64,000 bases of DNA, from the NCBI RefSeq assembly GCF_009914755.1, contig NC_060926.1, one strand, 5' to 3'. The position numbers and the translations under genes were made by a program. This document shows positions 1 to 64,000 of this stretch, in pieces. Source of the stretch: the human T2T-CHM13v2.0 reference genome, Homo sapiens. The notes under the pieces are model-generated. The model was given only the letters and a program-made list of their open reading frames with translations, ran no database searches and was not told the DNA's origin. Numbering within the stretch: position 1 is the first letter of the stretch; the number at the start of each line of letters is the position of its first letter.

Positions 1-696
1 CAACAGCTTTAAGAGTTATAGTCGCCATTTTCTTAACCTATGAGTTTTCATTTAATCTGGGAGAGTCATGTTAAACTAATGGTGAACATCCCCCAACATG
101 AATTTCACTTGCACTCTTGACAGTTCAAGATGGCTTTGGGATCAGATATCAGTCACCTGAAAGATATTTGGAATATTTGGGTAAGTTGGTGGCTGGGTGG
201 AGGCAAAGGAAGGAGGAAGGAGAGAATTTCCCAGTACTACTCAAATCACAACATCTAGTTCATTTCCTACATAAGCCCAGACCACGCAGGCAGCACTGCC
301 TGTGGAAGGAAGAAAGAGCCTTGTGTGCTCACTACACAGGCCTGAGGTGCCATGTGACCTTATCTTTGAGCGGTCAGAAGCACGTCAGAAAGGCTTCCAC
401 CATGGCTGGTGAATAAGAGCGCTATAAAACCTGAGAACACAAGACCTAATGACTTAATGGTTTTGGCTCTGCCTTGATTTGCAGGGGCCTGTCTTCTTAC
501 ATAGTCCATGAGCTGTTTCCAACCTGCACTTGATTCCCTTAGTGGGGGGAGAAACAGATGCGCAGTTGGCAAACTGGGAGTCTAATCCAAACATCTAAAC
601 AGCACTGCTTGGAGGAATTCAGGATGGTGTCCAAGAGTAGGAAAGGAAATGTATTTGAGAACAGGGACTCCTAAAGCTTACTTTTGTCCTCTGCAA

Positions 697-719
697 CCCC
701 CCCCCCCACCCCCACCCCC
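697..719 (-). repeat. C-rich tract (G-run, potential G-quadruplex on minus strand)
   Basis: Long C run followed by accccaccccc. Confidence 0.6.
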
Positions 720-1465
720 TCTTATACTGTCTTTGGCATAGCTTAGTCATTAATAGCAGTCATTAGTGGTGAATGACCTGGAAGAAGCAGAAAGTGGGGG
801 TGGGTCGTATGTGGTGAAGATTTTTGGCAGCTAATAAGGAGGCTTTCTGAAGTTGCTTCCCCAGTTGGATGGGATGGAAACTTTTATGAGCTTGAGTCAC
901 ATTCATACAGATAGGGTTTTGTAACTTAGCATTGTGCAAGTTATCTGGAGCTAGAAACCTCTGGGAATTAGATGTCTTTCAATTTCCAGGGTGTAATGTA
1001 TATAAAAGCCTCCTTAGACATGATCTTTCCTCCAAAAAATACCTTTTCCCAAGGATGTCTTGGGAAATTTTATCCCATGTTTACTGAAATGTTTAACTTC
1101 TTATCAGTTGAACCAAGGGTTAGTTTGTATATAAGACACTCAACTGAAAAACCACAGGGCTAGAACTACCCAAGTCCAAAGAGTTTCCCAGGAGGGCAAC
1201 TTCCGGATCCAGACATCAGGCTTCTAAAATCATTTAAAGTTGACATAAAGTGATCCTACTCACAGGTTATAAACAACTTTTTACTTTTAGGCCGTAACAA
1301 TTAGAAACTGTTTATTTTAGTTTTGTAAGTGGATCCATTCAATAGGTTCCACACAGGGCATCTATCCCAATCTCGGCCATCACTCAGACCTCCTTCTTTC
1401 TCCTCTCTGCCCAGCCATATCTCCCAAATTCATCACGACTCCCAACCCCCACCACACACACTCTG

Positions 1466-1664
1466 AAGATGGCCAGATTTACCAAGTGAAAATACAGAAC
1501 ACCTTGTTAAATTTGAATTTCAGGTTAAAAAACCCAAAAATCCTTTCTTTTAGCATTGCTACATTCTATGCAATATTTGAAGCATATTTATACTAAAATA
1601 TTATGTATTGTTTATGTAAAAATTAAATTTAGCTGGACGTCCTATATTTTATCTAGTAATCCTG
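1466..1664. mobile_element. MER53 (hAT-type palindromic MITE)
   Basis: gccagattt...aaaatacagaacaccttgttaaatttgaatttcag ... aaatttagctggacgtcctatattttatctagtaatcc; the two halves are imperfect reverse complements, as in the MER53 consensus. Confidence 0.8.
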
Positions 1665-2249
1665 CCCCTGCTCATACCCTTTACAAAGTATCAACATTTA
1701 TAGTATATTTAAGTTGAAACTGCCTTGTAAGATCAGTTGAGATCATTACAGAAAAATGTATGGTAACATAAAAACTCCTAATACTTGGAACACTTGAAAT
1801 TTTTCAAAGTTTTTGTGGGGGGGGGTGTGGGGGTGTTCTTTCTTTATTCCCTAAGATGCATATAGAGAGTCTAGAAGCCAGTAACTATCTTGAATTAAAT
1901 GGGGATCTTTTAAAGTAACTTCTCTGTTCCAGCAATCCTGTAATATGTTTAAATCTCAGCTTGGCATCCATCCATACCCACAAGTAAAAATATTTTTCTT
2001 TGATCAAGGATACAATGGAAAGGGTGAACATCAAGGGACTCCTTTCTTATCTATATGTAGCTAATCCAGATAAAATCCTGTAAGTTATGAAAAAACAAAC
2101 AATAGCAGAATAGTTTGCCATCTTCAAAATCTGGGAAACAGATTAGGTCTCTAGACTGAGAAAAAACATGCTTATATTTAGCCATGTGCTTTTCCATCAG
2201 AATTGTTGATCAAAAACTGGTACATTTATATGAAACTGTAAAAAAAAAT

Positions 2250-2485
2250 TCAAGCTAATCTAAAGGAAAGGAAAGCAGAGTAATGGCTGCTTGAGGATGG
2301 GATGGGAAGTGGGAAGGGCAGAAGAGAGGGCTTCGCAAGGACATAAGAAAACTTTTCAGCATGATGGATATATGTACCATCTTGATTGTGGTGATGGTTT
2401 CATGGATATACACATATTTCAAAACTTATCAAATTATACCATAAAACATGCAGCTTATTGTATTAACTATACCTCAATAAAGGTG
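2250..2485 (+). mobile_element. Old L1M (L1MD/L1ME-like) 3' end fragment
   Basis: atcttgattgtggtgatggtttcatgg...tcaaaacttatcaaattata...tatacctcaataaag, typical of L1M 3' UTR termini. Confidence 0.75.
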
Positions 2486-2774
2486 ACACAAATTTTAATT
2501 GTTACAAAATAAAACTAACACATGATTAGCTCTATTATAATTTTAAAGAAATTAAGGAGGTCATTTTGCCTATTAGAATGCCTGGAATTAAGAAGCTTTC
2601 TATGAAGGTAAGATGTACGTCTTATTTACCTCAATTGCTAAAACCTCGGGTGCTGGCACAGGTCCTGGTATATAGTAAAGGTACACAGTATATTTTGAAC
2701 AAGTTGTTAAATAGAAGCCATATAATCCCAGAATACAGCACGGAGAAGGGTATGCTGGTTAGGATAGGAAGATG

Positions 2775-3255
2775 TGTTAATTATGTGTGGCTGCTAGGAA
2801 CAGAATACCGACCAGTGGATAAGTCATACAAGTATTTATTCTTCCGTGCAGTAGTAGTTCAGAAATAGGCATTCCAAGGCTGTTGGGTGGCTCTCTCCAA
2901 AAGTGTTAGGAACTCAAGGTTCTTCTATTTTTTCTGCCTCACAACACATGGTTCCCATCCTCAAGGATAACTAATTTTCACAGATGACAGACGGAGTTGC
3001 AGCCATTACAATTGACTTCTAGACTGCAGGAAGGGGGATGGCAACCCCTTTCTGCTAAGACTGTGCCTTTGAAGTGGCCTTATCTGAAGACCCACATGAC
3101 ATTTTTATATTTCATTGGCTGCACTTAATGGCAAGGGAGGGTGGAGAAGGTAGACTAGTTTTCAGATGCCAATGTGTACAAGCGAAGAGCAGGTTTTGGA
3201 AAACAAGGAAGAAGAGAACCGGCATTGGGTAGCCACTAGCTGACCCTACCACAGA
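2775..3255 (-). mobile_element. Old MaLR LTR (MLT1J/K-like)
   Basis: Degenerate matches: gttgcagccattaca...ttctagactgcaggaagg, atttcattggc...gcaagggagggtggagaa. Confidence 0.5.
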
Positions 3256-4708
3256 AGGACTCGATATTACTTTTATGATTACTGTTGCCTTGTTCTTGGA
3301 ATCAAGGTTGAATAGTAATCATTTCAGGTTTATGGAACACTTTTCTAGGTGCCTCTTCTAACTACACAAGTCTTTTATTTCACTGTAAACATTGGTCAGA
3401 CAGCAAGCGGATTGAAAGAAAAGGGGCTATACCTAGAGGAAACTAACAACACTGAATTCCATCTTAAAGACTCTTCTACCAAGCAAGGAATACAGGTCAG
3501 AGGCCATTATAATAAAAAGATTGCCTGGATTCTTTTATTGTGTTGTATTGTATATTTCTTAAGACAAATGGATTATTGTCTAGGGCTCCAAAATCTTTTC
3601 TATATAGAGATTTTTGTCACTAAAGTATTTGTTGTGATGAAATTTGACCTATATTACACTTGTTTACATCTGCTGCCTAATTTCCCTTAGGGCAGTGGTT
3701 TTCAAAATTTTTTAGATGGGGAAAACTTTCATTAGAATAAAATGTTGTGGATGCATACAAATAAATAAAACAGATGTGGCTCTAGGTGAAAGACCATGAG
3801 TAGAAGTAACTCTCAAACCCCACGGCTCATCTAGTCTCCCATCCCCAACCACTTGTGTAGACCACATATGTATATTTGAGCCATGGCTTAAGACCTTGTA
3901 AATGATTTATTTTTAGTAACATTTAAATCCCATGTAGTAAATAATAAGAAACAGTTCTGGAAAATATTTTCCTTCACTAACTCATTTTTTAAGATACAGT
4001 TAAATCTTCCAATTCATACATCAGTTAAGAATTTGAGAATTAATAACAATTTGGTGTTTTTAAATGGTGTCTTGGCTTGAAAAACAGAAGCTAGTCAACC
4101 ACTGAGGTTATGCTATTGTAAGATCTTATTTTAGCATGGAAATACAGATCTTCCCTGCATTATTATAGCACACATTCTTTCATTCTAATGGGAGGAAAAC
4201 ATCTATGCTCATCCGTCATTTAAGAAATAGGATTTCAGAAAGTGGATAGCTTTATTTTATTGTTGTTGTTGTTTCTTTTGTTTCGCTTTGCTTGTCATAT
4301 CCATAACTAAACTTTGTGGAATTCATGAAAAATAAGATCTGAAGTTCTTTATTTAATAAATAAATTGAAAAATAAAAAAATGTTTAGAGAAGATGTATCT
4401 TTGGAAATAAGATTATTTTTAAAATCACACTTTTTTATTATTGTATTGTTGTGAAATAGGGGCCCATGTTTTTTTTTTTTCAAAGGAAAACAAAAAGAAC
4501 ATGGGTATGGATAATTTTAGGAGTCAATTTGGCATTTGCTAAAAACAAATAAGGACTCACCACCTATAGAATTCCGATTATAGTCTAATAGAATGCATAA
4601 CAATGTCTATTTTTGGCTGTGTAAAAGTAATTCTATAAAAGGTTACTTTATATTCTAGTAGATTATTAAACTTACTTGTGTGGTATGCACATCTACATTA
4701 CTGTGTAA

Positions 4709-5340
4709 GTCAGTGGTGTTCAAGGGGACAGTACTGTCCTCACAGATGGCAGTTTAGAAGCATATGGGGGTGCTTGTAGATTGTTAGTGTTTGCAGTGTG
4801 GTACTGGCAACTAGTGAATGGGGGCATGGGTGCTACATGTCCTGTGATGCTCTAGAAAGTCCTTCAAACAACCCATCACCCATGACCTGCAGGACTTGTG
4901 GATGTCCCACTAGACACCTACTCTGTGTTATACATAAATACAAAGTATCTTTTGCATGACTTAAATGTACACTGACACTAAACATTAGCAGGACATTTAA
5001 CTTTATTTTGTTCACAGTTTTATTGAGATCTGTTTCCTATTTGAGAATGTCATGTCACTGAGAGCAGAACCATTTATGGCATGTACTCCACCACCAGCGC
5101 TCTGTGTGTAGCATTTTTAGTGATGATTCAAAGAACAGGTAGAAGCAACTTCTAGGGGACTTCTCTCTGAGCATGACATGCTGAACTAGAGATTATTTTC
5201 TTATGAACTATTTTACGTTCATTGCTCCTTTATATTTGATTATGCATGTTGGCAGCTTACAATTCCTATTTATTTTCTTTCAGGAGAGTAAAAGGGGTTA
5301 TAACAAGGAGATGCTGGTTCTGATACAGTCGAGAGCCACT
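4709..5340. mobile_element. hAT-Charlie element (MER20B-like)
   Basis: Starts cagtggtgttcaa and ends gagagccact (Charlie-type termini); internal gtactggcaactagtgaatgggg...tgctacatgtcctg. Confidence 0.55.
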
Positions 5341-5344
5341 AAGA

Positions 5345-5956
5345 GTTTCACAACCTTGGCACCATTGACATTTTGGGCTGGAATATTCTTTTGTGTTGTT
5401 GTTTTGTTGCTTTTTAAATTTTTTAATTATTTTATTTTTAAAATTTTGTTTTAAATTGACACATAACTGTATATATTTATGGGATACAGTGTGATGTTTG
5501 ATGCACGTATGCGTTCTGCAGTGATCAACTCAGGGTGTTTAGCGTATCCATCGTCTCATACATTTATCATTTCTATGTGGTGAGAACATCCAAACTTCTT
5601 CTAGCTATTTTGAAATATACAATACAATACTGTTAACCACAGTCACCCTAGTGAGCAATAGAACACCAGAACTTATTTTTCCTATATAACTGTAACTTTG
5701 TACCCATTGACTAATCTCTCCCTATCCCCCTCCCCAGCCTCTAGTAACCACTATTCTGCTATTTGGAAAATTCTTTGTCGTGAGGATCTATCCTGTGCAC
5801 TGTGGAATCTTCACCAGTATCCCATGCCTCTACTCACTGGATGCCAGTAGCAGCCTCCTTCCCTGTCCTCCTCAAGTTAAGACAACCAAAAATGTCTTAT
5901 AACATTGCCAAATTGTCCCTTGGGAGACAACATAGACTGTGGTTGAGCATCAGTGA
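5345..5956. mobile_element. MER20 (hAT-Charlie), interrupted by an L1MA fragment
   Basis: caaccttggcaccattgacattttgggctgga ... ctatcctgtgcactgt...ctctactcactggatgccagtagca...acaaccaaaaatgtct...cattgccaaa. Confidence 0.85.
5392..5763 (-). mobile_element. L1MA (L1MA8/9-like) 3' end, 5'-truncated, with TSD
   Basis: T-rich tail, then attgacacataactgtatatatttatgggatacagtgtgatgttt; flanked by tggaatattcttt (5379-5391) and tggaaaattcttt (5764-5776). Confidence 0.85.
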
Positions 5957-6169
5957 ACTAGTATGAGAGACAATAAGAATTCTAGAATTGTCAGATGTGC
6001 TCCTTTTTTCATTCCACCGTTACATATTGCTGAAAGCCTTTGCTATGTTCTTTGAAATTGCTGCTCATGGTTACATGGTGAACCCCAATATCCTAGTTTC
6101 CTTCAGTAGCCAATCATGACCGTACTAGCTTATTTCAAACCTTTTGGACATCTGTTTTAGGAGGAAGGA

Positions 6170-6330
6170 CATTGAACTTGGAAGATCTGCATGTTAGCCC
6201 AGGTTTTCCATAACCTACTTGTGTGACCTTGGGCAAATCCTTTCATGACTCTGGGCTGCAACTGCATCTGCATAAAGTGAAGGGTTGGGTTAGATAATCT
6301 GAAGTGCCTTCGGTTCTGAAAGGTTTTAAT
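6170..6330 (+). mobile_element. MIR SINE fragment
   Basis: tgtgtgaccttgggcaaatcc...ctctgggc...catctgcataaagtga (MIR core). Confidence 0.65.
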
Positions 6331-7089
6331 TCATTTCTCTCTGACTCACCTCTTTAAAAATCTGTTCAATTGTTGTCAATTCTATATGCAATTTGGCAAG
6401 AGACACCTCAAACATACTAATAAAGTACAAATTGAGTTTAAAAACATTGACGTTAATTTAAAAATTATCATTCAGAGGATTTTTAAGTAGCCCAACTGAA
6501 GTTAGAAAAACAGATTAATTGCTGCTTAACAGAATCTAAATTAGTTTTAAACTCTTGTTTGTAAGAACCCGGCTCAGAAATCGAGGAAACAAAGTCTCGT
6601 TGGCATAATAACAAAGGAATATACCTGGACCATCTTGGGAAGCAGAGTGAGCCAATAATTTGGCCATAATCAGGATGATGAGGAACAGAAAACCTGCGGA
6701 CTTAAAATGAAAGTAGTATCTATATCAATGACTCTACCTCTAAAAGGCCAAACCACATGGATGACAGATGAAAAAGCAAGCAAGTCATAAGCTTTTTCTC
6801 CCACATAGCTAAATACTTGGATATTTAGAGATATAGAGCTTACAAATAATTGGCTGAAATTTCATTTTTTTTCCAGTAGCTTCGACATAAGAAAGATAAG
6901 GCTGACTTATCCCTCTTAGATATGGAGACAACAGGCACCTCCAAATCTAAGAGGTTTCAATGATGGATATTCCCTATTTTCTCTTTCCTCAGCTATCAGT
7001 AGGTCCTGAAGGCAGTCTATTGGTCAATGGTGATAACTGTGAATCAAATGCCAAACTAAAAAAAGCATTGCAATCCTGTTGAAGGAGAA

Positions 7090-7280
7090 AGAAACTTACT
7101 AAAAACCTACTGTATGTCAGGCATACATTAACTCTAATCCTCAGAATGCCTTGCAGGGTCAGCATTGTCATTCCCATTTTCAGATGAAGAAACTGAGTCT
7201 TTGAGATGACTTACCCAAATTTACTTAACTCCTAATGGGAGCCTGAATCTTTCTGGTTCCTGTGTCCACACTCTTTCCAA
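7090..7280 (-). mobile_element. MIR SINE fragment
   Basis: attcccattttcagatgaagaaactgag (MIR core, reverse orientation). Confidence 0.7.
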
Positions 7281-8399
7281 TGAGCACTCTTTCATGTCCA
7301 AACTCTTTGAAGTAAGGGTCTATACTAAGAGACCTTTAGGTTAGCTAAGGGTGGTTCCAGGGTTAGAATTGTTATATGGCCAACCTCTGGTCAAGACACA
7401 GTTGAAAGTTTGTAAAGTTTGGGCAACTTGTGTTTGGTTCTTCTTTTTTTCTCTCTCTCTTTCCCCTTTCTTCATTCTTTGCCCACTTGAAGATCAAACT
7501 CTACTCCTGGCATCAGTATCTCCAGACTGCTTTCTAGATGCTCATGAGTTCCATAGCACCATATCTTATCAGAACAGTTCTCATGGACTCCTTCCTGACT
7601 TACTTGTCCCAAATTTCATTTTCTTAAGACTCTGCTCTCTGCTGGGTGGTGATGTGTGGTCATGGCTTTGCAGACACAGCAGCCTTCTGCTGGGTTAGTT
7701 AACTAGCCTTCCAAGAGACCAGACATTTTAACTGAGATAAAAATCCACCCAAGAGCATTAGAGAGAGCTTGGAGTAATGCTGCAGATATCAGGCACTAGG
7801 GTCTTGAGGATTAAGTAGCAAGGTCACCTCTTTAACAGGGCTATCAACATTTTAATGGGGATTAAAGCCCTGAGCTCAAGTGGTAAAACTGATAAGACAT
7901 TTCAGGATAGTGATTTTAAGAAGGGCAATAAAAGAACAACTAGGCCTTTCTGGGTCTCTTAAAATTTATCCTCTACTAGACCAAATTCTTCCTGATGATA
8001 AACCAATTTTTGATCAAGACAGTAAATGTCTGGGTGCATATGTCTAAGTTGGCTTAATTGGAACACACAAAAAAGGGAACTTTAATGTTTCAGTAATAAA
8101 GAATTCCAGCAGGACCAAAATAGCAACAACTATTTGTTAGTTAGACTAGGCTCCATGTGATCCCAGCCTCTGCATGATAAAGATATCAATGATTTCATTG
8201 TACTCAAAGAGTTTCTATTAATTAATCAATCATCCAATGCTTTCTGAGCACTTGCTGTGTCCAAGGCCTTGTGCTGGGGTGGAGATAAAGGGTCTTGCTA
8301 ACATACGAAGGGCTTAAAGTAATTGAATATATTCACAAAACCATGTAATTTAATGTGAGGTTTTGCAGCAGGACATGGAATTGATATATGTATTATATA

Positions 8400-8990
8400 C
8401 TCATTTATTAGTTTATTCATTTGACAAAATTTATATGAAGGCAGAATATTCCAGGTACCATGCTAGACCTTGGGAGATATCACTGAGAAACAGAGGCAGT
8501 CTGAACTCCAAGGGCCAATATTTTGATAAAGAACACAGGTACAGTATGATGCTTCCAGTAAAATGGGATTAGGACTATGAAAAATCAGTTATCCCGGCAA
8601 GTTTTACCATGAAAGCACACAGGTCGATGGCTAGACCTTGTCTTGAGGTGATAACAAAAGCATTCTGGAGGAGGAGATGCCCAAGGGAGACCTGGTGGAT
8701 AAGGAGTGAGCCAGGCCAAATGTGGAGGGGAGGGGGCAAGAAGGAAGGAGGGAACAGCATGTACAAGGACTGGAAACAAGAGAGGCTGGCCAAGCGTGGG
8801 ACAGTCAATAGCTCAGTATGGTAAGGAGTTAGAATTTAAGACATGCAAATTGTGGAGGATGTAAGTGGAGAGGGAAAGAAAGGCTGATTCATGAAGATAG
8901 TTGAATTCATGCCAGGGTGTTTAGATGTTATTTTGGGGACAATGGCAAATCACAGATGAATTTTAACTATGGCAGCCATTTCAATCATTA
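8400..8990 (-). mobile_element. L2 LINE fragment
   Basis: tcatttattagtttattcatttgacaaaatttat...ccaggtaccatgctag...agggaacagcatgtacaaggactgga. Confidence 0.6.
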
Positions 8991-11900
8991 TAATGTGGTA
9001 TATATGGGAAAACAAAGTAATTTTGCTTCTCTGGAAAACATAGTAGGCTAACAGAAATGCCTGAAGCTAATAACCAAACTATCTTGAAGATTTTGACTTA
9101 TCTGTGGTGGTAATTGTGGCATGAAGTGTTCAGAAGTGTTTTTTGTTCTTTCCATGGATCTCTCTTTAGTGAGATTCCTTAGGAAATAAATAAAAGACAT
9201 TTTTGAATAAGAAGTTAGTAAAAGTCATAAAGGACTAGAGTTAGAGTAGATATTGTGCAGCTGTGTCTGGCTGAAGCCAGAAAGTGAAAATTAAGCAGCT
9301 GACACATATCTCCTTATAACTTTCATTGAGCAGACAACCTCCCCTCACCCCCACCACTCCTGTCTTACTCTATGTACATTTTTTAATGTGAAAACGATTA
9401 AAAAATGTTCTAAAGTTAATAAAATATACAACTTGACCTGGTTAATCTGAACCAGTTTGCAAACTCCCTTTATATTTGGATAAAAAAATAAACCTTCAGA
9501 TTAACAAACTCTTGGCAAATTCCCTGCCTCTCATGTTAGTGAATTCTTTACTAGTTACATTTCCGGCTCCCCAGACATGGGGATGAATTAAGCCTGGAAA
9601 AACCAGGCAGGGCTGTAATTACATTAAGCATTTTTTTTTTTTTTGCAATAAGAAAAAGTGTGTCAGAGCATAAAGATATCCTTAAGGTGACATTTGCTTT
9701 GACCTGCCAAGTTTTGGACTATGCCCCAGGTTCTTGGATCCAATAATAGAGAACATTTAGCCAAAGACACTTTCTACCTTTCTGATCATTACAGATTTTT
9801 TCATTAATGTAAGTGATAATGCTCCTGGCTAGAAAAATTGAAGGGTAGAGGTGGGTGTTTCAGAGAAAGCTGGAAGAACCTGAGTTGACCCAAGTTTTCA
9901 GACTCCAGCTTTAAAGTTGCTTGAGAAACCAGGGTCTGGTGAACAAGTGAGGGAAAGTGCATTAGGGAAAGAGTTGTCATCCTCAAATTGGAGAGCAGTC
10001 AGATGTCCCTCTTATTTCCTCGCTAACATCCTTCCAAATTTTCCCCATGACTTAACTTTTTCCAGAGGCCTTTCCTGACGAATCTACTTCCATCTTATTT
10101 ATTTTCATAGGGTTATTCCAATTGGAACGATACAATATTGCTTTCAACTTGGTTTATATTGCTACTTAGGTTTTGTTTTTCTTTTTCTATGTTGGCTCCG
10201 CATCTTCTGCCTTGCTCTTGGCACTGCTCAATGCTATCTATACAATATGTGCTTAATACTTTGTTGAGGGCATTATGAAAGAACTTAATGCTCAGAAAGA
10301 GAAAATGTAGAAAGCCAGCACCCAACCACCTTGCAGGAAATTTTCCCTGCATAATCACATTTATTACTCTCATAAAATATAACACTATCTTTATTACTAT
10401 TGTCAGTAAAAGAAAGCCTCTAATGTATACCTTTCCTACCACACCTCACACACTTAACTATTAAGGGAATTCTAAATAGAGGCATGGAAAGACATGGAAA
10501 AGGCCAAATTCTTCCAGTGGGAGCCAAATGACCTGGAGTGTGGAAGTTTGATTCTGAACTTAAAGTAGTCTGGGAAAGCATAAACCTTGATATCTGAAAT
10601 GTGACCCAGTGGCCCCTCCAGTGTTTTGAAATGGAGTCCTTGTTTTAAAATCTTCCCCTAGTCCTTCTTTGAGGAAAAGTAGTCTGAAGCTTACTTTCAA
10701 AGCCCTTAAGTGTAAAAATAAACAAGCATTCGGTCAATAGGGCCCCTGATGCCTTGCTATACCACAACACATTTTTGAGTCATAAATCATGAATCTGACA
10801 GGTCTATGATGATGCATTGTGTTAATACATCATAATGACAATACTGACAATGTATTAGTGCAATATATCCTGAAAGCCTATCTCTTTAGAATTCTGTGTT
10901 TATAGATAGCAAAGGAAGGATTTGAGGTGGTGAAACTGAGAAAGAGAGAGGCACATGGGAGGGTCAAGAATGACGATCATCTTTTTTTTCTGACAAAGCA
11001 AGAGCCAGAAAGGGAAATCAAATTTCCATCTCTTGGGCACTAATGCCTTCTGTTTCTCAGTAGTTGTGTCATGTATGCAACTCCTGGAGGTGTATACTCT
11101 ACTGAATCTAGGTAATACAACTAGGTGTTGGCAGAGCCAGACTGGATGCAGACTTCTGAGTTTCAGCCACACTTCCTAAGACCTCCAAGCTTTAGGATGA
11201 ATGAAATATATCCTAGGTACATGAAACTCTGTTCTAGATGAACCCATTGACCAAATGTTTTGGTTATGTTTGCACATGCTGGTGTGTGCTAATGTTTACA
11301 GTCCTTAGCAATGAGTGGCCTTTTCTTCCTAGGCTTCTGCTAAATGATGGAGTTTGATGCAGAGCCTAGGAATGGTAATGCAATCATTTCATTTGTTGGG
11401 CATTCACTGTTAGAATAGTTTGGGCCCAGTGTTTATTACACCTGGCCCATCAGACCAAGCTAAGTGTTAATCACATATCTGCTTCTTTTGCAAACCAATT
11501 GATCAGGGCTCTTTGCTTTTTTTTCAGGAGAATATTTGACAATGATAAAAACAGTCCTTAAGTTTAGCTTATGGTCTTGCCTATAAAATAAATGAATAAT
11601 ATGGCTATTGTGCCATCTTTGCAATGGAAACAACTGGAAAAATTGCATGCTGTTTGTGAAAGAAACCTCCTGTATATCATACCTATCAAATTTTCAATTG
11701 TCTGTCACTTCCAGTTAATTCATAATTGGCTTTGACATTCTTCATTTAATTCATTGCAATTCAATTTTAAGACCTCCAAAAACAAACAACAATGAACATA
11801 CAAACAAAAAACAAAGGAAAATAAAGAAAGAAGTTAAGTAGAGCGACAAAAGTTATTCATTTAGAAGTGCAATGATCATACTGAGGGAGAGAAGGAAATT

Positions 11901-13709
11901 CAGTGGAATTGACATGTCTATGATTAGGAGATAGGCTGAGACTTATTTTTGTATCACTGAAGAGTAAACTAAAGTTTAAATTAGATTATGCAATGGCTGG
12001 TTATTTATAGGCACACATATTGAAGTAAATCTGTATATAAGGACAAGCATCTTACTTTAAAATTCAAATTACAAATAAGTTTACTGAAATACACAAATAA
12101 GTACATTCTTGAAATTAGCAAAATTGCTTTTCTTCTTCAACCAATTCTGTAATTCAGATTTTGCCAATGATGGTAAGTGTCTACATGGTATAAGCGAAAG
12201 TTTGATGCATATGGAAGTCAAGCAAGAAAGTAGGCAGTTCTTACCTGTTAGCATTTTGACACTATACTGTCATATTTTGTGAGTGTATATTTTTCTACAT
12301 AGAGCCTATTTCTATGGACTTGCAAATAGTCTGTTTCTTCATAGACTTGCTATACAGATGTGGGTAAAGATTTTTTACATCTTCCATACTATATCTGTAT
12401 TTCCAAAGTGTGGACCCTTGATGCCTGTCTATTGGCGATGTCGGTGTTTGCTGATATAATCCATTTCTGATGTCTTGACTTCCTCACCGTCCCCACCTCC
12501 AAAATTGAGATTTGCAATGTTTTGAGAACATTCAATGAAAATTAATAATAGATGCCTTTATGGAGATAAACAGTTTTCAGGACCAGATTATATACTTAAA
12601 AATACTCACAGATATTTTCTATTCAGCCAGTTTCTACCAGTAAGTGTGGCAGCCTGGGGTAGGAGGAACTTTATTACCTCCCACTGAGTGCTAGGGGACC
12701 ATTAGGTAAATAACTGACTCTCCCTCAATGGCTGTCTTGCAACCAGATGGAGTGAGTATCTACAGAGGGACATTTACTCCTAGAGCTCACCAACTATGGC
12801 TCACTCCCGCCTGAGCAGGCTCCACTGACCATCAACTTTGATGGTTATCGCTGTCCAAAGAATTTTAAGGTTGCTGTAGAGAATAATGACAAAACCCATG
12901 GGTCCTGTGGCAAGACTCCAGAACTTTGAAGGTCCTCAGCTCTCTGACCAGTGGGCTTGTGGTAATATTTGTTGCTCTTGGCCTTGGAGTCAATTTGTTC
13001 CACACCCAAATGAGCATCTGGAGAAAGTATGACTTCTAAGAACTGTTCCCAGAGGCCATATCTGTCTCTCCATTACCAGAATAAAAATAGCCCTGGCTAC
13101 TCCAACATACCCAGCTAATGAAAAGCTGTCTTATTTAACCCAGCCAGCTTACACCAATGACCTATAGGTCGACTTTCTCCTGCCTGCTTACATTTCCCAC
13201 CAAATCGAGAGCATAGAGGACTGAAACATCTGTCTAAAAAATTCTCCTTGTTGTCATTCCCCAGGATTTATACATCATTTTGCTCTTATAAATCTACAAG
13301 GTATTAATGCATGAGACCCCGGGGAGGATACATGGACAGACATGGAGAAAAGCTTTCCTTTCCTGCTCCAGGGCCACCGACCTCTTAGGGCCTCACTTTC
13401 CTTGTTTGTACAATGAAAATTTGTATTCAATGAAAATTAAGGCATGTCAAGCTATATCTTATGCTTAGGGTATATCATTATAACATTTAATAGTAAAGTG
13501 AAAAAACATGTACTATACTATCACAATTACAGCTTTGAGGCCTACAGGTTTTTCTGCAGTTGGTGCAGGTTAAACCTGCACTCTATAGTGAGATAACAAA
13601 TCCTTTTTTTTCCAACCACTATCAGAAACATATTCCAAGGCACTCAGACCCTAAGCAGGTCCCCTCACACCAAATTTCCCCAAGCTGTCCAAACCGAAGT
13701 TTGTACAAT

Positions 13710-13892
13710 GCTGCAGGGAAATTAGGATGGGGAAAATGATTCAAAATAGTGAGACACGCGAGAGGAGGAAAATCACATGTCAATGTATAGCAGCCGGCGT
13801 TCATTGTTTCACCTGAATTTAGAGTTGGGATGGGAGAGAAAATGGTGATTAAGGGTTTGTTCTTTGTGTGTGTTCTGAGGTGGTGGTATGGG
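13710..13892 (+). repeat. Left arm of 183-bp inverted repeat
   Basis: Hand alignment to the reverse complement of 15034-15216 gives 175/183 identity with no gaps; the ORF track shows the same peptide on opposite strands (HTKNKPLIT.FSPIPTLNSGETMNA). Confidence 0.97.
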
Positions 13893-15033
13893 TTCTGAGG
13901 GGGTTCATCCATTTAGAATTGCTGTGGGACTGTTTGTTTCTTTTCACATGGCCACAGCCCACTCCTGCTTGGTCAATATTCTATGGTGTACTTCTTCATC
14001 AAATTGCCAGAATTCTAGTTAAGTCTTCTGTTTGGGGAAACTCAACCTGAAAATTTGTATTTGAACACTAAAACATGCCCATGTTTCTGTTTTATATCCT
14101 AAGACATGAACTCAAATAGGAAGTTCCTTTTCCTGGGCTATTGAAATAGTTCTTTAGTATATTACTGTAGTGGGGAGAGAAAAAATTGTATCTTAAAACC
14201 CAAATCGCCTCCATCAGAGGGTTGGTTCTTGACCTCAGGATTTTTGCTTTGATGAGAGACTCAATGAGGGGGCCTCAGAGATATTTGGAAGGGGAGAATA
14301 CAAGGAAATTAAGAAGAATATGGAGTTTCTGGAGCAATCTTGTGAGTCAACAGAAAAAGAGAAATGAGAGAAGAAAGAGAAGCAATTGGATAATAACAGG
14401 CTAGGGTGAAGGGGCTAGTGTTGTGCCGTTGTGGAGACTTCTAGGAACAGGGACTGCCCCCATTGGTGGTCTGTGTTGCTGTGACATAAACACCCTGCTG
14501 CTCTCTGCATGCCACACCTCAGCTGGAATGAAGTCTCTGTGCACACAAGTGTATTGTGTTAATACAATGATTGTAGAGCTGGAGGAAGCAGCTGAGTTTT
14601 CCATTTAGGTGCTCTTTGGGCACAGCAGGCACAGAATGGCAAGATCACCCAAACCCTGAACTGATCTAGGAAAAGGAAGAAGTTCAATCCAGAGGTAACT
14701 ATGAGAACACCACTTCTGAGAATTTGCAAGAATCTCAGGGACTCTTTCAGGCTCCCATAAAGCATGGAATGTGAAGCGTGTGACTATCTTATCTCCATTG
14801 TAAAGGGCAGGGAGACCCCAGCTGACATATGGGTTCCATTATGGGGGTAGACTTTTGTTACAGCAGCATTGGGAATTAAGCTAATCTCTTTGTATCAGAC
14901 TTTATCTGTTTGTGGTAATATTTTGTGGAATAAGATAAGCCCTGGAATATATTCAGATGTGAGTGATAAGTGATTTTATAAGTCAGTTTTGCTCAACATG
15001 GACTATTTGACTTCTAATGCAAATCTCCTTCCT

Positions 15034-15216
15034 CCCATACCACCCCCTCAGAACACACACAAAGAACAAACCCCTAATCACCACTTTCTCTCCCATCCCA
15101 ACTCTAAATTCAGGTGAAACAATGAACGCCAGCTGCTATAAATTGACATGTGATTTTCCTTCTCTCGCGTGGCTCACCATTTTGAATCATTTTCCCCATC
15201 CTAATTTCCCTGCAGC
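15034..15216 (-). repeat. Right arm of 183-bp inverted repeat
   Basis: Reverse complement of 13710-13892 with 8 substitutions. Confidence 0.97.
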
Positions 15217-15804
15217 GGGTTCTGTTGTCTGCTTTCAGCCCTTGGCTATCCTCATGCCCAGCCCCTCCTCTGAGAAAAGGTGGCTTCACTTCCTTTTACA
15301 TCTTCAATGCACCACAGTGACCTTAGAGGCTGATGCAGGTGCTTTGGGAGACCACTTCATCAAGTGCTGCAGACAGCAAGGGCTGGGGTGAGCCATCAGC
15401 CCCTCAAAACTATGGTCTAGAACTGCCCTGGACCAGATTAGTAATGGTGACCTGGAGGTGAAAGGCTCTGTATTCCATTACCAGTCTCCTGAGTAATCTA
15501 CCTAATTCAGTATCCTTTCATTTAATTGAAACATTATTTTCTCTCTGTTAGCCAGGGCACTCAAGGTGGTATAGCAGTGTTAATCTTTCAGCTGATTTCC
15601 ATCTTTGCAGAATTACCTTTCTAGCAATTAGACCCACTGGTATAAATTTGCTTTGCTCCTTTCTGGAGTTCAACATTACAATGGAAATCTCCAAGCTCAA
15701 CACGTTTTCCTCCAGGCTGACCCAGGGCAGGTATTAATTAACTGGGGTGTTGTGAGAAGGTTGAGCTGAAAAAGCCAAGTAGGAGAATGCTACTCTTGGG
15801 ATAT

Positions 15805-15950
15805 CTCTGCGGCCAGCAGACGGACTAAAGAGGGTGAGACCCGGATGAAGAAGAATCGCATTTAAAGTTACGTGAAATGACCGCACTATTAGTGAACCGG
15901 GGAGCAGAACAATGGTTATTCTGGAAGTACATCAGTACGTTCAGGTAACA
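15805..15950. promoter_or_regulatory. CpG-retaining, motif-rich candidate enhancer/promoter
   Basis: 8 CpGs in ~130 bp in otherwise CpG-depleted DNA; ETS (ccggatg), bZIP (ttacgtga) and SOX (aacaatgg) motifs. Confidence 0.4.
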
Positions 15951-16136
15951 AATCTTCTGCATCCTTTGTTGAAATCTGAATGTAGCTAATTTGTGAACAT
16001 TCTCTAAGACACACAGGGTTACAGTGATAAACTGTCTCAGCTTGTTGGGGACTGAGAGATTCTGGGACCAGAGAGGCTTTCAGAGTAAAATTGTCAAAGT
16101 CCTGCAAAAACTAGGATGTGTTGGTCCTCCTGCTAG

Positions 16137-16399
<263 letters not shown>

Positions 16400-16764
16400 C
16401 ATGTCAGTTGATTTCTCACGTCTTGCCAAATGGCAACAATAAGTTGATACTCACCCCTCATTTTCTGTCATTTGACTTTTTCTGAAATCTGGTGTCTGCT
16501 CCTACAAACACAGAGAAATTAACCCTGGATTTTCAAGGTGGACAGGATTGCTAATTGTCAAATCCAGTGACCTTCTCTTAGAACTTGCCCTCTCTCTAGC
16601 ATTGAACACAGCTGAATACATCTCTTTTTTGAACTCTCTTCATTTGATTTCTAGAGCTGTGAAATTTTCTTACTCTTCTTTCTAACCATGTCTCTTTCTC
16701 CATTGCTTGAATTTCCACCGGCGGGCATGCCTGTTCTTTCTCTGCAGTTATTCCTATAGACGCT

Positions 16765-17300
16765 GCTGGTAATCTGCCTATTGCCCCTCAGTCCTGAATT
16801 TTATGCTCTGCTTTATGCTGCCAAGACTGGGAGTTAGCAAATTCTTACTTCCTTGGGTTCACTCGCCAGCTGGTTTGCCATTTGGCTCTGTCAGTAGAGG
16901 CACCTGGGGAAGGTCAGAAGGCAGGAGAAACTAGAAACCTCCTTCTCCTGACTCCAGCAGTGTTGGCAGTCACTCACAGGGACAGGTAGTTGCCATGGCA
17001 CAACAGAATGTAGGGGATTCTAGTCTCCAGAAGCCTAGGCAGGGGCGTGTCTTCCCAGAAGCTCCAGCCCTTGTCAATGGTGAGTCTGGAACTAAATTTT
17101 GATAGCTTTTCCAATAGCACAGAAGCCAGTGAAGCTGAAGGCTCCAGCTCAGGCACATTCAATGCATGCATCCTCTGGCTATTGGCAACCCCATCTGTTG
17201 CTCTTCTAGCCCTTTTGATATTGTCATAACAAATTCTGTGCCCTTAAGTGTGAAATATACAGAGTGGCTGGTGGTTTCCTGACTGAGTCTTGACTGATCT
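16765..17300 (+). mobile_element. ERVL solo LTR (LTR33-like)
   Basis: gccagctggtttgcc...gctctgtcagtagaggcac...tgaaatatacagagtgg...tttcctgactgagtcttgactgat. Confidence 0.6.
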
Positions 17301-17321
17301 ACTGTTGGGCTTTCAATTCTT

Positions 17322-17604
17322 TTTTTTGTTGGTTTGTTTGTTTTTGGGGGGTGGGGATGGAGCCTCACTCTGTAGCCCAGGATGGAGTGCAGTGGCACAA
17401 TCTCGGCTCACTGCAACCTCTGCCTCCCAGGTTCAAGTGATTCTCCTGTCTCCACCTCCTGAGTAACCGGGATACAGACACACGCCACCACGCCTGGCTA
17501 ATTTTTGTATTTTTAGTAGGGATGGGGTTTCGCCATGTTGTCCAAGCTGGTCTCAAACTCCTGACCACAAGTGATTCACCCGTCTCAGCTTCCCAAAATG
17601 GGAT
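17322..17604 (-). mobile_element. AluS, 5'-truncated, with TSD tttcaattctt
   Basis: Alu body; tttcaattctt occurs at 17311 and again at 17605. Confidence 0.95.
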
Positions 17605-18039
17605 TTCAATTCTTAATGATATATAAAAGACTCGACCTCGGGCCTGCATCAAAAACCACTGTCAGGACCTATCCACATGGTTGTAATGCTAGTTTATACT
17701 ATACTAGTCGTCATCCTACAGCTCTTGATCTTCCCTCCCTATTACTAAAACAGCGACTAGTGATGAAGCTATCATTCTTCTATTTATCGTGGACACTTGC
17801 CACTCCCTTGCTTCCAAAACCTAATCAACCACCAATTCTTGTCTTTTTATTAGAAAAACAAAATTATTTCACATGGGTCATTTTGTTTCCTTTCCTTGGT
17901 TTTGGCCTCTGTAACGTCAAGTCTGAACAAAAGCAATATCTTTCTCATTTGTTAAGAAAATACTATTAATACCTGCTGTCTTGTAAAGTAGTGGCTACCC
18001 TGGAGAAAGTACTTATTTACATGATTTCCAGACAAATTG

Positions 18040-18190
18040 CCTTGACTCTAGGATACGTGCTGTCTCCTCCTGCAGATGAGGTGACTGAAGCTTAGAGGTT
18101 AACTTTTCAAAAGCCACAGGGGTGTTAAGTGGAAGAGCCTGGATCTGAACCTAGGTCCTTGTCATTCCATAATGTATGTGTTTTCCTTCA
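18040..18190 (-). mobile_element. MIR SINE fragment
   Basis: cagatgaggtgactgaagcttagagg...aagtggaagagcctggatctgaacctaggtc. Confidence 0.7.
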
Positions 18191-18344
18191 GTCCCTCCCT
18201 TTTTAGTCTCTTCAACATCAAATCTGTCACATAACCAGCCTGGTTAATATTCCTAAAGTTTACTTTTAAATCACCTGACTCATAGACAGGATTCAGTAAA
18301 TACTTACTGAATGAACTGAACATACTATTCCTCTAATTAAACAC

Positions 18345-19835
18345 TTTTACAATAAAGTTTTAACAGCTTGATTGAGGTACAAAAGTCATATAATAAACTA
18401 CACGTATTCAAAGTGTACAGTATAATAGTTTTTGACACATACAAACCTGTGAAATTAATCATTACCATAATCAAGATAATGAACCTCTCCATCATTTCCT
18501 AAAGGTTCCTCAAGCCCTTTCTCATTTCTCACTCCCACCTCTCTCCACACCTACCCCCTACCTTATCCCCCAGTGATTCCCAGGAAAGCACTGATCTGCT
18601 TTCTTTCACATAGATTTATTTGCATTTTCTAGAATTTTATATAAATGGAATCAGACAGTGTGTAAGATTTTTTTCTCTAGCTTCTCTCACTCAGTGTACC
18701 TATTTTGAAACTCATCCATGTTATTTCAAGTATTGCTATTTTTATTGTTAGTGATAGCCCATTATATAAACATTAATTTGTTGATTCATTCACTTGATGG
18801 TAGCCACTTAAGTTTCTAGTTTTTAGCTATTACAAATAAAGCTTCCATTCAGCATTCACTTATTAAGTCTTTGTCTAGTCATATGGTTTTTTTCTCTTGG
18901 GTGAATGTATAGAAATGGCATGGCTGGGTCATGCGGTAAGTGTATGTTTAACTTTTTAAGAAACTGTCAAACTGTTTTCAAGTGGTTGTATCATTTTACA
19001 TGCCCACCAGCAGTGTATGAAAATTCCTGTTGTTCCACATTCTTGTCAACACTTGGTATGAACGGTCTTTTCAATATTAGCCATTGTAAAAGGTATGGTA
19101 GTATCACATTATGGTTTAAATTTTCAGCTTCCTAATGACTAATAATGTTGAGCATCTTCATGTGCTTTTTGTCATCCATACATCTTTGCTGCAGTGTCTG
19201 TTCAAATATTTTGCCCACTAAAATATTAAGATGTTTGAATTTGAGATTTCTCATTATATTTTAGATTTCAATTCTTTATCAGATATGTGATTTGCAAATA
19301 TTTTCTCCTGGTCCATGTCTTGTCTTTTCATCATTGCCTTCTGAAGAGCAGAATTTCTTACTTCTCATGAAGTCCAGTTTATCAAATTTTTGTTTAGTGC
19401 ATCATGTTTTGGTATTATATCTAGGAAAGTTTGACCTAACACAAATTCACAAAGATTTTCTCCTGTTCGTTTTCCTAGAGGTTTTAGAGTGCCAGGTTTT
19501 ACATTTAGCTCTGTAATTCATTTCGAGTTAACTTTTGTATACGGTTGTATTGGTTGAGGTTTAGTTTTTGCCAATGAATCGCCCATCTTTTTAACACCAT
19601 TTGTTGAAAAGATTGTCCTTGCTCTATTTAATTGTCTTTGCACCTTTGTTGAAAATCAATTGACCATATTTATATGGATCTGTTTCTTCTCAGTTATGTT
19701 TCAATGATCTATTTGCCCATGTTGATGTTAATACCACACTCTAATTTTTAGATCAATCTTGATGTTAGGTACTGTAAGTCCTCCAACTTTATCTTTTTGA
19801 AAGTTTTCTGGTCTATCTTAGGTCTTTTGTATTTC
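18345..19835 (-). mobile_element. Old L1M (L1MC-like) 3' UTR and ORF2 3' part
   Basis: cagcttgattgaggta...ttctagaattttatataaatggaatca...tttaactttttaagaaactgtcaaactgttttc...caccatttgttgaaaaga; heavily diverged. Confidence 0.9.
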
Positions 19836-23301
<3,466 letters not shown>

Positions 23302-23428
23302 AAATGTTAAGAGGAAACTGCTCCAGAATTCCATTCACATTTGCATACAATACAATGTGCATAATCTCTGAAGGTGCACAACAGTGATACTGGCCACCTT
23401 GCAAAGATGATACACTTCACTTTAAAGT

Positions 23429-23518
23429 CTTTTCTTGCCTTATTAAACTGGCCAGAACCTCTAATATTATATTGAGTAGAAGTGTTGAGAGTAGGCATTC
23501 TTGTCTTTTTCCTGATAA
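23429..23518 (-). mobile_element. Old L1M ORF2 fragment (probable continuation of 18345-19835)
   Basis: tcttgccttattaaactggccagaacctctaata...gagtagaagtgttgagagtaggcattcttgtc aligns as a diverged copy of 21851-21930. Confidence 0.8.
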
Positions 23519-24119
23519 GTCTTTCAACTGAATAAAATAATAGCTGCATGGGTCAATCTCTCTTTCCAAAGATCACATTAATCCTGCATTCGGTCACAGC
23601 ACAGCCAAACCATTGAAATAATGTTGTCTTTTCACATCACAAATCATCCGAATCCTTTATAGGGATATGAATTATTTAAACTGATGATCTCTTTTCAGTA
23701 CAACCACTGGACAAGAGGTAAATAATATGCATACTATAAGAAGAAATTGTATAGGAAGTTTCCAGCCAGAAAGGGCTCTCAAATATCTCATTTATTTCAT
23801 TTTTCTTTACAATTTCTAAAAATTCCAATATTTTTATGTTATTTAAAAAAGTGGATACAATGTAGAATAGCAAGATAAAAATATAGAACTAAAAGTTAAA
23901 AATGGGAATTAAATAGCATATGTCATTTAAGTTTAATTTTGATAATGACCCAAATTACCTTAAAGGTAAGCAGTTGTCAATAGATGCTTCTTACAGGCAG
24001 AATTAAAAAAAGAATTCTCTAAGTGTATAGACTGAAGGCAAAAATCAAGTTGACTAGAGCTGGAATTAAGGTTGAGAGTGTTATCCAGAGGAAGGCAGCA
24101 CCACCAGTGATGAATGATC

Positions 24120-24122
<3 letters not shown>

Positions 24123-24153
<31 letters not shown>

Positions 24154-24160
24154 CACACAC
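24123..24160. repeat. (AC)n microsatellite
   Basis: About 14 perfect AC units plus an interrupted extension. Confidence 0.95.
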
Positions 24161-24874
24161 AAAACAAACACAGTTTTATTGAATACTTGCCCAGTCTTAC
24201 TCTATAATTATACACAATAGTTTCCTAAAGAATACCTCTGAGGGTAAGTGAACTGAGGGCAGGCTCCTTTACTCCCTAAATTAAAAGACAAACGTGGATC
24301 AACCTAACTTTCTACAAAGTAATTTGATTGACATTCACTACTTCCTCCATAGATGTTATGACCGCCAATCCAATGAGATTCTTAGTAAATAAACTTTCCA
24401 AATACCCTGAGGCTTACCACAGTAATGACTCTATCCCTGTTGTGGGCCCTATCTAATTGATACCCTCTTTAAGTGCTTGTATATATTTCATTTTTTTCTC
24501 TGCAATTTTATCCCTTTCTAGATGGACATAGCTCTTTAGCAGGGGCTGTGGAAGACCCTGTATAGATGGGTGATGAAGTACTTGCTCTTCAGAAATGTGC
24601 AGTGTTGTGGGGAAAAATATTTGCATACATGAAAGATCTGCATGTAGTCAAGTGATAGAATTGGATGATATTCTGTAGCCAGTTATACCCACCTGCCTTT
24701 ACACATAGAAAAGATTCCATTGAATTCCCATTGTGAAAGAATCACATGGCCTGCTGTGTGGAGAATAGATTATAGAGGGACAACTACAGAAAAAAGGAAA
24801 CTAATTAGGAGGCTTCAATGAGAAGCCAGGGAACAGATGAGGGTGGTTTGGACTAGGGGATAATGGTAGAGAGT

Positions 24875-24896
24875 ATATGTATTTTGGTCTTAACAT

Positions 24897-24929
<33 letters not shown>

Positions 24930-25482
24930 TTTTTAAACATTGTAGCATCTTTGAAATTGGAATGAGTCTTGTGATTGATGGCTTCTTACCATCACTGCAG
25001 AACAGGAGACATAGAGATGTAGTTGCCACTTTTCTGCACATACACATAGTTGGTTTTGCATTTTTATTCTCACTCAATTGCATCACAGGTTCCTGGAGCT
25101 TTGCAACTTCAGTTCAAAATCTGCAGGAAGCAGAGCATTGCATTGCCCACTACTCTTAATGGCACTATGGATGATATTTTGTGGAAAACCATGTACTTGT
25201 ATGATTCTGAATCGAAAGTAATTAAGAAGCTAGGTTTTGAAATCAATAATCTTTTTGGAAACTTTAACCAACTTATTTCACATACACTTTCCTCATACTG
25301 AATAATGATATATGGCAAATTTATGTTTACATAAGTGTAGAGGTCTTCAAATACATATAAAATAAAAATTCTAAGCAATAGCACTGATCACAGATTGCTA
25401 GATTTTTTTTCTTTTTTAGGAATGGATAAGATAATCATGTACCTCACAATTGCTGGTAGCTTAGATTCTATAAATTACTGTA
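24875..25482 (+). mobile_element. Tc2/pogo-like DNA transposon relic (Kanga/MER104 family)
   Basis: catctttgaaattggaatgagtcttgtgattgatggc near the left end, cttagattctataaattactgta at the right end; residual peptide LNGTMDDILWK resembles a pogo-type transposase C-terminus. Confidence 0.65.
24899..24928. repeat. (TC)n microsatellite
   Basis: tctctctctc run. Confidence 0.9.
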
Positions 25483-25667
25483 TTTTGAGGGTAGATTTAA
25501 TGAGAAGAATGAGAGGGAAAGAGTCAAGGATGACTCCAAACTGTTTTGTCAGAGCAACCAATAATCTGGAGCTCCCAGTAACATAGAAAGGGAGAATTGT
25601 CCAGGGAGGAGAGTGGGGCAGGAGCCCTTCTTGGGGCATGTAAGATTTGAGATGCTTCTTAGGCATC

Positions 25668-26133
25668 TGCGTTAGTTTTCTAGGGCTGTTGTGACAAAAT
25701 ACTAAAACTGCATGGCTTAAAATAACAGACATTTATTGCCTCACAGTTGTGGAAGCTAGAAGTCTGAAATAAAGTTGTCATCATGCTCTTTCTGGTGACT
25801 CTAAGGAGGAACACTTCTTTGCCTCTTCTAGCTCCTGGGGTTTGCCCACAAGCCTCATCATTCTTTGACTTGTCCATGCATGCCTCCAGGCACATTGCCC
25901 TCTTCTCCCTCTGCATCTTCACATCATCTTCTCTCTGTTTGTGTCTGTCTCTGTATCTAAATTTTCCCTTTTATGAGGACACCAGTCATATCAGGTCAGG
26001 GTCCACCCTAATGACCTCATTTTAACTTGATTACCTCTGTAAACACTTTATTTGCAAATTAAGCCACATTCTGAGGTACTGACACTTCAACATATCTTTC
26101 AGGGGTTGGGGAGACACAAGTCAATCCATAACA
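25668..26133 (-). mobile_element. MaLR solo LTR (MLT1B/C-like)
   Basis: tgcgttagttttctagggctg...ggcttaaaataacaga...caccctaatgacctcattttaacttgattacctctgtaaa...ccataaca; flanks gcatc/acatc. Confidence 0.9.
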
Positions 26134-27390
26134 ACATCCAAGTAAAGAGGTCAAATAGACAGATGTCAACGAGGCAGTCTAAAGTCAGGAGAGAGGTTTG
26201 ATCTGGAGACAAAAATGTGGGAATCATCAGCATTCTAAATGGTATAAATAAGACTGGGTGAGATCACCAGAAAGTGAGTGTAAACAGAATGAAATTGGAA
26301 GTCATTTAGAAGTTGGGAATTGTGGAAGAAGTGTCAACATGTAATATTGGGAAGATGTGTTCTAGTGCCTCATGTAGGTGGAACTTATAAACATAATGAG
26401 TCTGCCAACCTCAGAAGAGCTTTGAACTAATTTTTTTAAATGCCTGTTACCGAAGAGAATAGGGCTGAGTAGATATTCCTAAGTCAATTTGTCTAAATAA
26501 AAACTACTCTCAAAAACACAGTCAGATAACTGGTGCTAAATTTCAGTAGAACATCCCATTAAAACTCACTAAAGAATAAAAGAAAATAGGCATGGATTCT
26601 GCATAGTGCAAAAGAGTCTAACCTTAAGTGGGCAGGCTTTCAGTTACAATATATGAAAATTTTTTGGATTATACAGTCACACAAGTAAGTTTTTCAAAAG
26701 TCAAATTTTCTAGTTGTGATGGAATTTAGAGTTGAGTGTGGTTTTCTAACATCCTGCTGACAGATGAGGAAAGGGAGGTCTGGAGCTACCCAGGGACTAA
26801 CCCAGCTAAGACGGCATACCTAAAAGGACATGACCCAAGGCCAACCGAGTCCTTTTACTTCCAGTTCAATGTGCTTTCTAGCACACTGCACCATTACACA
26901 ATTGAAAGAAAAAACACCAGAGAATTTTATGAGAAGAGTCATAACTTTAAACACAAATCAAAGCCTTATTCCAGTAACAACAAAGTAAAAATGTATAAAG
27001 ATCACAGTTGCATATCAGAATGCCATGGATATTTTATCACCATTTCATGGATCTTTAGAGTTTCATTGGACAGTAACTTAGCTTGAGAAATTCAGTTTAA
27101 ATGTTGTTAGAAACAAAAATAAGATAAAGTAAAGCTGCATCCTCCATTTAGGGCAGTTTGGTGTGAAGGCAAAGAGGACACTGAAAAGACTTCCATGAGG
27201 CAAATGCTTAAGTCTTGTTCAGTTAGTCTCAATAATTAATAAACATTAAGATTATTTGAGTATCAAAATATGACCATTCTCTCCAAATAATATGATCACC
27301 CCTCCTTGTGAATAACCCTTAAACTTTATCAATATCTTTCACTTTCAATTTGGTATAGGCTCAAACTTATAGCACTTCCATAATAAAGGT

Positions 27391-27394
<4 letters not shown>

Positions 27395-27421
<27 letters not shown>

Positions 27422-27428
27422 CCCGTCT

Positions 27429-27470
<42 letters not shown>
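27395..27470. repeat. Compound (TC)n(TG)n microsatellite
   Basis: About 13 TC units followed by about 19 TG units. Confidence 0.95.
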
Positions 27471-27476
<6 letters not shown>

Positions 27477-27529
27477 CTGAGAAAGAAAGTTCCTCAGTAA
27501 AAAGCTACTCACTAAATTATGTAGTAAAA

Positions 27530-27780
27530 AAAAGTTGAAGCTTTGCAGTTAGACCTGAATTCATACTTTAGCCTATTACTGATCAGCTATGTGACATTTC
27601 CAAGTTTCTTGATTTCTCTGGGGCTCAGACATCCTTAATTTGAGAATTGGGATGATATTACTCACTTGCAAAGATGGCTGTGCAATATAAATGACTTAGT
27701 TAAGATATATGAAATCTTAACACAGCACTTGGTACTTACTAAATATCCAAAAAATGGCTTCACAGTAAATGTTTGTTTTA
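27530..27780 (+). mobile_element. MIR SINE
   Basis: agacctgaattca...agctatgtgacatttccaagtttcttgatttctctggggctcag. Confidence 0.65.
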
Positions 27781-28560
27781 GCCATTTTTCTTCCTGTGGA
27801 CAACATCTCTGCCACTGTTTATTTTCTAGTCTATCCAGATCAGTTTGTTTTGTACACCATATTGTCATAGGTAGTAAAAACCAATACAAATATGTTTTAT
27901 AATGTTGTGTTTCTTTTTATTCAAGAATCATAAACATTTACAATCCTTCAGACACCTTTTTAGTTGATCTCTTTTTGTATTTCTTGATTCCATTCAAGTT
28001 ACAGAATAAGTAGCTCTTGTTTATGTATCAGCATATATCTGTTTACTACTTAAGACAAATACTGTTTTCCTTCTATTGAGTAAAAGAAAGAGTTGCTTTT
28101 ATAGAGTATAAATTTGAATTCATTTCATAACTGTACTTCACCCTAACTGCACAGACACCACCTTCAGGGTATATAGTACATAATCAATTTAGGAAAAAAT
28201 GATTTTGAAAAAAATCCCATTTCGTTGTGGTTTCTCACGTATTTTTAAATGACTTAAGCTATTTTTCAAAAAGCTACTTAAAAGCTTTCTAACAAAAATT
28301 TAGATCTTTCTTCTATACAATCACTACCCTGCCTATGACTAACTGATCTTTGAGGTTTAGACAGTAGCTTTGCTTAAGAAATATCTTCTAAATTTTGTCA
28401 GAAACATAAATAAAGTGTAATAAAAATGCCCCTTCCATTTGAGGAAGTTTTGTAAAAAAGCAAAGAGGAAATGAAAATGATTTCCAAAAATGTACTATTT
28501 TGCTGCATGCTCAAACTTGAGTCCTTTTTGCCTTGTATTCATTTTAAAAAGAGCCAGTTA

Positions 28561-28825
<265 letters not shown>

Positions 28826-29992
28826 AAGAACCAGCTGAGGATGATTGGGTACCAGAAGTTCAGCACCTTCAGCTTGAGGACTTGAGGTCTTTAACGAGAG
28901 GGGGAGCTGGCTGTCGTCTGTATATCTGATGGTTCCGGGAACTTGTCTAGGGAACACTTCATCACCAAAGAAACACTTCCATCACATCAAGTCTAGCACT
29001 TTCACATGTACAACTCATTTGACAAGCACCAGATGTAAATAAGTCTGCACTCAGGAGCAGGAATATGTAGAGTCCTAGCACCTTCCGTAAGAATTATAAA
29101 TTGCCCAATTTCAGGATGGAGTGAGATGCTTTAACGAAAGTTCAGAACAGCGGCAGATCTGGCACCAAATCTATTGCATGCTAATTGTTTCAGTGAGATA
29201 ATTTTGAGGTAATTACACCTCACCAACACAAGTAACCTCGTTCAAGCTGTACTTAATCCAGTGTAGCTTGCTATTTCCAAAAGGTCAGGAAATCTCTTTC
29301 CTCACCTCTAACTGCTCACCTTTCTTCGGTGCACTATGGGGATGCATAATTCCAATGGAGTGGAAATTCAGTCGGTAAATGAACCCTAGACATAAATATT
29401 CATGGCAAAAACTTTTGGAAAAAATTCAAGAAATGAGGCTAAGTAAATCACACCCCACCTCTAGAGGTGACTAAGATATGCTCTGACAATTTGCATGGAT
29501 TTGATTAAAATCTTTGCTCTGTTATTTAAGAACTATTTTCATGGCAACTGACACATCCCCTGGGCCAGTATTTGGGCACCACCTTTATGCTTTGGCTTAT
29601 TGAAGAAGAAAGCAAGTGCATTTGGAGCCTCTCAAATTGTTCTTATTCCTGTGACACTTTATTCCTTCTCTACAGTTCTGGTCCTTAAAAAAATAATTCG
29701 AAGATTTAAACATTTTCTAATGCGGAAAAATATGCCTCAACTAACATAAAATTACTTGGAAGCTTGGAATTTGTTATACGCTGTGAAGCCTGCTATTGAG
29801 TTCATTCATTGCCAAAATTGGCTAAACAACACTCAAACATTGATTCTAATGTATTCTATAAATTATAAATTCTACTAAGTCAATAACGCTGCTCCCCTTT
29901 CCCATCCAAAAATATGTATGTAGGCGTGAGATGTGTTTTATTATAAAAAACAGCCATCCTCTAGTAATAGCAATGGCTTTTCTCTTTATTAC

Positions 29993-30375
29993 TTATATGG
30001 TTTGGCTCTGTGTCCCCACCAAATCTCATGTCAACTTGTGATCCCATGTGTGGAATGAAGAACCTAGTAGAAGGTGATTGGATCATGGAGGTAGATTTTC
30101 CTCTTGCTGTTCTCATGATAGTGAGTGAGCTCTTCCAAGATCTGGTTGTTTAAAAGTGTGTAGCACTTGCCCCTTTGCTCTCTCTCTCCTGCTCTGCCAT
30201 GGTAAGACATACTTGCCTCCCCTTCACCTTCTGCCATGATTGTAAGTTTCCTGAGGCCTCCCCAGTCTTACTTCCTGTACAGCCTGCAGAACTGTGAGTC
30301 ACTTAAACCTGTTTCCTTCATGAATTACCCAGTCTCACGTAGTTCTTTGTAGCAGTGTGAGAATGGACTGATACA
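29993..30375 (+). mobile_element. MaLR solo LTR (MSTA-like)
   Basis: atatggtttggctctgtgtccccacc...gccatgattgtaagtttcctgaggcctcccc...gactgataca; TSD attac/atcac. Confidence 0.92.
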
Positions 30376-30953
30376 ATCACAAACACCAGACTTAATTTTT
30401 ATACTCTTTAACCCAAAGATGCTCTCAAAAAGGTTACCTTTGCTTCAAAAATCAACACACAGAAAACTCCTGGTGTGACTACAGTTGCAGAAGCAATATG
30501 TAAGGGGAAGACCTTTTATGACACTTTACTTTGTACTTTATCTTCTTATGCCTTGGGAAAATTAGTAACAATTTTCCTTGTCAGGATGAGCTATGCACTA
30601 AGAATCATACTGGGAGGAACCAGAAATTTAGTTCTTTTTAGCGTTTGATCATCAAACAGTCCAAGTATCTATGCCTTGTGGTCTTTTGCTGTTGGACTTT
30701 GCCCAGTAGCAGTCAGTGTAAACTTGCCTGTCATAATTAACCAAATTCAGGATAAAGCAGAATTTCTTAATTCTGTGCAATTAAAGTTGTTAAAATATTG
30801 ATATACAAGTAATTGTTTTGTCTTATTTTTGTTCACTTGTTTCTTTGTTGTACCATTGACTAGTGTGGGGAAACCCCCTTAATCCAATGAATTTGATGAT
30901 TGGATTTAAGAATTAAAATCACAACTACCAGATAAAACTGTGAGAGTTTTGCT

Positions 30954-30972
30954 ATGATCCCCCTGGTGGCAC
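30954..30972 (-). promoter_or_regulatory. CTCF-like motif
   Basis: Minus strand GTGCCACCAGGGGGATCAT versus consensus TGGCCACCAGGGGGCGCTA. Confidence 0.45.
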
Positions 30973-32829
30973 TCTTTTTTGGCAACACTTCAAGTATAGA
31001 TTAGCTTAGAAGGAGGCATGTGGCTCTACTATGCTCCAAACCAAACGCTAGTGGAAGACAAGAATGTTTACCTTGTTCTTTATTGTTTTCTCAATTCTGC
31101 TACATGATATAAAAAGAAAAATAATCTTTTTACAAATTCTTGTGGTAATCCTATATGTAATTATATAAATAGCTTTGAAGAAGTCTACTTGATTACCTTC
31201 TTGATTAACACACTAAAAGGTCATCTTATCCTTCCACTACCAAATTGTAAAAGAAAGAGGAAGACAGCACATATGTGTTTAGTGGCCTTATAAATGTGAT
31301 GCCATATCTCGCATTTTTCATGCTCGATTGTGGCAAGACCACAGGGCTGTAGAACAGGACTATGTCGTCTTATGCTTGCTTTATGTATGACCTTAGGCAA
31401 GTTGCTTCCCCTCCTCTTGGCCTCAGTTTCCTTACTCTTACAGCTGCTGGTCCAGTAGGTATTCAGGAAACAGTTTGGAAAATGACTCCTTTCTGCCTTA
31501 AAATATAATGTTTTGGGTGGGCAAAAATGAATGTTCCTTCTTTGGGATCTGGGCCTTCCATCTTAAAAGATCTATTTCCCATCAAATTTTCTATAGTATG
31601 TGCTTATGAGCCTCAGGTGGAAAAACAAGTAGTTAGCCTTTGGAAGGGCTACAGGTATATGCAACCTTCCTGACATATAAATTGTTTTAAAACGGGTTTG
31701 GTGAGACATGAATATACCATTCCAAATTCAAACCCAAACTCAAAATTTGTCTTTTCTGTTTCTTATTTTCCAGGGATTTCCAAGAATAGCCATTTCATAG
31801 TTCAGCTGTGAAATAAAATCCTCATATCACCATCCAGGGATGTTGAACCATAACTAAGGGGAGCTAGAAAATGTACAATTTGCTCTAATGGCTTCCACTA
31901 TGATCTTGTGAGGTTTTTATTATTATTACTATTTTTAGTAATCATCTCGGCAATATAATCAGAGCAAAAAAGATTCTAAAGGCACAAATCAAAGAGGAAT
32001 CTTAGTTTCCAGTAGGAATAGCTTCTCAGTCAGTCGCCTTTCTTCAATCTTCTGGTTTCATGAAAGAGGTGATGTCATAATTTATGATGTTAAGCTGACT
32101 AGTGAAATGTCATTGTAGAAGTGATGTTTTAATTGATGATGTTAGGCTGGTTAGCAAGAAAGTATCAAATGTCACTTTTCTGACATAAACTGGCAGTTAC
32201 GATTATATAATATCAATTATTCTTTGGAAAACTGCATTAGATCAGTTAGAGCTGAACCAATTTAGTTTAAGCAGGTTCATATTTTTTTTTTCTTAGCTGC
32301 TCATCCAGTCCTAATTATTAGGTGTAAAATACACTTTGGACATAGTTTAGACTTTGATAATGTCCTCTTTGGAAAGGTAATAGGTGTCTTACATGGCCTT
32401 TGTGTTCCAAAAGAGGTACAAGCAAAGTCTGTAATGACCTTCCTGAAAGGAGGCTGCACCTTGAATTGCTTTAGCAAATCATCCTCCTCCCAAATTACAA
32501 CTCTTGGAATTATTTTAATTGTTAATTGCAATTGTTAATTCCTTCACATTGTGAAGGAATAGTTTTTAAAAAGTCATAGCTTATTTTGGTTTTCTATGCA
32601 TGTCAGCTGCTAAGTTAATTTAAATTTAACCATAAAATACTAAGCACACTTGCCTCTGCCCGTTCCTTTGCTTTACTAGTAAAAAGAAAAAAAAAAGAAG
32701 TGAAGAAACATTTTCTCAGATTCTTTCTCCTTTACTAGGACATCATTTTGAAAATGTGATGAGTTAGTTAGAAGGATATAGGAACTCACAACTCAAAAAC
32801 TGAATGATAAAATTAATATTAATAACAAA

Positions 32830-32985
32830 TACCATGATATCAATAGCTACTATTTGTTGCAATTGCTATATCCAGGCACTGTGCTAATCCTGTAGATGCA
32901 GTCCCTTATTTATTCCTCACAACAAATCTGTGAACTAGATATGGTTGGTATCATTTTTCATAGGAGAAAAAAGGAGGCTTACAAG
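32830..32985 (-). mobile_element. MIR SINE fragment
   Basis: ccaggcactgtgctaa...tttattcctcacaacaaatctgtga. Confidence 0.65.
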
Positions 32986-33224
32986 TACTTTGGCATGAAT
33001 CAGAAAATAAACATTTTATAAATGTTAAGTATTTTCAGGAGTATTAGTATCATTTGGTGGGAGGTAATCATGGCGAAATACATCAATGGAGGGAGTCACC
33101 TTTCTCAACCTCTGTCATCATTATACCCAAGGTGAAGCATGGCAGCTGAGTCCCAGTGTGAAGGTTCAGTGCTAGCAGAAAGAAGAGCAAGGAGAAGTTG
33201 GTGAAGCTGGGGCAAAGTGAGGAT

Positions 33225-33362
33225 ATGTGTGCGTGCAGGTGTGTATGTTTGTACATAAATTTGCATGTGCATGTTTGTGTGCATGTATGTATGCACAGGT
33301 GTGTGCAAATGTAGACTTGTATGTACACGTTTGTGCACATGTACGTACATGTGTGTGCACCT
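33225..33362. repeat. Degenerate alternating purine-pyrimidine (TG/TA/CA) tract
   Basis: atgtgtgcgtgcaggtgtgtatg...cacatgtacgtacatgtgtgtgcac. Confidence 0.85.
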
Positions 33363-35359
33363 ATGTTTGGGGAGTGGGAACCAGGATGGGGAGGAAGTAT
33401 AGAGTAGTGCCAATACAGGAGTGATATCAGCCTCCTTGAACATATCTAGTGCAACCTGACAATCTGGTACAGATTTAAAAACAGGCCATCGCTCTAGAGG
33501 AGAGTCCAGGAGGTGCCATGTTGAGCTTGGCATTAACTGTCCAATTTCTGGATTTTGGGCTGGTCCAGCAGGGTAGACTTATGGGAGAGGGGTCAGAAGG
33601 ACTAAGGCAGGAGGTAGGCTCTGAGGGGGTGGTGTATACTTACCACATGGCACAGCTGTATTTCAAAAACTGAATAGCAGATACGGTCCTACCATTCAAA
33701 GCTGAGGACATAAACTCATAGATTATTGGCCTTCTCTTGTCCCTCCCATATCTCCTATTTCCAGTTCTATCCACACTTACTCCAAAGTGAGCTGCCTTCT
33801 TTCCACTGCTATAGAAGGGATTTCCTCCAAAACATTGAGCTCATAGCTTTTTTTCAAACACTTCAATTCTAGAGGACTGCTTTCCTTCTTACAGGTATTA
33901 TGCCTTTTTGTGGGTGTGTGTGTGTGTGAAAACTAGAAAAAATTCAAACCTGGGGCTGAATGAGTCCATTGGAATCACAGAGGAATGTGAAGTTTTAAGA
34001 CAATATCAGACATTCTAGAACTTGGGTGAAAGGTTTTCACATTCCCTCTCAGGCTCTGTCAAGCCACATAACAAAAATAAATTGATCAATAAATGTGTCA
34101 AATGAGAAAACATCACATTCTTGTCCTTGGCAGCATTGTATGGCTTCATGATACTTCTTCATGGCAGATTATTGTATGTGCCTCGGTCCAAGTCTCTTCC
34201 CTTTGTTCTCTTCTCCTTCTCTACCTTGGTTTCACCTTGTTTTAGGAGCAAAGCCAACCTATTTCATTTGGAATCTGATGAAAAGACAGAAATGGTTCCT
34301 GGGATTTTGAACTTTCCTCTCTTACTCCAACCTACAAGAGAGGCAACTCCGGAGGACGTAGGACAAATAACAACTAACACTTGTCTAGTGCTTTGTGATT
34401 TTGCAAAGTGCTTTTATGGATAAACTCACTGTTTCTTACAACAGCTTTGTAACATCATGATTATTGTTTCCCCTGACAGAAAACAAAATGTCTCAAATAA
34501 GTTAAGCAAACAGCTTATAGGTTTTCTGAGATACCATGATGTCTCCAATGTAATGTGGGATTTTTTAACCTATCTTCACTCTGGTTATTAGGAGAAATCC
34601 TCAGCACCCATGCCAGGACTCTAAAATCCTGTAGGCTTGAACGTTTCCTTGTTTTAAATAATGACCACGACTCTCTTGCTCACTCACTCACTCCAGTTCT
34701 AATGGGGACTTGAAGTCAGTGGGTTAATGCTTTTTCCTCTTTCCCTTTTTCTATCCCAGGAAATAAATACCTTTTTGAGATATGTTTTATTGAACAAATG
34801 CTGATTGAGCATCTATTATGTGCCAAACACTGTCCTGTGGCTTGGAATATGATTGTTAGCCAAATCATGCCTTTCTAGAGTTTGCATTCTCATGGAGTGA
34901 GGCCTAAAAAAATTTTAATAATGAATTGTGGCACTAGGTGTTCTATGACAGTTCTTTTCATTAGAAACAAGTCACTAGGTTTAGCTCACAAACAAGGAGA
35001 GAGGATTACACTGGGCATGTGTACCAGTAGTTGGTGGTCTTTGGAAGCCATTTTAAAGAGATTTCTATAAAAGGATCTGAGCATGTCTCTCAGAGGCCCA
35101 AAATATCCTCCCCCAACAATAACATTCTTAATAAATAAAATCTACAAGCCAACTTCTGCCTTCATATGATGATTTTCTGTGCCTCATACCTTCAAGTTCT
35201 ATCTCTTAATTTCTACTATGAAACAAGAAACTAAAGACTTGAGGTGTTACCCTTTTGAGGGTTAATTTCCTCTCCACAAGGGTTTTCCACATCTGAAAAT
35301 CTTTTTATTAGATAACTCTTAAGCATCATATCTGATCTTCTAAGCCACACCTATATCCT

Positions 35360-35836
35360 GTGGCAGCCACTGTTGCAACCAACAGTTCTGTGTAGGCTCC
35401 AGTGAGTTTCCAGTAGGTACGGTTTTGCTTCAGGCCCAAAATGCACACCTCTTGCCTCCGGCAGGTGTGGAGTTTCTTTACTGATGTCACTGCATTGAGA
35501 ACTATAGAAACTTAGTGTTCAAGAATATGCATCCTGAAAGTGAGAGTGCTTAATACCAGGTTAGAAGAAATGTTCACCAATGGGGACTGGAAGTCAATGG
35601 GTAAATGCTTCTTCATTTGACTTTTCCTGCCTCAGGAACATTTTGCAAAGCATTTCATTCTGCTTCTCAGATGAGCTCACAGGACTGAGCAACTGGTCAC
35701 CCATGGTGATATACTTGCATGGGCTCTCCCTCCTCCCTTGTTTTATTCTGGTTCCCTGGAACTACGTTTCCAGATAAATTACTCACACATGGCCTTTTTC
35801 TTACACTTTGCTTCTTATGGAATCTAGGTGAAAACA
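35360..35836 (+). mobile_element. Old ERVL solo LTR (LTR40/41-like)
   Basis: tgtggcagcc start; caatggggactggaagtcaatgggtaaatgctt; ttccctggaactacgtttccagataaattact; ends aaaca. Confidence 0.5.
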
Positions 35837-36547
35837 GCCTTTAAGGTTTAATGCTTCAAAAAAGAGTGAAATCAATGCATTTCTGATGATGAGATTCTGT
35901 GCTATATACAATACACCTAAGCTTCAGTAGTTACAATGGCATTTTATGAGGTATGTGACTTACATGATGTTGCCCATGCTTGGCACTGGAATATTCATTC
36001 TCATAGTCAGTTACCACACTGGGTTCATGCATTTCTATTATGGTAGTTAGAGGGTTTTTAAAATTTGAGCCATATAAAATGAAGATGATAATAACAACAA
36101 AAACAATGAGTAAGACTCACTCTATAATGATAATCATATGATGTTTTGTAAGTATTTATACATATGCACTTATTCTGGGCAAAGTTCTCAGGATGGACAC
36201 CAGCAATGACATTTGGTACAGGCTGAAACTCAGGGGCAGAAGGGTCAGTAGGTCCTGAGTTCTCTACTCACCCTGCAGGGCTGTGCTTGGCCAGGGAAGC
36301 TACTGGATGTACCATGAAGCAATTACTCTGTTGAAGGAATCTCAATCTCTACTGCTATCCCTTTTTATAAGGCTATTGTGTGAGAATACTTAGCTTAGGA
36401 CCAGTGTTTTTAAGGATGTTCTGAAAAAAATATAGATGACCAGCATCTGGAAATCTTAGGGTTTCTGGTTACTTAGGAAGTGATTTGGGTGTAGTCTCTC
36501 ATGCAGTCTCAGACCCCCCTACCAAAGAAGGAGCCCATTAGTCACAG

Positions 36548-36600
36548 CTAGGTCATTTTAAGGGAAGCCAAGGTCATTGTCAGAGAGCTCCAAGGTCATT
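36548..36600 (+). promoter_or_regulatory. Cluster of three AGGTCATT nuclear-receptor half-sites
   Basis: ctaggtcatt, ccaaggtcatt, ccaaggtcatt. Confidence 0.35.
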
Positions 36601-37377
36601 TATTAGAAAATCCTACCCACCTCTTTACAAAATATAACAGATACACAGTGGGCTTGGGTGATGATTTTCTACTTCCTCACAATTTAGGATTTAGTGATAA
36701 CTTTTAGCCAGTGTGGTCAAGAGAACATTCCTGAACTGCTTCTCATTCTTTATTTGCCAAATTTGGCTCCTATCCCACATCATTTACAACTCTTGGTTGG
36801 GCAAGGTATGCTTCTGGTTTCAAAGGCTTTATTATTGAGTGTTATTCTTCCTTAGGCCCTTCACAAGAGCAGAGTCATCAAGTTGAGTCCTCATCAAATG
36901 GTTTTCATGGAAATCTTTGCCTGCATCCGTCATCCTCTGTGGACTGCTAGCTGTGGCTGGCTCTAGGAGGTTGCTGTACCTCTCTAGCTCTTAAAGCCAT
37001 CCTGCAATGTCTGCCTTCTCCATTGCTGGATTAATAGGTTATCCTATGGACTTTGAAATAGGCTTGCTTGGTGGGTATTGGAGCCATGCAGGAAAAAAAG
37101 GACATTAAAACATTTCTTTTACAAAAAAATTTTTTTTGCTTGCATTTGGAATCGAAAATAAGTTTTTTCAATTCCAAAATTGAAAACTTTTTGTACTATG
37201 ACAAGGTACTCTCTATGAATAACACCATTAAATTCCCTGTCAGCTACCCTGGCATAAGAGGAGATCCAAGGTGTTACCATTTCATTTCATTGCTTTGTAG
37301 GTTTCACTAGGTAACAAGATAAACATGTCATGTTAGGGCAGCGATATTGTGGGCACCTGAGAGATCTTCTCAGTTCC

Positions 37378-37878
37378 TTTGGTAGGAAAGCTTCTAAAAT
37401 GGCCCCAGTGATCTCTGCCTCCTGGCATCTCTGTCCTTCTATAGACTCCTTCCCTTGTATTTGGTCTGAAGCTAGTGACTCGCTTCTAATGCAGAAGTGA
37501 TGGTGACTTCCATCTGGAAGGCACCCTCTCTTTTCTCTTCATTTTGCTTTCTTTGATGAAGCAGGCTCCCATATTAGAGCACGTGACATCATATGGCAAA
37601 GACTTGAAGGAGGTCTCCAACCAACACCCAGCAAGGAAAGAAACCCCCAGCCCAACAGCCACGAGGAACTGAATCCTGCTGACAACTGAGACAGTCAGCT
37701 AGAAAGCACATCTTTTCTGTTAAAGATGAGAGGACCACAGGCCTGGCTGACAAGTTGATTGCCTCCTGAGAGAGACCCTAAAGCTGAAGACCCAGCTCAT
37801 CCAGCCCAGATTCCTTATCCACAGCTAAATAAATAGTTTTGGGGTACTTCATTACACTGCAATCGGTAACGAATGCAG
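37378..37878 (+). mobile_element. MaLR solo LTR (MLT1E/F/G-like)
   Basis: ttctaaaatggccccagtgatctctgcctcctgg...gaggaactgaatcctgc...tttggggtacttcattacactgcaatcggtaacgaatgca. Confidence 0.8.
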
Positions 37879-39045
37879 TCCGGCTCCAATTACAGGGGTT
37901 AGGAAGCTGTCTCTCTTTTGTGAGGCATTGCAACAGCATCCTCTGGTCATAATGCCCAGGAAATGTCTGTAATCTATGATCTCCTTTGAATGCAGGCAGC
38001 CATTTTCCACTCCTGGATTACTAAGCAACATTCAACCTGTCAGAAACTAGGGCATACAAATTCTATTATAGCCACTATATTTAACACAAGAGCCTGGATA
38101 ATAAGGTCAGAGACGTATTTTAGAGCCTTAGCCTGGCATCACATCTTTTCTGGACTAAGGGCATTTTATACGGTTCTGATTGAAAATAGCAGTTATTTTT
38201 CCCCCTGATCGGTTATCTTTACTGAAAATGCACATTGCTGCCGCTCCTGACAAGGAGGACTTGTATTAGACACCGTGGGCTTGCACCTGAATACCCGAGT
38301 GATGCATTACATGAATATAATTTACATAATGAGCCAGGCAAAAGGCATGTGTTAGAGTGTACATGCTTGTCAACATTTAAAAATATTGCAGTCTTGACAG
38401 AGAGCTGCCTCTCAGAGTGAAGAAAAGAGTGATACTTATCCCTCTAGCCTTCAAACTCTTATCTGTTGCCATGCCACAAATATTACTCATGGAGGAAATT
38501 CAGATAATTCACACCAAGAAATAAACCTGTTATAGGTTCAAATGTTTATAAAACTAGCATATTGGACTTATCTGGCTACCTTAGAGCAGATATTTTTTTC
38601 TAATTTTTCAATAAATATGAAAGATTAAATTCAAGCACCAAGTGAATTTTATGGTTAAGTCACAATTTATAAGTGGGCATTAATTAACATCAGATAAAAA
38701 TGAGATTCCTAAGGAATTACATTTTGCCTTCTCATTAGTGGCTGTTTTGTCACTATAAACCTTGCTAGAATGAATAATTGAGAAATTATAATAAATAACT
38801 ATATTATAGGAAGGTCCTGGGATAATGAAAACTACAGTGTTTGGCACAAGTTTTAGTCAATAACCTCTAGATCTGGGTCACATGCCATCCCTTTGGCTAC
38901 CTCTATAACCTAAAGATTGATTAGGCTCTAACAATTAAACTTGAGTTTCAGGATTATTTTAACTTTTTATCAGGTTTGAACTTCTGAGATCAGGTAAAAT
39001 GAGCTCTAGAGATTCAGGTGGAGTTTTCAGATTACTGGTAGTTTT

Positions 39046-39384
39046 TTTGTTTTGTTTTGTTTTGTTGTTTTTTTTTTGAGACAGGGTCTCACTGTTTCAC
39101 GCAGGCTGGAGTGCAGTGACACAATCACAGCTCACTGCAGCCTTGACTTCTTGGGCTTAAGTGATCCTCTCACCTCAGCCTCCTGAGTTGCTGGGACTGT
39201 AGGCATGCACCACCATGTCTAGCTAATTTTTAAATTTTTTTCTTTTTCTTTTTTTTATAGAAACAGATACTCACTATATTGCCCAGATTGGTCTCTAACT
39301 CTTGGGCTCAAGTGATCCTCTCCCACTTTCCACCTCAGCCTTGCAAAGTGCTAGGATTACAGGAGTGAACCACCATGCCCAACC
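39046..39384 (-). mobile_element. AluJ, full length, with 13-bp TSD
   Basis: AluJ-type cacagctcactgcagccttgac...gggctcaagtgatcctc; tactggtagtttt at 39033-39045 and 39385-39397. Confidence 0.95.
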
Positions 39385-41227
39385 TACTGGTAGTTTTAAA
39401 TAAACTTGCTAGTGGACTTGAATCAAATGCATACCACATCAACCGAAAAGTGAAATATTTCCTAGTTTGCTTTTTCCCCCATATTTTGAGATTTAGGGAT
39501 TTACTGTTATGATATCAAAATGTATCTCCTTGATAGAAGAAAACAATATACAAAAATGGCTATTTTGCTCCTTAAAAATTCCACCCAACTCCATCTCCCC
39601 AAGGTATACCTTGTTTTTATTAATTCCACCTTTTTAAAAGGCAATACAATTTATAAAATAAATACTTTTATTGTACCTTTAAAATTTTTAGTTCTTGTCC
39701 TAAATAAAGTGTTTAGAGGTATCTTTTGATACTGCAAGTACTACTGTTACCTTGATCTAGTCACTAAGTATTAATAAGTGCAGCACCAGACCAAGGGCCA
39801 CATCATCAGCTTTCCAGGCTGACTCCTGTACCTCAAATAAGGAGGCCAAGAATGCAAAAGGAATAAAAAAATTCTGACATGCTGCAGCATTTATTTGCCC
39901 TATAACCTACTGACCTAGACAGGTTTTCTGGGGTAGGAAAGCATAAGCCAAATGCTGACCTAAATGGAACCTATCAATCCTGCTCGAACGTTAGCCAGCT
40001 AGTAATTACCTTACACAGTAACGGTTGAAATGCCAAAAGAATAAAAAGGCCTTTCCTTTTGGAATGAAAGGTGGTCACCTGTACTTTCTGGAGGATGTGG
40101 CCCTTACCAGTCTCTGGTGCTACCCTGCAAGTGGACAATGATGGCATTGATAAGTGGGGCTTCCCCTAGCCTGCTGGCTTTCTCTCTTGACCTTCACTTC
40201 CAGTGTGTTCCCACTTCAGGTCCTTGCATTAGAAGTTGCTTTTGCTAGAAGGCTCTTTCTCACTGTTCTTCAGATGATCTTCATTTGGCTGGCCTCTTTC
40301 ATTTAAGGATCCATTCAAAGGCTACTCTCTGTGATTAACCATTCAAACTTTTCAGTTACCTTTGAGTTTTGGGTGGATGCATTTCTTGAGTCTCAAATCG
40401 CAAATCCATTATTTACTAGCTACGTAAACTTAGACAACTTATTAAGACTATCTGTACTATAATTGTAGATGGATGTATTTATGTTTATCCTTCATTATTC
40501 CAAAAATGATTTAAGATAACAAAGTCTGTTTATATTATTTGGGTGTTTCCCATTTGTAGTACCTTGACATTTCTCTTTTTCTTCTCAATGGCCATAATTC
40601 TTCTCAATAACCATAGAGAAAGGGGACTTTTTCTATCTTAAGATAGAATGGAGAATAAGAGAATTGAGGCAAAGTCTTAACAGGTCTGGTAAAAAGGATG
40701 TTCTATCGTTGAACTCTAAAAATATTCATTTACCTTAGATTGCATACCTTTCTCTGAATTAAACAGCCCAATCAGTATGTAGAATACCAAGACAAAAAAA
40801 TATCTAAACACACAGAGCCAAGAGGTTTCTGGATAATGAAAGAAATGTAGAACTTCTTTTAGGATTAGGATATTTTTTTTTAGAAATGCAGTGTGATTAT
40901 GATGTTCAAATCCCCAATTTAAGAAAGATGAGGTAGGTGATACTACTATGTCCTTTGTTAGATAAAGAAAATAGTGACAACAATAAAAGGATTTTATAAT
41001 TTAGGTTTTAAAATCCCATTGAGATGATATGGTTTTACCTGATAACCTCAGCTACATATCTGACCAGCTGCAATTATCTATTTCGTATGAGTAAATACAT
41101 TCCTTCTTTACATTTGTCCCATGTAAGAAATCCCCACCCACTAGAATGATTTTGTGACACAGTGACCTATTGAACGGAGACTCCCTTTAAAACTGCACGT
41201 TCCATTGCATGTCTTCAACCTTTATCT

Positions 41228-41392
41228 AGGGCTGTCATTCTCTTTGTAGACTGCACATTAAAGTTACCCGGGGAGCTTTTAAAATATGTCCATGCCTGAA
41301 TCCTAACCACAGAAATCCCAATTTAATTGTTCTGTGGTAGAATCCAGGCAATGGTATTTTAAGAACACCTCACTAAGGTGCAGCCAGGTTGT
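41228..41392. mobile_element. MER5-like hAT-Charlie MITE
   Basis: ctgcacattaaagttacccggggagcttttaaaat...atttaattgttctgtggtagaatccaggca...gtgcagccaggttg. Confidence 0.7.
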
Positions 41393-41404
41393 GCAACATT
41401 TTGT

Positions 41405-41460
41405 GCACAGCCAGGTTGATGATTTTATTTTCGCACAGCCAGGTTGATGATTTTATTTCT
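41405..41460 (+). repeat. 28-bp tandem duplication
   Basis: gcacagccaggttgatgattttattt occurs twice back to back. Confidence 0.95.
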
Positions 41461-43609
41461 CTTTCTCTCATGGCAATTGTTGAGCACACTCACAGGACCA
41501 GATAGTCTCAACCATGTTCAAGTTCACATGTGGGGCTTACGCAACAGGGAGATCACCTAAGACCCCAAGTTCTTTCCATCACAACCCTTTACTCAGCATG
41601 AAGAGGAGAGGAGTCTGAAGAGCGTTTCCTTTTAGCAGGCTTGGCTTCTCTGTGTTGGCAAGGTGCCCCGGGAGAACTGGCTTTCAGGCATGCACGCAAT
41701 GGAATGCAATATGGACCTTGACATTAATCAGACTGTGTTTTTTCCTTTTCTCTGCAAAAGCACAGCACAACCATAAGGTGAAAAGTTGGGGCAGTTTCAT
41801 CCTGGCTGGATTCCCCTCTCTCTCTCTGTTGTTGGGGAACATGAAGCCCTGAACTTCAAGCACTTATAATAATGTTTAACAACAAGCAAAGAGCTCTGGT
41901 CAAATTTCTGGAGGGAAAAGCAGTGAGAGGTTGGAAGTCACCATTTTCTTCCTGTTTAGGAAATGAAGCTTTTAATTATTTCTAGCTATGCTATCTCTAC
42001 TGAGTTTTATGTCAGGAAATATGCACCTGGTGATAGCCTGTTGCTGAAGTAAACTTCAGGCTTTTTTCCCTCTCTTCCTCTTTCTGGTTTCCTCCTGCAA
42101 CTTGGGTTCATGACAGCTTGTTGTTGGGCAGGGCATTAGCCTTTTGTAATTTATTGCTTTTAGATTAAATCTGGGGAAACTCAATATTGCAGTTGAATGA
42201 TTAGAGCAATACCCCTTGGAGTAATAAATTTTCTTTGGTGCTGTGCATCTCCAGATCATGTTTCCCTTCTAATTACATTTACATAAATGATATTCTGTAA
42301 AATTAAATTAACATTCAAACGGTTACACTGGCAGGGAGATACAAAAATTAGTTACCAAGTTGCATCTCTTAAAAAAAAATTTAGTTCTTTTCATAATATG
42401 AATCACTACCCACTCTCAAGTGTCAGCAGTCAGCACAACCTCGGTGCCAGAACTGCACAGGGATGTTTGTCACCAGTTAATGGAGATGTTTTGTTTCTTT
42501 CTTGGAGATTTAGACTGTAAAGCCTCATTAGACAGTGAGTATAGTGACTTTTTAAACTTGGCTGCTAATGAATTGCTAATTTTTCTTCAAACTTCTTGCC
42601 TTCAAATTCTGCAGTGATCATGGGGAATGTCCAAATTGAATATGCACACAGAACTTTGTTACGGTCTTTGCCTTCCTCGCCACCCACCCAGAATCTTTTT
42701 CAAGCTTTGGTTTTCCAGCCTAGGCATTAACAGAAGGCCTGTCACGGGTGACATCAGGATCTCCCTACTCTTTTATTATCTCTTTACCACTTCGGGATGT
42801 TTCCATTATAAAGAGTTTGGGTTTCTTTAGAAGTTGCACTACTTGGAGGGTTTGAATCAGAATAGTCAGAAAATCTACAGCTTCCTTGACTTGGCTAAGA
42901 ATGTTACCTCCACCATGTTTATCCTCAGAACAACTTCAGAACCATATCCATTATGACTTTCAGTAAAACTAATCAGTGCCATGTCTAAATGGATGATCCA
43001 TCCATTTTACAGCTTGTTGATTGATACAAAATGTCATTTTATTTATGTTAAAACATATACATCTATCTATAGGAAGATGTTTACCAAAACATTAGCAGTA
43101 GCATCCCTGAGCAGTGCATTTTTCTTATTTATTATTGCTTGTATTGTTTGAATTGACTGTGTACTATTTTTATTAAAAAACCAAAACAAAACAGTAAGTT
43201 ACTGCAAAAGAAGCATCTCTTCATGTCCTTGAAGTTCAGGTGAAGAGATGCTTACATGGAGTGCTGGTGGCACAGGCTGCAGCTGCTTTTTTCTCCCTGT
43301 TAAGCACCAGAACCTGTGATTCCTCATTACCTGGATTTGGCAAGACTTTGGCCACAATTATACCCCTAGATCATAATTACATGCATTGAAATGCCTGATA
43401 AAATGTGGCTGTCAGGAGTCCACTCTCACAATAACCTTTTAGTGACCATCATTGTAACATAAGATGATGCAATTAAAAGAAGAAAACAAATACCTCTTTT
43501 CAAAGAAGCCTGTCCTTCCCAGATCCTCGCCCAGATCAGTCTACCTGGACTCCACCACATCTAACAGGATTTCTCATAATCTCCTCTTTCTTGGGCTTAC
43601 ATTCACTTA

Positions 43610-44860
<1,251 letters not shown>

Positions 44861-45199
44861 TGCGTGACATTGTAAGGAAACTTCACATACTCCTTTTACC
44901 CTGCCATTGATAACGACTTGCTGAACTTACCATTTCAGCTCCCTCTTCCATCAGCTGCCACAGTCCCATTGTCTTGAATCTTGAGAAGAGCTATGAAGCT
45001 ATCAAAGATGATGCTTAACTTGAAACTCAGTTCTTCTATCTGGGCTTTATCTGGGAAAAAGGGCTTCCTGCCTTCTAATTGATTTGTTCATTATTTCTGT
45101 TTGTATCAAGAGTTAATTTATAGTATATCCAAATACATATACTAATGAACCATGTCCTAATGGAGTTCTACACTGTGCAAATGCATGTAATTCATTTTA

Positions 45200-45382
45200 T
45201 ACCTCTCATGCAGCACTTATATTATGCCATAAATCACAGTTATTGTCATACTTGCTTTATCTCCCCTATAAGAATTCAAGCTCCTTGAAGACAGGGAGGT
45301 TGCTTTGTGTAGTTTTATGCCTCACATAGTACCTAACATAGTGTGACTCACATAACTAAACATCAATATTTATTCACTGATT
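45200..45382 (+). mobile_element. L2 3' end fragment
   Basis: aagctccttgaagacaggga...tagtacctaacatagtg...caatatttattcactga. Confidence 0.65.
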
Positions 45383-47898
45383 CTGTCTTCAATGACCAGG
45401 GGCTGTAGGCTCCCTAGGAAAAGCAATTGCAGTTATCCAGGTATAGGGTGATAAGAAATTGAGGTAGAAAATAAAGGAATACCTATATCTAGCATGGAGT
45501 AAATATCCAATATATATTTGTTGATTGATTGAATTTTAAGAAGAATTGACAGGTAAAGAGGGAAAAGGTCAAAGTGAAGGATGGGAAATATACCCATAGT
45601 TAATAAAAAATGCCACTCTCCTTCATACCTCACCTCTGGTATATGCTGTTCCGTTGCCTGCAACTCAATAGCATTGCTTCCTCTGCTTCCTATGGTATTC
45701 AGCCCAGTGGTCACACCCTGAATAGCCCTTCCCTCATTGGCTTGTCAGAGATGGCAGTATCTTCCTTTACAATCTCATTGATCGTACAGACTATTCTGTC
45801 ATTCAACACCTTTTTTCCTATTTGACGTATACACCTCTCTGTTCTCATGGGACTTCACAGGGTCGGCTTCCAGCACAGAAGAGGTACAATAACAGGACAG
45901 ATGGGTAGAAGGATAGAGGGCTGAATAGGGATCCACACATAGTTGACCTTAATTTCAGCAGTACTTACCATACTATCCTACCTCTAAAATACATAAATGT
46001 GATTTTTTACCTGCCTGACATTCCTTTTAAAGAAAAAATAACTTTCAAAAAATTATAGAATTACTTTATTCTAGAATTACAAAGTTCAGGTTAAATGGTT
46101 GCATGCTATGCACCCAGTAATCACGTATGGGATGAATGACAGATTGATGGTCACTACCACTGCCCCTGGTATGGTGCTAGGTGCTTTGGAAAGGAGGAGA
46201 AGTTTTAGAAGATGTGGTTCATGTTCTCAAATTATTTTTGATACAGATAAGAGAAAAAACTCAATCAAATTAAAGACAAAATATGTGCAAGTGCAGGATC
46301 ACATACAATCAGATCATTTGTGCCATTGCAGTTTTCATAAGGAAGTGGGTGAATGAGGGTATGCTTTCATTTTTATACCAGGAGAGGCCTCCCTTTGTTC
46401 TTCATAGCCACCTTTGGATTTGTGAGCCCTCACATCAGGATCTACTAACAGGTACTTCCCTTCTTTGTCATTCACTTACTTTTTTCACTGCAACTCAGTT
46501 CTGAATACCCCATGCACATGAGACCTTCGGCTCAATCCCTCCCAACACCATCTGCATGCTATGGAGGACCAAATGCTTCTGCAGCCCTGGCTTTCCCAGG
46601 TGGGATGCTGAGTGCAGCTCTCAGAGCTGGATCCAGCCTGCTGGCCTCTCAACTGCCTCCATCTGGGCCTGCTATTAGTGGATGGATGCCCAAAGCATGG
46701 GCTCACCCACCCGAGGTGAACAAATGGGACCAGTGCTCCAGAGCTCCTTGGGGAGAGCTATGAAGACTGGTCACTGGAACCCTTCATTGCCTGTGACTTA
46801 TACACCAGGGAAAGTTAGAGAAATTTATGAGTGGGCACCATATGCCAGCCCAACATCTGCTTCCTCATATGGGTCATGAATACAAGACAGTGCTAAGTAC
46901 ATTAAAGATGAGCCTCAGGCATGTACACAGAAAATGCAGTTTAACTGCTTAGGGGGATGAAGATTCCAAGGCACTATTAGGAGGAGTTTTCATACTCATT
47001 TTTTCAAATTGTAGAACACAAAATATAAATATAGGTAATGCTGTTTGTTCTCTTTAAGGGTGCTGAGAGTCCCTGAATCCTTTCCTTAGTCTTCTTCCAG
47101 GGGTCCCTGAGCTACTCCCATCAGTGCTGTGATTCTAAAAGACACAGTTTCAAAACAACTCTTTTGGTTGGTTGAGAAAGGAGAGCTGCCTTTTTTTTTC
47201 TTTCAGTATTTTCTGCATTAAACCCTGGGGAAAGACATTTAAACATAAAATGTTTGGATGAGGGGTCATCACAGATTGGACCTTGTTTATCAGTATCTCA
47301 ATGAAGTCAGTTATGAAATTGAAGTAAACAATCAACATTCTTTTGATAAGCTGAATGCTTTGCAGAAGAGAGGGAAGTACAGTGCTGGTATCTTGATGTT
47401 GTTCTTTAAACTTTCCAAATCTACTGGACAGCAAAGTCGTGTTTCTACTATACTACTGCTCAGAGCCAGGTTGTAATATCCAAGTCTTGGTTGATAGTGT
47501 CACGCAGGCAGTCATGAGAGCAGGAGGAAAGTGGTGAACTACAGTGATAGTGTCACCCTCAGATTTTGCCGCTTCAGTTTTAAAAATGATGATGATGGAT
47601 ATCACTTTGGAGCCTAGATTTTCTCAGGACTGTACATGACAGGGTTCTGTGGAGTAATATTATTTAAATATTTGTCTGAAAGGAATAAAAGTCATTGTAA
47701 TATTTTAGCCAATAAAAACACCTATTCTGACAACCCACTGTTACATAATTTGGATTTGGTTAGAATTTGAAAATTTCTCTTTTTGAGAGTAAAATGACGA
47801 GGTAATAGTAAATGTCCAGGCTCTTTCACTTGTGTGCCGTTGGACAAATTGCTTCTCTGGTCCTAAGTTTCTTCATCTCTGAAAGGGGAATAATACAG

Positions 47899-48251
47899 GG
47901 ATATGGTTTTGCTATGTCCCCACCCAAATCTCATCTTGAACTGTAGCTCCCATAATTGTCACATATTGTAGGAGGGACTTAGTGGGAGATAATTGAATCA
48001 TGGGGACAGTTTCCCCCATACTTTTCTCATGGTAGTGAATAAGTCTCACAAAATCTGATGGTATAAGGGGTTCCCCCTTTTGCTTGATTCTCATTCTCTC
48101 TCGACTGTCACCATATAAGACGTGCCTTTCACCTTCCACCATGATTATGAGGTCTCCCAAGCCACATGGAACTTTGAGTCTATTAAACCTCTTTGTCAGT
48201 CACCCAGTCTCGAGTATGTCTTTATCAGCAGTGTGAAAATGAACTAATACA
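47899..48251 (+). mobile_element. THE1 (C/D-like) MaLR solo LTR inserted in a MIR
   Basis: gatatggttt..gtccccacccaaatctcatcttgaa...gaactaataca; perfect TSD tacag at 47894-47898 and 48252-48256. Confidence 0.95.
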
Positions 48252-50659
48252 TACAGTAATATAACCCAACTTATAGGCTAGTTGGAATGATTAAACCCAA
48301 ATTTATGAAGCACTTGGACAAGTGGCACTCAAAAAAAATTGCAGTTATGAATCATTTTTTAAAGCAAGTCACTGTTCAGGCAGCATGGCATAGTGAATTA
48401 TATTATGAATCAGGCATGTGAGTTCTAATCCCAGTTCTACCACTAAATGTGTCTGTTAATGCCTTGGGACTTTGGTCCCTTGACCTGTAAAAAGGGGTGT
48501 TTGGGCCAGTTGAATTTGAAGGTACTTCTGATTCTAACAGTCTACAGAGTTCTGAACTATTTTGGTCAATGGATTGCTAAGAATTTTGGCTTTTGAACTG
48601 ACTGATAGTCAGCATATGACCCTTTGACATAAAATGGTGTGCTAATTTCCTCCCTTTTTGACATCTCACTTCCTCTATTTATTCCTGTTGTCCATGAATT
48701 CCACCACTTAAAGGAAAATTAAGAACTAGTTTCACTTACAATAGAGAAATACTGAATTTTCTTAAAAAGTTTCATTTTTCTGCTATTCTATTTTTTAAAA
48801 ATTAGTAGCTTAAAGATATGAGTCTAATGAGAGGAATAGAAAAAATGATCAGTTTCCCAGCTCTTCCTAAATTAAGATTTCACAATATTATTTTATTAGT
48901 TTGAAGTGAATTTCTAGAATTTTAGGCATCTTTATAGTATAAATGTTAGGTTGAAAACATTCTAAAACAAAATATGATGTGTTTAGCCATTTTGATGACT
49001 TTTTATTCATTTTTTAATGTTTCTCTTCTATTGATTTGGAAATTCCAAAAATAACAGATTTTGAAGTTATACCATGGGTTTGAGGTGATATATGATAGTA
49101 TCATCCACTTCGGGACACTTTATTTGTTGGGGTCAATATTAAAACTTCTATTTATATGTTTTTTTATCTGATTCTACTGTTATAATTCTGTATATGCTTT
49201 ATAAAGAACATGATATATTATTGTTATGTACAGTAGTACCTGTGGCACTGCCTGCTCAAACATTATTTTGGTTGGGGATCTAATGGAAAAGGTTTGGAGG
49301 CCACCTCTTTGGATAAATATAGCATGCAACACTGGTCCCAAAGGGCTGCAATTTTGAACAAATAGTTTGATGTTCATAAATTCATAAATTGAGTGTTTAT
49401 TGAGCACATGCTGTGTGCCTGATACCGTGCTAAGCACTTGCTGTTCATATGATTTTGTTTATAAGTTGTGCTTCTTAAACTGGAAGTGGTAAGTTTATAT
49501 GGCACATTGTTGGGAAAGATCAAACACATGGCCATAGGATAGAGTTTATTTGTGTCAGATTGTCCTCTCTTTACTTGAGTGGCTTTAATCTTTTACCTCC
49601 ACTCTTCATGCATGCATGTTTGGCAAATTGATAAGTGTGAGACAATCATACACAATGTGTATGTCTGAAAACAAATGACAAGAGACCTTCTCACAGGACT
49701 GACAGGGGGAAAGCTCATGCCTGCAAAGTTTGGCACTTTGTGGTTGGCTGGCTGACTGCTAGGAGAAGGAAGATTAAAGAATATTGAAAAGAGGCTGGCT
49801 GGAATCAGAAATAATGGGCTAAGTTTTAGAAGCCAGCTGGAGGCGGTTCAGTGTTCCAGCTATTCAGCTACTCTCCCAAGACAGTGTAATGTGTCATCAT
49901 TAAGGCTTAGAATTCATAAGAGAAAGAGTTAAAGTTTAGGGTATCTTAGGACCCCAAATTAATTATACATTTCTTATATGAGGTAGAATGTGTATATGAC
50001 TTTTCCCAAGGCAGCATGTGGGCTCCTAAACTTACAACGTACATCTATCTTTAGGGAGCTTGTATTTTATTGGAAACATGGTCCTGAAGGGCTGCTGATG
50101 CATGTGAACAAGTACAGTCTTGAATTTGGAGTCTAAACCATCTTAAACAAGGTTGGTGGAATTTGTAGGGAAGGTTAGAAGGAGAGAAATAGGAAGGCTA
50201 ATGAGGAATAGCTTACCTGATTCAGAGCTCAAAAATGCAAGTCATGCACAGATACAATGATTGAGTTACCAATATGATTTAGACCAATATCAAATACTGT
50301 CATGGAGCTCAGGTCAGACTAGGAGTTTATTCAATGCATCCATTAGATAAAAACATACTGAGCACCTGCCACATGCTGGGCATTGTTGTTAATCCTTGGG
50401 ATACATAAGGGAACAAAATGATAACAAAGAAAAAAGAAAATTTTTAAAATCCTTAACATTTTGTAGCTCATATCCAGTGAGGTGTCAATGAAGGTGACAA
50501 TATATTCGTGACATTTTAGGACAGAGTAAACATGAGTCATAGGTGAGAATTAGCAATGTGACAGTCGACTCACTCTATGTGGTACCTCACCATGATGCTG
50601 TGAGTTCTCTTCAGAACCATAGATGGTAAGAGAGGAAGAGCCAGGTGTAGACAGAGAAA

Positions 50660-50870
50660 TGGTAACAGAAAAATCTATATTCAAATCTTGGCTCTATCAT
50701 TTATTAGTAGTCTAATATTGGTCAAGGAATTAAACTCTTTGCTTTAGATTCTTCATCTGTAAAATGAGGATGAGAACACCCATCTCACTTGTCTGTGGTA
50801 CAGATTAAGAAACCATATATAAAATGCTCCACAGGAGGTGACTTATAGTAAAAACTTAGTAATTTATATA
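50660..50870 (+). mobile_element. MIR SINE
   Basis: ttcaaatcttggctctatcatttattag...ttcttcatctgtaaaatgaggat. Confidence 0.7.
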
Positions 50871-53737
50871 TTTTCCTTTTACTTCGGACAAACCTAGTTA
50901 TCTATGACAATTATATAACTTTCTCCCATACTCTTAAGAATGGTATATAGGCCATGTTATTACCTTTTTTACATTTGAGGTAAACCAAGGCAAAGAGCAG
51001 TTGGGTGAATGTTTTGACCATGAATAATTCTGATCTCTGCTCATCAGACAGCCTTCTGTAATAATCTTGATTAATCTGCCTTTTTCTTTCCATTTTAGTC
51101 AACCATTTGAGGTTGACCATTGAGGTTTCTGCCATTGGCAATCTTTTTATATTTTTCTATTCATTTTGATCAAAATGCTTCTTAGTGGAATGGTTGAAAT
51201 GAAACAACCACAAAGACTTATGTGCAAAATGTGGAAGGAGACAGTGAGGGTCTGATGTTCTTAAGTATGTCTCTGCAACTCTGCAGGCAAAAAAGTAGGT
51301 CCTACCTCTGGGATAGTAGGACCTCTGTGGGTTCAAAGTTCCAGCTCAAGGTGAGAAGACTCGAGTAACTTCATAGAGATGATGGGACTGTTGAAGGAAG
51401 TAACATCTAGAATGTCGAGCATTTTGCTTGGCACATAGTAGGTACTGGCTTTTCCTTCCTCTGTGCCTGGCAACACCATGAAATAAAACTCGGCTTTCAT
51501 GAGATTATATGGTAGATGAAGCAACTTTGAATATACATGGTTCTATATCAAGGTAGGAAACATGGTAACTTCATATGAAAATGAGGAATTTATAGAACAA
51601 AAGAACTATGTTCTTCAGTAACACTGGTATCCTTGCAGCTGGAAAGACATTTTTCTTAAGTGGTTGGAGCTTGTCATTTGTCTAGATACATCCTATTTAT
51701 GGTGACTTTCTCTAAAGCTCATGATTAATGTGGGCTTTTAAAAATTGTTTTTCTTTGTGTTATGTTTCTCTCCAGTATGCCTGAATGTTGGTTTTAATTA
51801 AATTTAGGAAGGAAGAGAAGGGGGGTTGGGTGGCCTGACAAAGTTGAAGAGCATCAGTGAAAATCACATTTATGTTTTGGAGCATGGAATTTGAAAATGG
51901 AATAAATAATACGAAAGAGAGGACTTCTCCAAATGGGAAAATAATGAATATGCTTAAACTCTTTTGTATTATTCTCATTTTGGCTGAAGATGGGATTCTT
52001 GATTTGGGAAAAAGTTTTTTTAATCATTAACTCTATGTATTTTATACATACCACCCCAAGAATCACCTTTCTTTTTGTTTTATTTTTCTCCAGAATAAGT
52101 CATTATTTTGTAGAAGTGGATTTTGCTCTTTAATTAATCATATGTTTACTTATGCGACTTTAGCTATAATGTAATTGAAACTTGGAGCAAGGCTATTCTG
52201 CACTGTGCTAAGGTTAATTATGCAGTGATGAAACTATATTACTTTTGGCTAAAATTTACCTTTACTCAGCATACTGCTTTTTTTTTTTTTTACAAAAAAG
52301 TACAAATTAGTAGCATAAGTAAGATTACTTAGGAAAAAAATTGTTTTCAAGCACTTAAATAACCTACCTTCATTTATAACAGCTATGCTAATTAGAAACT
52401 AGTCTCATCTATTTCTCAAAGCAGTTCCTTAAGAACTTTCAGTCAGCAATAGCATGAATGGATAGACCTAGACGAGCTCAAATTATTGTGGGTATTTGGG
52501 AGTCGTAAAACAGTATTTCTTCAAAATATTTTCTTATCTAGATTTTTTAATGGTTTCAACCTGACCTTCCCCTTGGCTAGTTCAAATAAGTAAAATTGGT
52601 CTGCATTCCTAAATCATTCCTGAATGTTCTAAGTTCCAACTTCCAATCAGTGGTGTTTGCCTGGCAGTACACTTCCTTGTGGGCTGCCTCTCACCTGAGG
52701 CAGTAACCAAGCTCACTAAGAAGGCTGATTAACCCCCTCTCTGAAATAAGATTAGGGTTTAAAGTGTGCATTTTTTAATGAAAAGGAAAACTCTAAATTT
52801 AAGGCAGTCATGCTTCTTGTAGGGAGGTCAAAGAGTGAGTAGATTATGAGGTGCGGGAGATGAAGAAGGGAGGAGGAAGATTTATGTGCTCTGTGGTATT
52901 TGAAACCAATTTACAATTGGCCCCTGGAGTCCAGAGATTTACATATTGTGTAGTTTGAAAAAACGGATGTGAAATTTTAGAGTAACACTCAAAAGTGCCT
53001 CTTATAAGCTTTCTTGGTCAATAGACTCCCTGATTAATTTTAAAAATAAAATAAAAAATTGAATATTGAAAAAAAATTAATTTGCTTGAATACATAACCA
53101 TTTATCTGGCAATATTGGGCAATGGTTAAAGGTACAAATTTAAGTATTCATGAAGCTTTGTGAATTTGGGGAAATTTCTTAACTTATTTATGCCTCACCA
53201 ATATAAAAAGGGTAATAATAGTAATGAATTAAACCCTACACACTCAGCATAAAAGAATTCAACACTATATGTTTGTTAAAAGAGGAAGGAAGAGAACAAT
53301 AATTTAAATTGCAAGAATGATTCCATCTGCCATTGAACTCAATATGTATTTTCCCTGGTAAACATGAGACAGGAGATATGAATCTGCTTTTTCCTCATTT
53401 TGTCTTATTTCCTGAGGTCCTCTTGTGATATAAGCATTTCAACTAGCTTAGGGTGCTTCTATTGTTTAAAGATACAGTGTACACTTTTGTGCAATAGGAT
53501 CCTAAATGCATAAGCTGCTATTTATACCTGGGGATCCACTGACCAGTGATGGAGATCAACTGGCTGGGCCCTTCTTTTTGAGAAATGTTTTATCTGTCAT
53601 TAACATGATACCTTTCTTCCCTACGCCTTTTCGTTAAGAATATGGATGGTTTATGTTTTCTGCTTTACATGTTGACTTTAGAACTTCACTAAGTATGATG
53701 TAGCTCCACCTTTATGGCTACTCTTAAAAGGTAGTTG

Positions 53738-53975
53738 GTTCATAGAAACTGAAAGTAGAAGAGTGGTTAGCAAAGATTGGAGGGAAGGAGAAATGGAAAG
53801 TTACTGTTTAATGGGCACAGAGTTTCTGTTTAGGATGATGATAAAGTTTTAGAAATGGATAGTGGTGATGGCTGCATGACATTGTGGATGTACTTAATAC
53901 CACTGAACTGTATGCTTAAAATTGGTTCAAGTGGTAAATTGTATGTTATGTATATTTTACCAGAATAACAACAAA
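53738..53975 (+). mobile_element. L1MB 3' end, with TSD
   Basis: gttactgtttaatgggcacagagtttc...gatagtggtgatggctgca...tatgttatgtatattttacca; TSD aaaaggtagttg/aaaaagtagttg. Confidence 0.9.
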
Positions 53976-56509
53976 AAAGTAGTTGAGGAATTTCTGTGAG
54001 AAAATAATGCATAGCAAGCAATTAGCACAAAGTCATGAAGAGCTAATGTAAATCAACTACAATTATTAAGGGGATAATTTGGTTACTATTACTATTCGGC
54101 TATGGTTTATACATCAGGACTATCTACCTGATTTTATGCCTTTTGACTCAGCCTAATTTATACACAAGCAGGGATGGGATGAAATGTTTCTCCTGGCCCC
54201 TAGGTACATTTTGGGACATAAATCTCAGAACTCCTTTCTGGATCCATTAAGTCCTTGCTCTCTCTCTCTCCTGCTGCCCACATCTCCTGTGTTCCTGTGT
54301 GTGCCCAGTGTGGGCATGCTTTTTGGGTTTTTGCTTCCACTTCTGTCTTTATAATCACTATTTGGACTTGTCTATTTTTCTCTATTATTCTTTATTCTCA
54401 AAATCATTTGGGATTCCTTTTCCCATTTCCTCTACTTCTTTGCCCAGGATCATTTTCTATGTGATGAGCCTCAGTCCTCAATCCTCAGTGCAATGATTAG
54501 TGACTCAACTGAATGACCTATGTACCAGGCTCGGTCCCAGCCCTCTTTCAAGATGATCAGACATAGTTTCCAGAGTAGGGACCCAGAGGCCTCTGGAGCT
54601 TCCTTTTAGAACCATTTAAGGCTAGTCTTCTAATTGGGACAGAGTCCCTGCGTGTGGCTGGGAAAAGTAAGACAACAGAGATTGAGGACCTGGTGTGAAG
54701 AAGGCCAGGAATTAGAGAAAACGCAAAGGGAGCCAAGGTCAGAAAAAAAATAGTAGAATAAGAATGATAGAAAGTGTTGAGAACATAGAGAAACCACACT
54801 GAAGTCAAGGAAATGATCAAAGTTCTGTATAGACAACTCTGACCTGGGACTCAGTGGCTAATTACCTCTCTGAGCATAGCCAGCTGTTTAAAGTTACAGA
54901 CCAATTCGCTCCTCTACCAATCTTCTCCCCTCTTAAAATGGCTGCAGCTGAATCTGCATTACAGTGTGCAGAATCATAGAGAGAATGTAACTCATTGTCT
55001 TATTTTCGGATAAGGCATGACCCAGAAAAGGAAAATGCTCTGCTCCAGCTAACCCAGCTGTTCAATGTGTGCGGGGGGAGGGGGAGGCAGGGGATCTGGA
55101 CTTCAACTCAAATCTCACTATTTTGAGTAGTCCCCTTGTGCTGCATGGACTCCCATGGGTGAGGGCCATGATGATGGAGTTGTGTAGAACCATACCGAAT
55201 ATAGCACCATATGCATTGTAGCAGGTAATAAATGCTTCTTGATGGTGGTGGCAACGAAGATGATGATGTTTATGGCCATAGAGAAAACTCCATTTAGATG
55301 AAATTAAATGATACTGCATGGAAGAGAGAGGAAAATGCCAAGCTATTTAATGGCTGACATGTAAGATGAATTTGGTAATGAAGCTTGGGGACTTACCAGG
55401 CCAGAAAACTTCATTCTCTCATTATATAGTCCTTAATGACCCACTTATTACTAATATAAAGGGAAAGATATACATATAAACACATGTTCCTGAATGTTTG
55501 GCTGCAAGAAATGAAACCAGTACACCAGCTTGAGGGGTTAGCAACAGACGCTGTTTCTGTATGAATGATCAAATTTGCTGTTTTCCAGCTGGAAAATGAC
55601 AACTCAAGTAAAAGGGTAAAGGATGATGTGACTATACTTATACAAAAGACAGGAGAGAGTAATGTAAAGAGAGCAGGTGGAGCTGGCTAACTCTAAGAAT
55701 TGCTATGGGGAAACTGGAAGAGGAAATAGATTTATTTGGAAGCATGACTTATGTCTTCTTTTGAGATGTGCACTTCTAAAAGTATTCAATTTTTCACTTA
55801 TATGGCATTTATTTCTCTGACAAACTGAATTATCCAAGATATCACTGAAAACTATCAGGGAAACCAAAATGGAAGCCACCTCTGTTGGCAAAAGCATATG
55901 CACTTCATTCTTTAAGAGTTCTTCTTAGGTCCTTGATCAGAATTCATTCACTCTTATTTGACACCCAGTCTTAAAGAGTTACCTGGTTTCCTATCTCATA
56001 GCAAATTATAAGTAGTGCAACATAAGGTGTGAATGGCACATTCTTTAGGAACAGAGCAAGTGACACATGACAACTTGAAAATGAGAGGAAAGAAAGAAAA
56101 CCAGGAAACAAATAAACAAAAGAAACTTAGAATAAAAAAGACCATAGTGATGTGTTGTCATTTACTGCAGAGAAGTTCCTACATATCACTTTGCTCCTTT
56201 GGGGCATTGCTGATTTATATCATAGCCAAAGGGACTTTGTGTCAGTCATGGCATCTGAAGATTTAGAGGGTTAGACCAGACAATCTCCAAGGCCCCTCCA
56301 AAAAAAAAAGAAAAAGTTTTCAAAAAAGATTTTGATGCTATCTTCACTGCGAAGACCATATTCAGACATGGTGTACAAATATGGGCCCCTCCTCCTCCCA
56401 AAAATGTTGGCAGTTGAAGCATTAATCTCAGTTATCTGGAAAGGTGTCTTCCTGGGAACACTATACCATGCTGCTGTCCCATTGATGTGGCCTTGGTTTG
56501 GCTTTGCCA

Positions 56510-56730
56510 GAATTAGAATCTCGTGTCTACCATGTATTAGTGAATGACCCTAGGCAAGGTACCACCCATTTCTAATCCCAGGTTCTTCATTTGTAAATTG
56601 AAGATTATAATATCTACCACATAGAGCTGTTCTAAGTCTTAGTGGCTTGAACCAATATGTGTCTAGTGCTTAGCTTAGTGGCTAAAACATAGGAAATGTT
56701 CAATAAATATTTGTTATTGCTGTGTTGTTG
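56510..56730 (+). mobile_element. MIR SINE
   Basis: tgaccctaggcaagg...ttcttcatttgtaaattgaagattataatatctacc...caataaatatttgtt. Confidence 0.7.
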
Positions 56731-56959
56731 GCAGTAATAATAACAATAATTTCCCCTTCTACTTTAGTTTATGTCCATGCTGCAGATATAAAGGATGAAG
56801 TTGTAGGGCAGGAAGTCTTATGACACTTGGAGCAGCTACTCAATGGAAATCACAAACAGAATGAGTTTCATCCACATGTCAAGACACTACTACCAACAGA
56901 GCTATTTCAGGACACCTACCTAAATAACTAGCTGTCTCTTCCACTTAAAGCAAGGTATG

Positions 56960-57160
56960 TATTAGTTTAACATTATTCAGCTTATATGGTAATTTTGTAA
57001 ACTTTATTTCGTTTGGCCTTCACAATAAACTTGTGAAAGAAATACAGTCCGCCCCTTATCACAGATGAGGAATGGGCTATTTAGGATTTAAATAACTTGT
57101 CTATATTTATCCAGCTCTAAAACAGAAATAAACTTGAAGTTTACACTCTGACTCTAATGG
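56960..57160 (-). mobile_element. MIR SINE fragment
   Basis: cttcacaataaacttgtga...cacagatgaggaa...ttaaataacttgtc. Confidence 0.6.
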
Positions 57161-57924
57161 TATCTCCTTTTGGTAATGCTGCCCAAATACTACAATTGAT
57201 AGCTTACAAAAGAGTTGTTAATGATTTGGGAAATAATTGGTCTTGGGACTATGTGTGGTTTTTGCTGCTTTAGAGAATACCTTGAAACCGCATAGAATTG
57301 GATGAGAAATTCACAGTAATTCAGAGAAAACTGAATCAAAGCTTTACTTTGTCCAACAAATACTTTATCTATAGATAATTTGATAGTACAAATAAAATAT
57401 GAGAATTTTTTCTCTTTAAATAATTGGAGAGAAAAGGATGTTTTCAAGCATCTTTAAACTTATTTGGAAACATCTTGTCATATAAAAATCCAACCACCAG
57501 TTACAAATCAGCCTTGTCTGAGTTGAAGCAAGTCTGCAGAGATCTAAACTGGTGAAGGGCTAAGTGGAATGTATTGGCTTAGTTGGTATGGAGTTTGATA
57601 TTAAAAAAAGCATATTTTATGTAAAATAGTGCATCTTTTCCCTTTTACCTGTTTTCTTATTAAATCAAATAACCCTTTCTCCCAATTAAAAAAGCAGGAA
57701 AGAGGAAAGGAAGAGAGGAAATGAATATTTATTGGGCATCTAAACAGAAACATATATTTTAATAGACACTTTTACATGTTAACTCATTTAATTCTAAAAA
57801 TAGTCTTCTGCATTAGGTACTGATTATTCTTTGAATTCAAAAGAATACATCTTCAGGAATTTGTACAAGAGATACTCTGAATGTATTTGTGGTCGTATGT
57901 GAAGGGTTAGAATCAAGTCACACA

Positions 57925-58180
57925 CTTCTCAAAGACATGTTTTGTTTGGCCTGCAATATTGTTTTTAAAATTTTGAGCCAATTTCCAGCTTAGAGAAAAG
58001 TCAGAAACTCTGGCAACAGTGGGCCTACATCCAGAATTGCACCAAGTGGCTGGAGTACAGCAAGGATGCCCTTTCCACAGCCTGTGGTACCTACTTTGCC
58101 ATAGCCATGCTCTGGCCTGTGCTGCTTGGTGATATTTTCTCCCATGTCTTTGTCAGTGTTTTGATGGAGATCCATAAATG
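57925..58180. mobile_element. hAT-Charlie relic (MER102-like)
   Basis: gacatgttttgtttggcctgca...ctggcaacagtgggcctacat. Confidence 0.5.
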
Positions 58181-58692
58181 ATTAAAATCTTCTGCGTGGA
58201 TTGTTATTGAAGAGCTTTGAATGTACTTATTTGTTGACCACATATGTCAATTTTCAGATGAGAGCAAAACTGAATGGGGGGCAGTTGTTTGGAGCATCTT
58301 CTGAGGACAGCACTGTCTAATGGAAATCACCTTACCTTTTTGTTTCTGCTGCACCTCAATAACACTGGGGCAGATGTTGAAAGCCCCTGCCACCCTCTTC
58401 CATTCCTCTCTGCCCATCTTCAGCAAATATTTACAAAGCAGTTGGTGTGTGCTCAGCAGTGTGAGAGAGATACAGAGGTGACTGATGTGTACCTGCCCTC
58501 AAGGAACATATAGCCCAGAAGAGGATAAAACATAAGAGGATATAACTGCAATGTGAGAAGCTCTATCTATACCAGAAGAACAAACAAGGGTCCAACATAT
58601 ACAGGAAAGGCTGATTAATTCAGACTTATGGGATCTGGGTGGGTTTTTATAGCAAAAGTATTATTTAATTAAGCCAGAAGTCTGAGTAGACA

Positions 58693-58808
58693 TTTTTATA
58701 GTGGTAAAATATACGCAATATAAAATTTACCAGTTTAACTATTTTTAAGTGTGTAATCAGTGACATTAAATACCCTCAAAATGTTGTACTACCATCACTA
58801 CCATCCAT
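58693..58808 (-). mobile_element. Short L1MB 3' end fragment
   Basis: gtggtaaaatatacgcaatataaaatttacca..ttaactatttttaagtgt...ccatcactaccatcca. Confidence 0.8.
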
Positions 58809-59536
58809 TGGGTAGGCTTTTGATGGGTAGAGAAAGTGATATTATCAGGTTCAATCACTCACATGCATTTGTAGAACAACATGAACTAATTTACTCATCT
58901 GCTGCCTCAACCCAAAGAGGATTTGAGGTATATTATAAGAAAACGTAGCATACAATAAATCCAATCTATAAAGTTTTATAGATAATTAGAGCAAAGAAAT
59001 GAATTGTAAGGCTAGAAGACAAATTTGTTCACAGAAATTTTCTATAAGTTGGAGACAAATTTGTGTCCAAGCTTCATAGCTGTAAAAGCGAAGGGAATCA
59101 TGATTTTTTAAAAAAAATCCTTTAATGTAAAATTGTTATTGTAGAGGTTTTTTTCTGAAATCATTTGTGCTCCTTTCATATATTTGTTGTACCTTTTATT
59201 TGCATATACTGGATTGCTTCGGATTTTCTTATTTAAAAGTAGCTGGGGATTTTTAAAAGATATGCTACTTCTTTGAGATATTTCAGAGCTCAGCACCTAA
59301 GTAATTTATTTATTTTAAAAGGAAGGTTTACATTAATTTTATTTAAAATGATATATTTTATAATTTTTACAGCTACAAGGATAGGATAATAGTAATAGTA
59401 ATGGTTAAGAAATGCTTGCTATGGGCCAGAAACTGGACTAAATATTTTGCATATATGATTTAATTTTATCCTCACAATGTATCTGTGATGCATGTACTTT
59501 TTTCCCCTCTGCAAAGTGAGGCATACAGAAACTAAC

Positions 59537-59684
59537 CAGGTCTCATGAGAACTCACTATCATGAGAACAGCAAGGGGGAAATCTGCCCCCACAATCAAAT
59601 CACCTCTCACCAGGCCCCTCCTCCAACACTGGGGATTATAATTTGACATGAGATTTGGGCAAGGACACAAATCCAAACCATATC
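59537..59684 (-). mobile_element. Partial MST (MSTA-like) LTR
   Basis: gaactcactatcatgagaacagcaaggggga...catgagatttggg...caaaccatatca. Confidence 0.9.
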
Positions 59685-59706
59685 AGTAACAATAACAATA
59701 CTCTAG

Positions 59707-59866
59707 AGCAAGGGGTTGGCAAATATATTCTGCAAAGGGCCAGATAGTAAATATTTTAGGTTTTGTGGACTATATGGTCTTTGTCACAACAACTCAACTC
59801 AGTTGTAGAATGAAAGCAGCCATAGACAAAAAAATCAAACCGAGTGGCCGTGTTCCAATAAAACTC
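59707..59866. mobile_element. MER58A hAT-Charlie fragment
   Basis: ggggttggcaaa...aaagggccagatagtaaatattttagg...aaagcagccatagac...tgttccaataaaact. Confidence 0.85.
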
Positions 59867-60284
59867 TAGAGAACAGTTCACTGGCCCTTTGTAAGAAGGA
59901 ATCAAGGCTGTATTCACCCACTTCTCTACAGTTTCCTACAGGCCTTTGCTGTCCTCTGGCTTCTTAATCGAGATTGACTGGGGTTTCCAGATCATAAGGT
60001 CTTTTTAAACATATGTCATGTAATTCTCATATTACCCCAGTGAATGGATTGTTCCCTGGCTTTATGGATGAGAAACTAATATCAGGCACTTACAGGCCCC
60101 TGCTCAAGGCCACTAAGTGACCAAGAAGAAGCGCTAGTGTGAAGCCAGATGTTCTGACTTTGTAGGCAACTTCTCCTGCAATGTGTATCTTTCTATCCGC
60201 ACAGATCATAACATGAAAAATTAGCCTCATTTTGAATGACTTCGCTGATAGTGCCTATTGACTACTCATACTTTGGATATGTTG

Positions 60285-61250
60285 TTTACTTACTTATTCA
60301 TCCATTAAACCAATATTTATTGAAAGCCTCTTTTATGTCAGAAATGAAGCTAGATCCTAGTGATATAAAATCTGTCAAAAACTTATATGAGCCTTTCTCT
60401 TAGAGAATAGCAAAGAAGAAATATTACTCAAATAAGACCAAAAATACGACATTATTACTATTGTAGTAAAAACTGTGAAGGAGAAATATCTGTGAAGGAG
60501 AAGTATTCTAAATGTTTGAAGTCTATTATAGGGATATTTTATTCAGTCTATAGAAGTCAAGGAAGACTCCTCCTAAATAAGGGATAATTAAGAAGTAAAA
60601 AGAGAGGAAGGATTTAACAGGGCAACAAGAATTGAGGGTGTAAGAGCTAGCTTTCCAGACTGAGGAGCCAGCATGTGTAAAGGCACTGTGGCAGGAGGGA
60701 TCCAGACCAAGGTCATGTTATGGTTCTGACTGTCATCTTCGAGACCTCCCTGAGAGTACCTCTTTACCATTAAAAACAAAATGTAGTCATTAAAATATTT
60801 ACATAGAGGAACAATATGATCCCATTTTCATTTTGAGAAGATTGTTTTATTGCAGTAGGAAGAGTGGCTTGGACATAAATGGCTTGGTCTCATGGTTATG
60901 AGACCTCACTAGGCGTTACGGTGGCAATCACAGTGGATACAGAAGTGGATAGATGCAAGAGATAGCTGGGAGGTAAAATCAGTAGGATCAGTGGTGAACT
61001 GAGTAAGAGAGTTGAACTAGTGGAGATACTAAGAATGCCCCCTGGTTTTCTAAACATGGAAGGCTGGTAGCTCACTCACTGAACTGGAAGCATTCTTCTG
61101 GGATCTTTTAAGTGGAAGTATGAACCGTGTGAGTAGCCTTTCACATTTTGAGTTTGACATGCCTTTGAGACATCAAGGGAAGCCGTCAAATAACACTTAT
61201 AAGTCTTGACTGTTCAAAGGAATAATCTAGAATGAAAATTTGTGAGGGAT
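60285..61250 (-). mobile_element. L2 LINE fragment
   Basis: ttcatccattaaaccaatatttattga...gcatgtgtaaaggcactgtggcaggaggga...tgagtttgacatgcctttgagacatc. Confidence 0.75.
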
Positions 61251-64000
61251 GCCTGGTAGCTGAAATCAGCCGAGGTGTATCCATCTTCTCTTCACATATG
61301 CCTCAGTTTTGTTAAGTGAGGAGAAAATATTTCTTATAGTCTAATAAAATAAAATCAGTAAGTGATTAAACCAACTCAATGGGGTGGAAACAAAGACTCT
61401 CCATCACAAGGGACTTTCTAATGCATATAGTGCAAAAAAATATACTTTTAGGTTTGAGAACAAAACTGTATTTTCTTAGTTAAGTGGAGATAAATTTATC
61501 CCAACTCACATTTGGAATTCAGGAAAAACCATTAGTAATCACCTAGAGCTTGCTGCAAATCTTTGAGACTGTTGTAGCTGAGAACCAGGGTGAAAGTTTT
61601 GAAATCTGCATTGTGTAGAAAGGGCTTGTTGCTTGTTTATTGTGCATCTTTCTCTCCTTATGCCTCCTCTTTGCCTGAAGCTACCATCAGGAATGAGACA
61701 TTGCAGTTGCCATTTTCTGGTGAAGTATGTAAAAATAAACATGAGCTAAATGCACATTTATGTGGCGTTTAGAAGAGAGGCACTGCAACTCTACATCTGA
61801 TTTTACTTCTTCCTTCTTTGCTTTCTTTGGTTTTTGTCTGCAGTTTCTGCTGCAGCCGTGGGTGACTGCTGTATGGAATCATTAAAAAAATCGAGTCAGC
61901 TAAAAGAGGCAACTGGAAAAAAATAAACACTGCTACCTGGAGGCACAGATATTAGTTCTAACTCTTCTACAAACTGTGATCTCGAAAAAAAAATGACTTG
62001 ATTATTTAATTTCACTATAAAATGCAAAAGGAAGTTGGTTAAAGTATTCCCTAGAATCACGTGTCTCAGAACAAGACACTTAAACCAATCACCCCCTACC
62101 AGTGTACCTGGCATCAGAAGGATGCTGGGATGGGGGCTACCCACACTCTTAGAACAGTACCTGGCAGATAGATAGTGGGTCCTCAGTAAATATTTCATAA
62201 ATGGATGGATGAGTAACAAGTGATCATTGGTCTCTTTGAAGTTCTCCTAGGTCAAAGAACTTATTCAATTTTTCCTTCTTTCATTTTAAGACACCTCTCG
62301 CCACATCTTTCTTGTATTAAAGTTCACTCAAAGTGTGTCCAATAAATATTTGCTGAATTTCTCTTTAGAAGGTATCTGAAATCTTTTTCCAGAATTCCTA
62401 CCAGTTATTACTAAAGCACCTACAAACTCTAATAGTAGGCACTGCCAAGGTACTTTAAAAATAAAATCTTCCCATAGGAATTTCCAGTTTTAAAAAATCT
62501 TACAGAATTCTAACAACATGAGCAGCCCAACTCTCACCCTGGAGATTTTGTCTTCTCTTTCTCCTACATACATTTCTTATTATAGTCACTGCCTATCTTA
62601 CCCCAGAGTCCTTGGTTAGTAGCATCCATGTAGCAATTCACTCCTCACATTATCCAAGAAGCTTGCTAAACTCTCCTCTGGGGAATCAGTGGCCCTGACT
62701 GGGGATTAGGAATACATACAAATGAATTCAATGCAGTCGTTCTCTGTCCAGCAGTGGGAACAGACCCTAAATAGTCACAGAGTGATGGGAGATGCTATAC
62801 CAAGTGCCATGCTGCTAAGAGGAGTGGGGTACTGACTGCCCAGGGAAGCAGTGAAGACAGCTCAGAGAAAGGACACTGGAACAGAGCATGGAAGGATGAG
62901 TAGTAGTGGGTCAAGAAAGGAGATGAGGGAGGGCACCGTGAGTAGAAGGGTGACAGTGGCATGTAAGAACAAGTATATTCTAGTAATAGGGAGAAGCCAA
63001 GTATTGTTGAAATCTGGTTTCCCCAGACCACCTCCCCAGGGTGGAAAAGCAATGTCTTCATGCTGAGCTCTGGTTTCCCAAGTTCCTGCTCTAATGCCAC
63101 CATCTGTACCTGAGCTCTCCTGGCAAGATGCTTTAGGCTACCCTTCACGCTGGGCATAACAGGTGTTACCAGTGGTGCCTATGCCTAAGGTAAAGCTGAC
63201 AAATATCCCTGTGCATGAGAAAAACAGAAATCATATCTACCTGGTATAATGAATTACATTTCTTGAGGGAAGAGGTTTTTCTTCACACATTTGTGGATTC
63301 TCAAGAGATGGCATACGATCACACATTATGGGAAACTCCAAACTCTGTTAGCCTTCTGTCATGTCAGTTCTTATAGAACTTTTTATTTATATTTAACTTA
63401 TATCATTGAAGTTACCTAAAATTGAACAGGAAAGAAGTTTCTTTTGGAGGCTCCTTATATTGATTTATTTGATTTGGGGGAAGAGAGCATATTGGTTTTC
63501 TTCATTCAGTAGAGTTACATCTTAAAGTTTAAAAGTAACATTCCAAATTTGGGGACTCTCATCTTTATAATTGTATGCACTACTTCTTTTTATTGTTTCA
63601 AATGGGCAGTCTTTAATTTTTACCAGATTAAATACTTTGATAATTACTGAATTTTAATTTTCATGTAAAACACCATTGCCACACCACTTTTCCCCTGCTT
63701 TATTTTTTTCTTTCTAGAATAAAAATGCTAATTTTTTAGCACTCTGGCACTGTAGCCACACAGCCCAGATTTGAGGCTTGACCTTGAAAACACTATAGAG
63801 TGACATCAATTTCGCAGTCAAGTTACCATAAGGATAGTTTTAGTGCTGGGCAAAACGGGTATATGTCAGCTCACAGGTGTCTCATGCACACTCTCTCTGT
63901 TTTAGTTACCTTGGGTTCATACCATTACATTTCCCTTGCTTTGTGAATCTGAATTTAAACCAGCCTCATCTTAAGCCAATCCTTCAGCTTCCCTCAGGGA

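What the first reader, a model, noticed from the sequence alone, without database searches (positions are those of the whole stretch)
13710..15216. 183-bp, 95.6%-identical inverted repeat of apparently unique sequence around a 1.14-kb spacer
Seen: arms 13710-13892 and 15034-15216 align without gaps, with 8 mismatches and sharp ends. They resemble no Alu, L1, MER or LTR I recognise, and both keep CpGs (cacgcga, ggcgtt). Established: such repeats can form long intramolecular dsRNA (ADAR substrate, back-splicing aid), mediate recurrent inversion by non-allelic homologous recombination, and be homogenised by gene conversion. Inference: this is either a primate-age inverted duplication or an older, conversion-maintained invertible or hairpin module. 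On a plus-strand transcript 4 of the 8 mismatches are A-C pairs, which ADAR favours. On a minus-strand transcript those 4 become G-U wobbles.
Basis: partly seen in the sequence, partly recalled or inferred. Interest (0 to 1): 0.8.

Follow-up and report, generated by a model that had tools for sequence, protein, structure and literature searches.

The report
Old 183-bp local inverted duplication
A 183-base stretch of otherwise unique human DNA was copied once, backwards, about 1.1 kb from its source some tens of millions of years ago; this is a common kind of small rearrangement scar, and nothing found here shows that it does anything.

Summary
Arms 13710-13892 and 15034-15216 are reverse complements, 175 of 183 identical, with no gaps, sharp ends and a 1141-nt spacer.

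- **Copy number:** the arm has two copies in the whole T2T genome, namely the two arms. The surrounding 3.4 kb is otherwise unique. Controls with an Alu piece and an old diverged repeat gave 4269 and 981 first-look candidates.
- **Not a transposon or RNA gene:** no target-site duplication, no poly-A, no Pfam hit and no Rfam hit.
- **Known kind:** it fits a described class of human structural variant, a stretch under 1 kb copied in inverted orientation within 5 kb of its source (PMC4617611, PMC5829575).
- **Age:** divergence K=0.045 gives roughly 20 Myr (8-45) if neutral.
- **Mismatches:** they are spread as chance would spread them, and the longest perfect run is 46 nt. That gives no sign of conversion and poor substrate for recurrent inversion.
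- **Junction footprint:** a 13-nt re-copy at the left inner junction mildly favours the left arm as a templated copy.
- **Transcription:** RefSeq LINC01799 starts 695 nt downstream, so no annotated transcript spans both arms.

Verdict: an ordinary, probably neutral rearrangement relic.

The parts
13710..13892 (.). Left arm of the inverted repeat (183 nt). It is probably the derived, templated copy.
   Evidence: 175 of 183 identical to the reverse complement of 15034-15216; one of only two genomic copies.
13892..13904 (+). 13-nt 'stutter' (GTTCTGAGGGGGT) directly after the left arm. It repeats arm sequence 20 nt out of register and matches the right arm's allele exactly.
   Evidence: 13892-13904 equals the reverse complement of 15042-15054; only 0.3% of random sites in this window have a 12-mer or longer of the preceding 183 nt repeated in the next 40 nt. 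TRF did not call it.
13893..15033 (.). Spacer of 1141 nt. It is unique sequence and CpG-poor (3 CpGs, o/e 0.06).
   Evidence: No other genomic copy. No Pfam family in its open frames. Two weak short tandem repeats at 14352-14382 and 14909-14932.
15034..15216 (.). Right arm of the inverted repeat (183 nt). It is probably the source copy. Its outer end lies 695 nt upstream of LINC01799 exon 1 (15911).
   Evidence: The exon position comes from the hub's RefSeq table.
15042..15054 (-). Segment of the right arm that is re-copied as the stutter at 13892-13904.

Best explanation
This is the relic of one local rearrangement in the primate lineage. A 183-bp piece of unique, non-transposon DNA was copied in reverse orientation and placed about 1.1 kb from its source. 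The event was probably a replication or repair error that used the nearby sequence as template (template switching, or synthesis-dependent filling of a break).

I favour the right arm (15034-15216) as source. On that reading the left arm plus the 12-13 nt re-copied after it (13710-13904) is the templated insertion, because a second short copy from the same template is what a low-processivity, multi-switch event leaves behind.

Since then the two arms have diverged by ordinary point mutation, 8 differences in roughly 20 Myr. I infer no function: it is an intergenic scar of the 'non-tandem opposite-strand duplication' / 'Inverted Dup' class.

Shown here: the repeat, its copy number of two, the absence of transposon and RNA-family marks, and the junction stutter. 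Inferred: the mechanism, which arm is the copy, the age and the neutrality.
For: - **Copy number.** The arm finds only the two arms in the 3.1-Gb genome (2 first-look candidates, 2 matches). A 3401-nt query around it finds only itself, the arm cross-matches and two short hits at 15424-15493 (3 candidates, 5 matches). The search does see repeats: an Alu piece gave 4269 candidates, and a 183-nt old diverged repeat gave 981 candidates with hits at 78-85% identity.
- **No retro- or DNA-transposon marks.** The flanks are unrelated, with no target-site duplication and no poly-A.
[quoted passage not shown] In one human genome, 21 of 166 supported local rearrangements were non-tandem opposite-strand duplications, and 6 more came with a deletion (PMC5829575, Table 2 passage).
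- **Neutral look.** There are 5 transitions and 3 transversions. No indel is seen where about 1 is expected (P = 0.37-0.45). Mismatch spacing is random.
- **Direction.** The 13-nt stutter at the left inner junction is rare at random sites (0.3%) and carries the right arm's base at the one position where the arms differ there. Insertions made of two or more copies of nearby sequence are a described pattern (191 sites, PMC4617611).
Against: - No outgroup genome could be consulted. The single-copy ancestral state, the age and the direction of copying are therefore untested.
- The junctions show essentially no microhomology in either direction (my reading). PMC4617611 reports that microhomology is typical at templated complex deletions.
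- The stutter could instead be an older 20-nt quasi-tandem repeat lying across an unbroken junction. That would make the left arm the original.
- The arms are CpG-richer than their surroundings: o/e 0.62 and 0.45 against 0.14 for the window, and only 2.9% of 183-nt windows hold 4 or more CpGs. At an assumed 15-fold CpG rate, retention of 7 of 8 CpGs is marginally unexpected (P = 0.04). This may hint at hypomethylation or constraint.
- Absence of function is inferred from absence of evidence. Expression, editing and conservation data were not available.
Confidence: 0.6

Rival explanations
1. A small inversion with a staggered break. The 1.14-kb spacer was inverted by breakage and end joining. 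One of the two breaks was staggered by 183 nt, and filling in the overhangs left that stretch duplicated in inverted orientation at both ends of the inverted piece. This is still a neutral one-off scar, but here the spacer is inverted relative to the ancestor and neither arm is an 'insertion'.
For: - The anatomy is exactly what the model predicts: an inverted duplication of unique sequence bounding a segment, with blunt junctions and no microhomology.
- In Drosophila, 17 of 29 fixed inversions carry such inverted duplications of non-repetitive sequence. Their median size is 321 bp and their range is 46 bp to about 1.9 kb. For 12 inversions only one breakpoint region is duplicated (PMC1885836, passages).
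- If the left arm-spacer junction is ancestral, the 13-nt repeat across it is simply an old local quasi-tandem repeat.
Against: - The documented cases are large chromosomal inversions in flies. I found no human micro-inversion example in the passages I read.
- The human surveys describe the common local class as duplication plus insertion, not inversion with a flanking duplication (PMC4617611; PMC5829575).
- The model needs the 13-nt repeat to sit at the breakpoint by coincidence (0.3-1.7% of random sites).
Confidence: 0.2
2. A functional long RNA hairpin. The locus is transcribed through both arms, for example from an unannotated start upstream of LINC01799 or on the minus strand. The 183-bp stem would then be an ADAR, Dicer or dsRNA-sensor substrate, or would otherwise regulate the neighbouring lncRNA.
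For: - If transcribed, the stem forms. The minimum-free-energy fold of the 1507-nt element pairs 176 of 183 arm positions on plus and 179 of 183 on minus. Arm duplex energies are -326 and -338 kcal/mol.
- That is stronger than the median 'non-repetitive edited' predicted dsRNA (144 bp, -184.8 kcal/mol) in a genome-wide catalogue (PMC11838218, Table 1 passage).
- The arms lie 0.7 kb upstream of a lncRNA start and are CpG-richer than background.
Against: - No RefSeq transcript covers either arm (hub table).
- No Rfam family matches at E of 1 or less anywhere in 12500-16100. The 5 weak hits all lie in the Alu at 16171-16408.
- About 497,000 non-repetitive inverted repeats are predicted genome-wide, and only 4,597 of them are edited on both arms (PMC11838218). 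Foldability alone is therefore weak evidence.
- The A.C mismatches are the trivial result of transitions.
- The 1.1-kb loop is long.
Confidence: 0.07
3. An older inverted repeat kept similar by gene conversion, and/or a recurrently inverting segment through non-allelic homologous recombination between the arms.
For: - The arms are close (1.1 kb) and 95.6% identical.
- NAHR events with under 50 bp of matching sequence have been seen between repeats about 5 kb apart at the alpha-globin locus (PMC2583991, passage). The 46-nt and 38-nt perfect runs are therefore not an absolute bar.
Against: - The longest perfect run is 46 nt, against quoted processing segments of 134-232 bp (mitotic) and 300-500 bp (human meiosis).
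- The rows I saw of the table of validated IR-mediated human polymorphic inversions list arms of 2.7-13.3 kb (PMC3961182, Table 1 passage).
- Mismatch spacing shows no conversion-like tracts (P = 0.73).
- The ends are sharp with no decayed homology beyond them, as expected for a young duplication rather than the conserved core of an old one.
Confidence: 0.06
4. A relic non-autonomous DNA transposon, about 1.5 kb long with 183-bp terminal inverted repeats.
For: The overall shape, long terminal inverted repeats around an internal region, resembles such elements. The arms begin with GCTGCAGGG and end with its reverse complement.
Against: - There is no target-site duplication of any length at the ends.
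- No other copy of arm or spacer exists in the genome, although the search finds 78-85%-identical members of old families.
- No transposase-like frame was found. I scanned 9 of the 25 open frames of 40 aa or more, namely all those of 65 aa or more. None reached a Pfam cut-off, and the best was 12.4 bits against a cut-off of 27.
- From my own recall, human DNA transposons are much older than 4.4% arm divergence implies.
Confidence: 0.02
5. An assembly artefact, such as a fold-back chimera, in T2T-CHM13.
For: Inverted duplications can be created by chimeric long reads.
Against: - Artefactual fold-backs give identical arms with little or no spacer. Here the arms differ at 8 sites with a mutation-like spectrum and are separated by 1141 nt of unique sequence.
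Confidence: 0.01

Closest known systems
'Inverted Dup' structural variants of the 1000 Genomes SV map (PMC4617611), also called non-tandem opposite-strand duplications (Frith & Khan, PMC5829575)
   Same: A stretch under 1 kb (here 183 bp) of non-transposon sequence is present twice, in opposite orientation, within 5 kb (here 1.14 kb). There are no retrotransposition marks. The proposed origin is a DNA replication or template-switch error.
   Different: Those are polymorphisms seen by comparing living human genomes, so their arms are near-identical. This one has 4.4% arm divergence and is therefore old and presumably fixed. Its derived state could not be checked against an outgroup.
Inverted duplications at inversion breakpoints from staggered breaks (Ranz et al. 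2007, PMC1885836)
   Same: An inverted duplication of ancestrally unique sequence bounds a segment. The size lies within the reported range of 46 bp to 1.9 kb, and only one breakpoint region is duplicated.
   Different: Those bound megabase-scale inversions in Drosophila. Here the bounded segment is 1.1 kb in human, and its inversion is not shown.
Short template-switch mutations (four-point model, Loytynoja & Goldman 2017, PMC5453318)
   Same: [quoted passage not shown]
   Different: [quoted passage not shown] Its authors explicitly do not attempt long-range or multiple successive switches. Here the copy is 183 nt, lies 1.1 kb away and may involve a second switch.
Inverted Alu pairs and other long inverted repeats catalogued as potential dsRNA (dsRNAscan, PMC11838218; Lirex, PMC5414712)
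   Same: Two nearby reverse-complementary arms could form a long intramolecular duplex if co-transcribed.
   Different: It is not built from a dispersed repeat. It is more perfectly paired (96-98%) than the catalogue medians (75-88%), and it is not inside any annotated transcript.

Membership tests
Local inverted duplication ('Inverted Dup' / non-tandem opposite-strand duplication) | Duplicated stretch shorter than 1 kb | tested here: met
   183 nt. Criterion from PMC4617611, section 9.
Local inverted duplication ('Inverted Dup' / non-tandem opposite-strand duplication) | Second copy in opposite orientation within 5 kb of the first | tested here: met
   Reverse complement, with 1141 nt between the arms.
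Local inverted duplication ('Inverted Dup' / non-tandem opposite-strand duplication) | Not a dispersed repeat and not a retrocopy | tested here: met
   Only two genomic copies, with positive controls. No poly-A and no target-site duplication. Dfam/RepeatMasker was not available.
Local inverted duplication ('Inverted Dup' / non-tandem opposite-strand duplication) | Ancestral state has one copy only | not testable with these tools
   No other primate genome is held.
Inversion with staggered-break inverted duplication | Inverted duplication of unique sequence at both ends of a segment | tested here: met
   The size lies within 46 bp to 1.9 kb (PMC1885836).
Inversion with staggered-break inverted duplication | The bounded segment is inverted relative to the ancestor | not testable with these tools
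   An outgroup sequence is needed.
DNA transposon with terminal inverted repeats | Target-site duplication flanking the termini | tested here: not met
   The flanks share no direct repeat at the ends.
DNA transposon with terminal inverted repeats | Multiple related copies in the genome | tested here: not met
   None beyond the two arms. The control shows that 78-85%-identical family members are found.
DNA transposon with terminal inverted repeats | Transposase remnant, or a match to a known family | tested here: not met
   Of 25 open frames, 9 were scanned against Pfam and none reached a cut-off. Dfam was not available.
NAHR-competent inverted low-copy repeat (invertible segment) | Uninterrupted identity at least as long as the minimal efficient processing segment | tested here: not met
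   The longest run is 46 nt, against 134-232 bp (mitotic) and 300-500 bp (meiotic). Rare events under 50 bp are known for close repeats (PMC2583991).
NAHR-competent inverted low-copy repeat (invertible segment) | Both orientations of the spacer found among haplotypes or species | not testable with these tools
   No pangenome or ape assemblies are held.
Edited or structured long hairpin RNA | Both arms lie in one transcript | tested here: inconclusive
   The hub's RefSeq table shows no transcript over 13710-15216, and LINC01799 starts at 15911. Unannotated transcription could not be checked.
Edited or structured long hairpin RNA | A stable intramolecular duplex is predicted | tested here: met
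   176 and 179 of 183 arm pairs in the MFE fold. Arm duplex energies -326 and -338 kcal/mol.
Edited or structured long hairpin RNA | A-to-I editing clusters, small RNAs or covariation | not testable with these tools
   No editing, small-RNA or multi-species data are held. No Rfam family was found.

The most novel reading that the evidence does not exclude
The repeat is a lineage-specific, unique-sequence hairpin locus. An unannotated transcript upstream of, or antisense to, LINC01799 runs through both arms and folds into a 183-bp, 96-98% paired stem. That would be one of the rare non-Alu long duplexes in the human genome able to engage ADAR1, Dicer or MDA5. The mild CpG excess of the arms would then reflect promoter-proximal hypomethylation or constraint rather than chance.
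Probability: 0.06. Interest if true: 0.5.

Novelty: new member of a known kind. Interest (0 to 1): 0.15.

Why it matters
It matters little in itself. It is a clean, dated example of how replication or repair errors seed long inverted repeats from unique sequence. That process is discussed as a source of new RNA hairpins and of small 'inversion' calls in human variation maps.

The junction stutter gives a rare internal clue to the direction of copying, and that clue could be checked against ape and monkey assemblies. If the locus proved to be transcribed, it would be a strong non-Alu double-stranded RNA. There is no evidence for that here.

Tried and rejected
- **Dispersed-repeat origin: rejected.** Genome searches found only the two arms. 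One search, a 3.5-kb query that reached into the Alu at 16141-16200, was swamped by Alu hits (830 candidates, 40 scored). I repeated it without the Alu. Controls are.
- **Further homology by gapped or weaker matching.** blastn with word size 7, using 13210-15716 against the window, gave 10 rows. Only the self match and the two arm matches were significant, and the rest had E of 0.003 or more. There is no hidden extension of the repeat.
- **RNA family.** Rfam at E of 1 or less over 12500-16500 gave 5 weak hits, all in the Alu at 16171-16408 and none in the repeat.
- **Coding or transposase remnant.** There are 25 stop-free frames of 40 aa or more. All 9 of 65 aa or more were scanned against Pfam and none reached a cut-off. 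The 126-aa frame across the right arm (15011-15391) is probably chance.
- **Junction microhomology.** 8-mers shared among the four junction neighbourhoods (for example GGGTTCTG at 13890 and 15217) are at the level expected by chance for the roughly 64,000 comparisons made (my estimate). Only the 13-mer stands out. TRF did not call the 20-nt quasi-repeat.
- **Conversion tracts.** None are apparent.
- **Models built around the 13-mer.** I worked through a simple fold-back priming at the 12-nt complementarity and a micro-inversion between the two 12-mers. Neither reproduces the present junctions, by my reasoning.
- **Whether the site is a known polymorphic inversion or inverted duplication.** The tables of PMC4617611 sit in a zip file that cannot be read here. 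Its supplementary PDF has one irrelevant mention. Supplements of the bioRxiv dsRNA catalogue (PMC11838218) were not opened and may list this repeat.
- **Literature on the locus.** The only search was 'LINC01799', with 4 papers holding the term and 3 listed. By title and abstract start they are GWAS or expression-signature papers, and I did not open them. I cannot claim that the repeat is undescribed.
Full report
**Observation.** The repeat finder reports one inverted pair in 12500-16500 with arms 13710-13892 and 15034-15216, 183 nt long, 96% complementary and 1141 nt apart.

A base-by-base comparison gives 8 mismatches and no gaps. An alignment that includes the flanks shows identity stopping abruptly at both ends. 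Beyond the outer ends 9 of 39 flank positions match, and beyond the inner ends 12 of 59 match, which is what unrelated sequence gives.

Against the whole 3.1-Gb assembly the arm-to-arm match has E = 9e-78, so chance is excluded. It is the only inverted repeat of 40 nt or more in 6000-24000. It is also the only one of 60 nt or more, with arms up to 10 kb apart, in the whole 64-kb window.

**The mismatches.** There are five transitions and three transversions, one of them a CpG-to-TpG type change (13795 C against 15131 A). On a plus-strand RNA four mismatches are A.C or C.A and one is G.U, and on the minus strand the four become G.U.

Accordingly the minimum-free-energy fold of the 1507-nt element pairs 176 of 183 arm positions on plus and 179 of 183 on minus. 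The arm duplex energies are -326 and -338 kcal/mol. This pattern carries no information, however. Every transition between the arms of an inverted repeat must give A.C on one strand and G.U on the other.

**Is it a known repeat?** A search of the window's own genome (T2T-CHM13; the window is C2:66898001-66962000) with the left arm found two first-look candidates and two matches, namely the two arms.

A 3.5-kb query was swamped by the Alu at its right end (830 candidates, 40 scored). Repeated without the Alu (12700-16100), it gave 3 candidates and 5 matches. These were itself, the two arm cross-matches, and two short hits to chr1 and chr10 at window 15424-15493, which lies outside the repeat.

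The search does see repeats. An Alu piece from the window gave 4269 candidates. A 183-nt piece of an old, diverged, unmasked repeat (23400-23582) gave 981 candidates, with scored hits at 78-85% identity. So the arms do not belong to any family with recognisable copies.

Families more than about 25% diverged cannot be excluded without Dfam. That would not change the reading, because two copies at 95.6% identity among no others still mean a local duplication.

**Other identities tested.**
- Rfam at E of 1 or less finds nothing in the repeat. The 5 weak hits all lie in the Alu at 16171-16408.
- There are 25 stop-free frames of 40 aa or more over 13600-15320. I scanned the 9 of 65 aa or more against Pfam, and none reached a curated cut-off. 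The best was 12.4 bits against a cut-off of 27.
- There is no target-site duplication, no poly-A and no further homology by sensitive blastn.
- A DNA transposon with long terminal inverted repeats is therefore rejected on three defining features.
- An assembly fold-back is unlikely, because the arms differ at 8 sites and are separated by 1.1 kb of unique sequence.

**What kind of thing it is.** The anatomy matches a described and common class of human rearrangement. In the 1000 Genomes structural-variant map, 229 'inversion' sites were characterised with long reads or PCR. Only 20% were simple inversions, while 54% were inverted duplications. [quoted passage not shown]

A long-read survey of one human genome counted 21 non-tandem opposite-strand duplications, plus 6 with a deletion, among 166 supported local rearrangements (PMC5829575, Table 2 passage). 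The present repeat, 183 nt copied backwards 1141 nt away, is an old member of that class.

**Age.** The Jukes-Cantor distance between the arms is 0.045. With substitution rates of 1.0-1.2e-9 per site per year (recalled, not from a tool) this gives 19-22 Myr. The exact binomial interval on 8 of 183 (1.9-8.4%) widens that to about 8-45 Myr, and a pedigree-type rate of 0.5e-9 would double these figures. Gene conversion would make the true age greater.

**Signs of maintenance or activity.** None was found.
- The runs of identity between mismatches (38, 5, 10, 19, 9, 46, 9, 28, 11) look random. A longest run of at least 46 occurs in 73% of random placements.
- No indel is seen where about one is expected (P = 0.37-0.45).
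- One of eight CpG lineages is lost. At an assumed 5-, 10- or 15-fold CpG rate the probability of at most one loss is 0.50, 0.15 or 0.04, so CpG retention is at most marginal.
- The arms are nevertheless CpG-richer (o/e 0.62 and 0.45) than the window (0.14) and the spacer (0.06). Only 2.9% of 183-nt windows here hold 4 or more CpGs. I leave this as a mild, unexplained feature of the source sequence.

**Recombination.** The longest uninterrupted identity is 46 nt. A review quotes a 20-fold drop in mammalian intrachromosomal recombination when uninterrupted homology falls from 232 to 134 bp. It also quotes 300-500 bp for human meiotic NAHR. It records, too, rare events with under 50 bp between alpha-globin repeats 5 kb apart (PMC2583991, passages).

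The rows I saw of the table of validated human inversions mediated by inverted repeats list arms of 2.7-13.3 kb (PMC3961182, Table 1 passage). Recurrent inversion here is therefore unlikely but not impossible.

**Mechanism and direction.** One internal clue exists. The 13 nt that directly follow the left arm (13892-13904, GTTCTGAGGGGGT) are the exact reverse complement of 15042-15054 inside the right arm. In other words, the left inner junction repeats arm sequence 20 nt out of register.

Such a repeat of 12 nt or more follows only 0.3% of random 183-nt segments in this window. A 9-mer version follows 1.7%. The re-copied piece carries the right arm's base (G) at the one arm mismatch it covers (13881 T against 15045 C).

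The simplest reading is that the left arm and the stutter were synthesised together from the right arm, with the polymerase slipping back once before returning. Insertions built from two or more copies of nearby sequence are a described pattern (191 sites, PMC4617611).

There are two points against this. First, I see essentially no microhomology at the junctions. Second, the same 13-mer could be an older quasi-tandem repeat lying across an unbroken junction, which would make the left arm the original. The other short words shared among the junctions, 8-mers such as GGGTTCTG at 13890 and 15217, are at chance level for the number of comparisons made.

**The main mechanistic rival.** This is a small inversion with one staggered break. 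Fill-in of a 183-nt overhang followed by end joining leaves an inverted duplication at both ends of the inverted segment.

In Drosophila, 17 of 29 fixed inversions show this, with duplications of 46 bp to about 1.9 kb (median 321 bp). For 12 inversions the duplication comes from one breakpoint region only (PMC1885836, passages). Blunt junctions fit it well. It predicts that the spacer is inverted relative to outgroups, and the insertion model predicts that it is not.

The published short template-switch model explicitly leaves out long-range and multi-step switches (PMC5453318, passage). The present case works like that process but is not a member as defined.

**Function.** The repeat lies in an intergenic stretch. 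The right arm ends 695 nt upstream of LINC01799 exon 1 (hub RefSeq table), and no annotated transcript contains either arm.

If transcribed, it would form a very stable duplex. That duplex would be stronger than the medians for 'non-repetitive' predicted dsRNAs in a genome-wide catalogue. The same catalogue lists about 497,000 such non-repetitive inverted repeats, of which only 4,597 are edited on both arms (PMC11838218, passages).

Foldability alone is therefore not evidence of function. Cruciform extrusion with a 1.1-kb spacer is not expected, an inference from my own knowledge. An abstract seen only in a search listing states that distance and divergence reduce the instability caused by inverted repeats (PMC10164571).

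**Verdict.** The interpretation as a primate-age inverted duplication is supported, and the more exciting alternatives (a conversion-maintained, invertible or hairpin module) are not. It is a new instance of a known, common kind of rearrangement scar.

The decisive test is comparison with ape and monkey orthologues and with pangenome haplotypes, together with expression and editing tracks. None of these could be run here.

Noticed in passing
window 15424-15493: This is the only part of 12700-16100 with matches elsewhere in the genome: 70 nt at 80% identity to chr1, and 34 nt at 97% to chr10. It is probably a fragment of a low-copy or old repeat between the right arm and the LINC01799 start.
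   Followed up: no
window 15500-16250: CpG o/e rises to 0.32-0.42, against 0.14 for the window, just upstream of and over LINC01799 exon 1 (15911-15944). This suggests a weak CpG-enriched promoter region.
   Followed up: no
window 15011-15391 (+) and 13622-13912 (-): Stop-free frames of 126 and 96 codons run through the right and left arms in the same relative frame. Neither has a Pfam match, so they are probably chance.
   Followed up: partly
window 13563-13581: A short near-perfect palindrome of 19 nt (18 of 19 self-complementary) lies 130 nt upstream of the left arm. E = 0.13, so it is probably chance.
   Followed up: no
window 16158-16381 and 17361-17600: Two Alu-like elements lie in direct orientation, 82-83% identical and about 1.2 kb apart. 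They account for the weak SRP and mir-1285/3135/1268 Rfam hits.
   Followed up: no
window 21850-21933 and 23429-23512: An 84-nt direct match at 76% identity links the masked block (19819-23303) to unmasked sequence. The 183 nt at 23400-23582 has at least 981 diverged relatives genome-wide. An old dispersed repeat is therefore left unmasked in NCBI's file.
   Followed up: partly
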